A DNA stretch of 64,000 bases from an uncultured Chloroflexia bacterium (lineage in GTDB: Bacteria; Chloroflexota; Anaerolineae; CG2-30-64-16), in contig CAWEMM010000014.1 in the NCBI GenBank assembly GCA_963810095.1, positions 160,001 through 224,000 on the forward strand, given 5' to 3'. The notes below the pieces were generated by a model, which was not told the DNA's origin, did not search any database, and worked only from the letters and a program-made list of their open reading frames with translations. Each line of letters begins with the position of its first letter. Position 1 is the first letter of the stretch. The translations under genes and the position numbers were made by a program. Below, one piece after another: positions 1 to 64,000 of the stretch.

Positions 1-695
<695 letters not shown>

Positions 696-703
696 CTAGG
701 ATT

Positions 704-733
704 GTAGGGGCAGACCAAACAGGTTGCCCCTAC
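704..733. repeat. GTAG-type REP-like palindrome (family C)
   Basis: GTAGGGGCA...TGCCCCTAC inverted repeat; related copies at 7718 and 14542. Confidence 0.7.
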
Positions 734-752
734 CTCTGTGCCTGGAGGCATA

Positions 753-1061
753 ATGGCTAAGAATCGTATTCGCATCCGGCTGAAGGCGTTCGATCATCGG
801 GTGCTCGATGACTCCGTACGCAAGATCGTGGACGCGGCAGAGCGCACCGGCGCCGCCGTCGTCGGGCCGATCCCGCTGCCGACGCGGATCGAGAAGTTCA
901 CCGTGAACCGCTCGCCGTTCATCGACAAGGACAGCCGGGAGCAGTTCGAGGTGCGGACGCACAAGCGCCTGATCGACGTGATGGACCCGGGCCCCAAGAC
1001 GATCGAGAACCTGACCCGTCTCGACCTGCCTGCGGGCGTGGATATCGAAATCAAGCTGTAA
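753..1061 (+). CDS. rpsJ: 30S ribosomal protein S10
   Basis: [11 protein letters not shown]...GPIPLPT...SREQFE; GGAGG SD before ATG 753. Confidence 0.98.
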
Positions 1062-1149
1062 ATGGGACGCAGGTTGAACTGGTCGAACTGAGCTAGTCCT
1101 TGTTCCAGGTGCTGAGAACCAGTCTGGTCAGTTAAATCAGCGTACTATT
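1061..1149. repeat. ~90 bp palindromic interspersed element (family B) copy 1
   Basis: Ends AATGGGACGC / GCGTACTATT, internal GAACTG-like subrepeats. Confidence 0.8.
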
Positions 1150-1244
1150 CCGGCCATCGCAAGCTCCGCTTGCACGGGATGATGCGGCTCTCCAGCCACA
1201 AAGTGGCGCCCCCGGAGAGTCTCGACAGTCCCAAGGAGGAAATT

Positions 1245-1884
1245 GTGAAGGGTATTTTGGGCCGCAAGGTGGGCATGACACAGTTGCTCACCGGCCGTGG
1301 GACAGTCGTTCCTGTCACCGTCATCGAGGCAGGTCCCTGCTTCGTCACACTCATCAAGACGCTCGAGAAGGACGGCTACACCGCCGTGCAGCTCGGCTAC
1401 GGCGAGACCAAGCCCCGCCGCTTGACGAAGGGCCAGGTCGGCCATCTGCGCCATCGCAACGCCAATTTGCCGACGTTGCGCGTTTTGCGCGAGATCCGCA
1501 TGAAGAGTGCCGAGGACTTCGCGGTGGGCCAGAAGCTGCTGGCCGATGTCTTTGAGGCCGGCGAGCGCGTCGACGTCAAGGGCGTTTCCAAGGGTCGTGG
1601 CTTCCAGGGCGGCGTCCGCCGGCATGGTTTCCACGGCGGCCCCCGCACGCACGGTCAGTCGGACCGTTTGCGCGCACCGGGCGCTTCGAGCTCGGGCACC
1701 ACGCCGGGCCGCATCTACAAGGGCAAGAAGATGGCCGGCCACATGGGCAACGCGCCCGGTCACCGTCTCCAATCTGCGGGTTGAGCTCGTGGACCCGGCC
1801 CGCAATTTGCTGGCAGTGCGCGGCGCAGTGCCGGGCGCCCGCGGTGGCCTCGTGGTCATCACGGAAGCACGGAAGCAGGGGTGA
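1245..1884 (+). CDS. rplC: 50S ribosomal protein L3, frameshift near 1755
   Basis: [12 protein letters not shown]...SKGRGFQG...GKKMAGHMG then VTVSNLRV...VRGAVPG in another frame; GTG start after AAGGAGG. Confidence 0.96.
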
Positions 1885-1888
1885 TTCG

Positions 1889-2512
1889 ATGCTAGTTCCA
1901 GTCATTAATTTGGCCGGTCAGAAGGTCGGCCAGGTCGAGCTTTCCGACACCCTGTTCTCCGCGCCTGTCAACGAACCGCTGATGCACCAGGCGCTCGTGC
2001 GCCAGCTGGCCAACGCCCGCCTGGGCACGGCCAAGGTGAAGGGCCGCAGCGAGGTTGCCGGCGGCGGTCGCAAGCCGTGGAAGCAAAAGGGCACCGGCCG
2101 GGCGCGCCAGGGTTCGACCCGGGCGGCGCAGTGGCGCGGCGGCGGCATCATCTTTGGGCCCACCCCGCGTTCTACGAACAGAAGATGCCGCGGCAGATGC
2201 GCCGCGCCGCCATTCGCTCCGCCCTGACCGTCAAGGCCATGGAAGAGCGTGTGGTCGTCCTCGATGCGCTGACCGCGAACGAGACCACGAAGACCCGCGA
2301 CATGGCGCAGGCCATGGCGAAGGTTGTGCCGGCGGGCCGGGCACTGGTGCTGATGGCCGAGGCGAACGAGAATGTCGACGCGTTCGGCCAGCAACATCGC
2401 CAATGTCAAGCTGCTGCGGGCCGGTTACCTGAACATGCGCGATCTGCTGGACTGCGATTACCTCGTGATCCCCCAGGATGCGCTGCCGGTGCTCGAGGGC
2501 GTGTTGAGCTGA
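1889..2512 (+). CDS. rplD: 50S ribosomal protein L4, frameshifts near 2170 and 2385
   Basis: [19 protein letters not shown]...GGGIIFGP, continued in two further frames to TGA 2512. Confidence 0.95.
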
Positions 2513-2602
2513 ATGGGACGCCGATTGAACTGATTGGACTGATCTGCCTGATCTCCAAGAGATCATGAAGCTCAGTCTGGTCAGTCAGATCAGCGTGCTA
2601 TT
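2512..2602. repeat. Family B element copy 2
   Basis: AATGGGACGC...GCGTGCTATT; core CTGATCTCCAAGAGATCATGAAG similar to the copy at 30094. Confidence 0.8.
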
Positions 2603-2622
2603 CCGAATGAGGAGTTGCACAG

Positions 2623-2913
2623 ATGCATGTTTATGACATTCTCAAGCGCCCGGTCGTGACCGAAAAGAGCAACGCGCAAGCGGGTGCGGAAAACCAGTAC
2701 ACGTTCGAAGTCGACAAGCGCGCGAACAAGATGCAGGTCAAGGATGCAGTCGAGACGGCGTTCAACGTCACGGTGTTGGAAGTCAACATCATCAACATCC
2801 AGCCCAAGTACGGCCGAGTCGGTCGCGCAACGGTCATCAAGAAGGCCGGCATGAAGAAGGCCGTGGTGACGCTGGCCCCGGGGAACACGATCCAGTTCTT
2901 CGAGGGTGTGTGA
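2623..2913 (+). CDS. rplW: 50S ribosomal protein L23
   Basis: PVVTEKS...YTFEVD...KKAVVTL; synteny. Confidence 0.97.
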   Translation: MHVYDILKRPVVTEKSNAQAGAENQYTFEVDKRANKMQVKDAVETAFNVTVLEVNIINIQPKYGRVGRATVIKKAGMKKAVVTLAPGNTIQFFEGV

Positions 2914-3009
2914 GTTTTCGCTTGCCGCGCTGCCGAGGCAGCGCGCAAGCGAAAACTGTGCAGGCAGGCGGCAAGGACGGCAAGAGTATCGCCTGCCCCG
3001 GCGCCTGAT

Positions 3010-3034
3010 GAGCATCCTGAGCGAAGTCGAAGGA
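3010..3034. repeat. 25 bp repeat GAGCATCCTGAGCG(A/C)AGTCGAAGGA (family D)
   Basis: 24/25 identical to 10929..10953. Confidence 0.75.
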
Positions 3035-3125
3035 CTTCACATCGAGATGCGCCATCACGAAGCGAGCGCCGGTTAGTTTGCGAGGTCACGTCAAGCGTGA
3101 CACGCAATTTGCCACAGGAGACTAA

Positions 3126-3956
3126 ATGGCTATCAAGGTCTACAAGCCCACGTCGGCCGGGCGTCGCGGCATGAGTGTCTCGACGTTTGAGGAGATCACC
3201 CGGTCGACCCCTGAGCGCTCCTTGCTGCGCCCCCTGCGCGAACATGCAGGCCGCAACAATCAGGGCCGCGTCACCGTGCGCCACCAGGGCGGCGGTCACA
3301 AGCGCATGTATCGCTTGATCGACTTCCGCCGCGACAAGCACGGCATTCCGGCGCGCGTCGTCTCGATCGAGTACGATCCGAATCGGTCGGCCCGCATCGC
3401 GCTGCTGAACTACGCGGACGGCGAGAAGCGCTACATTCTGGCCCCCGTGGGCCTGAAGGTCGGCGCCCAGCTCATGTCTGGCCCCGAGGCTGAGGTTCGG
3501 GTCGGCAATGCGCTGCCTCTGCGCAACATCCCGTTGGGCACCGTCGTGCACAACGTCGAGTTGCAGCCAGGTCGTGGCGGCCAGATGGCTCGCTCGGCCG
3601 GCGTCGGCGCGCAGGTGCTGGCGAAGGAAGGCGACTACGCCCAGTTGCGCCTGCCCTCCGGTGAGGTGCGTCGCGTTCCGATGGTCTGCCTGGCAACCAT
3701 TGGCCAGGTCGGCAATACCGATCACGCGAACCTGAACCTGGGCAAGGCCGGCCGCAAGCGCTGGCTCGGCATCCGGCCGACCGTGCGCGGCACCGCGCAG
3801 GATCCGAATTCGCACCCGCATGGTGGTGGTGAAGGCCGCTCGCCGGTGGGTATGCCTGGTCCCAAGACCCCGTGGGGCAAGCCCGCGCAGGGTTACAAGA
3901 CCCGCAAGAATAAGCGCACCGAGAAGTTTATCGTGCGCCGCCGCGGCAAGAAGTAG
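3126..3956 (+). CDS. rplB: 50S ribosomal protein L2
   Basis: [39 protein letters not shown]. Confidence 0.99.
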
Positions 3957-3969
3957 GGGGACTTGAGGA

Positions 3970-4248
3970 ATGAGCCGATCGCTTAAAAAGGGCCCATACG
4001 TACAGAACAAGCTGCTGAAGAAGGTCGAGGCCATGAACCGGACCGGCAAGAAGACGGTCATCAAGACTTGGTCCCGCGCTTCGACGGTCTTCCCGCAGAT
4101 GGTTGGTCATACGATCGCGATCCATGACGGGCGCCGCCATGTGCCGATCTACATTGCGGAAAACATGGTCGGCCACAAGTTGGGCGAGTTCGCACCCACC
4201 CGGTTCTTCCGCGGGCACGTTCGCAGCGAAAAGAAGAGCTCGAGGTGA
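3970..4248 (+). CDS. rpsS: 30S ribosomal protein S19
   Basis: MSRSLKKGP...[13 protein letters not shown]. Confidence 0.99.
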
Positions 4249-4252
4249 TGTG

Positions 4253-4591
4253 ATGGAAGCGCGAGCGGTTACTAAGTACACGGGCATTTCGCCCCAAAAG
4301 ACCCGCTGGGTCATCGACCAGGTGCGCGGGATGCAGGCCGAGCAGGCCCTGGCCCTGCTGCGCTACATGCGGCAGTCCGCGGCCGAGCCGGTTGCCAAGA
4401 CCATCGCGTCGGCGCTGGCCAACGCGGAAGAGAACCTGGGCCTGGCCCGCGAGGACATGTACATCCAGACGATCATGGCGGATGGCGCTCCCTTGCGCCG
4501 CTGGCGCCGGTTCGGTGCGCGCGGCCGGTTCAAGCCGATCATTCGGCGGTCGTCGCACATTACCGTCGTTCTCGAAGAACGCGGCGCTTGA
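4253..4591 (+). CDS. rplV: 50S ribosomal protein L22
   Basis: ISPQKTR...SALANAEEN...RSSHITVVL. Confidence 0.97.
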   Translation: MEARAVTKYTGISPQKTRWVIDQVRGMQAEQALALLRYMRQSAAEPVAKTIASALANAEENLGLAREDMYIQTIMADGAPLRRWRRFGARGRFKPIIRRSSHITVVLEERGA

Positions 4592-4612
4592 TAGGTATAA
4601 GGAGAGACATAC

Positions 4613-5257
4613 ATGGGTCGAAAAGTCCATCCCATTGGTTTTCGCCTGGGTACCACAGAAAGCCATCGCTCTCGCTGGTATGCCGAGGGCAAGGAATATA
4701 CCAACCTGGTCGCTGAGGACCGCCGGATCCGCAAGATGGTGTTGACCAACTTGCCGGAGGCGCAGATCTCCCGCGTGGACATCGAGCGTTTCCCGCCCAA
4801 CCAGATCCGCATTACCGTCCATTCGGCGAAGCCGGGTGTCATCATCGGTCGCAAGGGCGCCACGGTCAACCAGTTGCGCGGCGACCTGCAGAACGCCACC
4901 GGCAAGCGCGTCAAGCTGGACATCGCCGAGATCGACAAGCCCGAGCTCGATTCCTTCCTGGTAGCTCGCAGCATCGCCGATCAGCTGGGCCGGCGCATTT
5001 CGCACAAGCGGGCCATGAAGCAGGCCGTGCTCCGCGCTCTCAAGAGCGGCGCGCAGGGCTGCATGATTCGCTGTGGCGGTCGCCTGGCCGGGTCTGAAAT
5101 GGCCCGCGTCGAAACCGTGCGTGAGGGCCGGGTTCCCCGCCATACGCTGCGTGCGGAAATCGACTATGCCAAGGAAGAGGCGCTGACCACCTTTGGCCGG
5201 ATCGGCATCAAGGTCTGGATCTACAAGGGCGAGCGTCTCCCGGGTGCTGAGGCGTAG
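4613..5257 (+). CDS. rpsC: 30S ribosomal protein S3
   Basis: [13 protein letters not shown]...[14 protein letters not shown]. Confidence 0.99.
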
Positions 5258-5268
5258 GAGTCTTTACC

Positions 5269-5691
5269 ATGTTAATGCCTAAGCGTGTTAAGTATCGCAA
5301 GCAGCACCGTGGGCGGCGCGCCGGCCTGGCGACCCGAGGCAATGAAGTCAGCTTCGGCGAGTTCGGCCTCCAGGCACTTGGTGCATGCTGGATGAACAGC
5401 CGCCAGATCGAAGCGGCTCGTCGCGCGATCGTGCGCTACCTGCGCCGCGGCGGTAAGCTGTGGATTCGTGTATTCCCGGACCACCCGGTCACCAAGCGGC
5501 CGGCCGAAACCCGTATGGGTGGCGGCAAGGGCGCGGTGGAGTACTGGGCGGCCGTGGTTAAGCCCGGCCTGATGTTGTTCGAAGTGGCCGGCGTTACCGA
5601 GGAAGAGGCCCGCGAGGCGATGCGTTTGGCATCGCACAAGCTGCCGATCCCGGTGCAGTTCGTTCGTCGCGAACTGGGGGAGCAAGCCTAA
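5269..5691 (+). CDS. rplP: 50S ribosomal protein L16
   Basis: [15 protein letters not shown]...ETRMGGGKG. Confidence 0.99.
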
Positions 5692-5692
5692 G

Positions 5693-5902
5693 ATGACGCG
5701 CGCAAGTGAAATTCGTGGTTTGGGCGTGGCCGAAGTGGCCCGCAAACTGGACGAGGCGCATCAGGAGCTGTTCAACCTCCGGTTCCAGTATTCGACTGGG
5801 CAGCTCAAGAACACGGCTCGGTTGAGCGAGGTCAAGCATGAAATCGCCCGGCTGCGCACGGTGCTGCGCGAGCACGAACTGGCCGCGGCCCGAGGAGAAT
5901 AA
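5693..5902 (+). CDS. rpmC: 50S ribosomal protein L29
   Basis: ELFNLRFQ...IARLRTVLRE. Confidence 0.96.
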   Translation: MTRASEIRGLGVAEVARKLDEAHQELFNLRFQYSTGQLKNTARLSEVKHEIARLRTVLREHELAAARGE

Positions 5903-5905
5903 GAG

Positions 5906-6247
5906 ATGACTAACGAAGCACAGGCGGCACAGGGTGCCGTTGGCTCGGGCCGGACCACGACGCACAAGACCCTGGTCGGCAAGGTGGTCAGCAACAAGAT
6001 GCAGAAGACCGTCGTGGTCGAGGTCGAGCGCACGCGCCGGCACCCGCTGTACGGCAAGGTCATCCGCGTGCACAAGAACTACAAGGCGCACGACGAGAAC
6101 AACGAGTGCAAGGTCGGCGACCAGGTTCGTATCGTCGAGTCGCGGCCCTACAGCAAGGACAAGCATTTCCGGGTTGAGGCCATCCTGAACCGCGCGGCCC
6201 AGATCGACAAGGCGCCCTTGACGGCGTCGCCCGACGTAGAGGGGTGA
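5906..6247 (+). CDS. rpsQ: 30S ribosomal protein S17
   Basis: [14 protein letters not shown]...HPLYGK...AHDE. Confidence 0.97.
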
Positions 6248-6251
6248 GGCG

Positions 6252-6620
6252 ATGATTCAGCAGGAAAGCCGGCTCAAGGTTGCCGATAACACCGGCGCCA
6301 AGGAAATTCTCTGCATCCGGGTCATGGGCGGCTCCATGCGCCGGTACGCGCACCTCGGCGATGTCATCATCGCCACGGTGAAGCAGGCTGCGCCCAACGG
6401 CGCAGTCAAGGAAGGCGACGTCGTGCGCGCGGTGGTGGTTCGCACCACCTACCCGCACAAGCGGGCCGATGGCTCGTCGATCCGTTTCGACGACAACGCA
6501 GCCGTAATCATCGACCAGATGCGCGCCCCTCGTGGCACCCGCATCTTTGGGCCGGTGGCTCGTGAGCTGCGCGACCGCGGTTACATGCGCATCGTGTCGC
6601 TCGCGCCCGAAGTGCTGTAG
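6252..6620 (+). CDS. rplN: 50S ribosomal protein L14
   Basis: VADNTGAK...[12 protein letters not shown]...SLAPEVL. Confidence 0.99.
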
Positions 6621-6622
6621 GG

Positions 6623-6655
6623 AGAAACCAGGTTTCTCCGAGAAACCTGGTTTCT
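6623..6655. repeat. REP-like doublet AGAAACCnGGTTTCT-N3-AGAAACCnGGTTTCT (family A) copy 1
   Basis: Two 15 bp near-palindromes 3 nt apart; 8 copies in the window. Confidence 0.9.
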
Positions 6656-6678
6656 TGGGGAGCTGGAGTGGAGCAACA

Positions 6679-7038
6679 ATGAACATCAGAAAAGGCGATA
6701 AGGTCGTAGTGATTTCGGGCGATGACAGCGGCAGCCAGGGCGAAGTCCAGCGCGTGATGCGCGCCAAGTGGGGCAAGGGCCGCAAGGCCGGCCAGCGCAA
6801 GTCATCGGCCGACCGGGTCGTGGTCGCAGGCATCAACCTGGTCAAGAAGCACCAGCGGCGCACCGGCAACGTCAACACCCAGTTCGGCATCATCGAGCGC
6901 GAAGCGCCGTTGCACATCTCGAACGTCATGTTGATCTGCCCGAAGTGTGGCAAGCCCACCCGGGTGGGCCATGTGATTCATGCCGACGGCAGCCGCTCCC
7001 GCGCCTGCAAGAAGTGCGGCGACGTAATGGACGCATAA
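6679..7038 (+). CDS. rplX: 50S ribosomal protein L24
   Basis: IRKGDKVVVISG...EAPLHISNV; CxxC...CxxC tail. Confidence 0.96.
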   Translation: MNIRKGDKVVVISGDDSGSQGEVQRVMRAKWGKGRKAGQRKSSADRVVVAGINLVKKHQRRTGNVNTQFGIIEREAPLHISNVMLICPKCGKPTRVGHVIHADGSRSRACKKCGDVMDA

Positions 7039-7175
7039 CCTCGCCCCCACCACCCGGCACTGCCAGCGGCAGGCGCAGGGTGCAGGCGAGGTTGCCCGTA
7101 AGGGCAAGTCCGGATCAGGGTTGCGCCAAGCGCCACCGGCGCGAGTAACCCTGTATAGGATAGGAGTAAGCAGAA

Positions 7176-7721
7176 ATGGCAATGCCAAGATTGGCGGAAC
7201 GGTACCGCACCGAAGTTGTGCCCGCGCTCGAGAAGGAGTTCGGCTACAAGAACATCATGCAGGTGCCGAAAATCGAAAAGGTCGTCCTGAACATCGGCAT
7301 GGGCGAGGCGCTCACCAACGCCAAGAGCCTCGACGCCGCTGCGGGTGACCTCACGGCCATCGCGGGCCAGAAGCCCGTCTTCACCAAGGCGAAGAAGTCC
7401 ATCGCGAACTTCAAGCTGCGCGAGGGCAACACGATCGGCGTGACCGTGACCCTGCGCCACGAGCGCATGTGGAGCTTTCTCGACCGCTTGATGAACATCG
7501 CCCTGCCGCGCTTGCGCGACTTCCGGGGCATCAACCCCGATGCGTTCGACGGTCATGGCAATTATAGCCTGGGCTTGCGGGAGCAGCTGCTGTTCCCCGA
7601 GATCCATTATGAAAAGGTCGACAAGATTCGCGGCATGGCCGTGACGGTCGTCACGACGGCGAAGACGGACGAAGAGGGCCGGCGGCTGCTGCAGCTGATG
7701 GGCATGCCGTTCCGCAAGTAG
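7176..7721 (+). CDS. rplE: 50S ribosomal protein L5
   Basis: [12 protein letters not shown]...[10 protein letters not shown]...[10 protein letters not shown]. Confidence 0.99.
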
Positions 7722-7742
7722 GGGCGACCCTGCGTGGTCGCC
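7718..7742. repeat. GTAG-type REP-like hairpin (family C)
   Basis: GTAGGGGCGACC-CTGCGT-GGTCGCC overlapping the rplE stop. Confidence 0.6.
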
Positions 7743-7762
7743 TTCCGTAGGGAGGAAATTCT

Positions 7763-7945
7763 GTGGCAAAGACGTGTATGCCGATCCGGGAGCAGCGCCG
7801 CAAGTATGTAGTCCGCGTACGCAATCGCTGCAGCATCTGCAGCCGTCCGCGCGGGTACATGCGCCGGTTTGATCTGTGCCGTGTGTGCTTCCGCGAACAG
7901 GCGCTCAAGGGCAATCTGCCCGGCGTCGTGAAGTCGAGCTGGTAG
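7763..7945 (+). CDS. rpsZ: 30S ribosomal protein S14 type Z (zinc-binding)
   Basis: 60 aa, [10 protein letters not shown]...LCRVCFRE...PGVVKSSW. Confidence 0.96.
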
Positions 7946-8090
7946 TCTCCTGCTGCTGGTTTCGGCGAAACGAGCAGAGACAAGAGAGACCCGGAATACG
8001 GAATCCCGCGCTGCGAAACCGCTAACGCCAGCAAGCTGGCGCCTGGGCCAGGTCGCAAGCGACGGGTGATCCGAATCCAAGGAGTTCAAA

Positions 8091-8486
8091 ATGATCAGTG
8101 ATCCGATTGCCGACATGCTGACTCGTATCCGCAACGGCGCCCTGGTCCGGCACAAGCAGGTGGTCGTGCCTGGTTCCAAGGTTAAGCTGGCGATTGCTCG
8201 TATCCTGAAGGACGAAGGGTTCATCAAGGACTTCGAAGTCACCAAGGACGAGCCCCAGGCCCAGTTGCGTCTGGTTTTGAAGTATGACCGCGACCGCAAG
8301 TCCATCATCACCGGCATGCAGCGGGTCAGCCGGCCCGGGCGGCGAGTCTATGTCAAGCGCACCAGTATCCCGTGGGTCCTCAGTGGCCTCGGGGTCGCCA
8401 TCCTGAGCACGCCGCAAGGCATCATGACGGACCACAAGGCCCGCCGGCTCGGATTGGGCGGCGAGGTGCTCGCCTACATCTGGTAG
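8091..8486 (+). CDS. rpsH: 30S ribosomal protein S8
   Basis: DPIADMLTRIRN...SRPGRRVY...GGEVL. Confidence 0.99.
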   Translation: MISDPIADMLTRIRNGALVRHKQVVVPGSKVKLAIARILKDEGFIKDFEVTKDEPQAQLRLVLKYDRDRKSIITGMQRVSRPGRRVYVKRTSIPWVLSGLGVAILSTPQGIMTDHKARRLGLGGEVLAYIW

Positions 8487-8503
8487 GGTTAGGAGGCAGG
8501 ACT

Positions 8504-9067
8504 GTGTCGCGTATTGGTAAAATGCCGGTTGCGCTGCCGAACGGCGTGAGCGTGACGGTGAGTGATAGCAATTTCATCACTGTGAAGGGCCCGAAGGGAC
8601 AGCTCGAGCAGCAGTTCCCGGCGGAAATGTCCTTCGCAGTGGAAGCGGGTCAGGTCTGTGTGACGCGACCGACCGATGCCAAGAACCACAGGGCGCTGCA
8701 CGGCCTCAGCCGCGCGCTCCTGAACAACATGGTGACGGGCGTGAACACCGGCTTCAAGCGGGTGCTCGAGGTCGAAGGCGTGGGTTACCGTGCCGGCGTG
8801 ATGGGCAAGAATCTCGTCGTCATCGTGGGCTATTCGCACCCGGTCGAGGTCGTGCCGCCGCCCGGTATCAACTTTGAGGTCGACAAGACCGGCCGGCAGA
8901 TCACGGTGACCGGGATCGACAAGCAGGTCGTCGGCCAGATGGCCGCACAAATTCACGATTTGCGTCCGCCAGAGCCGTACAAGGGCAAGGGCGTGCGCTA
9001 TCAGGGTGAGAAGATCCGCCAGAAGGCCGGCAAGAGCGGTAAGGTCGGCGGCAAGGGCAAGAAGTAG
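8504..9067 (+). CDS. rplF: 50S ribosomal protein L6
   Basis: SRIGK...VKGPKG...PEPYKGKGVRY; GTG start after AGGAGG. Confidence 0.98.
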   Translation: MSRIGKMPVALPNGVSVTVSDSNFITVKGPKGQLEQQFPAEMSFAVEAGQVCVTRPTDAKNHRALHGLSRALLNNMVTGVNTGFKRVLEVEGVGYRAGVMGKNLVVIVGYSHPVEVVPPPGINFEVDKTGRQITVTGIDKQVVGQMAAQIHDLRPPEPYKGKGVRYQGEKIRQKAGKSGKVGGKGKK

Positions 9068-9187
9068 CCTGCGTGAGTGCTTCGGCCCACACAACCGCAA
9101 GTTGTGCCGAAGCCTTGCGCACCATTCGAGAGGGCTACTCTTTACGAGAGGGCCTCACAGTGAGGGCCCTCTGACGAGGTAACTGCA

Positions 9188-9553
9188 ATGGCCGATAACT
9201 CGAGTTTGGAAGCTCGGAAACGCCGACATGAGCGCATTCGCCGGCACCTGCACGGCACGGCCGATCGCCCGCGTCTCAATGTGTTCCGCAGTCTGGACCA
9301 TATCTACGTCCAGGTAATCGACGATGACTTGGGCAACACGCTGGTCGCCGCGTCGACGGTCGACCCCGAGTTGCGCGAACAGCTGGACGGTTTGAACAAG
9401 TCTCAGCAGGCGACCCGCGTTGGCCAGTTGGTGGCAAGGCGAGCGCTCGACAAGGGGCTGAAGAAAGTCGTGTTCGACCGCGGTGGGTATCCATACCACG
9501 GCCGCGTGAAGGCACTGGCCGACGGCGCGCGCGAAGGCGGGCTGGAGTTCTAG
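9188..9553 (+). CDS. rplR: 50S ribosomal protein L18
   Basis: RPRLNVFRS...[13 protein letters not shown]. Confidence 0.98.
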
Positions 9554-9562
9554 GAGGACTTG

Positions 9563-10237
9563 ATGCCAGGCAATCAACGAAATCAGTCGGCCGGCAGGCC
9601 GGGTCAAGGTGGGCCGAATCGGCAAGGTCCTCGGTCCGATGGCGGCCAGGGCGGCCAGGGTGGTCAGGGCCGCGATGGCCGCGATCGCCGCGGCCGGCCG
9701 CCGCGCGAGCAGGACGAACGTGAGCAGCTCGACGAGCGTGTGGTCCACGTGGCCCGCACGTCGAAGGTGCTGAAGGGCGGCCGTCGCTTCGCCTTCCGGG
9801 CCGTCGTGGTCGTTGGCGACAACCACGGCCAGGTCGGCTTCGGCGTGGGCAAGGCCCGCGAAGTGCCGGAAGCGGTGCGCAAGGCTTCGGAGCATGCGCG
9901 CAAGAACATGCAGCGCATCCCGATGGCCGGCACCACGATCCCGCACATCGCATTGGGCGACTTCAGCGCGGCCAAGGTCCTGCTGCGGCCGGCCTCGCCG
10001 GGCACCGGCGTCATTGCGGGCGGCGGCGTGCGCGCCGTGCTTGAGGCGGCGGGCATCCGCGACATCCTGACCAAGAGCCAGGGCAGCGCGAACATGCTGA
10101 ACGTGGTCGCCGCGACCTTTAAGGCGCTCGCAGCCCTGAAGGACCCTGAGGAAGAAGCGAAGCGCCGCGGGCGGCCGGTTGAGGCTCTCACGCCCCACTG
10201 GCTCCGGGGAGGTAAAGATGCAGAACAGCAGCAGTAA
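9563..10237 (+). CDS. rpsE: 30S ribosomal protein S5 with G/Q/R-rich N-terminal extension
   Basis: [11 protein letters not shown]...GTGVIAGG. Confidence 0.97.
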
Positions 10238-10442
10238 CCAGCCGGGCGCCAGCTCGACGAAGCGACTGCGGGTTACCTACTCCACGAGCTCCATCGGCGT
10301 CGAGTACGACCAGAAGGACACCGTGCGCCGGCTGGGCCTGCGCAAGCTGGGCCGCACCGTCGAGCTGCCGGATTCGCCGGCAGTGCGCGGGATGCTCCAC
10401 AAGGTGCGCCACCTGGTGACCGTCGAAGAGGTCGAGGCGTAA
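10218..10442 (+). CDS. rpmD: 50S ribosomal protein L30
   Basis: SSIG...TVRRLGLRK...[13 protein letters not shown]; GGAGGT SD. Confidence 0.94.
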
Positions 10443-10443
10443 G

Positions 10444-10896
10444 ATGAAGCAGCATGATGTGATGCCCGCTCCGGGCTCGAATAAGAAGAAGACTCGCTCC
10501 GGTCGCGGCATCTCCGCGGGCCGCGGCAAGACCGCGGGTCGGGGCACCAAGGGTCAGAATTCACGCTCTGGCGGGTCGAAGCGCCCGTACTTCGAAGGTG
10601 GCCAGCTGCCCCTCGTGCGGCGTCTGCCGCACCTCGGCGGGTTCAAGAACCGCTGGCGCATCGAGTATGCGCCGGTCAACCTGGAACGCCTGAACGTGTT
10701 CGCGACGGGCACGGAAGTCGATCCCGAGATGATGGCCGCGGCCGGCGTGATTAAGTCGCCCGCGAAGCCGGTGAAGATCCTGGGCGATGGCGACCTGACC
10801 GTGGCCTTGACCGTCAAGGCGCACAAGTTCTCCGCATCGGCGCGCGAGAAGATCCAGGCCGCTGGCGGCTCGGTCGAAGAGCTCGCGCTGGAATGA
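10444..10896 (+). CDS. rplO: 50S ribosomal protein L15
   Basis: [11 protein letters not shown]...[12 protein letters not shown]. Confidence 0.98.
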
Positions 10897-10904
10897 TCGT
10901 ATTA

Positions 10905-10986
10905 GCCACAGAGGGCGCAGAGCTTGAAGAGCATCCTGAGCGCAGTCGAAGGATGTCATGCTCGGAGTCCTCTGTGACCTCGTGGC
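10905..10986. repeat. GCCAC-terminated palindrome (family E) with a nested family D repeat at 10929..10953
   Basis: GCCACAGAGGGCGCAGAG...CTCTGTGACCTCGTGGC; related ends at 15035..15096 and 16990..17031. Confidence 0.6.
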
Positions 10987-10998
10987 AAGGAGCTAAAC

Positions 10999-12336
10999 AT
11001 GCTAGAAGCGGTTCGTAATGCGTTCCGTTTGCCGGACCTGCGACGCAAGCTGTTGGTCACCCTGGGCATCCTGGTGATCTACCGCCTGCTCGCACACATC
11101 CCGGTGCCGGGCGTGAATACCCAGGCGCTGCAAACGATCTTCAGCTCGAACCAGCTGCTGGGCCTGCTTAACCTGCTGTCGGGCGGCGCGCTGCAGAACT
11201 TCTCGGTGATGGCCATGGGTGTTTACCCGTACATCACCGCGTCGATCATCATCCAGTTGCTCATCCCGATCATTCCGCAGTGGCAAGAGCTGCAGAAGGA
11301 AGGCGATGCGGGCCGCAATAGACTCAACCAGTACACCAACTGGCTGACCATCCCGCTCGCGCTGCTGCAGGCTTTCGGCCAGTCGTCGCTGTTGACCCAG
11401 AGCACCAGCCAGGCCGGCCCCGTCCTGTCGAAGTTCGGCTTCGCCAGCTTTCCGCTCGAGACCATCGTGATCCTGGTCTCGCTGACCGCGGGTACGATGA
11501 TCGCCATGTGGTTGGGCCAGATCATCACCCAAGAGGGTATCGGCAACGGCATCTCGATCATCATCTTTGGCGGCATCATCGCGGCCATGCCCACGAACGT
11601 CGTCAACACGACGATCCAGGGCGGCGTCCTGCAGCTGCTGGTCTTCATCCTGGTGACGGTCCTGACTGTCGCCGTCATCGTGGTCGTGCAGGAAGGGCAG
11701 CGGCGCATTCCGGTGCAATACGGCAAGCGGGTGCGCGCGATGCGGGGCAACCGGCTGATGGTGGTCGGCGGCCAGAGCACGCATGTGCCGATCCGGGTGA
11801 ACTCGGCCGGCATGATCCCGCTGATCTTCGCGTCGTCCATGCTGATCTTCCCGAGCACGATCGCCAGCTACTTCGTCAACTCGCCGTCGGCTTTCGTGTC
11901 GTCCGTGGCGAATGCGGTGTACAACTTCTTCACGCCGGCCCACGCCGCGTACTGGCTGCTCTACTTCTTGTTGGTCATTGCGTTCACGTACTTCTACACG
12001 GACGTGATCTTCAAGCAGCAGAACCTGGCCGAGACGCTGCAGCGCCAGGGTGGCTTCATCCCGGGCATCCGCCCCGGTTACAACACCGAGAAGTACCTGA
12101 ACACCGTGCTGTCCCGCATCACGCTGGTCGGCGCGCTGTTCCTGGGCTTCGTCGCCATCCTGCCGTGGCTCGTCCACCTGTTCTTGGGCGGGGGCGCGTC
12201 GGGCCGGGCGGCCAACAGCACCCTGCTGATCTCCAGCACCGGCCTGCTGATTGTGGTCGGCGTCGTGCTTGACACGATGAAGCAACTGGAAGCGCAGCTG
12301 TTGATGCGCCATTACGAAGGCTTCATCCGGAAGTAG
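10999..12336 (+). CDS. secY: Preprotein translocase SecY
   Basis: MGVYPYITASII, GIGNGISIII, GGFIPGIRPG; multiple TM segments. Confidence 0.99.
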   Translation: MLEAVRNAFRLPDLRRKLLVTLGILVIYRLLAHIPVPGVNTQALQTIFSSNQLLGLLNLLSGGALQNFSVMAMGVYPYITASIIIQLLIPIIPQWQELQKEGDAGRNRLNQYTNWLTIPLALLQAFGQSSLLTQSTSQAGPVLSKFGFASFPLETIVILVSLTAGTMIAMWLGQIITQEGIGNGISIIIFGGIIAAMPTNVVNTTIQGGVLQLLVFILVTVLTVAVIVVVQEGQRRIPVQYGKRVRAMRGNRLMVVGGQSTHVPIRVNSAGMIPLIFASSMLIFPSTIASYFVNSPSAFVSSVANAVYNFFTPAHAAYWLLYFLLVIAFTYFYTDVIFKQQNLAETLQRQGGFIPGIRPGYNTEKYLNTVLSRITLVGALFLGFVAILPWLVHLFLGGGASGRAANSTLLISSTGLLIVVGVVLDTMKQLEAQLLMRHYEGFIRK

Positions 12337-12353
12337 CGCGATTCGGGCAGGCG

Positions 12354-12362
12354 TGATATAAT
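12354..12362 (+). promoter_or_regulatory. Extended -10 promoter for adk-map-rpmJ
   Basis: TGATATAAT (TGnTATAAT consensus) upstream of adk. Confidence 0.6.
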
Positions 12363-12385
12363 GATGGTTCTGTAACCGGGCAACG

Positions 12386-12448
12386 AGAGACCAGGTTTCT
12401 TCAGGCGAGGCCGTCACGCCGTGACGATCGCACGGAAACCTGGTTTCT
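12386..12448. repeat. Family A copy 2, halves separated by a 33 bp insert
   Basis: AGAGACCAGGTTTCT...GGAAACCTGGTTTCT with internal CGTCAC-GCC-GTGACG hairpin. Confidence 0.75.
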
Positions 12449-12473
12449 TACGGGTAGTGACCAGGGGGCATCG

Positions 12474-13151
12474 ATGGTAGAACAGACAAAGCCGTTGTTT
12501 ATCGTCATGCTCGGCGCCCCGGGCGCCGGTAAGGGCACCCAGGCACGCATGCTCTCGGAAGCGATGCACCTCCCGCAGGTTTCGTCGGGCGACATCTTCC
12601 GCGAGAACCTGAAGAACCAAACGCCGCTGGGTCTGCTGGCCAAGGGGTACATGGACAAGGGCGAGCTGGTGCCCGACGACGTGACCATTAACATGGTGAT
12701 GGACCGGTTGAGCCGGGCGGATGCTGCCGGCGGCGTGGTGTTGGACGGGTTCCCGCGCACGCTGGCCCAGGCCGCCGCGCTGGATCGGGCGCTGGCCGAG
12801 CGGGGCTTGGGTATCCAGGTGGTGCCCTTGCTCGAGGTCGGCGACGAGGCCTTGATCAACCGGTTGGCCGGCCGGCGCGTCTGCAAAGACTGCCAGGCCA
12901 TGTACCACGTCGAGTTCAATCCGCCGACAGTCGAAGGCAAGTGCGACAAGTGCGGCGGCGAGTTGTATCGGCGGGCCGACGACGAACCCGAGACCGTGCG
13001 CAACCGGCTGTTCGTGTACTACAAGCAGACGGCGCCGTTGATCGGCTACTACTTCGCTCACGATCTGCTGGTCCCGATGAACGGCGACCGGCCGATGGAG
13101 CAGGTGCAAGCCGACCTGCTGGCCGCGGTAGCGCCGGCGACGGGCGTCTGA
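12474..13151 (+). CDS. adk: Adenylate kinase (zinc LID type)
   Basis: GAPGAGKGTQA, LDGFPRT, CxxC...CxxC lid. Confidence 0.99.
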   Translation: MVEQTKPLFIVMLGAPGAGKGTQARMLSEAMHLPQVSSGDIFRENLKNQTPLGLLAKGYMDKGELVPDDVTINMVMDRLSRADAAGGVVLDGFPRTLAQAAALDRALAERGLGIQVVPLLEVGDEALINRLAGRRVCKDCQAMYHVEFNPPTVEGKCDKCGGELYRRADDEPETVRNRLFVYYKQTAPLIGYYFAHDLLVPMNGDRPMEQVQADLLAAVAPATGV

Positions 13152-13186
13152 TCTGGATGCGTGGCCTCGGCGACGCGTAACCAGGG

Positions 13187-13963
13187 GTGATGCATGATCA
13201 TCTTAAAAGTCGGCCTGAGATCGCGCAGATGCGCGAGGCGGGGCGCATCGTTGCCCGGGTGCACGAGGCTATGCGTGAGCTGGTCCGGCCCGGCGTAACG
13301 ACTGCGGAATTGAACACGCGGGCCGAAGAGATCATTCGCCAGCACGGTGCGATCCCGACGTTTCTGGGGTATCCGCACACCGGAAAGAACGACTTTCCGG
13401 CCAGCATCTGCGCCTCGATCAACGAGGAACTGGTGCACGGCATTCCCAGTGCGAAGCGTTGGCTCGAGCCGGGCGATATCATCAGCGTCGACGTGGGCGC
13501 CACGTACAAGGGCTGGGTCGGTGACTCGGCCTGGACCTATGCGGTGGGCCCGATCGATGCCGATAGCCAGGCGTTGATGGATGCGACGGAAGGCAGCCTG
13601 TGGGCGGGCATCGCCCAGGCCCGGGCGGGCAACTTCCTGGCCGATATCTCGAAGGCGATCGAGACGCACATCGTGCAGCGCGGCTTCCACGTGGTCCGTG
13701 AGTACACGGGGCATGGCGTCGGCCGGCGCATGCACGAAGAACCGAATGTGTTGAACTATGTCCCGGCGGGGGTGGGCCGCGGGCCCAAGCTGAAGCCGGG
13801 CATGACGTTTGCGCTGGAGCCCATGGTGGGCACAAGCACCTGGCGCACGAAGGTGATGTCGGATGGCTGGCTGGTCGTTATGGCTGACGGCAAGCGCGCC
13901 GCCCACTTCGAACACACGATCGCCGTCACAGACGGCGAGCCCGAGATTCTGACAGTCTTGTAG
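13187..13963 (+). CDS. map: Methionine aminopeptidase type I (true start probably ATG 13194 with a 1-nt error)
   Basis: [29 protein letters not shown]. Confidence 0.97.
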
Positions 13964-13965
13964 GG

Positions 13966-13998
13966 AGAAATCGGGTTTCTGCGAGAAACCGGCTTCCT
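13966..13998. repeat. Family A copy 3 (degenerate)
   Basis: AGAAATCGGGTTTCT-GCG-AGAAACCGGCTTCCT. Confidence 0.8.
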
Positions 13999-14025
13999 GT
14001 GACACGAGGACACTGGAGAAAGAAC

Positions 14026-14139
14026 ATGAAAGTCCGACCGTCGGTCAAGCGCATTTGCGACAAGTGCAAGATCATCCGGCGCCACGGCACGGTGCAGGTA
14101 ATCTGCGTTAACCCGAAGCACAAGCAGCGCCAAGGGTAA
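14026..14139 (+). CDS. rpmJ: 50S ribosomal protein L36 (not in the ORF track)
   Basis: Manual translation [37 protein letters not shown]. Confidence 0.98.
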
Positions 14140-14153
14140 TTGGAGGATAGCGA

Positions 14154-14532
14154 ATGGCTCGTATCGCTGGTGTAGACCTGCCGCGAGATAAGCGGGTTGA
14201 AGTAGGCCTGACTTATATCTTCGGCATCGGCCCTACGTCGAGCAGAGAGATCCTGACGATGACGGGTGTCAACCCGGACGTCCGGATCAAGGACCTGGAC
14301 GAGACGCAGGTTGCAAAGCTGCGTGACGTCATCGAGCGCAACTACAAGGTAGAAGGCGACCTGCGCCGCGAGGTGGCGATGAACATCAAGCGCCTGCAGG
14401 AAATCGGCAGCTACCGCGGTCTGCGCCATCGCCGCAATTTGCCGGTTCGCGGCCAACGCACGCGCGACGAACGCCCGCACCAAGCGAGGCGCTCGCCGCA
14501 CCGTTCCGGGCAAGAAGCGCGCCCGCAAGTAA
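14154..14532 (+). CDS. rpsM: 30S ribosomal protein S13, frameshift near 14466
   Basis: [10 protein letters not shown]...[17 protein letters not shown] then NARTKRG in a shifted frame. Confidence 0.97.
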
Positions 14533-14541
14533 TCGTAAGCT

Positions 14542-14588
14542 GGGGCGACCGTAGTGGTCGCCCGGGCGGCCGCTACGGTCGCCCCTAC
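14542..14588. repeat. Family C REP-like double palindrome
   Basis: GGGGCGACCGTAGTGGTCGCCC/GGGCGGCCGCTACGGTCGCCCC then TAC. Confidence 0.7.
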
Positions 14589-14601
14589 TGGGAGAAGAGG
14601 A

Positions 14602-15024
<423 letters not shown>

Positions 15025-15114
15025 TTCTTATTTCGCCACAGAGCAGGCGGAGGCGGCCGAGGGACATCCTTCCGGCGCCTGCGTGAACTCTGAGGCTAAA
15101 CTCTAAAGGTAATT

Positions 15115-15204
15115 GGGAGAGGGAAGAAGGTTGCCAAGCCGTAAACCTCTCGTCCTGGTTCCTTAAGCGACTCCCAAGAGTCGCACGCAACCAATTGGTT
15201 GCGC
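15115..15204 (+). promoter_or_regulatory. Candidate S4 (rpsD) leader RNA mimicking 16S rRNA helix 16
   Basis: GAGG-GAAGAA-GGTT-GCCA-AGCC-GTAAA-CCTC at 15119..15149, followed by two hairpins before the rpsD SD. Confidence 0.65.
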
Positions 15205-15223
15205 ATTGATCTGGAGGATCAAG

Positions 15224-15859
15224 TTGGCACGAACGATTGATCCGGTGTGCAGGCTCTGCCGCCGGGAAGGAATGAAGCTCTTTCTGAAGGGTGAGCGGTG
15301 CTACTCGCCCAAGTGCTCCGTCGAGAAGCGCACCTATGCGCCCGGCATGCACGGCAAGAAGGGTGCGTTCAAGCACAAAGAGTCCGATTACGCAATGCAG
15401 CTCCGCGAGAAGCAGAAGGCGCGGCGTTTCTATGGCGTGCAAGAGCGCCAGTTCCGCCGCTACTTTGCCGGTGCGCAGCGCATCAAGGGTATGACCGGCG
15501 TCAACCTGTTGCAGACACTCGAGCGCCGCCTGGACAACGTCGTCTACCGCCTCGGCATCGCCGATTCCCGGCCCCAGGCGCGGCAGCTTGTCCGCCACGG
15601 CCATTTTGCGCTTAACGGCCGCAATCACAACGTACCGTCATACCTGGTCCAGATCGGCGACGAGATCGCGGTGCGCGAGGGCAGCCGCACGAACGGCTAC
15701 TTCAAGAGCATTGCCGACCATCTCGGCCAGCGCTCGGTTCCGGAATGGCTGCAGTTTGATGAATCTCGCCTGGTGGGCCGCGTCGTTGGGACGCCCGACC
15801 GCCAAGCCATCGAAATCCCGCTCAAAGAGCAGCTCATCGTCGAGTACTACAGCCGGTAA
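15224..15859 (+). CDS. rpsD: 30S ribosomal protein S4 (zinc-binding type)
   Basis: [38 protein letters not shown]; TTG start. Confidence 0.98.
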
Positions 15860-15864
15860 GGCGG

Positions 15865-15960
15865 AATAGAACGCAGGTTGAACTGATGAAACTGGTTGAC
15901 ATGATCATCATGGACAGCGATCAGGTAAATCAGCAAGATCAGTTCGATCAGCGTGCTATT
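15865..15960. repeat. Family B element copy 3
   Basis: AATAGAACGC...GCGTGCTATT. Confidence 0.8.
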
Positions 15961-15982
15961 CTTTATAAGGGAGGGTGCTTCC

Positions 15983-16981
15983 TTGTTGGATTTTGTGCTG
16001 CCTAAGATTGAGCGCGAAGCGAGCGCCCGTAACTACGGGAAATTCGTCATCGGCCCGATGGAGAGCGGTTATGGCATCACGCTGGGCAATGCCCTGCGGC
16101 GGGTGCTGTTGTCCTCGCTCCCCGGCGCGGCGGTGAGCTCGATTCGCATTAGCGGGGTTCATCATGAGTTTTCGCCGATTCCAAACGTCCGCGAGGATAC
16201 GACCGCGCTGCTGCTGAACGTCAAGCAGCTGCGGTTGAAGTCTGAGCTGGACGAGCCGGTTCGGCTGCACGTCGATGTGCGCAACGAAGGTCCTGTCACT
16301 GCCGGCGACCTGATCTGCCCGCCTGAGGTGGAGATCGTTAACCCGGAACTGCTGCTGCTGACCGCGGATGCGCCCGACGTCGACCTCGACCTCGAACTGA
16401 CCGTCAGCCGCGGCCGGGGTTACTCGCCCGCGGAAGAGCGTGGCAAGCTGCCGCTGGGCGAAATCCCGGTGGACGCCATCTACGCGCCGGTTCGCAAGGT
16501 CAATTATGCCGTCTCGCGGGCGCGTATCGGCCAGAACACGAATTACGATCGCCTGGTGCTCGAGATCTGGACCGACGGGACCATTGCACCTGAGGCCGCG
16601 CTGCGCGAGTCCGCACGTATGCTCGTCCGCCACCTGACCCTGGTCGCGGGCGCGGACGTGCTGCCGCCCGAGCAGGCAGCGGCCGAGGGCCGCGGGGTGC
16701 CGAGCCGGATCTACGACGTGCCCATCGAGGAGCTGGAGCTGAGCGTCCGGGCGTACAACTGCCTGAAGCGCGCCGGCATTACCAAGGTGGGTGAGGTCCT
16801 GGAGCGGCTGGAGAAGGGTGAGGAAGAAGTCCTCGCCATTCGCAACTTCGGGCGCAAGTCCTTGAACGAACTGGTGGATCGGCTGGACCAGAAGGGTTTC
16901 CTGTCGGCCATCTCCTACCAGCCCACGGTTACGGCCGAGCTGGATGAGGACGCCGAAGACGCCGAAGCCGAGCTAGCATAG
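15983..16981 (+). CDS. rpoA: RNA polymerase alpha subunit
   Basis: GYGITLGNALRRVLLSSLPG, LSVRAYNCLKRAGI, NFGRKS. Confidence 0.99.
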   Translation: MLDFVLPKIEREASARNYGKFVIGPMESGYGITLGNALRRVLLSSLPGAAVSSIRISGVHHEFSPIPNVREDTTALLLNVKQLRLKSELDEPVRLHVDVRNEGPVTAGDLICPPEVEIVNPELLLLTADAPDVDLDLELTVSRGRGYSPAEERGKLPLGEIPVDAIYAPVRKVNYAVSRARIGQNTNYDRLVLEIWTDGTIAPEAALRESARMLVRHLTLVAGADVLPPEQAAAEGRGVPSRIYDVPIEELELSVRAYNCLKRAGITKVGEVLERLEKGEEEVLAIRNFGRKSLNELVDRLDQKGFLSAISYQPTVTAELDEDAEDAEAELA

Positions 16982-17051
16982 CACTTTCCGCCACGAATCT
17001 CACGATGACCCAAATTCGTGGAATTCGTGGCAGGTATCATGGAGTATACAC

Positions 17052-17537
17052 ATGAAACATCGAGTTGCAGGACGCAAGCTTGGCCGGGATTCGGCGCAAC
17101 GCTCTGCCCTGATGAAAGGTCTGGTTACCGAGCTCTTCCGGCACGATCGCATTAGCACGACCGCGGCCAAGGCGCGTTTCATGCGCGGCGACGCCGAGCA
17201 CCTCATCACGATCGCTAAGCGTGGTTTGGCCGAGGGCGGTAACAACGTACATGCGCATCGCTTGGCCGCCAAGGTCATCACCGACCCAGACGTGGCCGCG
17301 CGGCTGTTCAACGAAATCGCGCCCCGCTTCGCCGAGCGACCCGGGGGCTACACCCGCATGATCAAGATCGGCCCGCGCGTCGGCGACGGCGCCGAGATGG
17401 TTGTGATCGAGTTGGTCGATCGTGGCGACGGCAAGGGCGCCAGCAAGGAAGCCGGCAAGACTGCCGCGCGGCCAAGCATCGGCTCTCGCATGCGCCAGGC
17501 GACGAACCGGATTCGCCGGGGTCGCGAGGAAGAATAG
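17052..17537 (+). CDS. rplQ: 50S ribosomal protein L17
   Basis: MKHRVAGRKLGR...RPGGYTR...GDGA; C-terminal extension. Confidence 0.98.
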   Translation: MKHRVAGRKLGRDSAQRSALMKGLVTELFRHDRISTTAAKARFMRGDAEHLITIAKRGLAEGGNNVHAHRLAAKVITDPDVAARLFNEIAPRFAERPGGYTRMIKIGPRVGDGAEMVVIELVDRGDGKGASKEAGKTAARPSIGSRMRQATNRIRRGREEE

Positions 17538-17651
17538 GACGCAGATTGAACTGATTGAACTGCTGGCAGGATCCTTCGCGGTAAAGATCATGTCTCTCGG
17601 TTCAATCAGCTAGATCGGCGGACCGTGCCGAACGTATCAACAGCGTACTTT
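17533..17651. repeat. Family B element copy 4 (longer variant)
   Basis: AATAGGACGCAGATTGAACTGATTGAACTG...GCGTACTTT. Confidence 0.75.
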
Positions 17652-17664
17652 ACCAGGTTACAAG

Positions 17665-18441
17665 TTGCCATACTACCGAGCTACCGTCGCTTATGACGGC
17701 ACCGAATTTCTCGGGTTTCAGCTCCAGGCGGCCGTCAGGACCGTTCAGGGCGAGTTGGAGGCGGCGGTTCTCCGGGTGAGTGGAGCCGAGGCTCGAGTCG
17801 TCGGCTCTGGTCGCACTGATGCGGGCGTGCATGCGGCGGGCCAGGTCGTCGGGTTTCGCGGCGAATGGCGCCACACGACGTCCGACCTGCACCGGGCTCT
17901 GAATGCCGTGCTGGCTCGCGACGTTGCGGTGGTCGACCTGGACGAGGCGCCGGAGACGTGGCACCCGAGGTTCAGCGCCAAGTGGCGGCATTACCGCTAC
18001 TCGGTGCGAAACGCCGCCTGGCGCTCACCGCTCACCCGGCACTACGCCTTGCACCTGGGCCAGCCCTTGCAGCTGGCCAACCTGCAAGCGGCGGCGCGGG
18101 TCTTTGTCGGCGAGCATGATTTCGCCAGCTTTGGCCGGCCGATGCAGGACGGCGAGAGCACCCGGCGGATGATCTACCGCTCGGGTTGGCGTCAAGAAGG
18201 CGATATGCTCTTCTATGACGTCATCGGCAACGCCTTCCTGCGAGGGATGGTGCGGTCGTTGGTCGGGAGCATGTTGCGTGTGGGTCTGGCCCAGTCGACA
18301 GTCGAGCAGTTGCTCGAGACACTGGCGGCGAAGGATCGCACCCTGGCGGCGCCACCCGCAGCAGCGTGCGGCTTGTGCCTGATGCATGTTGAATATGACG
18401 AACCGCAAGGTTCTGCGTCTAGGCGGACTTGCGAAGGATAG
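17665..18441 (+). CDS. truA: tRNA pseudouridine(38-40) synthase
   Basis: YDGTEFLGFQ, SGRTDAGVHA, FLRGMVR. Confidence 0.97.
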   Translation: MPYYRATVAYDGTEFLGFQLQAAVRTVQGELEAAVLRVSGAEARVVGSGRTDAGVHAAGQVVGFRGEWRHTTSDLHRALNAVLARDVAVVDLDEAPETWHPRFSAKWRHYRYSVRNAAWRSPLTRHYALHLGQPLQLANLQAAARVFVGEHDFASFGRPMQDGESTRRMIYRSGWRQEGDMLFYDVIGNAFLRGMVRSLVGSMLRVGLAQSTVEQLLETLAAKDRTLAAPPAAACGLCLMHVEYDEPQGSASRRTCEG

Positions 18442-18506
18442 AACGCAGGCGGCGGGGCAACCCCAGGGTTGCACGCTTGCGGTACGAGTTACGAGGAGTC
18501 TGAACA

Positions 18507-18944
18507 GTGAGAACTTATAGCGCAACCGCTGCGGACGCTGAAGCCAGCCGCGAGTGGTATGTCGTTGATGCCACGGGGCAGAATCTGGGCCGCCTGGCTA
18601 CGCAGATCGCCAACGTGCTGAAGGGCAAGCACAAGCCGATCTACACGCCGGGCATGGATTGCGGCGACTTCGTCGTCGTCATCAACGCCGACAAAATCCG
18701 GGTCACCGGCAACAAGCTGGACGACAAACTGTACTACCGCTACTCGGGGTATCCTGGCGGCTTGCACGATGTCACGCTGCGCAAGCAGCTGGCCACGCAT
18801 CCCGATCGCGTGATTGAGGATGCCGTGTTGGGCATGCTCGCGCGCAACAAGCTGCGCAGGCAGCTGATCAAGAAGCTCAAGGTGTACGCCGGCGGCCAAC
18901 ACCCGCATGCGGCCCAACAGCCGAAGCCATTTCCGTTGGCGTGA
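18507..18944 (+). CDS. rplM: 50S ribosomal protein L13
   Basis: WYVVDA...LGRLA...GKHKPIYTP...HPHAAQQP. Confidence 0.99.
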
Positions 18945-18959
18945 GGAGAGAGATTTTAG

Positions 18960-19352
18960 ATGTCAGCTAGATATTTCGAGGCCGTTGGCCGCCGCAAGAC
19001 CTCCAGCGCCCGTGTCCGCCTTTATCCGGGCACCGGCACGATTGTCGTAAACGAGCGCCCGTTCGGCGAGTACTTCCCGCGCGAGACGGACCAGCTGCTG
19101 ATCTCCCGCCCGCTCCAGACGAGCGACACGGCGAGCAGCTTCAACGTCAGCATCCAGGTGACCGGCGGCGGCCTGACCGGCCAGGCCGGCGCGGCTGCGT
19201 TGGGCATTGCCCGTGCACTGTGCGTTGCCGATGCGGAACTGCGGCCCGTGCTCAAGAAGAACGGCTTCCTCGTGCGCGACCCCCGCGCCAAGGAACGCAA
19301 GAAGTACGGTCTCAAGCGCGCCCGCAAGGCCCCGCAGTACACCAAGCGCTAA
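18960..19352 (+). CDS. rpsI: 30S ribosomal protein S9
   Basis: GRRKTSSARV...ERKKYGLKRARKAPQYTKR. Confidence 0.99.
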   Translation: MSARYFEAVGRRKTSSARVRLYPGTGTIVVNERPFGEYFPRETDQLLISRPLQTSDTASSFNVSIQVTGGGLTGQAGAAALGIARALCVADAELRPVLKKNGFLVRDPRAKERKKYGLKRARKAPQYTKR

Positions 19353-19374
19353 ACGTCTCCCAATTGGGAGATGA

Positions 19375-19469
19375 AATAGGACGCAGATCGAACTGATCTG
19401 ACTGATCTACACGATTCTCATTAGTGGAATCATGCGGATCAGTTCAATCAGTCAGATCTGTGTTCTATT
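19375..19469. repeat. Family B element copy 5
   Basis: AATAGGACGCAGATCGAACTGATCTGACTGATC...GATCAGTTCAATCAGTCAGATCTGTGTTCTATT. Confidence 0.85.
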
Positions 19470-19491
19470 CTTTTCTGGCCAGGAGCGTAGC

Positions 19492-20014
19492 ATGCGGGTG
19501 GGGATTCTGACCGTCAGCGATCGCAGCTTTCGCGGCGAGCGTGCAGACCTGGGCGGGCCTGCACTCGAGCGGGCCATCCGTGAAGGCTGGGCCCCGGTCG
19601 CACCGGAAGGTCAGCGCGACGTGGACGTGGCGGCCATGGCGGTCGTCCCGGACGAGCGCGACCTGATCGCGGCGAAGCTCGCCGAGTGGGCGGACCTGCT
19701 GCAGCTCGACCTGGTGCTGACGACCGGGGGTACGGGCTTCGCACCGCGCGACGTGACCCCCGAGGCCACGCTGGATGTGATAGAGCGCAGCGCGCCCGGC
19801 CTGGCCGAGGCGATTCGCGGCACAAAGCCTGCGCATCACCCCGCACGCCATGCTCAGCCGCGCGGTCGCCGGCATCCGCAAGCGCACCTTGATCGTCAAC
19901 CTGCCCGGCAGCCCGAAAGGCGCGGTCGAGAGTCTTGCGATGATCATGCCGGTGCTGCCACACGCCATCGAGCTGCTGCATGAGGATGCTTCGGCCGAGC
20001 AGCACCACGGCTGA
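19492..20014 (+). CDS. mog: Molybdopterin adenylyltransferase MogA/MoaB family, frameshift near 19822
   Basis: [24 protein letters not shown], then [21 protein letters not shown]. Confidence 0.9.
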
Positions 20015-20098
20015 ACCAGTCGCCAAGCGGATCGAACGCGCTGTAGGGCGAGCTTCAGCTCGCCGCGCCAATTGCGATCATGGCACACACCGAATCGC

Positions 20099-21433
20099 TC
20101 ACTTTTTCCAGAGGCGAGCCACGTCATCCCAGTAACCGCGGCGCTCCAGCTCTCCCGCCGACCAAATTGCCACCCCCCGCGCACCAAGCTGCCGGGCATG
20201 CGCGATGCGCTCTGCCAGCGGGCCAAAGGTGGGAAGGTCGGCACCGATCCCCAGCCAGACCTGCCCGCCCTGCACCTTGCTCTGCTGAGCCACGTGGTCG
20301 GCCGCCAGCACTTTCCACTTCGCGATGTCCGCGTTGAACGTTGGCCCGTAGATCATCGGCGCGAGCGCATCGACGCAGCCCTCTCTGAGCCACCGGTGCG
20401 AGTCCTGATAGTAGTCCGCAAATCCCTGAGACGTCACGAACTTCATTGCCGCGGTCTTCTTATACGTGAACCACACCGCGGCGCTGAGCAGCACCCCCGC
20501 TCGAATGGCCTTAATCTCCCACCTGTAGCGCGCAATCCACTCGCTGAGGTGGTCCCGCTGCCAGTTCTCGAGCGATGCCGGCGGCTTTGCCGCATGCCAC
20601 GCGGCGTAGGTCTCGGGATCATGCGAATACTGCCGGCCCGGATAGCGCACACGGTCCAGGTGAATCCCGTCGACTGCGTAGCGCGTGACGATGTCTCGGA
20701 TCACGGCCACGTTCTGTGCGTGCACCCGATCCACACCCGGGCTGGCCCACAGGTATTCCGAGCAGGGCACGGGGCTGGTCTTGCTGTCGCCCATGGGCGT
20801 CGGCGTGCCCTTCACCTTCGCGTACACCCGCCACGCCGGGTCGTAACGCTTCGTGGTCGGGTCGTACTTGGCCAGCGTCCAGTAAGGGTGCTCGGGCGCG
20901 GTGTGCGGGGGTGCGCCTCGGCCGGCCTCCCAGAAAGTGAAGGCGTTGAGGTAGGCATGCAGGGCCAGCCCGCGCTTGTGGGCAAGCTCGATGGCCGCGG
21001 CCAGTGGGTCCCAACCGGGATTGCGCCCGAGGTCGGCCACCCGCGACGAGGTGAGGCGGTATGACCACGGTTCGACGCCCGGCGTGTAATAGGCGTCTCC
21101 GGTCGCACGCACCTGGAACAGGAGCGTGTTGAAACCCGCGTCTGCCGCCGCGTTGATGACCGCTTCGAGCCGCGCCCGCTTCAACGGCGGGCTGCCGAGG
21201 TCGAAGCGCGAGATCCAGAGGGCCCGCACTTCGGGCTGTTTCGGCCCGGGGGTCGGGGCGGGTGCAGGCGGCTGGGGTCGCGGCCAGCCGCCTGGCGGCG
21301 GGAAGGGCGCAGCCGCGGCAACGGGGTGCGGCGCGCGCGGCTCCGGTTCGCCGGGCATCGGCGGCTCAGCCCGCTCGCCGGGTGACCCGGCATCGGGGCC
21401 GGCCGTGCTGGGGAGGTCTTGGGCTTCTGGCAT
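20099..21433 (-). CDS. GH10-like (UPF0748/YddW-like) glycoside hydrolase with Pro-rich N-terminus
   Basis: EVRALW, NTLLFQVR..GDAYY, GWDPL, YAVDGIHLDRVRYP, APMIY. Confidence 0.85.
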   Translation of the reverse strand: MPEAQDLPSTAGPDAGSPGERAEPPMPGEPEPRAPHPVAAAAPFPPPGGWPRPQPPAPAPTPGPKQPEVRALWISRFDLGSPPLKRARLEAVINAAADAGFNTLLFQVRATGDAYYTPGVEPWSYRLTSSRVADLGRNPGWDPLAAAIELAHKRGLALHAYLNAFTFWEAGRGAPPHTAPEHPYWTLAKYDPTTKRYDPAWRVYAKVKGTPTPMGDSKTSPVPCSEYLWASPGVDRVHAQNVAVIRDIVTRYAVDGIHLDRVRYPGRQYSHDPETYAAWHAAKPPASLENWQRDHLSEWIARYRWEIKAIRAGVLLSAAVWFTYKKTAAMKFVTSQGFADYYQDSHRWLREGCVDALAPMIYGPTFNADIAKWKVLAADHVAQQSKVQGGQVWLGIGADLPTFGPLAERIAHARQLGARGVAIWSAGELERRGYWDDVARLWKK

Positions 21434-21502
21434 AAGCTTACTCCGTCACCATGGGGCGCCGCAGCACAGCAGGGCGCGGCGCGTGCGCGGCGAAGGATCG
21501 AA

Positions 21503-22279
21503 CTACCAGACCGACATCGGGTGAAACGCCTCGGCATAGTCCAGCCCGCAGCACTTGCCGGTCTCGTGGTTCCACTCCTCCAGCCACTGCAAGGCTTCCT
21601 CGCGGTGGCCGAACTGGCTCACGTGGCAGCGGGTCGCCCGCACCTTGCGCTCCCATGCGGCGGCGATGTCGACGGTGATCGCCCCCTGGCGCTCGCTGCC
21701 GCCGAAGAAGAAGAACCGCTTGACGTCGGCCACCTGGACGCCGTCCGCCAGTTGCTCGGGGTGGTACAACTCCATTTTTGACGGCATGTAGGCGTCGACC
21801 GCAGCCCGGCCCGCGGCGGTGTGGTCCGGGTGGGCCTGGCCGTGCCAGTAAGGGTCAAACGTAAAGATCGTGTCGGGCTGCCAACGCCGGTAGACGTGTG
21901 CCACCTCGGCCCGCAACCGCAGGTCGGCCACGAGTTCTCCGTCATGGTGGCCCTCGCCGAGCTGGCCGAGAAAGAAGACGTCTTTCAACCCCAGTGCCCG
22001 CGCGCCCGCCAGCGTTTCCTCGCGGCGTACGGCCGCAAGTGACTCGCGCGTGTAGGCCAGGTCATGCGTCCCGATGTCCCCGTCCGTGCAGAGAAGCAGC
22101 GCGATTTCGACAGCCGCGTCCGCCAGCAGGGCCAAGGTCCCGCCGCAGGTTGTCTCCAGGTCATCCGGGTGGGCCGCCACCACCAACAACCGTCGAATGT
22201 CGCCCTCAGGCCCGATCTTGCCGAATTGGGCGATACCAAAGCGGGGCTCTGCCGCCGAAAGAGTTTCTGGTTCCGTCAT
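21503..22279 (-). CDS. PIG-L/LmbE family deacetylase
   Basis: AHPDDLE, RREE, HPDH, HVSQ motifs. Confidence 0.92.
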   Translation of the reverse strand: MTEPETLSAAEPRFGIAQFGKIGPEGDIRRLLVVAAHPDDLETTCGGTLALLADAAVEIALLLCTDGDIGTHDLAYTRESLAAVRREETLAGARALGLKDVFFLGQLGEGHHDGELVADLRLRAEVAHVYRRWQPDTIFTFDPYWHGQAHPDHTAAGRAAVDAYMPSKMELYHPEQLADGVQVADVKRFFFFGGSERQGAITVDIAAAWERKVRATRCHVSQFGHREEALQWLEEWNHETGKCCGLDYAEAFHPMSVW

Positions 22280-22406
22280 ATGCTCTCGTCCTCCGTCTAC
22301 CAATTACTACTGCATTTTAGCGGGGAGCCGGGGTAAACGCAAGGAGGAGCGACCACCAATTTCGCGAATTGAGCCGGCTCGCCTGCCCGCCGGGCCTCGC
22401 TGCGCT

Positions 22407-22443
22407 GCGACACTTCTGCGACAGAAGAGAGACCGGCGCGACA
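22407..22443 (+). promoter_or_regulatory. Putative OmpR-type operator (GCGACA direct repeats, 11 bp period)
   Basis: GCGACA at 22407 and 22418, GAGACC at 22429, GCGACA at 22438. Confidence 0.6.
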
Positions 22444-22467
22444 CCCGGAGCGTCTACAAACGTATAG

Positions 22468-23233
22468 ATGGACATGACCAAGATTCTGATCATCGAAGAC
22501 GCGGTCGATCTGGCCGCGCTCGTGCGCCGGGAACTCGAGGCCGAGGGCTACACGGTGCGGCACGCGGCCGACGGGCAAGCAGGCCTGGAACTGTTCGCGG
22601 CGTTCGCGCCCGACCTGGTGCTGCTGGACTGGATGCTCCCGAAGTTGGACGGGCTAACCGTCTTGCGCCGGATCCGCCAGGCCCCCGGCTCGCGGGGCAA
22701 CGTGCCTGTGCTCATGCTGACGGCGCGCGGCGAAGAAACCGACCGCGTCATCGGCTTGGAGGTGGGCGCGGACGACTACCTGACCAAGCCCTTCGGCATG
22801 CGCGAAATTAGTGGCTCGCGTCCACGCACTGCTTCGCCGCGTGGAGAACGTACAGGCAGTGGTCGCAGCGGACCGGGCCAGCGCAAGCGGCGCGGAGGCC
22901 AGGCCGTTGGTTGCGCGCGGTGGCGCGGGGACTTTGCGTCTGGACCCCGGCGGCTACGAGGCGACGCTTGACGGCACGCCGCTTGACCTGACCCGTACCG
23001 AGTTCGATCTGTTGGCGCTGCTGATTCGCAATCCGGGCCGCGCGTTCAGCCGCCAGTACCTGCTCGACACCGTTTGGGGCGCGGACTATATCACGGGTGA
23101 CCGGTCAGTCGATAACGCGATCCTGCGCCTGCGGAAGAAGCTCGGCCCGGTGGGCGACCTGGTCGAAACGGTATGGGGTGTCGGGTATCGCTGGCGGCGC
23201 TCGACTACCGGGGGACAGGGCGCCGCACCATGA
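22468..23233 (+). CDS. OmpR/PhoB family response regulator, frameshift near 22810
   Basis: ILIIED, LLDWMLP, GADDYLTKPF; winged helix TEFDLL...ETVWGVGYR. Confidence 0.93.
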
Positions 23234-24873
23234 TGACAGAGAGCCCTTCGGAGACGGCCAGCCCGCGGCCCCGGCTGGCGCGGCGCCTCTTCCTCACCGC
23301 TCACCCGGTGCAAAGCTTGCTGGAGACGTGGGCTATTAGTCTGCTCCTTCTCTGGGCGCTCGTCGCGATGCAGCCCAGCCTCGCCCAGTATGCGACGACG
23401 ACCGGGCTGCTGTTCCTGCTCGGCACTTGTGGCATGTGGTCCGTCTTGCGCACGCGGCTGCCGCAGGGTGGATGGATGCGGCAACTGGCGGCCGAGGCGG
23501 TGATGGCGGCGCTGCTCGGGTGCGTTATGGCGTTCGGCGCGCTCGAACTCGGCCGGGCGCTGCCGGCCTGGCATCAGAGCATGGCCACCATGTCGGCGTG
23601 GAACGGCGGCGCGCTCATGCTCACGGTGCTGTTTGCCGCGACCGGTGTTGGTTATTTCTTCACGCGGTTCGGCCTGCGCCTGCTTATGTTCTGGAACCGG
23701 CTGCGGCAGCAGCGGCTTCTCTGGTCCATCACAAATGCCCACCTGGTCCTCGTCGCCCTCGTCGTGCTTGCCGCGGCGCTTGCCATGGCGCTCACCGCGC
23801 CCTACATGCAGATCTCGCCCACCGTCTCTGAGGAGCCCGTGGGCTGGCTGACCGACTACCTTGCCCGCTTCATCGTGACCGTGCTCCCCACAGTGGGCGT
23901 TTTTGCCGTTCTCGGCACGATCGCGCTGCTGGTCATCCTGCCGCCTTCCGCACTGGTGTCCTACTTCATCGCCCGCGGCACGACACGGCGGCTCGAGAAC
24001 CTGGCTCGGGCCGCGGCCGCGCTGCGTGCCGGCGACCTGGCGGCGCGCTCGACCGTCGAGGGACATGACGAAGTGGCCCAGTTGCAGAGCGACTTCAACG
24101 CGATGGCCGGCGAGCTCGAGCGATCACTGCACGCGCTGCAAGCGGAACGGGACCGGGTGTCTGCGCTCCTGGACGCCCGCCGGACCCTCGTCGCCAGCGT
24201 TTCGCACGAACTGCGCACACCCGTCGCAACCGTGCGGGCGGCACTCGAATCCAGCCTGGATCACTGGGATGACACCCCGCCCGAGCAAGTGCGTGCGAAC
24301 CTGGATATGATGCAGGGGGAAGTGCTGCGGCTGCAGGGGTTGATCGACGATCTGTTCACGCTGTCGCGGGCCGACGCCGGAGGCCTGGCAATCGAGTGCC
24401 GGCCCACGGACGTGGGCGAGGTCGCCCGGCGCATGGTCGAGGCGCTGGCGCCGCTGGCGTGGCGCTCGGGCCGCGTCGAGGTCGTCGGAGACATTCCTGC
24501 CAACCTTCCGCCGGCCCGTGCGGATGAGGGCCGCCTGGAGCAGGTGCTGGCAAACCTCATTCGCAATGCCATCCGGCACACGCCTCCAGGCGGCATCGTC
24601 GTGCTGCGCGCTCGCCAAGCAGGTGCAGGCGCCAGGATCGAAGTGTGCGACACCGGCGACGGCATTGCCGCCGAAGACCTCCCTCACATCTTCGAGCGTT
24701 TCTACCGGGGCTCGACGGCCAAGCACCACGACGCCCACGGCCGGCCCAGCGATGCCGGCGCCGGGCTTGGCCTCGCGCTCGTTAAGGAACTGACCGAGGC
24801 GATGGGCGGCACGGTGTCCGTGGAGAGCACCCCCGGCGAGGGAAGCTGCTTCGCCGTCACGCTGCAGGGCTGA
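23230..24873 (+). CDS. Multi-TM HAMP sensor histidine kinase
   Basis: About 6 TM helices, HAMP, SHELRTP, NAIRH, DTGDGI, FERFYR, GLGL. Confidence 0.95.
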   Translation: MMTESPSETASPRPRLARRLFLTAHPVQSLLETWAISLLLLWALVAMQPSLAQYATTTGLLFLLGTCGMWSVLRTRLPQGGWMRQLAAEAVMAALLGCVMAFGALELGRALPAWHQSMATMSAWNGGALMLTVLFAATGVGYFFTRFGLRLLMFWNRLRQQRLLWSITNAHLVLVALVVLAAALAMALTAPYMQISPTVSEEPVGWLTDYLARFIVTVLPTVGVFAVLGTIALLVILPPSALVSYFIARGTTRRLENLARAAAALRAGDLAARSTVEGHDEVAQLQSDFNAMAGELERSLHALQAERDRVSALLDARRTLVASVSHELRTPVATVRAALESSLDHWDDTPPEQVRANLDMMQGEVLRLQGLIDDLFTLSRADAGGLAIECRPTDVGEVARRMVEALAPLAWRSGRVEVVGDIPANLPPARADEGRLEQVLANLIRNAIRHTPPGGIVVLRARQAGAGARIEVCDTGDGIAAEDLPHIFERFYRGSTAKHHDAHGRPSDAGAGLGLALVKELTEAMGGTVSVESTPGEGSCFAVTLQG

Positions 24874-24892
24874 GCCCGGCACGGCAACCCTT

Positions 24893-24946
24893 GCGACACT
24901 TCTGAGACAACCTCGCCATCCTCCCGCGACGCGAGCTCGGTACGAT
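24893..24946 (+). promoter_or_regulatory. Operator plus -10 upstream of the ABC operon
   Basis: GCGACA 24893, GAGACA 24904, GCGACG 24926, TACGAT 24941. Confidence 0.6.
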
Positions 24947-24979
24947 TGAAGCATCCGATCCACTGAAGGAGGATGCTTC

Positions 24980-25930
24980 ATGTCGTACGTCATCGAAGTG
25001 AGCGGTGTGGCGCGCCGCTTTGGGAGCGTGCAGGCGCTCGATGGGGTTAACCTGCAGGTGCCCCTAGGCAGCATCTACGGGTTTCTGGGACCCAACGGCG
25101 CAGGCAAGACCACCACGATACGCATCTTGCTCGGCCTCTTGCGGGCCCAGGCGGGCGAAGTGCGGCTGCTCGGCCACCCAATTCCGGCACAGCGGCTGGC
25201 TGCGCTACGCAGGGTGGGCACGCTCGTCGAAACTCCCTCGCTGTACCCCCATCTGACCGGATACGAAAACCTGGAACTTATCCGCCGCATGATCGACGGG
25301 ACCGACACCCAGGTCCGCCGCGCCCTGGCAATCGTCGGGCTGGACAACCCCCGCGACGCGCAGCGGCCGGTGCGCGGCTACTCCCAGGGCATGCGCCAGC
25401 GGCTGGGCCTGGCCATTGCCTTGCTGCCCGTGCCCGAGTTGTTGATTCTCGACGAGCCGACGAATGGGCTGGACCCTGCGGGCATCCACGAGATGCGCGA
25501 GCTGATCCGGCGGCTGCCCGAGCAGGACGGCGTGACGGTATTCCTCTCCAGCCACTTGCTCGGCGAGATCGAACAGGTGGCGACCCAGATCGGCATCATC
25601 GATCGCGGCCGGGTCATCTTCGAAGGCGCGCCCGACGCGCTCCGTGCGGCGTACCAGGACGAGGCGACGCTGCTGACGAACCGGGCGCAGGACGCGCAAG
25701 GGGTGCTCCAGGCGTCCGGCTGGGCGACGACTTACAACGGCAACGGGCACGTGACGGTGCGGGTCAACGGCCCGTCCGACGTAGCCGTGCTGAACCGGCG
25801 GCTCGTCGAAGGCGGCATCCCGGTATACGGACTGCACATGGCCCAGCCATCGCTCGAAGATATCTTCCTCACCCTTACCGGCAAGGCGCCGGCCGCATCC
25901 GCCCCGACAGGCGAAAGGAACGCGTCGTGA
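24980..25930 (+). CDS. ABC ATP-binding subunit (LanF/BcrA-like)
   Basis: GPNGAGKTT, YSQGMRQRLG, LILDEPTNGLDP, SSHLL. Confidence 0.93.
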   Translation: MSYVIEVSGVARRFGSVQALDGVNLQVPLGSIYGFLGPNGAGKTTTIRILLGLLRAQAGEVRLLGHPIPAQRLAALRRVGTLVETPSLYPHLTGYENLELIRRMIDGTDTQVRRALAIVGLDNPRDAQRPVRGYSQGMRQRLGLAIALLPVPELLILDEPTNGLDPAGIHEMRELIRRLPEQDGVTVFLSSHLLGEIEQVATQIGIIDRGRVIFEGAPDALRAAYQDEATLLTNRAQDAQGVLQASGWATTYNGNGHVTVRVNGPSDVAVLNRRLVEGGIPVYGLHMAQPSLEDIFLTLTGKAPAASAPTGERNAS

Positions 25931-26691
25931 CCTCATCTCCTTCTCTCTGGCGCGCGCTGAGCGCCGAAACCCTCAAGCTGAAGCGGACCCTGGCCCTGGG
26001 ATTGGCATTCCTGGCCCCACTGGCGATCGGTTTTCTCCTGGTCGTGATGTTCGTGCAGATGGGACCTGAGAGGGGCGCGGGTGATTCGTGGAAGCCGTTC
26101 GTTCAGAACGGGCATGTGCTGTGGAGCCTGCTGATGCTGCCGCTGTTCGTGACGTTGCAAATGGGCTTGTTTGCCAACATGGAGCATGGGAACAAGGCGT
26201 GGAAGTTGATCTACAGCCAGCCGACGCCGCGCTGGGCGGTGTACGCGGCCAAGCAGATCATCAGCCTGGGACTTATCGCGCTCAGCATGCTCGTGCTGGT
26301 GGGGGTGCTGTTCGTTTCGGGCCGGCTGGTGCAACTGATCAACCCGGCGTTCGGGTTTGACCAACCGTTCCCCTGGGAAAAGGTTGCGATTGCGACCGGT
26401 GCCGCGTTCCTCGCATCGTGGCTGATCGTCGCATTTCACCTGTGGTTCAGCGTACGCGTGCCCAGCTTCGTCGCCGAGATGGCAGTTGGCATCGTGGGGA
26501 CCGTCGCAGCCGTGATGGTTATCCAATCAGACAAGTACGGTCCGTACTATCCGTGGACGCTGCCCGGAACGGCCGCCATGAACTACCTCAATGGCCAAAG
26601 CTTCACAACGCCCGTCGTCGTCGGTGTCACGGGCGGCGTGCTGCTGGCCCTGGTGTGCTGTTGGGATGCGTCAAGGCGCGAAGTGTTGTGA
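25927..26691 (+). CDS. ABC-2 permease (LanE/LanG-like)
   Basis: AETLKLKRT start, EH..KAWK loop, 6 TM, YYPW. Confidence 0.85.
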   Translation: MTSSPSLWRALSAETLKLKRTLALGLAFLAPLAIGFLLVVMFVQMGPERGAGDSWKPFVQNGHVLWSLLMLPLFVTLQMGLFANMEHGNKAWKLIYSQPTPRWAVYAAKQIISLGLIALSMLVLVGVLFVSGRLVQLINPAFGFDQPFPWEKVAIATGAAFLASWLIVAFHLWFSVRVPSFVAEMAVGIVGTVAAVMVIQSDKYGPYYPWTLPGTAAMNYLNGQSFTTPVVVGVTGGVLLALVCCWDASRREVL

Positions 26692-26704
26692 TCTAGCGCA
26701 GCGT

Positions 26705-26737
26705 AGAAACCAGGTTTCTCCGAGAGACCTGGTTTCT
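26705..26737. repeat. Family A copy 4 (may act as terminator, followed by T-run)
   Basis: AGAAACCAGGTTTCT-CCG-AGAGACCTGGTTTCT. Confidence 0.88.
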
Positions 26738-26750
26738 TTTCCCGATGCTC

Positions 26751-26825
26751 GCGACAGTGCTGCGACAAAACGCAGCGGTGTCACGACAAAACAACGAAAT
26801 CGTCGCGATCTCCTCCCGGTACGAT
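26751..26825 (+). promoter_or_regulatory. Operator plus -10 upstream of the hypothetical secreted protein
   Basis: GCGACA 26751 and 26762, ACGACA 26783, GCGATC 26805, TACGAT 26820. Confidence 0.6.
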
Positions 26826-26866
26826 GTGTGTGTCAGCAGCAAGACCATCAACTCGGAGGGGAAACC

Positions 26867-27625
26867 ATGAACGTTCGCTACGTGACACGTCGCTTCGGAC
26901 GCATTGCACTGGTATGGGCCATCGCGATTGCCATGATCCTGCCCGTCAGCGCAAGCACGGCAACGACCACGAAGGAGGAGACGATGAATTACCCTGTTAG
27001 CATGAGCCATAGCCTGCGTCTGGACGGCCTCGCGGCAAGCCTGGTGCGCCGGCCGGTGAGCCAGCTCACGTCGGCCGAGCGCCGCGACCTCGCCGGTCGT
27101 TACAGCGACCGGGTCGTCTCCGCAAGCACCGACCTGGAAGCCTTCGCCCGCTGCGCCGAGTTCGCCGCATACCTTGCCGGCGGCGACGTGGACGAATTCG
27201 TCATGACGCTCAGCTACCTGACGCTGGATGCGCATGACAACTGGACTGCGATCGCGGCCGGCCCCTGGACCCGCATGCGCAACCGGATCCACAACGCGCT
27301 GCCGTTCATTCCCAACGGCAAGGCGCTCCTTCGTTACGGAAGCCAAGGTTTCGCGGTGGATGACAAGAGCAACCAGGCCCAGCACTTCTGGTACTCAGTC
27401 GCGATCACGTATAAATGGGGCGCCGGGTTGGCCGAATTGATCGCCCGCTACCACGAATGGAACGCCCCCACACCGCTGCGCTGGCTGCCGGGCACCGGGC
27501 ATGGCGTCGGCTCGGCCGGCGACTTCGGCCTCTCACGGCAGGGTATGGTCCTGGGACGAATACTGCGCGATGGCTCCATCCGGCCCGAAGGTGTGGGCGA
27601 GTGGATGCGCGAACAGCTTGGATAG
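26867..27625 (+). CDS. Hypothetical protein with predicted signal peptide
   Basis: GGAGG SD; basic-hydrophobic N-terminus ending VSA-S; no recognised domain. Confidence 0.7.
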   Translation: MNVRYVTRRFGRIALVWAIAIAMILPVSASTATTTKEETMNYPVSMSHSLRLDGLAASLVRRPVSQLTSAERRDLAGRYSDRVVSASTDLEAFARCAEFAAYLAGGDVDEFVMTLSYLTLDAHDNWTAIAAGPWTRMRNRIHNALPFIPNGKALLRYGSQGFAVDDKSNQAQHFWYSVAITYKWGAGLAELIARYHEWNAPTPLRWLPGTGHGVGSAGDFGLSRQGMVLGRILRDGSIRPEGVGEWMREQLG

Positions 27626-27644
27626 ATGGACTTAACGACTCTCA

Positions 27645-27739
27645 AATAGGCCGCCGTTCGAACTGGTCGAACCGATTTTCGTGACCGTCTTCGGAAGGAT
27701 CATGCAGATCAGCCCGATCAGCCCGAACAGCGGCCTATT
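27645..27739. repeat. Family B element copy 6
   Basis: AATAGGCCGC...GCGGCCTATT, ends covary. Confidence 0.8.
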
Positions 27740-27809
27740 GTTCATTCGCCGTCCACATCACCTCGCGATATACTAGTGTCCTGACTAACGCGCAAAGGAT
27801 ACGACATAA

Positions 27810-30093
<2,284 letters not shown>

Positions 30094-30098
<5 letters not shown>

Positions 30099-30187
30099 CA
30101 CGCAGGTTTGACTGATCGGACTGATTCACCTGATCCTCCAAAGGAGATCATGAAGATGCGTCTGATCAGTTCAATCTGCGTCCTACT
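30094..30187. repeat. Family B element copy 7, between convergent genes
   Basis: AATAGCACGC...GCGTCCTACT. Confidence 0.8.
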
Positions 30188-31576
30188 CTACACGGCACGC
30201 CGGCGGACATAGGCAGGCATGCGCTGCGAGGGGAAGCTGGCGTGCGTCCAGTCGACCGGGATCGCCTCGTCGGGGAGGGTCGGTTGGCGGCGGACTACGA
30301 CGAGCGTCATGTCGTCGTATTGCGCGGCCCCCCCTGTGAAATCGTCGATGGCGTCGAGAATCGCGTCGATGAGGGCATGCGCCCCCCGGTCCGCGTGTGC
30401 GACCAATACCGAGTGCAAGCGGTCCTCCCCGAAGGTCTTGCCCTGGTTGTTCGTCGCGTCGGTCACCCCGTCCGAGTAGAGCAGGACCGCATCCCCAAGG
30501 TCCAGCACCGTCTCCCGCTCTTCGAGCGTGATCTCCTCAAAGGCGCCGAGGATCATGCCCCTGGTCCGCACTTCCGCACCGCTGCTCTCAGCCGCCCGCT
30601 TGAGAAAGGGCCGGTTGTGGCCGGCATTGGCAATGATCATGCGGCCGGAACCGAGGTCAAAGGTGGCGTAGCAGGCGGTGAGGAACATGTCCGACTTGCT
30701 GTCTTCGCGGATGATCGAATTAGCCCGGGTGAGGACTGCGGCAGGCCGCCGGCCGCCCAGCGCACTCGTCCGAATCACCGTGCGGCTGAGGGCCATGTAC
30801 AGTGCGGCAGGCACGCCCTTGTCTGCCACGTCTGCGATGACCACGCCCATGCGCAGGGGCGGCCCCGGCAGATAGAAATAGTCGTAGAAGTCGCCCCCCA
30901 CGGTCTGCGCGGGGCGATAGGCGGCGGCAAAGTCCCATCCCGGGATTTCCGGGGCGTCGTCGGGCAGGAGGCTGAGCTGGATTTGCCGCGCCACCTCCAA
31001 CTGCTCGGCCAGCCGCTCCTGGCGCAGGGATTCCTCCTGGAGCCGGGCGGTCTCCAGTGCGAGCGCAGCCTGGGTGGCCATGAGCTGTAGCAGGCGCACG
31101 TCGTCGTTCGCGGCAGCTCGAGGCCGCCGCATATCGACCGCAAGCGCACCGATAGTGCCGCCTTCGGCCTGCAGGGGAATCACCCAATGGCCGCGGAACT
31201 CCTCGGCCGCCATCCAGTCGGGAATGAAGACCCCCTGGGGGTCCTCCACCGCATCGGCGACGATCAGTGGCTGGCCCGTCAGCATCACCCGGCCCGGCCC
31301 GCTGTGCTCGTCCGCGCTGACCGAGTGGCGGGCAGCCACCGGATCATGCCGCCAGCCGCTGGCGGCGCGGAAGACGATCCGCCCGTTTGCCGGGTCTGGG
31401 GTCAGGATGGAGCAGGCGTCGGCACGCAGGAGCCGGCGCACCTCTTCGACCAGGTGGCGCATGAGGCTGTCGACGCTGTGATGGCCGAGCAGGCGGTTCG
31501 AGAACTCGAGCAGCGACTGTAGCTCGCGCGCGTGCCGCGCTTGGGCCACCTCGAGCAGCCGGGCGTCTTCAGACAT
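30188..31576 (-). CDS. GAF plus PP2C/SpoIIE (RsbU-like) phosphatase
   Basis: VGGDFYD, ADVADKGVPAAL, NAGH, YSDGV, DDMT. Confidence 0.93.
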   Translation of the reverse strand: MSEDARLLEVAQARHARELQSLLEFSNRLLGHHSVDSLMRHLVEEVRRLLRADACSILTPDPANGRIVFRAASGWRHDPVAARHSVSADEHSGPGRVMLTGQPLIVADAVEDPQGVFIPDWMAAEEFRGHWVIPLQAEGGTIGALAVDMRRPRAAANDDVRLLQLMATQAALALETARLQEESLRQERLAEQLEVARQIQLSLLPDDAPEIPGWDFAAAYRPAQTVGGDFYDYFYLPGPPLRMGVVIADVADKGVPAALYMALSRTVIRTSALGGRRPAAVLTRANSIIREDSKSDMFLTACYATFDLGSGRMIIANAGHNRPFLKRAAESSGAEVRTRGMILGAFEEITLEERETVLDLGDAVLLYSDGVTDATNNQGKTFGEDRLHSVLVAHADRGAHALIDAILDAIDDFTGGAAQYDDMTLVVVRRQPTLPDEAIPVDWTHASFPSQRMPAYVRRRAV

Positions 31577-32090
31577 ACTTCTCCACTTTGAACCGTTCCA
31601 GCTCGACCGGCTCCGTTGGCCCGATGCCTGCCTTCATGCGCGCGTAGCGCACCTGTGTCTCCGCGTCGTCAATTCCTTCGATGTCTGGCAGCAGCAGGCC
31701 CCGGCGCCAGCCCCGCTGCACGATCACGCCGTAGACCCTGGGGTCGAGCTGGTCGAGCGACCGGATTTTCTCCGCCGGATAGAGCACGCTGACGTCGATT
31801 CGGAGGTCGTCGAGTTCCTCGGGCCGCACGGGAGGAAAGCGTGGGTCACGCGTCGCAGCGGAAATCGCATTGCCGATCACTTCCCTGACCAGTGTCTCTT
31901 GCGTGGCCTCGATCGTCCCGATACAACCCCGCAATTCGCCCGTGCTGACGGTGTGCAGCGTCACGAACGCGCCCGCCGTACCACCCTCGACGCCCGGCGG
32001 CGCTTCGTCTGGCTGCAGCTTCCGCCCGGAACGTACGTAGACCTCGATGGTCCTGCGTGCCAGTTGGACGAGGGGATGTTCGTCTGCCAT
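31569..32090 (-). CDS. AMMECR1 domain protein
   Basis: GAFVTL, LRGCIGT, DPRFPP, GLLLP. Confidence 0.93.
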   Translation of the reverse strand: MADEHPLVQLARRTIEVYVRSGRKLQPDEAPPGVEGGTAGAFVTLHTVSTGELRGCIGTIEATQETLVREVIGNAISAATRDPRFPPVRPEELDDLRIDVSVLYPAEKIRSLDQLDPRVYGVIVQRGWRRGLLLPDIEGIDDAETQVRYARMKAGIGPTEPVELERFKVEKYV

Positions 32091-32112
32091 GGCACCCTCC
32101 CATGGTCGCTTG

Positions 32113-32145
32113 AGAAACCTGGTTTCTCGAAGAAACCAGGTTTCT
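32113..32145. repeat. Family A copy 5
   Basis: AGAAACCTGGTTTCT-CGA-AGAAACCAGGTTTCT. Confidence 0.9.
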
Positions 32146-32148
32146 TAC

Positions 32149-33288
32149 TCATACAAACCGTGATATCACCATCCGCTGCACTTCGCTGGTGCCTTCGCCG
32201 ATCGTCATCAGCCGGGCGTCCCGGTAGATGCGCTCGACGGGATACTGGCGGCTATAGCCGAAGCCGCCGTGAATTTGGATCGCATTGCGAGCGATGCGCT
32301 CGGCCGCCTCGGTGGCAAAGAGCTTGGCGATCGAGGCTTCCTTCGTGTAGGGCCGGCCCTTATCGCGCAGCCAGGCGGCCCGGTAGACCAGCCAGCGCGC
32401 CGCCTCAATATCCGTTATCATATCGGCCAGCATGAAGCCGACCGCCTGGTGCTCCTTGATCGGCACCCCGAAAGTCTTGCGGCTCGACGCATAATCACAG
32501 GCCGCTTCGTACGCACCCTGCGCCAATCCCAGGCTCAACGCTGCAATCCCGACCCGGCCGCCGTCGAGGACGGTCAGCGTCTGGGCCAGCCCGCGACCCT
32601 CCGGCCCCAGCATGTTTTCGGCGGGCACCCGCACGTCTTCGATCGTCAGCGCATAGGTGTGCGATCCGTGCAGCCCCATTTTGGGCTCTGGCCGGTCGAA
32701 GTGGAGTCCAGGCGTGTCGGTGGGCACGAGGATGTGGCTCAGCCGGCCGCTGCGTTCCTCGTCGAAGCCGCCCGTGCGGCACAGAAGGATGGCGGCCCCC
32801 GCCTCCGCGCCATTGGTGAGCCACATCTTCGCGCCGTTGATGACCCACTGGTCGCCGTCGCGGACTGCCTTCGTGCGGGTCGCCCGCAGGTCGGACCCCG
32901 AGCCCGGCTCGGTGAGCCCCAGGCACCCCAGCATCTCACCCTGCGCCATTGGGGTCAACCAGCGCTGCTTCTGCGCTTCCGTCCCAAAGAGGGCCAACGG
33001 TCCGCACGCGAGGCCGAGGTGGGCAGCGACGATGAGCCCCGTGGAGCCACATCCCCGGCCGATCTCCTCCAGCAAGATCGCGGCGCTGAGGTGGTCTGCC
33101 CCTGCGCCGCCGTATTCTTCCGGCACGTTTAGGCCCAGCAGGCCCAGTTTCGCCAATCCCTTAAGGGCCGGCCAAGGGAACTCTTCGGATTCGTCGACAT
33201 GCCGCGCGCGTGGCACGATCTCCTTGTCCACGAAGCCGCGTACGCTTTGCCGCAACAGACGGTGTTCTTCCGACAGGTCGAAATCCAT
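32149..33288 (-). CDS. Acyl-CoA dehydrogenase
   Basis: LTEPGSGSD, NGAKMWLTNG, QIHGGFGY, IGEGTSEVQR. Confidence 0.96.
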   Translation of the reverse strand: MDFDLSEEHRLLRQSVRGFVDKEIVPRARHVDESEEFPWPALKGLAKLGLLGLNVPEEYGGAGADHLSAAILLEEIGRGCGSTGLIVAAHLGLACGPLALFGTEAQKQRWLTPMAQGEMLGCLGLTEPGSGSDLRATRTKAVRDGDQWVINGAKMWLTNGAEAGAAILLCRTGGFDEERSGRLSHILVPTDTPGLHFDRPEPKMGLHGSHTYALTIEDVRVPAENMLGPEGRGLAQTLTVLDGGRVGIAALSLGLAQGAYEAACDYASSRKTFGVPIKEHQAVGFMLADMITDIEAARWLVYRAAWLRDKGRPYTKEASIAKLFATEAAERIARNAIQIHGGFGYSRQYPVERIYRDARLMTIGEGTSEVQRMVISRFV

Positions 33289-33307
33289 CCCCAGCCTCCT
33301 TTGCCCC

Positions 33308-33910
33308 CTAGCCGCTCACTTCACCCACCAGTTCCGGTTCAGCCCAGGCCGCCCAGGCCCAGCGATGGCTGCCAAGCCCATCTGTGGCAAAGGTCAGCCT
33401 CAGGACGTCGCCTGCCTGGAACGGCAGCTCAATCTCGACCGGCTCCCACTGCCTCGGCCAAACCGCCCGGCTCCAGATCTGCCAGCCGTCGACTTTCACC
33501 CGGAACGCAACCAGTTGGTCGGCGCCTTGCGATCCGTCGCGGACGCCCATGGCAAAGCGCAGTCGGAGATTGTGGACGCCGGCGGGCACGGGAACGTGGT
33601 ACCCGACGAGCGATTCGCCGCTGATCGGAGGGTGCTGCCAAAGCGCCGGCCGGCCCTCGCCGTTCACCGCAGCGACTGCCGCCTTTACCTCCATCCCCTT
33701 CACGTCTTTCGCCGCCCGCACGTCGGCTTCGGCAATATACTCGAGCAAGTTGTAGCGCCAGGCCCGCGCTTGTTTCGCCTCGCGCTCGCATGGGTCGGCG
33801 GTGCGCCAGCGCAGAAATGCCACGAAGTCGCGCACCAGGGCCTGGTCCTCGGTCGACAAGGCGGCAATCTCCGTCGAGAGTTCGGTTTGAAGGGTTTGTG
33901 ATGTCGTCAT
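33308..33910 (-). CDS. Hypothetical protein (short helical N-domain plus beta-sandwich)
   Basis: Overlaps the upstream stop and lies 19 bp from the downstream gene; WAAWAEPEL C-terminus. Confidence 0.7.
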   Translation of the reverse strand: MTTSQTLQTELSTEIAALSTEDQALVRDFVAFLRWRTADPCEREAKQARAWRYNLLEYIAEADVRAAKDVKGMEVKAAVAAVNGEGRPALWQHPPISGESLVGYHVPVPAGVHNLRLRFAMGVRDGSQGADQLVAFRVKVDGWQIWSRAVWPRQWEPVEIELPFQAGDVLRLTFATDGLGSHRWAWAAWAEPELVGEVSG

Positions 33911-34758
33911 GCTTGCCTGCTCAGAATCTGCTTCAAGGTGCTCCGGGTGCCCCCGCCCCGGGTGGCTTCGAATAAGCCCGTCGAGTTCCGGATCGTCATC
34001 GGACCGTGGGCGGCGAACTCGTCCTGGACGAAGCGGCGGAATGCCTCCAGCCGCTCGCCCTGAAACACCTGGCCGAACGTCATCATGGACGCAACATAAG
34101 CAACCAGGGGCTCGGCCTCGGTCACCCGCAGGTCATTCTCGTAGCGGTGCAGTTTGACGTCGTCGAAGAAGGACGTGAGCTGTTGGACGCCGTTTTCGAG
34201 GCCGAAGCGGCTGTTAAGGCTGAATGCTTCGTACGGGTTCTTCGGATCAAAGCGCTGCACCAGTTCAGTGATCTCGCGCATGTGGTCCCGGCCGTTCGTG
34301 GCGGCAAAGAGGCGTCCGCCCGGCTCAAGCACCCGCCGGAACTCCCCGAGGGCACGCGGGATATCGGGCACGTGATAAAGCATGTGGTTGGCAATAACGA
34401 TGTCGTAGGCTCCGTCGGCGAAGGGCAGGGTCTCCGCGTTGGCCTGGCGGATGTTGAAATGGGGATGCGTACCCCGCAAATTCGCGCGCGCCTGCTCCAC
34501 CATACCGGCCGAGAAGTCCGTCAGCGTGATGTCGCAGCCGGGCGGCACGCGCTCCAGGTTCTGCTGCCACAGCGTGCCGGGTCCTGCGCCCACCTCGAGG
34601 ATCCGCTGCCCCGGCGCAAGGTGCATCTGGTCGAAGACCCAGCGCGCCCAGCTCACCGGGTTCGTGCCGAAACGAGTGTGGAGTGCGATGCGGGCATTCA
34701 GATTGCTCGCGTCACGGTACTGGGTCTCGACGTCATACGGCGAACGGTCTGATGTCAT
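33907..34758 (-). CDS. Class I SAM-dependent methyltransferase
   Basis: ILEVGAGPG, DFSAGM, ANHMLYHVPD. Confidence 0.92.
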   Translation of the reverse strand: MTSDRSPYDVETQYRDASNLNARIALHTRFGTNPVSWARWVFDQMHLAPGQRILEVGAGPGTLWQQNLERVPPGCDITLTDFSAGMVEQARANLRGTHPHFNIRQANAETLPFADGAYDIVIANHMLYHVPDIPRALGEFRRVLEPGGRLFAATNGRDHMREITELVQRFDPKNPYEAFSLNSRFGLENGVQQLTSFFDDVKLHRYENDLRVTEAEPLVAYVASMMTFGQVFQGERLEAFRRFVQDEFAAHGPMTIRNSTGLFEATRGGGTRSTLKQILSRQA

Positions 34759-34841
34759 ACCTGAGATGTTCTCCTCCTGTATGTTGCGTCGCCTCTGGCG
34801 GGAATGGCGGGCGCCCTGCGCGGCGCAGCACCGGCGTTTTT

Positions 34842-34850
34842 ATTCTACCA
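34842..34850 (-). promoter_or_regulatory. Extended -10 promoter for the methyltransferase operon
   Basis: TGGTAGAAT on the minus strand. Confidence 0.5.
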
Positions 34851-34894
34851 CAAGGGGACAGGGGTTTGGTAAGCCGGCGGGCAAACGGGGGATT

Positions 34895-37800
34895 CTAAGC
34901 AGCCAGAGCCGGCAAGAGTTGACTCAAGGCGTAGTCAGCCTCGGCCAGCGCAGGCGCGAGTGCCATGCTCTTGCCCGCCGACCACGCCAGCTTGTGAGGA
35001 TCGCCGTCAAGCGCGGCGCGTGCGGGCGCCAGGCGTTCGGCCAACGTCTGCTGCTCGCGGGGAGAAAGCGGCGCGCCAATGGCCTCGCGCAAGGTGTCGG
35101 CGGCACCTGCCAGCCGGAGTGCGGGCGCCGCCGTACCCGTCCTGGCCAGCAGCGTCGCGACGTCTTCGAGCAGGTATGCCAGTGCCCAGCGGTCGCCCAA
35201 CGCCGCGTTGAGGGCCAGGCTCTCGCGATAGAGGTCGACCGCAAACGCGGCGTCCCCCTGATCGCGCGCCACATTGCCCAGGTTGTTGAGCGAGTTGGCG
35301 ATGGACCACTTGTCGCCGATTTCGCGGTGCAGCCCGACGGCCTCCTCGAGGTAGCTGCGGGCGGCTGTCAGGTCGCCCAGTTGCAGCACAAGATTGCCCA
35401 GGTTGTTGAGCGAGTTCGCAATGCCCCATTTGTTGCGGAGCTCACGGCGGATGGCCAGGCTCTCCGCATAATAGCCCTGCGCGGCCGTCGCATCGCCCAT
35501 GTTGCGTGCAAGGATGCCGAGGTTGTTCAGCACATTCGCGATGTTCGGCCTATCGTCCAGGCTCCGGCGGATGGCTAAGCTTTGCTCGCAGAGGGCGCGC
35601 GCTTGTTCGCGCTCGCCCTTCTGCCAAGCCAGCGACCCGGCGCAGATGAACGCTTTTGCGACGCCCGGCAGGTCGCCGCAAGCCTCTGAACCCGATCGCG
35701 CTTGTTCGTACCACGGCCCGGCCTCAGCGTAGTTACCCTGCTTTCGCAGCAGTTCGCCGAGCCCGATTCGACACACGGACAGTCGCGCGCCGTCGCCCAG
35801 CCGCTCGGCCTCTGCCAGGCCCTCTTCGTAGCACGCCCGGGCCTCAGGCCAGCGGCCGACCAGTTCCAGCACCTGACCGAGCTTGACCTGGACGTCCAGA
35901 TGTTCACCGTTATCCAAAACGCTTAGGCTGCGCTGGAAGTAGTCGATGGCCGCGGTGTTTGCGTAGCGCGCCTGGGCCGCCTCGCCGGCCCTGCGCAGGT
36001 ATTCCCGGCGTTTCGGCAGGTTGTCGGTGCGATCGTAGTGATGCGCCAGCAGGTCGACGGCCTGCTCCCAGTTATCGCCCGCCGCTCGCTCCAGGTGTTC
36101 GGCGATTTGGTCGTGCAACACCGCCCGGGTGGCAAACGGCAGGCTGTCGTAGGTCACCTCTTGGGTCACGACATGTTTGAACAGGTAGGTCTGCTCGGGT
36201 TCCTCGTCGACGGCGGTCAACTCGACGTCGCTCAGCACGCTCAGCGAACCGAGCACCTGCACTTCTTCGCCGAGCGACGGGTGCACGTCCCACAGCAGGC
36301 CGGCCTGAAAGACCCGACCCACGACGCTCGCAACCCGCAGCACCGCCCGGGGGTTTTCGGCCAGGTGGTCGATGCGGCTTAGCACGAGGCTTTGCAGGGT
36401 CAGCGGCAGGTCGAGCCGGCCGAGGGCCTCGGCGTCGCCCGGGTCGATGCTGCGGTCACGAACATAGTTGAGCAGCTCTTCGATGTAGAACGGGTTGCCC
36501 TGTGCATGCGCGGCGATACGGGCGGCGAATTCCGGCGGCGCGGCCTGGCCCGCGCCGAAGAACTGCTGCAGTTTCAGCTCGATCAAGCGGTTCGCCTCTT
36601 CGGGCGAGAATTCCACCAGCGCGATTTCGGTGAAATGCGGCAGGTCTCGGACCGCCAGATCGTGCTGGTGACCCTCTTCCGGGGGCCGGTATGCCAGCAG
36701 TATTGCAACCGGCAGGTTGACAATCGCTCGCCCGATCACCAGCAGCAAATCCCGCGAGAGCGCATCCATCCAGTGACCGTCTTCGAGCACGAGCAGCAGT
36801 GGTTCCGACGTGGCGCGTGCGGCTACGGCGTCGGCCAGCAGGCTTTCGAGGCCGGCCTTCCGCAGCTTCGGGTCGAGGCCGCGAGTCACGTCGTTTTCGG
36901 CCAGCGGGACGTTGATCGCCGCGGCCAGCAGCGGCACACGGGGCAGCAGCGCCGGGTCAAGCCGCGCAAGTTCGGACGTGAGCTGCTCCGCGACGGCATC
37001 CGGGGCCGAGCAAGCGTCGATGGCGAAGAAGGCCCGCCAGATGTCCTGCCAGACGAGGTAGCTGGTGTTTGCACCATACGACCGGCATTCGCCGCCGAAG
37101 CCAATGAACCCGTGGGCGGTCGCAAGCCGAATCGCTTCGGCGGCAAGACGAGACTTGCCCATACCGGCCTCGGCGGTGACGCCGATCACCTGGCCCCGAC
37201 CCGCCCCTGCCCGCGCGAGCCGCGATTCGATCAGGGCCAACTCGTCCGTCCGCCCCACCATGGGCAGGGCATACGCCGGCTCTTGCAGGCGCAGCGCGGC
37301 CCTGACCTTCCTCCCGCTCATGCGGGACACTGCGATCGGGGCAGACTTGCCCTTGACCCTGATCGGTTCCAGCGTCTCCCAGTTGAAGCAGTCTGTCGTT
37401 GCGGTCACGACCGCGGGCGTGGCAAGCACCTCGCCCGGGCCGGCGTTCTGCATGAGGCGGGCGGACAGATTCACGGCATCGCCAAGCACCCCGTAGGTGC
37501 GCCGGGTGGTGCTGCCGTAAGCGCCGGTCCGCATGCGGCCCTGGGTGATGCCGATCTGCACCGTCTGCATATAGTCCAGGCCGGCCGCCAGACCCTGCAG
37601 ATCGGCCGCGGCCGACACGGCCCGCATGGCATCATCCTCGTGCGCGACCGGCGCACCAAACGCGGCATACAGATAGCTGCCCTTGTCGCCGAGCGTTAGC
37701 TGGATCAGCGTGCCATCGTAGGTGCTGAGGATGCGCTGGACCTCCCTGACATAGGCATCGAGCTTGACTCCGGCCCGCTCGTCGCGATCGTAGTCCAGCC

Positions 37801-38605
37801 CGCCAAACCGCATGAAGAGCGCGACCGCCGGCCGCAGCTCGGCCAGGAACTCGCCGAATCCGGACCGCAGCCGTTCGTAAACTGCGGGCAGCAGCCACTC
37901 GCGGCACTGCTGCTCCGAAAGAGCGTCGTTGCCCAGCGGCGGCCAGGGCGTAGACGGGGGCGGCGAATGGAGGGTGGTCACGACGCCGAACGCCGCGCTT
38001 GTCCCATCGCCGCCGCGCAGCTCGCTCACGGAAATCCGCTCGCCCAACGCGGCCAGCGTTGCCGGATCGACGACGACCTCCCCACGGCCCGCGTGATGTT
38101 CCGCGTCGGCCAGGTTGTCGAGCGTCGCTCCGGACAGCACGTCGATCAGCTCAACCGCGGGATCGCCAACCAGGAAGCGCCGGGCCGGACCGACCGCCAC
38201 GGCCACCTTCACCGCCAGGCTAACCTGCTTCCCCGATGCGGTCGTCACGGTGGCAAACTGCTGCATCGCTCGTTGCATGGCCTGGGCGCAGGCGACGGCG
38301 CGCGCACCGTCGTCGCCGTCGAGCCAGCACGTGATGGCGTCGCCGCTGAAGCCGATGACGCTGCCCCCGCTGTTGTCCAGCTCGGCAATGAGCGCGTCGT
38401 ACACCAGGTTAAGGTGGCGGGCCAGTTCCTCGGCCCCTCGCTGCGGGCCAAGCTCGGCGGCGAGTGCTTCGGTCAGAGGGGTGAAACCAGAGATATCGGC
38501 GAAGAGGGCCGCGCCCTGCACCCGTTCGGGAAGGACTTGTCCTCGCGCCATCGCCTGGCGCCGGTCCATGGGGATGTAGACGCTCGCAGCTTCGATGACG
38601 GTCAT
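34895..38605 (-). CDS. Tandem class III nucleotide cyclase plus STAND/AAA ATPase plus TPR (soluble adenylyl cyclase-like)
   Basis: FADISGFT, FSGDA, GDKG, GDAVNLSARL; Walker A EAGMGKS, Walker B LEDGHW; NSLNNLG TPRs. Confidence 0.92.
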   Translation of the reverse strand: MTVIEAASVYIPMDRRQAMARGQVLPERVQGAALFADISGFTPLTEALAAELGPQRGAEELARHLNLVYDALIAELDNSGGSVIGFSGDAITCWLDGDDGARAVACAQAMQRAMQQFATVTTASGKQVSLAVKVAVAVGPARRFLVGDPAVELIDVLSGATLDNLADAEHHAGRGEVVVDPATLAALGERISVSELRGGDGTSAAFGVVTTLHSPPPSTPWPPLGNDALSEQQCREWLLPAVYERLRSGFGEFLAELRPAVALFMRFGGLDYDRDERAGVKLDAYVREVQRILSTYDGTLIQLTLGDKGSYLYAAFGAPVAHEDDAMRAVSAAADLQGLAAGLDYMQTVQIGITQGRMRTGAYGSTTRRTYGVLGDAVNLSARLMQNAGPGEVLATPAVVTATTDCFNWETLEPIRVKGKSAPIAVSRMSGRKVRAALRLQEPAYALPMVGRTDELALIESRLARAGAGRGQVIGVTAEAGMGKSRLAAEAIRLATAHGFIGFGGECRSYGANTSYLVWQDIWRAFFAIDACSAPDAVAEQLTSELARLDPALLPRVPLLAAAINVPLAENDVTRGLDPKLRKAGLESLLADAVAARATSEPLLLVLEDGHWMDALSRDLLLVIGRAIVNLPVAILLAYRPPEEGHQHDLAVRDLPHFTEIALVEFSPEEANRLIELKLQQFFGAGQAAPPEFAARIAAHAQGNPFYIEELLNYVRDRSIDPGDAEALGRLDLPLTLQSLVLSRIDHLAENPRAVLRVASVVGRVFQAGLLWDVHPSLGEEVQVLGSLSVLSDVELTAVDEEPEQTYLFKHVVTQEVTYDSLPFATRAVLHDQIAEHLERAAGDNWEQAVDLLAHHYDRTDNLPKRREYLRRAGEAAQARYANTAAIDYFQRSLSVLDNGEHLDVQVKLGQVLELVGRWPEARACYEEGLAEAERLGDGARLSVCRIGLGELLRKQGNYAEAGPWYEQARSGSEACGDLPGVAKAFICAGSLAWQKGEREQARALCEQSLAIRRSLDDRPNIANVLNNLGILARNMGDATAAQGYYAESLAIRRELRNKWGIANSLNNLGNLVLQLGDLTAARSYLEEAVGLHREIGDKWSIANSLNNLGNVARDQGDAAFAVDLYRESLALNAALGDRWALAYLLEDVATLLARTGTAAPALRLAGAADTLREAIGAPLSPREQQTLAERLAPARAALDGDPHKLAWSAGKSMALAPALAEADYALSQLLPALAA

Positions 38606-38643
38606 TGCGCCTCCGAGGCGGGCCGGTCTCTGCATGTCGCGGG

Positions 38644-38684
38644 GTGGCGCCATTGCCCGGCCCCCGGCCGGGCAATGGCGCCAC
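38644..38684. other. Perfect 19 bp-stem hairpin between the surface protein and cyclase genes
   Basis: GTGGCGCCATTGCCCGGCC-CCC-GGCCGGGCAATGGCGCCAC; no U-tract. Confidence 0.7.
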
Positions 38685-38693
38685 GCGCCCGGG

Positions 38694-41600
38694 TTACTTG
38701 TGGATCACGACGCTTCCGCCACCCAGCGTCGTGACCGGGTCGGCCGAGTCGCTCGCGCCAGCCTGGTTGTCGTAGACAGTGGCGCCGGTCGCCTTGTCCC
38801 AGACCTTGAGCCGCAACTTGTCGACGCCACCGCCGCCGGTCACCTGCCCATCCCAGGCTGTTAGAATGAATCCGTAGCTCCCGGCGCCGTTGACCGTGCC
38901 GGTGCCCTTGTATTGCGCTTTCGCCCCCGACACTACGAGCCACTCGTAAGCGGTGCTCTTGAATTTGAAGTTGGCTGCGTTGAAGATGAACTGCGTGTTG
39001 CCCTGGGGCACGGTCTTGCCCTTCTGGTACTTCGATTCGAAGCCGAAGGTCGCCTTCCCGGTCAAGCTCGGGTCGGCCGCGATAGGCGCCTTGAGGCGAC
39101 GTGATCCAGCCGCTGCCAGTGACGAACCCGCCGTTCGGGTCGTATATTACCACGTACTCGAAGACGCCTGTCCCCGTCTGACCGTGGTTGTCGGTTACGG
39201 TGAGTCCGACGGTGTAGACGCCCGGAGTCGTGTAGGTGTGGCTGCCCGTCGCCGAGCCCGCACCTGTCGCCGTCGGCTCCGTAACAGCGCCCGCCGACGT
39301 CGTCCCGTCGCCCCAGGTCCAGACGGCCGTGTGCGTGTCCGTCTTGCCTTCGTCCGTGAAGGCTGCGCGGAGCGCCGCGGGCCCGCCGATCGCGATGGGG
39401 TCGGCCGGCCCGGTGATCGACGTGATCGCGGGCGGGCTATCGATGGGCGGCACGCCCAGGGTGGCAGACACCGAGCGGTACAGCGGGTCCGCGCCCGATA
39501 TGTCGCCGCCAAAGGTCGCGACGACGAGGTAGGCGATGGTCTGAGGCAGCCGCGCCGCTTCGAGCACGGCCCGGCCGCGAACGTCCGTCTGTGAGGCTGC
39601 GGTGAACAGGAGCGCGCCGGTTGCCTGGTCGCTGACCTGGAAGACGACGGGCAGGCTGCCCAGCCCGTACCCGCTCGTGCCTTTCAGCGTCGCGACGACG
39701 TCGGTCGGCCGTCGCCTGGAGACTGACGGCCCGGTCGAGTGTGATGGTCGTAGGCTGCATGTCGATCGTCAAGTCCGTGACGAGCGTGGCAGGGTGCAAG
39801 CTGCCGGCGTGCCGGCAAAGCTGACGCTCACTCTGTACGGGTTTGTGCTCGGCGTCGCGGTCACGCCGAGCCAGGCGCTCGCCTGCCCATCGCTTCCGGT
39901 GATGGCTGTGGCCGTCTCGGCGCCCAGCGCAAAGGAGAGCGTTTGCCCGCCGGCTCCACTCGAGCCGGCCGTCAGCTTGGCCTTGATTTCAATCCGGTCG
40001 CCGTAGTTTGCCGAAGCGGGCAGGGAAACGATGGCCAGGGTCGGCTTGGTCTGGACCACGCCTGGCGGCGGGGGCGGAGGCGGCAGGCTCGGATCGACAT
40101 TTGGCACGTAGTACGCGCCGTCGTTCGTCGCCATCGTGACCATGCCGGCCGCGTTGGCGGCCTGGACCATGTAGCGGAGATCGTCAACTGCCGTGCCGGC
40201 CGGGATGGGGAGGATCCCAGTCCACAAGGTGGTATCGTCAGCATTCTGCGGCACGCTCAAGGGGACCGACTGCCACTTCCCCGCCAGGCTGCCCGAGCCT
40301 GTGTAGGTCACCCACACTTCCTGCACGCCCGCGTAGACGCTTGCCGTCACGTTGACCTTGAACGTCACCGTGTTACCCGATGCCGTTGCGATCACGTGGC
40401 CGATCGCGGGCGGCGCGGCCTGTGCGGCTGCAGCCGTGTTCGTGCTGTAGTACAGCCGCAAGCCGACGTTCGTATACTCCCGCAGCGTGCCGTCTGGCGC
40501 GGCCGCGCCGTTCGACTGGTACTGACTGCCCGTCAGCATCAGGTGCGTCGTGCCGCCCTCCGCGCCGTCGAGCAACTGGAAGTAGTTCACGTTCCAGGGG
40601 CGGATCGGGTAGAAGTAAGACGAGAAGAACGCCGGGCTGGCGGCCGCGTAGTCAGTCGAAGGGGCGCGAGTCAGCGGCCGCACGTCTTTGTGGTCGGTGA
40701 ACTCGGCGCTGCGGAAGCCCACCCCGCGCAGGACGCCGGGCAGCGTCGTGACGACGGTTGTATTGTTAGTATTTGTATACTCAGCCTGCCCAGCATCGTA
40801 GATCTTGAGCGGCAGGACGGGCTCGCCGGGTCGGCCGGTGGTGCCGTTCGGCCCCTGAAGGTAGGAGTAGTCGTGTAGGTTGCCGTCGGCCCGGTCGCGC
40901 AACGACTTGACCCCTGACCCTGACCCGGGCAGCAGCGTCGTGTCGACGGTAGTCAGGTCGTCGCTCGCGGTAACCGGCGTGCCGGGAACAGGCGGCGGCG
41001 CGGGCGGCGCGACCGGGTCGCCTGGCAGGCTGACGCTGAACATCGGCAGGCCGTACAGGGTGGCGATGAGAACGGTTTTCTTGTCCACCCCCCCGATGCT
41101 CACGCCGGTGTAGGCGAGATAGTCCTGCTTGGCCTGCACCAGCGCCTTGCCGACCGGCACCGCGACGCCGTTGTTCCGCAGCCGCCCGGTAAAGTCCAGA
41201 TACAGCCGTTCACCGAACTCCATGAAATCCCGGTCGCCGTACTGGTAGCCGGTGCCGGCGATCCAGGTCGCGCCCTTCTGGGCCCAGGCTTGCGGCCAGT
41301 CGGGCTCGCGGGTGATCGTCGCCCGGTCGCGTCCTTGAAGTTGTCGTCGTTGACAGTATTGTAGCCCGAGTGGCAGCCGATGCTGTAGACCAGGGCATTC
41401 CTCAGGTCGACGGTGGAGGCGGCGACGGTCGGATGCGAGCAGGCGCGTCGTGTCGTCGGCTGCCAGCGCGCTGGCGTGCGAGAAGTGGCCGGCGAGGTAG
41501 ATCAGGTCGTGGCGTTCGGCTAAGCAGCTTCGACTGAAGCGCGGTGGCAGTCCACGGAATCCTTAGCGAACTGGCTGACTGGCGCGATCAGCTCGGAATC

Positions 41601-44600
41601 GACCAGCGTGCTATCAGGAAGCCCCGCCCGCAGCGCCTCGGCCACTGCATTCGTCCCGTCATCCAGCGGGCCGTAGCCGGTGACGAGCGCAGAAGTCGGG
41701 TGCAGCACGCCGTCGTCGTCGGTCGTATCGGGGTTATTGCGTCAGACCTACGTATGCGTCGAGCAGCGCGTTGACGTCGTCGGCCGTTTCGACCAGGCGG
41801 CCGACCGGCAGATCAGGGATGGGCAGCAGCCCGTCGGACTGCATGATCTCCGTGCTCGCCCCGTAGGTGTCCTGCGTCAGCAGGTAGCCCAGGGCCATGC
41901 TGGCGCGGGACGCCGAGTCCGGGGCGGAGGGCGGCGCGTAGTCGCTCTCCTTCGACAGCGGCGAGGGGTCGGGGTAGCGGAAGAAGGGGAAGAGCGCGTC
42001 GTTGCCGACGAGGACGACGTAGTCAAAGTCGTCTCGGGCTCGTGACTGCACTCGTGCCCGGTCGATCACGTTCTTGATCACATAGGCAAGCTGGTTCTGC
42101 GCGTACGGGCACGCCTTGTTTTCGGTCGCTTCCTGGCGGGCGGCCGCAATCTGCGGGTCTGCTCCGCCACGATGTCGACGATCACGCCTGACACCTCGGG
42201 CCGCCGCTGCCAGCGCGTCGAGCTTGCCGGGCAGAGAGCATCTCTTGCGTCCGTCGATCCCTCTATCCGCGGCCAGGTCGGTCAGGATGAGCGTCTTGAA
42301 CCTGCGTTCCCTGTGCCGCGCCTACGGGCACGTCGGGCAGGCTCAGTGTCGTTTGAGGAGTCACTGGGTCGACGTTCGCGCACACGCCGGTCAGCCGGGT
42401 GACAGAGAGGTGGAACGGCCTGGTGCGGACCGCGACGCCATTCCGCCCGCGCACCCGCACGTAGAACGTTCCCGTGCTCAGCCAGGTATTCCGCGTGATG
42501 CTCTCGGCCGCTAGGCCGTCGCGTGCGGAGACGCCCATCAGCGAGCGAAGCTGCGCGCTCGAGTAGGCGTTGGCCCAGGCGTCGGGATTGCTCCAGGCAT
42601 CGGGGTTCGCCCAGGCGTCGGGATTTGCCCAGGCGTCCGGGTTGCTCCATGCATCCGGATTGGCCCACGCATCCGGGTTGGCCCATGCGTCCGGGTTGGC
42701 CCATGCGTCCGGGTTGGCCCAGGCGTCGGGGTTGCTCCATGCATCGGGATTCGAGCCCAGGCATCGGGATTCGCCCAGGCATCGGGGTTAGCCCAGGCAT
42801 CGGGATTCGCCCAGGCATCCGGGTTGGCCCACGCGTCGGGGTTGGCCCAGGCGTCCGGGTTGCTCCACGCATCGGGGTTCGCCCACGCATCGGGATTGGC
42901 CCACGCATCCGGGTTGGCCCATGCGTCCGGCTGCGTCTCGGCGGCGAGCTTAACCAGGTCGTCCGGCGCGGTGAGCGCCTTGAACAGCCCGCCGATGTCC
43001 TGGTACAGCGTCATGTCGTAATCAGCGGGGAGGTTTGCCAGGTCGACGATCAGCTGCTCGCCCGCACCGGCCTGGAATTTGTACCAGCGCGATTGACCCG
43101 GCCGGGTCAGGTAACCGTCTTTGCTCGTCGTCAGGACCGGCTCGGTTCCGGTCCAGGCAAGCGCGTCCGCCGTGGTCCAGCCGGTATTAACCCCTTGCAC
43201 CGGGCGTGCAGGCTGGAGAACTCGGACGTGCCCTCCGCGCCGGTGGCGGTTACTGCCAGGAAGGGCTGGCCGGCGGGCATCGCGGCCACGTCGACCAGGT
43301 CGAAGACGGCCTGCCCGTTAGAATCGGTGATGCCTGTCAGCGACCTAAGATGCGTCTGGGCCTCGCCAAACCCTGTCGCCCCGCACGTTGCACTGCTGAA
43401 GAAGTCCAGCATGTAGGACGTTGCCGGCTTGCTCTCGAAGAGACCCTGGACACGCGTCTGGCCGTTGAATGGGAAGGCGTTGAGCAGAATGGGCTGATTC
43501 TGCAGGCCGTTTGCGCCGCCGTCCGCGTCGGCATCCCCGACATCGTTCGCCGTCGGCCCGTCGCTGCCTAGGTCGATCGCCAGCCCACCGTTACCGTAGA
43601 TGCGGTTGTTCTGCAGCTTGTTGCCCGTGCCACTGAGGACAGCGATGCCTGCGCCGGTGAAGCTGCGCACCTCGAGATTGGAGACCTGCACTGCGCCCGT
43701 CGCGAGCGTCAGACCGTTGGTTCCGCCAGCCGCGATTGCGCTGCCATCGAGGACCGCCGTGTTGCCGCCGTCGATCGTCACCTTGGACCTGATGGTCGGG
43801 AGGGCGCTCGCGGGTCGGATGGCCCCGAGTCCGGCCCCGAAAACGATGGTGACGTTCCCCGGACGAGGCGTTCGGCCTCCTGGATCGCGGCACGTAGGGT
43901 GCAACCATCATGGGCAGAGGCGCAGGTGCCATTGCCGATGTTCTTGTCGACGCTGTCGGCCGGTGCTGTTGACGGTGAAGATTTGAGGGTGGCGCCGCGA
44001 GTACTCGTACGTGCCGATGTCGGGAACGAGCCTTGCTCACGAGGGAAGCCTGCGCCGCGCTGGTCAGTGCTCGGCGTGCCGGAGTAGCCGCTTGTAACCG
44101 CGTCGATAGCCGGGCTGCCAAGCTGCAGTGCGTACAGCTCGGTCGGACCGCCGTATGTGCCCGCGCGTACCGAACAGGGGATCAGGCGGCGAAATGCTGT
44201 GCCGGCGCTGCGGTATGTGCCAGAACTGCAGATTGTTGTTGAGCCCGCGCGGAGCGGGCGCGGTGCAGTTTCCGCCCGAGTTGTTGGCAATGATCGTGTT
44301 CGTGGCCGAGACATCCGTGTCGACGATAATACCCCGACCGCTGTTGTTCGCAATCGTGGAGAAATTGATCGAGAACTGACTGGTACCGGTTGGCACGATG
44401 GCGTCGCCCGTGTTACCTGCGATCGTGCTGTTCTCAATTACAACTGGCGAGCCTAGATTGACCGCCTCGATCCCAGCCCCGCTGCTGGAGGCGCTGTTGT
44501 CGAGGATTGCGCTACGGATGATTTGTGGTCCGGGTGAGCCGTCCGCGACGAATGCCGGCGCCAACTTTTGCGCTGTTGGACTGAACGGTGGTCTCGGTCA

Positions 44601-45392
44601 GCGTCGGCGCGGCTCCCGCCACGCGGAGACCTCCGCCTTCATCACCCCACGCAAATCCGAGTGTGTGGTTATTGACGATCCGGGTGTTGCTGATGTTGAC
44701 CGCCGGGGCATGCGCACCCGTCTCCTCTAAGTTCCGCCCGGCGCCGGAAGCCGCCTGGTTCGCTTCGAAGACAGAGTTTGTGAGGGTCAGTCGGCGGGAG
44801 CAGCGATACACGCCACCCCATACGTCTGCGTTGTTCATTTGCGACACGTACGTGGTCGAGGGTGAAGTGCTGGACTACGGCGCCCGGATGCCGCCGCCAC
44901 CGAAGCTACTCGGCATTTAGCCGTTGCAATCGTGACTCCTGAGATGCGTGACAATGGCGTGCCCCGGCGATGTTTTATGACAAGGACTTCAGTGTCAGAG
45001 CCTGTGAGGAAGTCGCACCGGGCCGGCTCCGGTAATCGTACAACGGCTGTGAATGTGGAAAGCGCCTGTCAGGTTGTCGTCTCCGTCTGGACCGGCATTT
45101 GCAAAGGTCCCGCGCCGGCACATTGATGGTGTCGGCGCCGGCAGCCGCGTTCGCCTCGCATGATCGCAGCGCGCAGGCTGCACTGACGTTCAGATTGTCG
45201 CACACTGCCGTACCAGGGTTGGGATCAGGGATATCAGACGGTCGAATTGACGACAAAATCGGCCGCGTGAACCGGCGGCGGCGCGGCGAGGGGTGGCAGG
45301 AGCAGCGCAAGCAGCACGATTAGGGTCAGCAGCGCGCGCGTGCGGGCGTTGGCGCGGTCGCGGTTGGGGAGAGTCGATTCCAGGACTTTCAT
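38694..45392 (-). CDS. Giant secreted protein (about 2200 aa if intact): signal peptide, 2x CSLREA/beta-helix, PPC-like domain with NPDAWA repeats, C25-like clan CD peptidase, Ig-like, PKD; many frameshifts
   Basis: GAAGGAG SD, MKVLEST...VHA-ADFVVNST; CTLRAAIQEA; VVLVGND, PDLPVGRL, AGHFS, GCHSG; WTWGDG..HTYTTPGVYTVGLTVTD; colinear fragments in changing frames. Confidence 0.75.
42569..42930 (-). repeat. Coding tandem repeat, 20 x 18 bp = (N/Q)PDAW(A/S)
   Basis: 10 units on each side of a 2-nt insertion near 42753; variation mostly at third codon positions. Confidence 0.95.
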
Positions 45393-45445
45393 TGGATCCA
45401 CTCCTTCGTGACAGGTGGCGGTGTAAGTTGTTCTGGCTTGGTGGA

Positions 45446-45803
45446 CTACCGTTCTGCCTCTTCAAGGGAAATAGGCCCGTGGGGCTCAATCAGTCGCACC
45501 AGGTCATGGGTGCACAGCTCGTGCAGCCGCCGGCCCGACCAGACGGATGCGACATTCTGATCAGAGTCGATGGCAATCAGTTCCACGTTGGGGCACATGC
45601 GGAGCAGGGCCAGGGTTAAGTCGGGGCAGTCCGCTGCAGCGTCGAACAGGATCGCGGCGGGGCGCCAGCGCGGTCAGTTCCTCCGCGGTCGCGCCGGTTG
45701 GCACGTCGACGAGCTCGAAATGTGGCTGGAGACGCAGGCTGGCTTCGATCGCGCCAAGCACGATCGACCGCCCGTATATCACGACCCGGCAGCGCTCATC
45801 CAT
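45446..45803 (-). CDS. Small degenerate receiver-like protein, frameshift near 45657
   Basis: RVVIYGRSIVLGAIEASL...(shift) AILFDAAA...LIAIDS; alpha/beta pattern lacking the acidic pocket. Confidence 0.55.
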
Positions 45804-45963
45804 GCGAATGACCTCATGTTCTGAATATCACAAACTTTGCATGGTGGCAATGTCTCTGGAGACAAAAAAGAAGGACAGTCTCGTGCGGCGAGAGACTGTC
45901 CCTTGGGCCAGTGTGAGGATAAGCGAGAGGGGTACTTTCGTGCTGGCTCGGTGCGGCGCTGCT

Positions 45964-46641
45964 TTACCGGCCCAATCCCATCCGGCCGGCGTAAGCCAGC
46001 ACCTGCGCACGGTTCTCCAGGTGCAGGGCGGCCATGATCTCGCCCATGTGGTACTTGATGGTGCGGGGCGCCAGCCCCAGCCGCGCGCCCACTTCGCCGT
46101 ACGACAGCCCTTCGGCCACGAGCGCCAGCACTTCGCGCTGGCGGTCGGTGAGGCTGGGCGCGGTCAAGCCGGCGGACGATGCGGGAGCCCCGTCATGGGT
46201 TGGCGCCGCGGTGGGTGGGGTGGCTGCCATCCGCCCGAACTCATCGAGGAGCCTGGCGGCGAGGCCGGGCGAGAAGGGCGGGAGCCCCAGCCGGGCCTGC
46301 TCGAGCGCGTCCACCAGGTCTGCCGCGTCCATGCTCTTGAGCAGGTAGCCGCACGCGCCGCTCTTGATCGCCTCGAACAGGTCCTCGTCTTCGGTCGACG
46401 TCGTGAGAATGACGATGCGGGCGTCGGGCCAGGCCGCCTTGATGAGCCGGGTCGCGGCGAGGCCGTCGCAGTCGGGCATGCGAATGTCCATCAGGATCAC
46501 GTCGGGCCGCAGGCGCAGCGCGGCCGCGGCGGCCTGCCGGCCGTCCGTGGCCGCACCGGCAATTTCGATTCCGTGCGCCTCCAGCAGGTTCGCCAGCCCT
46601 TCCAGCAGGAGCCGGTGGTCGTCGGCCAGCAGCACTCTCAT
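45964..46641 (-). CDS. NarL/LuxR family response regulator
   Basis: VLLADDH, LMDIRMP, GYLLK, LTDRQREVL..HTH. Confidence 0.95.
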   Translation of the reverse strand: MRVLLADDHRLLLEGLANLLEAHGIEIAGAATDGRQAAAAALRLRPDVILMDIRMPDCDGLAATRLIKAAWPDARIVILTTSTEDEDLFEAIKSGACGYLLKSMDAADLVDALEQARLGLPPFSPGLAARLLDEFGRMAATPPTAAPTHDGAPASSAGLTAPSLTDRQREVLALVAEGLSYGEVGARLGLAPRTIKYHMGEIMAALHLENRAQVLAYAGRMGLGR

Positions 46642-46665
46642 GGTCGCCCCCTGTTGCCTGCGCAA

Positions 46666-48378
46666 TTACGCCCCGCGCACCGGCGCACGAAGCACAACCC
46701 GGGTTCCCGCCCCCGGCTGCGAGTCGACGGCCAGGCGCCCCCCAATCTCGGCCATGCGCTCGACCATGAACCCCAGCCCGTAGTGCCCGTCTCGGCCTGC
46801 CGTGCCCGGTGGGGGATCGAAGCCCACGCCGTCGTCGCTGATCGAGATCACGTTTTCGCCGTCGACCTGCGCCACGCTCACCGTCACGCAAGCGGCATGG
46901 CTGTGCTTGTGCGCATTGGTCAGCGCCTCTTGCACCACCCGGAACAACTGAACGCTGGACGCGGGCGAGATGGCGCCTGCGTCCAGCCCCGGTTGGATGT
47001 CGAGACGCGTCGCCATCTGCGAGTATTGCCCATAGGTGACGAGGTATTGTTGGAGCGCGGACAAGAATGACCACTGCTCAGTCGGCGTGCCTTTGAGAAT
47101 GAGGATGGACTCGCGAACATCCGCATTCGCCTGCTGCGCGGCTTGGGCGAGCCGTCGCAGCTGCGCCTCTGCCGTGCTCAGGTCGCCGTCCTGCACGTGC
47201 TTGGCAATGGCTTGGGCCTGGAGGCTGACAAAGGCCAGCGTCTGCCCCGTGCTGTCGTGCAGCTCGCGCGCCAACTGCTCCCGTTCGCGCAGCACGGCCA
47301 GCGCCCGCTCCTGCTCGAGGATGCGGGCCTGTGCCCGCTTCTGCTGCGTCGTCTCGCGCAGCGTCAACAGGTGACCGACGAGCAGCCCGCGAAAATCGCG
47401 CAGCACGGTGAGTGCGGGCTCGTAATAGCGCACGTTGGCGCCGGTCCCGAAGACCATTTCCGGGAGCTCGAACTCCGCGTCGCCCGACCCAAGGTTCGGA
47501 TGCGGCAGCGGCGGCAGGCGTTCGGGGTCGGACATTTGCTCCCATGTTTTGCCGCGGGCGAGGTCGAAGGGGATGCCAAGGATCTGCTCGGCCGCGGGGT
47601 TGAGACCGGCGATCTGCCAGCGCGGGTCGAACACGATCATCCCGGCGCGCATCTGCTCGATGACGGTGGCACGCGCCACGGGCAGCGGATCGAAGATGCG
47701 GAACCCGAAGAGCGCGATAGTATACGCAACCAAGGCAACGGCCGGCCCCACCAGGCGAAAGTCGAACCAAACCGGCAGCGGCGTGCGGAAGTAGTCGAGC
47801 ATATAAGCGCTGCGGCTCACGATTCCGGCGACCAGCATCAGCGCCGCGGGCCACCGGTGGCGGGGCGAGCGAACGAAGAGCCAGACGAGCGCCGTCACCT
47901 GGATCCCAAGCAGGATCAACATGTAGCCCACGATGAAGCGACCGGCAGGAGCGAGGTAGGGCGTCACTTGGCCGCCTGCCTCCACCTCCAACGAGTACCA
48001 GACAAATCCCCGGTTGTCTATGGCCGTGAGCAGCAGATCCAGCAGTGGCACAAGCAGCGGCGCCGCGAGGAGCGCGACGTTGCGACGGCTCAACCAACGG
48101 CCCGGGTAGGTGTACTCGAGGACGAAGCACACGGCGGCGAGCAGCGCGAAAGACGGCCAAATAGACTGGAAGCGGTACCCGGTCACCTTAGCGGCGGGTT
48201 CGACGGCGAGCGTTTCGAGGATGATGCCGGCCATCCAAAAGGCCACGAACAGGCACGCCGCCGCCAGTTGCCGCGCACCGGGCATATCCCGGCGTCGCCA
48301 GCTCTGCAGGCCGACGGCCGCGGCGAGGAGGGCGACCGCCAGGGGCGGCCAGATGGCTGGGGTGAAGGAGTAGCTCAT
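46666..48378 (-). CDS. Histidine kinase: N-terminal 7TM, PAS, HisKA_3
   Basis: About 7 hydrophobic segments, REQLARELHD, QEALTNAHKH, DDGVGF, GLGFM.ER. Confidence 0.93.
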   Translation of the reverse strand: MSYSFTPAIWPPLAVALLAAAVGLQSWRRRDMPGARQLAAACLFVAFWMAGIILETLAVEPAAKVTGYRFQSIWPSFALLAAVCFVLEYTYPGRWLSRRNVALLAAPLLVPLLDLLLTAIDNRGFVWYSLEVEAGGQVTPYLAPAGRFIVGYMLILLGIQVTALVWLFVRSPRHRWPAALMLVAGIVSRSAYMLDYFRTPLPVWFDFRLVGPAVALVAYTIALFGFRIFDPLPVARATVIEQMRAGMIVFDPRWQIAGLNPAAEQILGIPFDLARGKTWEQMSDPERLPPLPHPNLGSGDAEFELPEMVFGTGANVRYYEPALTVLRDFRGLLVGHLLTLRETTQQKRAQARILEQERALAVLREREQLARELHDSTGQTLAFVSLQAQAIAKHVQDGDLSTAEAQLRRLAQAAQQANADVRESILILKGTPTEQWSFLSALQQYLVTYGQYSQMATRLDIQPGLDAGAISPASSVQLFRVVQEALTNAHKHSHAACVTVSVAQVDGENVISISDDGVGFDPPPGTAGRDGHYGLGFMVERMAEIGGRLAVDSQPGAGTRVVLRAPVRGA

Positions 48379-48420
48379 GGGGCTACCATCTCGCATGCGA
48401 AGCGGGTTGAGAACTCCAGG

Positions 48421-48429
48421 ATTATAGCA
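48421..48429 (-). promoter_or_regulatory. Extended -10 promoter for the HK-RR operon
   Basis: TGCTATAAT on the minus strand. Confidence 0.65.
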
Positions 48430-48496
48430 CATTGCGTTGGCAACACCGGGCGCACACATGCTCGCATGCGGGCCCGAACGACATCGTTATGATGTC

Positions 48497-48525
48497 TTGA
48501 CAGACCGCGCTCTTAGTGCCATGAT
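48497..48525 (+). promoter_or_regulatory. Sigma70-type promoter for the transporter/HD operon
   Basis: TTGACA-17 bp-CATGAT with TG extension. Confidence 0.6.
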
Positions 48526-48580
48526 TGGGGCGTGCCAGCACGGCCCACGTTGCTGCCTTCGCTGCCAGGAGGTGCTCCTC

Positions 48581-51500
48581 ATGGGTCTCTCTCTAGTTCC
48601 ACGCCCCGCTCCTCCAACGCCCCATCCCACGCCGTCTCCGCTCGACGTGCTTCTTGGCTTGCAGCCCGGCGATGGCCGGCGCACCTGGTCGCTGACCGGG
48701 CTCCATTTCGCGCTCGGTGCGGTGATTGTCTTCATGCAGGCCCCGGCCTTTGGCCTGTTCGTGTCCGAGTTTGGCTCCCAGCGTCTCCCCTTTGCGTATA
48801 TCGCCATCGCCGTGCTGGTCAGCGCGCTCAACCTGGCCTACCTGCGCCTGAGCAACCGGTTCCCGTTCGTGCCCCTCTCGTTCGGCGTGCTCGGGTTCCT
48901 GGCGGCCGCGTGCGTCGCGCTCTGGCTGGGCCTGCTGACGCCGCTGCGGCCGGCCGTGATCTTTATCCTGCCCGTTGGTTTCCAGCTAACCATCAACGTC
49001 ACCGTCCTCGTCCTCTGGCCGCTCGCGGGCCGCGGATTCAACTTGCGGGAGGCTAAGCGGACCTTCGGCGTTATCTCCGGCGGCAACTGGACGGCCAGCC
49101 TGCTCGTGGGCCTGATCCTCGGGCCGCTGATCGCGCTCATCGGGACCCAGAACCTGCTGCTCTGTGCTGCAGCCAGCGCGTTGGCGGCCCTGCTCCTCCT
49201 TGGACCCGTCGCGCGCATCGCGGGCGTGTGGAAGCCCGGCCCAACGACCGCCGGCAGCGCTCCGAAGCAGCCCCGGGCGGCAGTCAACCCTGTCCCGGTG
49301 CGGACGCTCCTTTCCGGCCCAATGATCCGGCCGCTTCTGCTCTACGTGGTTCTGCTCTGGATCATCTACTATTTCGTCGATAACATCCTGTGGGCCACTG
49401 CGGGCCAGCGTTTCGCAGACGCGGCCCAACTCGGCGCGTTCACCGGCCGGGTCGTGACCTTCTATGGCATCCTGGCCGCCGTGATGAGCCTTTTTTTGGC
49501 CGGGCGTATCCTGGGCCGCTACGGCGTCCGGAACGCGCTGCTCCTGCTGCCGGTGCTGCTGACCCTCGACATGGCCCTCCTCGCAGTGGTTGGGACGCTG
49601 CAACCATCCTCCGCGCTCGTCTTTGCCTTTGCCACCATTGGGAAAGTGCTCATGATCGGCCTGGGATTCTCCCTTTCATCGACGGCGTTTACATTCTTGT
49701 ACCAGCCCCTCCCACCTGCCATCCGGGGCAGGACGCAAGCCCTCGCCGAGGGGGTCCTGCAGTCCCTGGCCATTGGCCTCGGCGGCGTGCTCCTGCTGCT
49801 CTTCACGTCGGTGCTGCACTTCGGCGCGGTGGGCTTAGCTTGGTTGGTCATCCCTATCAGCCTCGTCTGGATCGCCTCCATCCTGGTGATCGGCCGGCAG
49901 TATCCGCGGGCCGTCGTCGCGGCTCTCGACCGGCGCCGGTTGGGCGAGGGGCCCGGCCTCACGCTGGATCGCGATACGCTCGCGCTCCTCCGCCCGCGGC
50001 TCGCCGACCCTGCGCCGGCCGTGGTGCTCTATGTTTTGCACACGCTCGAGCGCGAGGATGGGAACTGGAGCTTGACCCTCGAGAGCGGCCTGCCCCAGAT
50101 GCTCGCCCACCCCCTGCCAGAGGTGCGCGAGGCCGCGCTGCACGCGGTGTCTCGCTTGGCCGTGTCGAAGTCTGCCGGGGGGAATACCGGCGTGGAGGCG
50201 GGCGCGTCAGGCAACGACGGCGCGCACGCGCAGGTCGTCGGAATCGTCACCGAGCACTTGAAGCGCGAGTCGAGCCCGATGGTCTGCTCGGCGGGGGTCG
50301 AGGCGATCGCGGCGCTGCGCGGCGCAGAAGCCGGCCCCTTCCTCGAGAGGATGCTCGGCGGCGACCCGCCGACCGAACGGGCCGTCCTGGTCGCATTACT
50401 GCGCTTACCGGGCGGGTCGGCTGCGGCCGAAGCGCGATTGGCAGAACTTGCCGGCTCGGCGCTTCCCGACGACCGCGCGCGCGCTGCAGCCACCTGCGAA
50501 GCCACACGACGTGCGGCGGACCGGGCGCTCCTGGCGGGGCTGCTGGCCGACGAAGTAGTTTCCGTGCGCCGGGCAGCGCTGGCCGCGGCCGCACAGCACC
50601 CCGGTGCCGACCTGTGGGAAGGGGTGATTGCGGCCTGTTGCGAGCCGGAAACCGCGGCTGCCGCGCAGGCCGCGCTGGTGGCGGCCGGCGAGAGGGCCGT
50701 GCCGGCCATCGGCGCCGCCCTGACGGCCGGAGAAGAGAGCGAGGGAGACGCCGAGCGCCGCCAGCGGATTGCCTTGACCGAGGCTTGCGCGCGTATCCGC
50801 GGTGCATCTGTCGTCCCGATGTTGGAGAGCCAGGCTGACGCGCTCGACGTCGACGTGCGCGGCGCCGCATTGCGGGGTCTTGCCGGGTGCGGCGTGCGCG
50901 CCGAGCGGGGCGGGCAACTGCGCCTCGACCGGGAGGTCAGCCTTGCGGGTCTGCTCGCCGCGGCCTTAGCCGGCATAGCGGCCGGCTCCTCTGCCGGCGG
51001 CGGCGCCGCAAGTCTCTGCACGTCCGCCCTCGGCCGTGAGCTTTCGAATGTGCGCGAGCGTCTGCTGCTGCTCCTCTCCCTTCAGTTCGACGCCGCGTCG
51101 CTGCTGTCGGCTCGCGACACGCTGGCCGACGCCGACGATGCCCGTCGAGCATACGCGCTGGAGGCGGTCGAGCTGCAGCTTCCCGCAGCCATGCGGGCGC
51201 GCATCATGCCCCTGGTGGAGCTGCCGCCGCCGGCCGAGCTGGCCGCACGGCTCCGTTCTGCCGGCATGGAAGTTCCGGACTGGACCGAGGCCTCGGCGCT
51301 TGCGGCGGTCGTCGGCAAACCTTTGGAGCTGGAAACGCCCGCCGCGCCGGGTTTCGCCGGCCTGCCGCCTTTGACACAGGCGGCAGCCATCCACCACGCC
51401 GCGGTATACTGCCCACAGGCGCTTACCCGGCTTATCCAGCTCGGAGCCCTTTCCCCCTACAGCCTCGTCAGAGAGACTGCGGCTTGGGCCGCGTGCCTCG

Positions 51501-51988
51501 ACGCGCAACATCCCCATGGAGCAGCAGTCATGTTGTCCACGATCGAGAAGGTTCTGGCCCTTAAGCGCGCCGGTATATTCGGGCAGACGCCCGATCCGGT
51601 GCTGGTCGACGTCGCCCGGCTCTGCGACGAGGTGGACCTGCCGGCGGGCGCGCCTGTATTCGCCAAAGGCGACCCTGGCGACAGCCTCTACGTCATCGTC
51701 CAGGGGCGGGTGCGCGTGCAAGATGGGGCGCGCACGCTGAACGATCTCGGGGAGGGCGACGTCTTCGGCGAGCTTGCCCTTCTCGATCCCGAGCCCCGGA
51801 TGGCCTCGGTCAGTACGCTCGAAGACGCCCGCCTGCTGCGGCTCGAGGAGGCCCCGTTCCAGGAACTGATCCGGCAGCAGCCAGAGGTCGCCTTGGGCGT
51901 CATCCGCGTCATCACCCGCTACCTGCGCGAGCGCGCGCAGGACGTCGTGAAGCTCGACGCACAGTTGAGCGCATTGGCGAGCCGGTAG
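48581..51988 (+). CDS. Npt/TLC-like MFS transporter plus HEAT repeats plus cyclic-nucleotide-binding domain
   Basis: About 12 TM with REAKRTFG and LYQPLP motifs, Ala-rich HEAT region, GDPGDSLY...FGELALLDPEPRMASV; AGGAGG SD. Confidence 0.88.
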   Translation: MGLSLVPRPAPPTPHPTPSPLDVLLGLQPGDGRRTWSLTGLHFALGAVIVFMQAPAFGLFVSEFGSQRLPFAYIAIAVLVSALNLAYLRLSNRFPFVPLSFGVLGFLAAACVALWLGLLTPLRPAVIFILPVGFQLTINVTVLVLWPLAGRGFNLREAKRTFGVISGGNWTASLLVGLILGPLIALIGTQNLLLCAAASALAALLLLGPVARIAGVWKPGPTTAGSAPKQPRAAVNPVPVRTLLSGPMIRPLLLYVVLLWIIYYFVDNILWATAGQRFADAAQLGAFTGRVVTFYGILAAVMSLFLAGRILGRYGVRNALLLLPVLLTLDMALLAVVGTLQPSSALVFAFATIGKVLMIGLGFSLSSTAFTFLYQPLPPAIRGRTQALAEGVLQSLAIGLGGVLLLLFTSVLHFGAVGLAWLVIPISLVWIASILVIGRQYPRAVVAALDRRRLGEGPGLTLDRDTLALLRPRLADPAPAVVLYVLHTLEREDGNWSLTLESGLPQMLAHPLPEVREAALHAVSRLAVSKSAGGNTGVEAGASGNDGAHAQVVGIVTEHLKRESSPMVCSAGVEAIAALRGAEAGPFLERMLGGDPPTERAVLVALLRLPGGSAAAEARLAELAGSALPDDRARAAATCEATRRAADRALLAGLLADEVVSVRRAALAAAAQHPGADLWEGVIAACCEPETAAAAQAALVAAGERAVPAIGAALTAGEESEGDAERRQRIALTEACARIRGASVVPMLESQADALDVDVRGAALRGLAGCGVRAERGGQLRLDREVSLAGLLAAALAGIAAGSSAGGGAASLCTSALGRELSNVRERLLLLLSLQFDAASLLSARDTLADADDARRAYALEAVELQLPAAMRARIMPLVELPPPAELAARLRSAGMEVPDWTEASALAAVVGKPLELETPAAPGFAGLPPLTQAAAIHHAAVYCPQALTRLIQLGALSPYSLVRETAAWAACLDAQHPHGAAVMLSTIEKVLALKRAGIFGQTPDPVLVDVARLCDEVDLPAGAPVFAKGDPGDSLYVIVQGRVRVQDGARTLNDLGEGDVFGELALLDPEPRMASVSTLEDARLLRLEEAPFQELIRQQPEVALGVIRVITRYLRERAQDVVKLDAQLSALASR

Positions 51989-52034
51989 TCATCGCAGACG
52001 CCCATTCCGCGCTGTGCAGCCCCGGGAGGCCGCC

Positions 52035-53718
52035 ATGAACACGGAAGCCTTGGATCGCTACCTGCCGGCCAACATGCGCGCCGAGCTGGAGACGCGCTTC
52101 TATGCGCGGGTGAATGATGCCGCACGCATAGAGAACACGCTGCACGACCCGGACCTGTGGAGCGAGAAGACGCACCTGACCTGGTTCTCCGATCACGGCG
52201 TGATTCACGTGCGAGACGTGGCCACCCAGATCCTCAACGTGCTGGACGTGACCCACGGCGTGCTGATCCCAGCCCGACCGCCTCAGCGCTTCGATCCGTT
52301 CATGAAAACCTACGGTGTGCTGTTGTCCTATCTGCATGACATCGGCATGTCCGACTTCTCGCCTTACGGCCGCAAGATGCATCCCCAATATGCCGCGCAG
52401 GCCGTCTTCTCGGGCGAGCTGGACACGTGGGTCCGGCAGGCATGGGACGAAAACCTGGGCAATATTGCGTGGCGGCTGGTGAACCTCGAACGCCGCGGCC
52501 TGCTGCCGCAAGCGCCTGAGGACATTTTCCGGGAGATGTTGGCGCTCAGCATGGGACACAGCAAGAGCAAGGTTCCCATGGATGTCCTGAACGAACCGAG
52601 TCGCCTGCGCGCGGTGCTTCTGCGCACCTTGACGACGGACCTGCAAGTGCTCCATCTTGATGGGCCAAGCGCAGAGGCCGGCAGATCAGGGCCGTATCAA
52701 GCAGACAGCGAGCGTGCCTTCGCGTGGCTGGTTTGCGACGAGCCGGATTGCCGCGAACTGGTCGACGACGTGGTCGACACCGTTCGGGCGCTCCGTTGTG
52801 CAGACGCGCTTGCGCCAACGCGGGACCCTCCAAAAGACATCCGCCGGCTACGAGGTGTTTGTCAGCCTGGAGAGCGGCAACGCGACGTTCTCTGTGCGGC
52901 AGGGCGAGGACAAGCTGTATTTGCTCGAGCACTCGGAACCGCTCAGTGCCGGCGAGGCAAACATCGCCAGCAGTGAGATCACCCGTGAAGGACATCTCCG
53001 CATAGCCTTTCACCGCGGCGCGTTTGCGAGCGAATCAGCGGTCCGGCGTGCGGTTCAGGCAGCGGCCGTCACCGTCGACGACATCCAGGCGGACGTAATC
53101 ACCAGCTTCGCCCGTACACGCGCAGATCGCATGTCGGACCCTTCAGCGGGCATGACAATACTGCTTGAGGCCGTCGAAGACAACCCATACTTTGTGGACC
53201 AGGTGATTGTTTCGCTGATCAGCCTCAATCCCAGCCTCGCCGGTCGCGTCGCGCGCGTTCCGTCGCTGGGCGGGGCCGCGGTGAGCGAGAGCAAGCGCTA
53301 TCTGGCAGGGGTGATACTTGACTGGGATCGCGAACGCAAGTGCGCGCTGCTCGAGAGGTTGGCCCTGTCAGGCCAGCGCATCGACGGCATGGATCTGGAA
53401 GCGGCCTTCGAGCACGTCAAGCTTGCGACCGTGGAGGCCGACGAGCGTTTGATCGAAGCCCGCATGCCCGCCGGATTCGTGTACATTCCGCTTGGCGAGG
53501 GGCTGATCGTCGCGCCGTTGGGCGGCTACCAGTCGTTTACCGTCAAGCCTTTCATGCCGTTGGGCTCCACGGGCGTCATCCGGGGCGCCGTGCGCAATGC
53601 CGACGTCGTCGCCGCGCAACCTGTAGAGGTCTTGATCATTCCGAAGGAGATCTACTTGCACCACTGGCACCGTCCGTATACACTCCGCGAGCTGCACAGA
53701 TTGCTCACCGAACCATAG
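52035..53718 (+). CDS. HD-superfamily (HD-CE-like) hydrolase with C-terminal cNMP-binding-like domain, frameshift near 52810
   Basis: DHGVIH, LHDIGM, HPQY, GHS, LRCADAL; C-terminus PAGFVYI...LGSTGVIRGAVRNADVVA. Confidence 0.75.
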
Positions 53719-53759
53719 CGCGGCTCGTGGCGCCGCGACGCTGGCAGACAGGATTGTGC

Positions 53760-54434
53760 GTGAACAAGCTCAATGTGGAAGGTGCGATCGCTTACGCCCT
53801 CAACCGGCTGGAGGCAGAACTCGCTCCCGACATGACCTATCACAGCCCGGGGCACACCCGGGACGACGTGATCCCTGCGGCGACTCGGCTGGCGCAGTTG
53901 GCCGGCCTGTCAGAGGTGGAGACGGGGCTGCTGCAGGTTGGCGCGGCCTACCACGACCTGGGATTCACGGAGCACCCGCAGGAGCACGAGTTGTGCAGCG
54001 TGCGCATTGCCGCCCAGGTGCTCCCCGCGTTTGGCTTCAGCGCCCGCGCCATCGAGCGCGTACTCGGCATGATCATGGCGACCCGCTTGCCCCAGTCGCC
54101 CCGCCACCTGATCGAGCGGCTGCTCACGGACGCGGACCTGGACGGGCTGGGACGAGAGGACTTTTTCACGCGCAGTGCGGAGCTGCTGGCCGAGCGCCGC
54201 GCCTACGGCCGGGTGGTGACCGAAGAGCAGTGGTGGCGCGAACAGGTCGCGTTCCTCACCGAGCACCGGTATTGGACCAGCTACGCCCAGCAGCTGCGCG
54301 GCGAGGGCAAGGCGCACAATTTAAGGCTCTTGCAGGAGCGGCTAGAAGGGACAAATGATGAGGCGGCGAAGATGCCAGATCCAGGGGGGAATTGCGCCAG
54401 AAACCGGGTTAGCTGCGCGCCAATCAGTTCGTAA
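53760..54434 (+). CDS. HD-domain metal phosphohydrolase
   Basis: YHSPGHT, YHDLGF, EHE, DADL. Confidence 0.85.
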   Translation: MNKLNVEGAIAYALNRLEAELAPDMTYHSPGHTRDDVIPAATRLAQLAGLSEVETGLLQVGAAYHDLGFTEHPQEHELCSVRIAAQVLPAFGFSARAIERVLGMIMATRLPQSPRHLIERLLTDADLDGLGREDFFTRSAELLAERRAYGRVVTEEQWWREQVAFLTEHRYWTSYAQQLRGEGKAHNLRLLQERLEGTNDEAAKMPDPGGNCARNRVSCAPISS

Positions 54435-55047
54435 ACCGAAACGATCGCAGGACCAGGTCGTAGAGCGCTTCGGTCTGCTGGAACAACGCCGCGTCGCTTG
54501 GGTCGGCCGGCACGAAGGTGAGTCGGTACGCCCGCGGACCGTGCACAGCGATCAGCACCCGGCCGAGGTCCTGCCCCGGTACCCGGTCGAGCCGTTCGGC
54601 CTGCTCCCCGCCCAGCGTTACGACGGGCATTCGCTGGATCTGGCCCTTCAGCCCTGCCGCCTCCGCCTCGGCAATGACGGCATCGGCAATCTGTGCGGCG
54701 GTCTGCCCGTTCGCGTCCTCGACCTTGACGAAGAGCTTCGGGCGGCTGACGTCCATCATCGAGTCGAAGAAGTAATCGGTCTGCATCCCGTCCGTCTCCA
54801 AGGATTTGTACACCCGTGGGACGAGTAGGCAATAGCCGGCAGTAGGGTTGGCCTGCATCTGAGTGTCCGCGGTAGGCTCAGGGCAGCCATTCGCCGGGAC
54901 ATCGGTCGATTGCGGCATGGTCGTCGTGGCGCCAGCAGGCGCCTGGGGGGTGCCGGTGCTGGGTGGGAGCGCCACGCAACCCGCAAGGAAGACCAGCAGA
55001 GCAGTAACCGCGAGCGCAAAGCCGAAACGGTTCCAAGACATCTCCAT
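54424..55047 (-). CDS. Putative lipoprotein
   Basis: Lipobox LAGC after hydrophobic stretch; P/T-rich linker; GGAGG SD. Confidence 0.75.
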   Translation of the reverse strand: MEMSWNRFGFALAVTALLVFLAGCVALPPSTGTPQAPAGATTTMPQSTDVPANGCPEPTADTQMQANPTAGYCLLVPRVYKSLETDGMQTDYFFDSMMDVSRPKLFVKVEDANGQTAAQIADAVIAEAEAAGLKGQIQRMPVVTLGGEQAERLDRVPGQDLGRVLIAVHGPRAYRLTFVPADPSDAALFQQTEALYDLVLRSFRFTN

Positions 55048-55124
55048 AACCTCCACAACATCGCATGGTGGGCGTCTCGCCGGTTTCATGACGGATGTAG
55101 GATCGTTATGGTTCCTACAACAAA

Positions 55125-55157
55125 AGAAACCAGGTCTCTCACAGAAACCTGGTTTCT
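55125..55157. repeat. Family A copy 6
   Basis: AGAAACCAGGTCTCT-CAC-AGAAACCTGGTTTCT. Confidence 0.88.
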
Positions 55158-55189
55158 TCGTGGACTTTGTGCGCCCTGCAGCGAAAGGT

Positions 55190-56506
55190 CTACCCCAGCT
55201 TCTGCCGGAGGATGTCACCCAGGTCCGGCTGGCCGATGACCTGCAGCTCGTAGCGCACCCGCTGGACGGGATGATAGATTTTCGCGACCCGGGTCAGATC
55301 GATCGGCGTGGCCGAGATGACGAGGTCGCACGGCACCCGGCGGATGGTCTCTTCGAGGTCCTTCACCTGCTCGCCGCCGTACCCCATGGCGGGCAGCAGC
55401 GTGCCGATGCCGGGATACTTCTCGAACGTCTCGGTGATGGTGCCGACGGTGTAGGGCCGGGGATCGATGATCTCGGCCGCACCGAAGCGCTGGGCAGCCA
55501 CGATGCCGGCGCCATACTTCATCTCGCCATGTGTCAGGGTCGGCCCGTCCTCGATGACCAGGACGCGCTTGCCGCGGATTGCGGCGGGATCGTCGACGAA
55601 GATGGGGGAAGCCGCCTCGACGATGGTCGCCCCCGGGTTCACCGCGGCCGCATTATCGCGCACCTGGCTGATGGGCCGCAGGTCGGCGGTGTCCACCTTG
55701 TTGATGACGATTACGTCGGCCATGCGGAAATTCGCAGAGCCGGGCCAGTAGTTCATCTCGTGCCCCGCCCGGTGCGGGTCGGCCACGACGATGTGGAGGT
55801 CGGGCCTGTAGAAGGGCAGGTCGTTATTGCCGCCGTCCCACAAGATGACGTCCGCTTCCTGCTCGGCTTGGCGCAGAATGGCCTCGTAATCGACGCCCGC
55901 GTAGACGATAACGCCCCGGTCGATGTGCGGCTCGTACTCCTCGCGCTCTTCGATCGTCGTCTCGTGCAGATCCAGGTCCTCATAGGAAGCAAAACGCTGC
56001 ACCTTCTGCTTCACCAGGTCGCCGTAGGGCATGGGATGGCGGATCGCCACAACCTTCTTGCCCATGGCCTGCAACACGCTGGCGACGTAACGCGTGGTCT
56101 GCGACTTGCCGCTGCCCGTGCGCACCGCACAGACCGCGACGACCGGCTTGGTCGAGGCAACCATCGTGTCTTTGGGCCCCATCAAGCGGAAGTCGGCCCC
56201 CGCCGCGACCGCCGTCGCAGCCTTGCTCATGACATAATGGTTGTTGACGTCGGAATAGGCAAAGATGACCTGGTCGACGCCCAGCATGCGGACCAGCGCC
56301 GGCATCTCGCTCTCCGGATAAATCGGGATGCCGGACGGGTAGAGCTTACCGGCGAGTTCCGGGGGGTAGCGCCGGCCGTCGATGTTCGGGATTTGCGTCG
56401 CCGTGAAGGCTACGACTTCGTAGTCTTCGTTGTCGCGGAACACCAGGTTGAAGTTGTGGAAATCGCGCCCTGCGGCGCCCATGATCAGAACACGCTGCTT
56501 CGACAT
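55190..56506 (-). CDS. COG2403 P-loop enzyme (cDPG-synthetase-like; probable arginine synthetase ArcE type)
   Basis: MGAAGRDFHNFN, FTATQIP, RTGSGKSQT, RHPMPYG, EEREEYE, WDGGNND, EDGPTLTHG. Confidence 0.85.
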   Translation of the reverse strand: MSKQRVLIMGAAGRDFHNFNLVFRDNEDYEVVAFTATQIPNIDGRRYPPELAGKLYPSGIPIYPESEMPALVRMLGVDQVIFAYSDVNNHYVMSKAATAVAAGADFRLMGPKDTMVASTKPVVAVCAVRTGSGKSQTTRYVASVLQAMGKKVVAIRHPMPYGDLVKQKVQRFASYEDLDLHETTIEEREEYEPHIDRGVIVYAGVDYEAILRQAEQEADVILWDGGNNDLPFYRPDLHIVVADPHRAGHEMNYWPGSANFRMADVIVINKVDTADLRPISQVRDNAAAVNPGATIVEAASPIFVDDPAAIRGKRVLVIEDGPTLTHGEMKYGAGIVAAQRFGAAEIIDPRPYTVGTITETFEKYPGIGTLLPAMGYGGEQVKDLEETIRRVPCDLVISATPIDLTRVAKIYHPVQRVRYELQVIGQPDLGDILRQKLG

Positions 56507-56534
56507 TGAAAGGAGCACTCCTTATGAAGATACG

Positions 56535-57479
56535 TCACGTCGTAGGTTGCGACGTGACACGCGGGCGGTAAACGACCCGCGCCATGATCACGCCCAGGAA
56601 ATAGAGCCCCAGCAGCGGCGCCATCACCAGGGCCATGTTGACCGGATCGACAGTCGGCGTGATGGCTGCTGCGACGAAGGCCACCCCGACGATGGCATAG
56701 CGCCACTGCTTTGCCATGACGTGGGGCGAGACAATGCCTAGCGCCGCCAGCGCGGCCATGATCACGGGCGTCTCGAAAGCAGCGCCAATCCACATCATCA
56801 CGGCCAGGACGAACGAAAAGTATTCGCGTACGTTCCAGGTTGCCTTGGCGATATCGCTCCCAAAGCCCGACAGGTATTGCAGCCCGAAAGGCAGCATGAT
56901 GAAATACGCGAACGCGATGCCAGCCAGAAAGAAAATCGCCACCATCGGCAGGCCGATGATTGCGACCGCACGATACAGGCTCAACTCGGCGGGCGACTCG
57001 AGCGCGGGCCGGATGAAGAACAGCGCTTCGACCAGCAGGACCGGGAGCGCAACGATGGCGGCCGCGCTCAGAATCACCTCGAAATAGGTCCAGACCATGT
57101 CTGTAGGCCGCAGGACGACGAGCGGGACCCCCTTGGCGGGCAGGGTGAGCAGGTCCAGTATCTTGTTGGCGAAAATACCGGCCGCGACTGCGCCCACGAT
57201 CAACGCGCCCAGCACCACGAAAATCCGCTTGCGCAGCTCGACCAGGTGCTCGACCGTTCCGTAGAGAATCTGCACGACGTCGTAGAGGGGATTCTGGCTG
57301 CGCACCCAGATGCGGCGCGCCTGGTCCAGCGTCAAGGGATCGAGGTCGGACTGCGAGCGGCGAAAGTTGGTCAGCATCAGCCACAACTGCTCGATGCCGG
57401 CCGGCAGCTTGGACGGCCCGAGCAGGGCGAGTGCGACGACGGCCAGGAGAACGAGGCCGAATACCCCGGTGAAGGACAT
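56535..57479 (-). CDS. tatC: Twin-arginine translocase TatC with TatA/B-like N-terminal extension
   Basis: EHLVELRKRI, FIRPAL, FETP, WRYAIV, AAITPTVDP. Confidence 0.92.
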   Translation of the reverse strand: MSFTGVFGLVLLAVVALALLGPSKLPAGIEQLWLMLTNFRRSQSDLDPLTLDQARRIWVRSQNPLYDVVQILYGTVEHLVELRKRIFVVLGALIVGAVAAGIFANKILDLLTLPAKGVPLVVLRPTDMVWTYFEVILSAAAIVALPVLLVEALFFIRPALESPAELSLYRAVAIIGLPMVAIFFLAGIAFAYFIMLPFGLQYLSGFGSDIAKATWNVREYFSFVLAVMMWIGAAFETPVIMAALAALGIVSPHVMAKQWRYAIVGVAFVAAAITPTVDPVNMALVMAPLLGLYFLGVIMARVVYRPRVTSQPTT

Positions 57480-57482
57480 GGA

Positions 57483-58094
57483 CTAATGCTCCAGTGGGGT
57501 GGACGCCGGCGAGTCCGGCTCAGGGAGGGGCCGGTCCTCGTCGTCCTCGACAGACGGCTGAGGCCGAGTGGCATCCAGCGCGGTCGACTCGCCGGCCGCG
57601 GGCAGGGAGGCCATGGGCTCATCCGGCGCGGGAAGCGCAGCGGGCGCATCTTGCGGGGCAGCTAGTTCGCTCGGCGGCTCGACGGGCTCTGGTGAAACGG
57701 CGGCCGGTTCGATGGGGTGCGGCGGTGCGATCGTGTTCTCGGCGGCCGGCTCGGTCGCGGCGGCCTCCTCGGGCTTGACGGCCGTGTTAAGCTCGCGCAT
57801 GACCGAATCGCGCATGGCCTGCCCGGGATTCCGCGCCGCGGCGGCCACCGCGCCCGCCGCCTTCGCTGCGTCGGACACTTCCTTGAAGGGCTCGGCCAGT
57901 TCTTTCGCCGGGCCCTCAATCGCCTCTCGGGTGGCGTTGATCTCATCAGAGATCGCGCGGGTGGCCTTGCGCATCTCGCGCATGCCGCGGCCCAGCTTCG
58001 CGCCGATCTGGGGCAGCTTGTCCGGGCCGAACACCATCAGCGCGACGATCAGGATCAGGACCAACTCCATCGGGCCAATGCCGAGAATTTCCAC
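57483..58094 (-). CDS. tatB: Twin-arginine translocase TatB/TatA family
   Basis: GIGPMELVLILIVALMVFGPDKLP; long P/E-rich tail; GTG start. Confidence 0.85.
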   Translation of the reverse strand: MEILGIGPMELVLILIVALMVFGPDKLPQIGAKLGRGMREMRKATRAISDEINATREAIEGPAKELAEPFKEVSDAAKAAGAVAAAARNPGQAMRDSVMRELNTAVKPEEAAATEPAAENTIAPPHPIEPAAVSPEPVEPPSELAAPQDAPAALPAPDEPMASLPAAGESTALDATRPQPSVEDDEDRPLPEPDSPASTPLEH

Positions 58095-58096
58095 GC

Positions 58097-58555
58097 TCAG
58101 TCCTTCCCCGCTGCGGGACCATCGGACACTTCCCGCAGTACAATACGTTCCCCGCCGGCTACTGCGGTGCCCAGCACACCGTTGACAAACCGCGAGCTGT
58201 TGTCGCTGCCGAACATCTTGGCCAGGTCGACGGCCTCGTTGATCGCGACCTTCGGGGGTGTGCCTGATGCGCCGCTCAGCTCGTACAGCGCAATGCGCAG
58301 GATGTTCCGGTCTACGACCGCAATCTGCGAGACCGGCCAGGCGGGGGCATACTTGTGGATCAGGAAATCGAGTTGGTCGCGATGCCGCAGGACGCCCGTC
58401 ACCAGGGTGCGGAGGAACTCCTCGCCCTCCGGGGGCAGCGGCGCATCTTCCAGGCGATGCTCCAGGACCTCCCCGGCGTGGTGGGCAGTTGTATCGACTT
58501 CGTAAAGAGCCTGTAGGGCGCTGATACGTGCCTGGCGGCGAGCTTGAACGCTCAT
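58097..58555 (-). CDS. nusB: Transcription antitermination factor NusB
   Basis: RRQAR, DRNILR, VAINEAV.LAK.FG, FVNGVLG. Confidence 0.97.
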   Translation of the reverse strand: MSVQARRQARISALQALYEVDTTAHHAGEVLEHRLEDAPLPPEGEEFLRTLVTGVLRHRDQLDFLIHKYAPAWPVSQIAVVDRNILRIALYELSGASGTPPKVAINEAVDLAKMFGSDNSSRFVNGVLGTAVAGGERIVLREVSDGPAAGKD

Positions 58556-58623
58556 GATTCTCCCGATCAGTTGCTGTCCGATGCCAGCGACGACACCCGC
58601 TGGAGGGCCCGCCTGCCGCGTGC

Positions 58624-58974
58624 CTACTCGGCGCTGCCGCTCGGTCGCGCAACGTCGTCGATGTGCACGTCGACCGCCAGTACGTTCATGCCGACCATCT
58701 CTTCGAGCGCCCGGGTGATGGAACACTGCAGATCGGTGCCTAGCCTGAGCACGTTGATGCCCGGCTCGGCCACGACATGCACCTCAACCTGCACGCCTTC
58801 CTCGACGACGCCTACAAGAATCCCCTCTTCCAGCGCCGCGCCGGCTCGCAGGCCGCGCACCTTGGCCGGAAGCACCGCAAGGCGGTTCACGCCGCGCTGC
58901 TCTACTGTCGTCTGCCGGACGATGGTCGTCAACACCGGCGGCGCAACCGTTACCCTGCCCTGAACCTCTTCCAT
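58624..58974 (-). CDS. Asp23/Gls24 family protein
   Basis: GRVTVAPPVL, EMVGM.V..VDVHI; upstream of nusB. Confidence 0.88.
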   Translation of the reverse strand: MEEVQGRVTVAPPVLTTIVRQTTVEQRGVNRLAVLPAKVRGLRAGAALEEGILVGVVEEGVQVEVHVVAEPGINVLRLGTDLQCSITRALEEMVGMNVLAVDVHIDDVARPSGSAE

Positions 58975-58988
58975 TCGTCTTCCCCTTA

Positions 58989-59021
58989 ACAAACCAGGTT
59001 TCTACGAGAAACCGGGTTTGT
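58989..59021. repeat. Family A copy 7 (compensatory end changes)
   Basis: ACAAACCAGGTTTCT-ACG-AGAAACCGGGTTTGT. Confidence 0.85.
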
Positions 59022-59029
59022 ATCCCTGC

Positions 59030-59773
59030 TCATTGCATTGCGAGCCCGCCGTCGACACTCAGAACCTGGCCCGTGATGAAGTCGGCCCGATCGCTCGCGA
59101 GGAACGTCACTGCGTACGCGATTTCTTCCGGCCTGGCAAACCGCCCCAGCGGCGTCATCGCAATCGCCGCGGCCTTCTGGTCTTCCGTGAGCACGTCGGT
59201 CAGTGCGGTGGGCACGAAGCCGGGCGCCACGGCGTTCACCGTGACGTTCCGCGCGCCTACTTCCTTGGCGAGGGCCTTCGTGAAACCGATCAGCCCCGCC
59301 TTCGACGCCGAGTAGTTGGATTGGCCTGCCTGGCCTGCCAGTCCCGAGACCGACGTAATGTTGATGATGCGGCCATAGCGCTGCCGGAACATGGGCCGCA
59401 GCGCCGCCTTGCTGCAATTGTACGCGCTCTTCAGGTTTGTGCGTAAAACGACGTCCCAGTCGTCTTCGCTCATCATCATGAGCAGCATGTCGCGGGTGGT
59501 GCCGGCATTGTTCACCAGGATGTCGACCCGGCCGAAGCGTTCCACCGTCTCCTTGACCAGGCGTTGCGCGTCCGCAGGAGCGCTGACGTCGGCCTGCACG
59601 GCGATCGCGCTACCGCCTGCGTCGCAGATCGTGCGGACAATCTCCTCCGCGCCAGCGGCACTGTCGCGGTGATTGACGACCACGGATGCGCCCTGCGCAG
59701 CCAGGTCAATGGCGATGGCCGCGCCGATGCCCCGCGAGGCCCCGGTTACGATTGCGATTTTCCCTTCGAGCAT
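59030..59773 (-). CDS. fabG: 3-oxoacyl-ACP reductase
   Basis: TGASRGIG, NNAG, YSASK, VDGG. Confidence 0.95.
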   Translation of the reverse strand: MLEGKIAIVTGASRGIGAAIAIDLAAQGASVVVNHRDSAAGAEEIVRTICDAGGSAIAVQADVSAPADAQRLVKETVERFGRVDILVNNAGTTRDMLLMMMSEDDWDVVLRTNLKSAYNCSKAALRPMFRQRYGRIINITSVSGLAGQAGQSNYSASKAGLIGFTKALAKEVGARNVTVNAVAPGFVPTALTDVLTEDQKAAAIAMTPLGRFARPEEIAYAVTFLASDRADFITGQVLSVDGGLAMQ

Positions 59774-59831
59774 GGTTTCCCCTCGACGTCATACACCGGC
59801 GGGGCTTTGAAAACCCCGTAGGGCAGGCGAC

Positions 59832-60759
59832 CTACAGCCCGGCGATGTCCTCTGGCGTGCGGACATTCGCCGTCTGCGGCTCGGTCAAGATCCGCTTCAC
59901 GAGTCCGGTCAGCACGTCGCCCGGGCCGACTTCGACGAAGCGCTCGGCGCCCAGCTCCTGCAGCTTGAAGACCGAGCCCGTCCACTGGACGCTGTTCGTT
60001 AGCTGCCCGACAAGCTCGTCGCGGATTTCGTCGGGCGTCTCCAGCGGGCACGCGGCGAGGTTCCCGACGACCGGGAACGCCGGCGGCTGGACAGGGGTGG
60101 CGTTCACATGGACCGCGAAGTCTGCGCGGCGGAGGCCATCAGCGCCGAGTGCGCCGCGATGCTGACGGCGAGCGCACGGGGCCGCCCGCCCGCCTTCTTC
60201 ACCAGCTCCATGAGCGCGGCAACGCCGGTCGAACCGCCCGAGACGACCACCTGGCCGGGCGCGTTGTAGTTTGCCACCTGCACGACGTCGCCCGTCTCGG
60301 CTTCGGCCTGTGCGCACAGGGCGGCGACCAGGCCGTCGTCGAGTTTGAGGATCGCGGCCATGCTGCCGGGCCGGCTCTCGCCCGCCCGCGCCATCAACTC
60401 GCCGCGGGTCCGCGTCAGGCGCACGGCATCTGCGAAAGCGAGGCGCCCGCGGCCACCAGGGCGCTGTATTCGCCCAGGCTGTGGCCTGCAAAGCAGCACG
60501 GTCCGGACAGGTCCGGTCGGGTTGCCAGCAGCGCGCGCCAGGCGGCAATGCTTGTGGTCAGGATGGCGGGCTGTGCGTTGCGGGTTTCGGTGAGGACTTC
60601 GGCCGGGCCGGTGAAGCATACTTCAGAGAGCGCAAAGCCCAGGATCTGGTCGGCTTCCGCAAAAGTCTCTTGTGCAACGGGGTGTGCGGCGGCCAACGCC
60701 TGGCCCATGCCAACGGACTGGGAGCCCTGGCCGGGGAAGAGGTAAGCGGTTGTGGCCAT
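59832..60759 (-). CDS. fabD: Malonyl-CoA:ACP transacylase, frameshifts near 60441 and 60128
   Basis: FPGQGSQ, GHSLGEY, ANYNAPGQ, AAHS, EVGPG.VL. Confidence 0.93.
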
Positions 60760-60822
60760 AGGTCGCGTCATGCTTCTCGAGATGTTACTGGTACAGTGGG
60801 GCCGGCCTGTCACCCCGGTATA

Positions 60823-60855
60823 AGAAACCAGGTTTCTGCAAGAAACCTGGTTTCT
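60823..60855. repeat. Family A copy 8
   Basis: AGAAACCAGGTTTCT-GCA-AGAAACCTGGTTTCT. Confidence 0.9.
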
Positions 60856-60887
60856 ATGCCAGAGCGAAGGCAGCCGCGGTCGTCGAG

Positions 60888-61076
60888 CTACTTCTTCTCT
60901 GCGACGTCCAAGACGGTTTGGCCGTTATAGTTGCCGCAGTCGGGGCAGGCGTGGTGCGGAAGGCGCATGCTGCCGCACTGCTTGCACTTGACGAGGTGCA
61001 CCGGCTGGAGCGCATCATGGGCCCGGCGGCGATCGCGGCGGCCCTTGGACAACTTACGTTTTGGATGAGGTGGCAC
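60888..61076 (-). CDS. rpmF: 50S ribosomal protein L32
   Basis: PKRKLSK.RRDRRRAH, CxxC..PHH.CxxCG.Y. Confidence 0.96.
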   Translation of the reverse strand: MPPHPKRKLSKGRRDRRRAHDALQPVHLVKCKQCGSMRLPHHACPDCGNYNGQTVLDVAEKK

Positions 61077-61110
61077 TGTGTAATACTCCTTCGCAACCTG
61101 TGCGGTGTGA

Positions 61111-61671
61111 TTAGTTCTTCAACAAATCGGTGAGACTGCTCCAGCGCGGATCTACGTCAGGCTTGCATTCGCAGGTCGCTTCGTTTAGGTTCGTCCCACA
61201 TTCGGGGCACAATCCCCGGCAGTCTTCTTTGCAGAGCACGTGCACCGGCAGTTCGAGCAAGACGTCTTGCCGCAGCACTTCAGTCAGGTCCAGGATGTGG
61301 TGCTCGTCGATCCAGAGCGCCTGGTCCTCTTCTTCCGGCGTAACCGCTTTGCCGGTCGCCATGTCAACGGTCGGCACGAAGACTTCTTCGATGTCGACTT
61401 CGAAATCGACGGGCACCGGCTCGAGACAGCGAGCGCAGCCGAGCGCAGTATGACCCGTCAGGTGGCCTGTCACAAACACGCCCTGGTTTGTCTGCATGAG
61501 TCGGACAGGGCCTTCGACCGCCGATGGTTCGCCGGTCTCGGCAATTTCGATCTCGGGCGTGAGGTCGTGCAGGTCGGCCGCCACGTGCACGTGGCGAGAC
61601 GAGCCGACTGCTTCCTTCATCAACTGCGCGACGTTAAATGTCAGGTTGTCAATCATTACAGGGTATCCCAT
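61111..61671 (-). CDS. YceD/DUF177 family protein
   Basis: CARCL, LCKEDCRGLCPECG.NLN, DPRW; upstream of rpmF. Confidence 0.93.
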   Translation of the reverse strand: MGYPVMIDNLTFNVAQLMKEAVGSSRHVHVAADLHDLTPEIEIAETGEPSAVEGPVRLMQTNQGVFVTGHLTGHTALGCARCLEPVPVDFEVDIEEVFVPTVDMATGKAVTPEEEDQALWIDEHHILDLTEVLRQDVLLELPVHVLCKEDCRGLCPECGTNLNEATCECKPDVDPRWSSLTDLLKN

Positions 61672-61747
61672 CGCAGCAACCCCAGTCCCGCGTTACGTGG
61701 GTCCACTGCTCGGCGCGCAAAAGTCCACGGGTCAGCGCCAAGCGGTT

Positions 61748-61776
61748 ATTATAGGCGAGAGGGGCTCCTCTGTCAA
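61748..61776 (-). promoter_or_regulatory. Consensus sigma70 promoter for yceD-rpmF
   Basis: TTGACA-17 bp-TATAAT on the minus strand. Confidence 0.8.
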
Positions 61777-61827
61777 AAACAACCCCGATTCGTCCGATCT
61801 CGGGCGCACCGATGTCCGGTCCGAGCC

Positions 61828-62298
61828 TTAGGGTTTTTTCTCGCCCTCCGCCGGGGCAGCCTGGCCCTTCCCGAGCGCGCGCTGACCGGCCTGCACCTCG
61901 CGGAGCACGCGAATGAGCCGTGCTTCCATCATGTTGAACTGGTTCATGATGTACTGGTCGGCCTCCGTGCGGAGTTGCAGCGCGGTCTTTTCCGCTTCCG
62001 CCGTAATGTCACGGGCGCGGTTGCGTGCGGCGACGACGACTGCCTGGTCGTCGAGCCGGACTCCGCCTTGGACTTGGGCATCCTCGACAATGCGTCGGGC
62101 CTGGCCCCGCGCCTCGGTCAGCAGCCGCTCCCTTTCCGCCGCCACCCGCTGGGCTTCGCGCTGCTGATCGGGAAGCGCGGCCCGCATCTCGTCCACGAGC
62201 CGCCGCAAGCTGGACTCGTCGATCAGCAGCTTGCCGCCGACCGGCAGCCGCGACGCAGTTTGCATCAAGCGTTCCAGTTCATCTACGAGCGATTGCAT
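61828..62298 (-). CDS. Conserved coiled-coil protein (commonly follows coaD)
   Basis: LVDELE...LPVGGK.LID...coiled coil...ADQY. Confidence 0.8.
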   Translation of the reverse strand: MQSLVDELERLMQTASRLPVGGKLLIDESSLRRLVDEMRAALPDQQREAQRVAAERERLLTEARGQARRIVEDAQVQGGVRLDDQAVVVAARNRARDITAEAEKTALQLRTEADQYIMNQFNMMEARLIRVLREVQAGQRALGKGQAAPAEGEKKP

Positions 62299-62330
62299 CG
62301 CCGCCTCCTGTTAGCCGCCACCATGCTACT

Positions 62331-62858
62331 TCAATCGCGAGACGTGCGGATCGGCACCATCCCGTCACCGTCAGGTCCGATGCCGGCGAAGCGGCTGCGC
62401 AGCGCAGCAATGACCGGCGCGGGCGCAAGCCCCTCGACGTCGCCGCCCAGCAGCGCAACCTCCTTGAGGATCGACGAGCTGACGTATGCGTACTTCAGGC
62501 TGGTCATCAGCGAGATGAACTCGACGTCCGGCGCCAGCTTCTTGTTGGTCAGTGCCATCTGGAACTCGAACTCAAAGTCCGAGATCGCGCGCAGCCCGCG
62601 CACCATAACCGTCGCACCGATCTCGTGTGCGTAGGTCACCGTCAGCCCGCGGTACGTCTCGACCCGCACGTTCTTGATGTGGGCCAGCGACTCGCGGGCC
62701 AGCGATACCCGTTGGGGCGTATCAAAAGTCAGCGTCTTAGGCGGGCTGTCATAGATCGCAATAATCAGCTCGTCGAACAACCTTGCCGCACGTGCCGCAA
62801 TGTCGACGTGCCCGTTATGGATGGGATCAAACGTGCCAGGGTAAAGCGCTCGTACCAT
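62331..62858 (-). CDS. coaD: Phosphopantetheine adenylyltransferase
   Basis: YPGTFDPIHNGH, RGLRAISDFEFE, SSS. Confidence 0.98.
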   Translation of the reverse strand: MVRALYPGTFDPIHNGHVDIAARAARLFDELIIAIYDSPPKTLTFDTPQRVSLARESLAHIKNVRVETYRGLTVTYAHEIGATVMVRGLRAISDFEFEFQMALTNKKLAPDVEFISLMTSLKYAYVSSSILKEVALLGGDVEGLAPAPVIAALRSRFAGIGPDGDGMVPIRTSRD

Positions 62859-62884
62859 ACAGCTCCTCAAACCTCAAGCCCTCC

Positions 62885-62940
62885 GCGGCATGGGCGCGGC
62901 GGGCCGGCCGGCGCCGGCCGGCCCGCCGCGCCCATGCCGC
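62885..62940. repeat. Perfect 56 bp palindrome without loop
   Basis: GCGGCATGGGCGCGGCGGGCCGGCCGGC followed directly by its exact reverse complement. Confidence 0.9.
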
Positions 62941-62941
62941 A

Positions 62942-64000
62942 TTAGCTGATATCGCCGCTGCCGCGCCAGAATGCCGCCACCTGGTCCGCAAGGGCAGCGT
63001 GCTCCGGCTGGGTCAGGCCCGGATCGACCTCGAATAGGGCCTTGGCAGCCGCTCTTGCGTCCTCCAGGGTGCGCAGGTCGCTCAATTGCGCGGTCTGCAG
63101 CGGCGGCAGGCCGCTCTGCCGGGTGCCGAGAAAGTCGCCGGGGCCGCGCAGGTCCAGGTCGATCTGCGCAAGCGCAAAGCCGTCCGTGTTGTTCTCCAAC
63201 GCTTGCAAGCGTTGCACGCCGTCGCCCTCTGCGACGTCGGAAATCAGGATGCAGTAGGAGGGATGCTCGCCGCGGCCGACGCGCCCCGGAACTGGTGCAG
63301 CTGGGCCAGGCCAAACCGCTCCGCGCCCTCGATCATGATCACGGTGGCATTCGGTACGTCGATGCCCACCTCGACGACAGACGTGGCGACGAGCACCTGG
63401 ATTTCCCCGGCGCCGAACGATCGCATCACGTCGTCTTTTTCGTCGCCCTTCAGGCGGCCATGCAGCAGGCCAACCTGCAGATCTGGGAAGATCGTCGTGC
63501 TCAGCCGGGCGTGTTCCTCCACGGCTGCCCGCGCCTCGCTCGACCTGCGATTCTTCCACGAGCGGGTAGATGATAAATGCCTGCCGACCTTCGGCCACTT
63601 GCCGCCGGATGAACCCGTACGCCGCGCTCGCGCTGCGACGACAGCAGCCACTTGGTCCGGATGGGCGTGCGGCCGCCCGGCATTTCGTCGATCACGGACA
63701 CGTCCAGGTCGCCGTAGACGGTCAGCGCCAGCGACCGCGGGATGGGCGTCGCGCTCATCACCAGCATGTGGGGCTGCGTTCCCTCGGACTGAGACCCCTT
63801 CTGCCGCAGCGCCGCACGCTGCTCGACGCCGAAGCGGTGCTGCTCGTCCACGACGGTCACGGCCAAATCGTGGAACTCGACACCTTTCTGGATCAACGCG
63901 TGCGTGCCGATGACGATGTCCGCCGCGCCCCCGGCGATTGCGGCCAGCGCTGCTTCGCGCTCGGCCCCGCTCTGGCTGCCCGTCAGGAGCACGACGCGGA
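62942..64000 (-). CDS. recG: ATP-dependent DNA helicase RecG, 5'-truncated by window edge, about 3 frameshifts
   Basis: [50 protein letters not shown]. Confidence 0.96.

What the first reader, a model, noticed from the sequence alone, without database searches (positions are those of the whole stretch)
15115..15223. rpsD leader mimics 16S rRNA helix 16: candidate S4 autoregulatory RNA
Seen: GAGG GAAGAA GGTT GCCA AGCC GTAAA CCTC at 15119..15149, an outer stem, a GAAGAA/GUAAA internal loop and an inner stem with a tetraloop. Two more hairpins follow (GCGACTC-CCAA-GAGTCGC and CGCAACCAATTGGTTGCG) before the rpsD SD. Known: 16S h16 reads ...GAAGAAGGCC-UUCG-GGUUGUAAA... in E. coli and is part of the S4 binding site, and r-protein leaders often mimic rRNA. 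The loop nucleotides are kept while the stem bases differ but still pair. Inference: S4 feedback control of rpsD-rpoA-rplQ from inside the alpha operon. I know of no S4 leader described for this phylum.
Basis: partly seen in the sequence, partly recalled or inferred. Interest (0 to 1): 0.75.

Follow-up and report, generated by a model that had tools for sequence, protein, structure and literature searches.

The report
rRNA-mimic leader before the S4 gene
Just upstream of the gene for ribosomal protein S4 sits a small, conserved RNA hairpin that copies the part of 16S rRNA that S4 grips, so it is most likely a previously undescribed feedback switch by which surplus S4 shuts off its own synthesis.

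Summary
Window 15117-15151 folds into outer stem / GAAGAA / inner stem-loop / GUAAA / outer stem. It matches the organism's own 16S helix 16 at every position outside the inner stem-loop except one. A loop-agnostic descriptor hits three sites in the 6.13-Mb genome: the two h16 copies and this one.

The element is single-copy, directly upstream of rpsD, in 36 of 37 genomes of the order and in six further families of the class. Both stems covary; both internal-loop strands are fixed. A related form precedes rpsD in part of one Acidobacteriota order. No Rfam 15 family matches, and four literature searches found no S4 leader for either phylum.

New here: the apical loop always carries GCCR, complementary to the UGGC of the rpsD start region. 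With the usual UUG start it is GCCAA/UUGGC, and one GUG-start leader has GCCAC.

Best reading is an S4 autoregulatory leader with unusually complete h16 mimicry, confidence about 0.7. It possibly closes a loop-start-codon pseudoknot (about 0.45). S4 binding and repression are inferred, not shown. The two downstream hairpins are lineage-specific inserts.

The parts
14602..15024 (+). rpsK (S11), the upstream gene of the alpha cluster
   Evidence: ORF and translation; tblastn finds it in relatives
15035..15096 (+). Long imperfect hairpin just after the rpsK stop. It is not part of the conserved element.
   Evidence: MFE fold. This place is variable in relatives. No terminator-like or promoter-like site was found in the spacer.
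15117..15151 (+). Helix-16-like element. Outer stem 15117-15122 with 15146-15151; 5' internal-loop strand GAAGAA 15123-15128; inner stem 15129-15132 with 15137-15140; apical loop GCCA 15133-15136; 3' internal-loop strand GUAAA 15141-15145.
   Evidence: match to own and E. coli h16; covariation; uniqueness in the genome; conservation
15132..15137 (+). UGCCAA of the apical loop, complementary to the start region UUGGCA
   Evidence: duplexfold gives 6 bp, -8.2 kcal/mol. GCCA is in the loop of 48 of 49 Chloroflexota leaders. GCCR is in 17 of 17 leaders of the Acidobacteriota order.
15167..15203 (+). Two lineage-specific hairpins (15167-15184 and 15186-15203) inserted in the linker
   Evidence: They are absent from most relatives, whose linkers are 17-34 nt. 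The 13 longer linkers all fold into inserted hairpins.
15206..15222 (+). Small hairpin holding the Shine-Dalgarno GGAGGA (15213-15218)
   Evidence: SD-containing hairpins are seen in only some relatives.
15224..15229 (+). rpsD start region UUG GCA. TTG is the start codon and is the proposed pseudoknot partner of the loop.
   Evidence: M-A-R aligns with the ATG-GCN-MGN of relatives. TTGGC is present in 49 of 49 Chloroflexota leaders.
15224..15859 (+). rpsD (ribosomal protein S4), the gene presumed to be regulated
   Evidence: homologue found in 41 of 41 genomes

Best explanation
The hairpin at 15117-15151 is the operator of an S4 autoregulatory leader (r-leader) placed inside the alpha cluster, directly before rpsD. 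It reproduces the lower half of 16S helix 16: the closing G-C pairs, the GANGAA and GUAAA strands of the internal loop, and the flanking G404, G406 and U437 equivalents. S4 contacts this part of the rRNA. When S4 exceeds free 16S rRNA, it binds the mimic and blocks initiation at the weak UUG start 70 nt downstream. In most relatives the outer stem ends 17-34 nt before the start. Proposed mechanism (inferred): the apical loop GCCAA pairs with UUGGC, that is the start codon plus the first two bases of codon 2. S4 stabilises this pseudoknot, so the start codon is hidden while the SD stays in the linker, much like the entrapment described for E. coli S4 on the alpha-operon pseudoknot. Shown here: the mimicry, the position, the single copy, the conservation, the stem covariation and the loop/start complementarity. 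Inferred: S4 binding, repression, the pseudoknot, and any effect on rpoA-rplQ.
For: (1) The leader equals the own 16S h16 outside the inner stem-loop except A vs C at the position-412 equivalent. The inner stem differs but pairs. (2) Bellur & Woodson 2009 (PMC2665224, passages read) report that S4 contacts nt 404, 405, 406 and 437, A412, the backbone of G410 and A411, and the backbone of 425-430. Deleting 410-432 lowers binding more than 380-fold. These positions map onto the conserved parts of the leader (numbering checked). (3) The descriptor hits only the two h16 copies and the leader in the genome, and 0 in the reversed genome. (4) Model R1, built from 23 leaders only, ranks the two h16 copies as the best non-self hits in 6.1 Mb (16 bits). 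R1, R2 and R3 also hit 16S h16 in other genomes (2, 6 and 4 loci). (5) There is one hit per genome in 36 of 37 genomes of the order; the miss is a 70%-complete genome. In the class sample, 16 of 26 new hit loci lie 11-67 nt upstream of rpsD. (6) Covariation on A2: 91.6% of cells paired, 5 pairs changed on both sides, 0 of 500 shuffles reach the score, and slid controls pair at most 63.5%. The alignment-free, anchor-based table of 41 distinct cores shows outer pair 3 as AU 15, GU 6, GC 8, CG 12; outer pair 4 as GC 30, CG 6, UA 5; inner pair 3 as UG 22, CG 5, GC 13, AU 1. (7) The same design precedes rpsD in Acidobacteriota, with different stems and the same GANGAA, GUAAA and GCCR. (8) Loop and start: among 110 loci chosen by S4 protein alone, 34 of 34 motifs with GCCA start with TTG and 4 of 4 without GCCA start with ATG. 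The one GUG-start leader (L210) has GCCAC, the complement of GUGGC. (9) Linkers are 17-34 nt in 36 of 49 leaders, and the 13 longer ones fold into inserted hairpins. (10) Precedent: the Firmicutes and Fusobacteriales S4 leaders imitate the rRNA GUAA (PMC7247131 section 10; PMC3849166), and the E. coli S4 operator is a pseudoknot that includes a start codon (PMC3616713).
Against: There are no binding or expression data. For E. coli S4, h16 alone is not a full site: removing h3 or h4 from the five-way junction abolished binding (PMC2665224). The position-405 equivalent is A in nearly all leaders but U in rRNA, and S4 contacts that base. The second outer pair does not track the own rRNA. G041, G042 and G021 have 16S GAGG/CCUC but leader GGGG/CCCC; G010 and G024 have 16S GCGG/CCGC but leader GAGG/CCUC. 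Only pairing is selected there, so the exact identity in this genome is partly coincidence. Pseudoknot: the core UGGC is fixed by coding, so it cannot covary. Three Chloroflexota leaders have GCCAC with UUG, a mismatch at the fifth pair (L009, L013, L070). L077 and L224 have GCCAU with UUG. None of the 6 AUG-start Acidobacteriota leaders has U opposite the A. The element is missing from most of the class (131 of 151 genomes sampled) and was not found upstream of rpsD in the phylum sample, so it is dispensable. No promoter, terminator or transcript end could be placed.
Confidence: 0.7

Rival explanations
1. It is an S4-binding leader, but without a pseudoknot. S4 bound to the hairpin, 17-34 nt (or a compact hairpin stack) upstream of the start, blocks 30S docking sterically or by competition. 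The conserved GCCR loop is a direct protein contact or copies another rRNA segment (16S 517-522 reads GCCAGC; this sequence is recalled and was not tested). UUG is kept only because a weak start makes repression effective.
For: The fifth loop/start pair is mismatched in several lineages, and AUG-start leaders keep GCCR without a U. Several loops read GCCAGC (L071, L213, L226, L231). The Bacillus S4 leader is reported to work without a pseudoknot (PMC10931766 passage; PMC3849166 passage).
Against: 16S h16 loops in these genomes are UUCG, CUUG or GAAA-like, never GCCR, so the loop is not part of the h16 mimicry. GCCR is the exact complement of the one segment near the start that coding keeps fixed. 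The GUG-start leader carries GCCAC. According to the passages read, S4 contacts h18 at nt 508-512, not 517-522.
Confidence: 0.3
2. It is a structural mRNA element that does not bind S4, for example a processing or stability signal, or a standby or translation-enhancing structure for the internal rpsD cistron. Its likeness to h16 would be convergent use of a stable internal-loop motif.
For: No binding data exist. rpsK-rpsD spacers in these lineages are rich in other large hairpins. h16 alone is a poor S4 site in E. coli experiments.
Against: The conserved nucleotides are exactly those of the S4-contacted half of h16. The motif occurs nowhere else in the genome except in 16S. It is tied to rpsD in two phyla and never found before other genes at significant scores.
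Confidence: 0.1
3. It is an S4 loading site with a positive or transcriptional role. S4 acts as a NusA-like antitermination factor and is recruited here to keep RNA polymerase reading into rpsD-rpoA-rplQ.
For: The antitermination activity of S4 is described in the review PMC10931766 (passage read). The element lies inside an operon, after a long hairpin.
Against: The fixed short distance to the SD and start, the weak UUG start and the loop/start complementarity point to translation initiation. No terminator-like site is in the spacer.
Confidence: 0.05
4. It is a chance resemblance, or a relic fragment of an rRNA gene.
For: The motif is short (31-35 nt).
Against: 0 descriptor hits in the reversed genome. 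Conservation with stem covariation across two phyla. The inner stem-loop differs from rRNA and there is no flanking h4 or h17 similarity.
Confidence: 0.01

Closest known systems
Firmicutes (Bacilli) S4-interacting rpsD leader (Grundy & Henkin 1991/1992; Deiorio-Haggar et al. 2013, PMC3849166)
   Same: It lies directly upstream of rpsD, the SD is shortly downstream, and a conserved GUAA in a bulge or internal loop is identical to the 16S bulge and is proposed as the S4 contact. It was shown experimentally to mediate S4 autoregulation.
   Different: It is reported only in Firmicutes, Tenericutes and Thermotogae, on a monocistronic rpsD, as two hairpins. Its proposed pseudoknots are not supported (passages). 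Here both loop strands and the closing pairs of h16 are copied in a single hairpin inside the alpha cluster, with a GCCR loop complementary to the start. Homology could not be tested: no sequence or model was on hand, Grundy & Henkin 1992 is not held, and supplements are closed.
S4-Fusobacteriales r-leader candidate (Eckert & Weinberg 2020, PMC7247131)
   Same: It is a predicted S4 leader with a GUAA judged to imitate the rRNA.
   Different: It lies upstream of rpsM (regulating rpsM, rpsK, rpsD, rpoA, rplQ; Table 1). It is in Rfam, yet no Rfam model matches this spacer even at E<=10.
S4 r-leader candidates of Bacteroidia and Flavobacteria (same paper)
   Same: Same position: a hairpin directly before rpsD, with rpoA and rplQ downstream (Table 1).
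   Different: They are described as showing no meaningful similarity to the rRNA (section 10). There was no Rfam hit here.
E. coli alpha-operon leader, Rfam RF00140 Alpha_RBS
   Same: It is an S4 translational operator. It is a pseudoknot that contains a start codon and works by an entrapment mechanism (PMC3616713). This is the functional analogue of the loop/start pairing proposed here.
   Different: It lies before rpsM, is a double pseudoknot, does not mimic rRNA and is restricted to Gammaproteobacteria. It does not match this spacer.
16S rRNA helix 16 (nt 406-436) within the S4 five-way junction
   Same: Same outer stem, GANGAA/GUAAA internal loop and closing pairs, plus G404, G406 and U437 equivalents.
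   Different: There is no h3, h4, h17 or h18 context. The leader has A instead of U at the 405 equivalent. The apical loop is GCCR instead of UUCG-type tetraloops.

Membership tests
S4 autoregulatory r-leaders (functional class) | Conserved RNA structure immediately upstream of rpsD or of the operon that holds it | tested here: met
   Every significant hit is 11-129 nt upstream of rpsD, one per genome.
S4 autoregulatory r-leaders (functional class) | Secondary structure supported by covariation | tested here: met
   (0 of 500 shuffles; slid controls lower). (anchor-based table with up to 4 pair types per position). The A2 alignment was fitted to the model; one search is independent of any alignment.
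S4 autoregulatory r-leaders (functional class) | Binds S4 and lowers expression of the downstream gene | not testable with these tools
   No RNA-protein prediction tool or experiment was available.
rRNA-mimicking r-leaders | Conserved leader nucleotides coincide with rRNA nucleotides that contact the protein | tested here: met
   (alignment to own and E. coli 16S) together with the contact list in PMC2665224. The exception is the 405 equivalent (A vs U).
Rfam RF00140 Alpha_RBS | Match to the covariance model; position at the rpsM start | tested here: not met
   There is no hit in 12000-18500 at E<=10. rpmJ-rpsM are 14 nt apart in the window.
Rfam S4-Clostridia (RF03140) and the other Eckert-Weinberg S4 r-leaders | Match to the covariance model | tested here: not met
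   No Rfam 15 family reaches E<=10 in the spacer or its gathering score in the window. The same holds for the Acidobacteriota and variant loci. Rfam 14.1/14.3 took in these r-leaders (PMC7779021 passage). I did not check each accession one by one.
Firmicutes S4-interacting RNA | GUAA in a bulge of the main helix, identical to the 16S bulge | tested here: met
   GUAAA is invariant in 41 of 41 distinct cores. Note that the descriptor required it. It is also invariant in the R1 hits, which were aligned without that requirement.
Firmicutes S4-interacting RNA | Two-hairpin architecture and sequence homology to the Bacillus leader | not testable with these tools
   No Bacillus sequence or model was available. 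PMC207351 is not held and supplements are closed.

The most novel reading that the evidence does not exclude
This is a previously undescribed class of S4 operator, shared by (or convergently evolved in) two distant phyla. It joins the two strategies so far seen separately in S4 regulation: near-complete mimicry of the h16 half of the rRNA site (Bacillus-type, but much fuller) and a pseudoknot that hides the start codon (E. coli-type entrapment). The hairpin loop GCCR pairs with the UGGC of the start, and the usual UUG start adds a fifth pair. It would be a 35-nt minimal S4 site suited to structural work and to studying how rRNA mimicry arises.
Probability: 0.4. Interest if true: 0.7.

Novelty: new variant of a known kind. 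Interest (0 to 1): 0.62.

Why it matters
S4 nucleates 30S assembly, and its autoregulation is a textbook case. The known operators are unrelated to each other, however, and only a GUAA tetranucleotide links the Firmicutes and Fusobacteriales ones to rRNA. This element copies a whole internal loop with its closing pairs, so it states in 35 nt which part of the five-way junction S4 recognises on its own. It fills a gap for Chloroflexota and for Acidobacteriota. The 2013 survey (PMC3616713) singled out Acidobacteria as the one phylum with none of the E. coli-type ribosomal-protein regulators. It also offers a natural series of variants (UUG, GUG and AUG starts; different loops) to test whether start-codon pseudoknots are a recurrent answer to S4 control. 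It could be added to RNA family libraries to improve annotation of soil and sediment MAGs.

Tried and rejected
Rfam 15 was scanned at the gathering threshold on the whole window, at E<=10 on 12000-18500, on 20 S4 loci of other taxa, and at E<=1 on Acidobacteriota and variant loci. Nothing lay on any leader. The only related hit was a sub-threshold Alpha_RBS before rpsM in L101.

Idea: the leader's outer stem tracks each genome's own h16. Rejected: of the 14 genomes of the order with a 16S match, several differ from their leader at the second pair.

Idea: the CCUCUC strand is an anti-SD that pairs with the SD, or GGAGAGG is a decoy SD. Rejected because the Acidobacteriota outer stems (CCGG, GAUCGG/CCGAUC) have no such complementarity.

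Idea: the loop pairs with the UUGG just 5' of the stem. That sequence is not conserved outside family f1.

The pattern GCCAA..GTAAAC..TTGGCNMG in 401 Acidobacteriota genomes gave 16 matches against 14 for the reversed control. The count itself is not above chance. Only the matches with a GGAG and an S4 gene behind them (7 of the 10 loci fetched) were used.

The weak model hits L078, L079, L082-L086, L088, L089, L091, L092, L096 and L219 have no S4 gene nearby. L083 precedes a glycosyltransferase-like ORF. These were treated as noise.

The promoter and terminator scan found nothing in the spacer.

Public runs: no run holds half of the words, and all are Logan contigs. Laying X8, X12 and X16 (RNA libraries) and X1 (DNA) showed contigs of relatives that join the rpsK end to the motif and the motif to the rpsD start. 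Cover fell on the motif bins and not on the variable bins. Contigs cannot show transcript ends or a single transcript, and DNA carry-over is possible, so I use this only as a hint that the motif is present in RNA libraries.

Grundy & Henkin 1992 (PMC207351) is not held. Supplements are closed, so Additional file 1 of PMC7247131 could not be seen. It holds the detailed comparison of the Firmicutes and Fusobacteriales S4 motifs and might show more or less likeness to this element than I can judge.

Full report
WHAT IS THERE. The window carries adk, map, rpmJ, rpsM, rpsK (14602-15024), a 199-nt spacer, rpsD (TTG at 15224, to 15859), rpoA and rplQ. The spacer folds into five hairpins: MFE -90.3 kcal/mol, z -4.7, 0 of 200 shuffles as good.

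The second hairpin is the reported element. Its outer stem is 15117-15122 with 15146-15151. Then come GAAGAA 15123-15128, inner stem GGUU/AGCC, loop GCCA 15133-15136 and GUAAA 15141-15145.

LIKENESS TO 16S HELIX 16. The genome has two 16S genes. Their h16 reads GAGG GACGAA GGCC UUCG GGUU GUAAA CCUC. The leader reads GAGG GAAGAA GGUU GCCA AGCC GUAAA CCUC. Outside the inner stem-loop the two differ at one base, and the inner stem is different but still pairs. The next base on each side (G before, U after) also agrees.

I checked E. coli numbering on K-12 rrsH. The outer stem corresponds to 406-409/433-436, GANGAA to 410-415 and GUAAA to 428-432. G15117 is the 404 equivalent, A15118 the 405 equivalent and U15150 the 437 equivalent.

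In the passages I read of Bellur & Woodson 2009 (PMC2665224), S4 contacts 404, 405, 406 and 437, A412, the backbone of G410 and A411, and the backbone of 425-430. Deleting 410-432 lowers binding more than 380-fold. The conserved half of the leader is therefore the S4-contacted half of h16. Two cautions come from the same source: h3 and h4 are also needed for tight binding to rRNA, and the 405 equivalent is A in the leader but U in rRNA.

MORE THAN CHANCE. A descriptor that ignores the apical loop hits three places in the 6,131,393-base genome on both strands. These are the two h16 copies and the leader; the reversed genome gives none. The descriptor is a 4-bp stem, GANGAA, a 3-bp stem, GTAAA, then the closing stem.

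A covariance model built only from 23 leaders (R1) scores the leader at 64.8 bits. Its next best hits in the whole genome are the two h16 copies at 16 bits (E 6.4, not significant alone, but ranked 2 and 3). The later models also pick 16S h16 in other genomes: 2 loci with R1, 6 of 10 weak hits with R2, and 4 of 12 hits with R3.

CONSERVATION. S4 was found in 41 of 41 relatives. All 23 loci of the same family carry the motif, while the spacers around it differ in length (78-236 nt) and content. None of 7 loci from other families of the class matched the strict expression.

With R1, 36 of 37 genomes of the order (one family) have exactly one hit; the miss is a 70%-complete genome. In a class sample of 151 genomes, 31 had a hit at E<=0.5. 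Of the 26 new loci, 16 lie 11-67 nt upstream of rpsD, in six further families (f15, f28, f38, f41, f49, f51). Two are 16S h16 and eight have no S4 gene nearby. So 20 of 151 sampled genomes carry the leader.

In a phylum sample (150 other genomes, mostly other classes) no hit lies near rpsD. The nearest named records are MAGs labelled Anaerolineae or Chloroflexia/Chloroflexota.

STRUCTURE SUPPORT. On 49 leaders aligned to R1 (A2), 91.6% of cells pair and five pairs change on both sides. No shuffle of 500 reaches the covariation score, and sliding the partner by 1-3 columns drops pairing to 25-64%. That alignment leans towards the model.

I therefore also counted pairs by anchoring on the two invariant loop strands, with no alignment, in 41 distinct cores from both phyla:
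- The pair next to the loop is G-C in 41 of 41.
- Outer pair 3 is AU 15, GU 6, GC 8, CG 12.
- Outer pair 4 is GC 30, CG 6, UA 5.
- Inner pair 1 is GC 25, AU 3, GU 11, AC 2.
- Inner pair 3 is UG 22, CG 5, GC 13, AU 1.
- The fourth inner pair is mostly unpaired.

GANGAA varies only at its third base (U 17, A 11, C 10). That same position (412) varies among the 16S genes.

A SECOND PHYLUM. Eighty loci were fetched by S4 protein alone. Among them, R2 hit the two nearest Chloroflexota and nine loci labelled Terriglobales, Terriglobia, Acidobacteriales or Acidobacteriota, each immediately before rpsD. Their typical form is CCGG-GAUGAA-GGGU-GAAGCCAAA-CCU-GUAAA-CCGG, then GGAG, then UUGGC. Their own 16S h16 (L179) has another outer stem (GGAG/CUCC) and the same loop strands.

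With model R3 (55 leaders of both phyla), 7 of 151 sampled Acidobacteriota genomes have the leader before rpsD, and 4 further hits are 16S h16. In the order of G394, 17 of 61 genomes have it, all 17 before rpsD.

S4 of these genomes is 52-57% identical to the window's S4. Acidobacteriota that lack the leader show 55-61%, so nothing suggests recent transfer of rpsD. Whether the leader is ancient or convergent is open.

THE LOOP AND THE START CODON. This part is new relative to the finding. The apical loop is not like any h16 loop; those read UUCG, CUUG and the like. Yet it is conserved: GCCA in 48 of 49 Chloroflexota leaders, and GCC followed by A or G in 17 of 17 leaders of the Acidobacteriota order.

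GCCR is the complement of UGGC, the last two bases of the start codon plus the first two of the Ala codon. Coding keeps that segment fixed. All 49 Chloroflexota leaders start UUGGC, and most loops read GCCAA, which gives five pairs. In the window, UGCCAA/UUGGCA gives six pairs at -8.2 kcal/mol.

Among 110 loci chosen by protein alone and scanned with a loop-agnostic descriptor:
- 34 of 34 motifs with GCCA start with TTG.
- 4 of 4 motifs without GCCA start with ATG. This is a GANGAC variant in other Chloroflexota.
- The 72 loci without a motif start with ATG 61, GTG 6 and TTG 5.

The only GUG-start leader (L210) has GCCAC, the complement of GUGGC.

Against the pairing: GCCAC also occurs with UUG in L009, L013 and L070, and GCCAU with UUG in L077 and L224. 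The six AUG-start leaders keep GCCR but have no U opposite the A. These lineages are few and related, so the counts are not independent events. I rate the pairing as likely but unproven.

GEOMETRY. From the end of the outer stem to the start codon there are 17-34 nt in 36 of 49 leaders (median 32). The 13 longer linkers, the window's 72 nt among them, all fold into inserted hairpins. A short, roughly constant linker fits both a pseudoknot and a steric block.

WHAT IS KNOWN. S4 operators are described for four groups:
- Gammaproteobacteria: a double pseudoknot at the rpsM start, working by entrapment, with no rRNA mimicry (PMC3616713, passages).
- Bacilli: a monocistronic rpsD leader whose GUAA bulge is identical to the 16S bulge, reported only in Firmicutes, Tenericutes and Thermotogae (PMC3849166, passages).
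- Fusobacteriales, as a candidate with a GUAA motif.
- Bacteroidia, Clostridia and Flavobacteria, as candidates without clear mimicry (PMC7247131; Table 1 and sections 9 and 10 read).

Rfam took these candidates in (PMC7779021, passage). No Rfam 15 model matches the leader here or in Acidobacteriota.

Four full-text searches gave no report of an S4 leader in Chloroflexota or Acidobacteriota. Subscription journals and supplements were not searchable. The kind is therefore known: an S4 r-leader that imitates rRNA. This structure, its extent of mimicry, its taxa and the loop/start complementarity are not.

MECHANISM AND RIVALS. Most likely (0.7): excess S4 binds the h16 mimic and represses initiation of rpsD. 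Within that reading, I put stabilisation of the loop/start pseudoknot at about 0.45 overall, and a simple steric block with the loop as a protein contact at about 0.3. Less likely are an S4-independent structural signal (0.1), an S4 loading site for antitermination (0.05) and chance (0.01).

Alternative pairings with the SD or with the 5' flank were rejected because they are not conserved in the second phylum. Co-evolution of the leader stem with each genome's own h16 was tested and not found.

EXPRESSION DATA. Only assembled contigs of public runs were available. Metatranscriptome contigs of relatives bridge rpsK, the motif and rpsD. This is compatible with co-transcription but does not prove it. 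No 5' ends could be seen.

LIMITS. Nothing here shows S4 binding or regulation. Genome samples are samples, so 'not found' does not mean absent. E-values from the shortened calibration are rough. The Firmicutes leader could not be compared directly.

Noticed in passing
window 15035-15096; also L005, L008, L011, L015, L018, L021, L119, L120, L133, L139, L145: Right after the rpsK stop there is a long hairpin. In many relatives, and in unrelated Acidobacteriota, the same place holds long hairpins built from tandem 5-8 nt repeats followed by their inverted copies. None is followed by a T run. The function is unknown (mRNA processing or stability?).
   Followed up: partly
L026, L101, L103, L108 (40-65 nt before rpsD): Other Chloroflexota with an ATG-start rpsD carry a sister motif: a GCGGG/CCCGC-type stem, GA(A/U/G)GAC instead of GANGAA, a long variable apical part without GCCA (L101 holds GCCG), then GUAAA. 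R1 and R2 do not detect it.
   Followed up: partly
L101:189-259: There is a sub-threshold match to Rfam Alpha_RBS (27.8 bits, gathering score 38, E 0.0099) about 940 nt upstream of rpsD, where rpsM should begin, in a Chloroflexota MAG that also has the sister motif before rpsD.
   Followed up: no
window 13964-13998: map is followed directly by rpmJ. No infA lies between them, unlike the common adk-map-infA-rpmJ order (that order is recalled, not checked).
   Followed up: no
window 15860-15985: The rpsD-rpoA spacer is about 125 nt, AT-rich, with repeated GATCAG. rpoA appears to start at a TTG (15983 or 15986) after AAGGGAGGG, so both rpsD and rpoA use TTG.
   Followed up: no
L089 and L092 (genomes G257, G274; other Chloroflexota classes): Two genomes share GAAGAAAGUGGCCA(U/C)(G/A)CUGUAAAC. 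It resembles the upper part of the leader but is not near rpsD; tblastn found no S4 in either locus. The context was not examined.
   Followed up: no
L180 (16S of G331) and hit H1: The 16S found in the genome that holds L177 (a Terriglobia-labelled MAG) has an h16 unlike that of L179, which may indicate a mis-binned rRNA. Separately, one record labelled E. coli has a 16S stretch 88% identical to this organism's, against 60-80% for nearly all other records.
   Followed up: no
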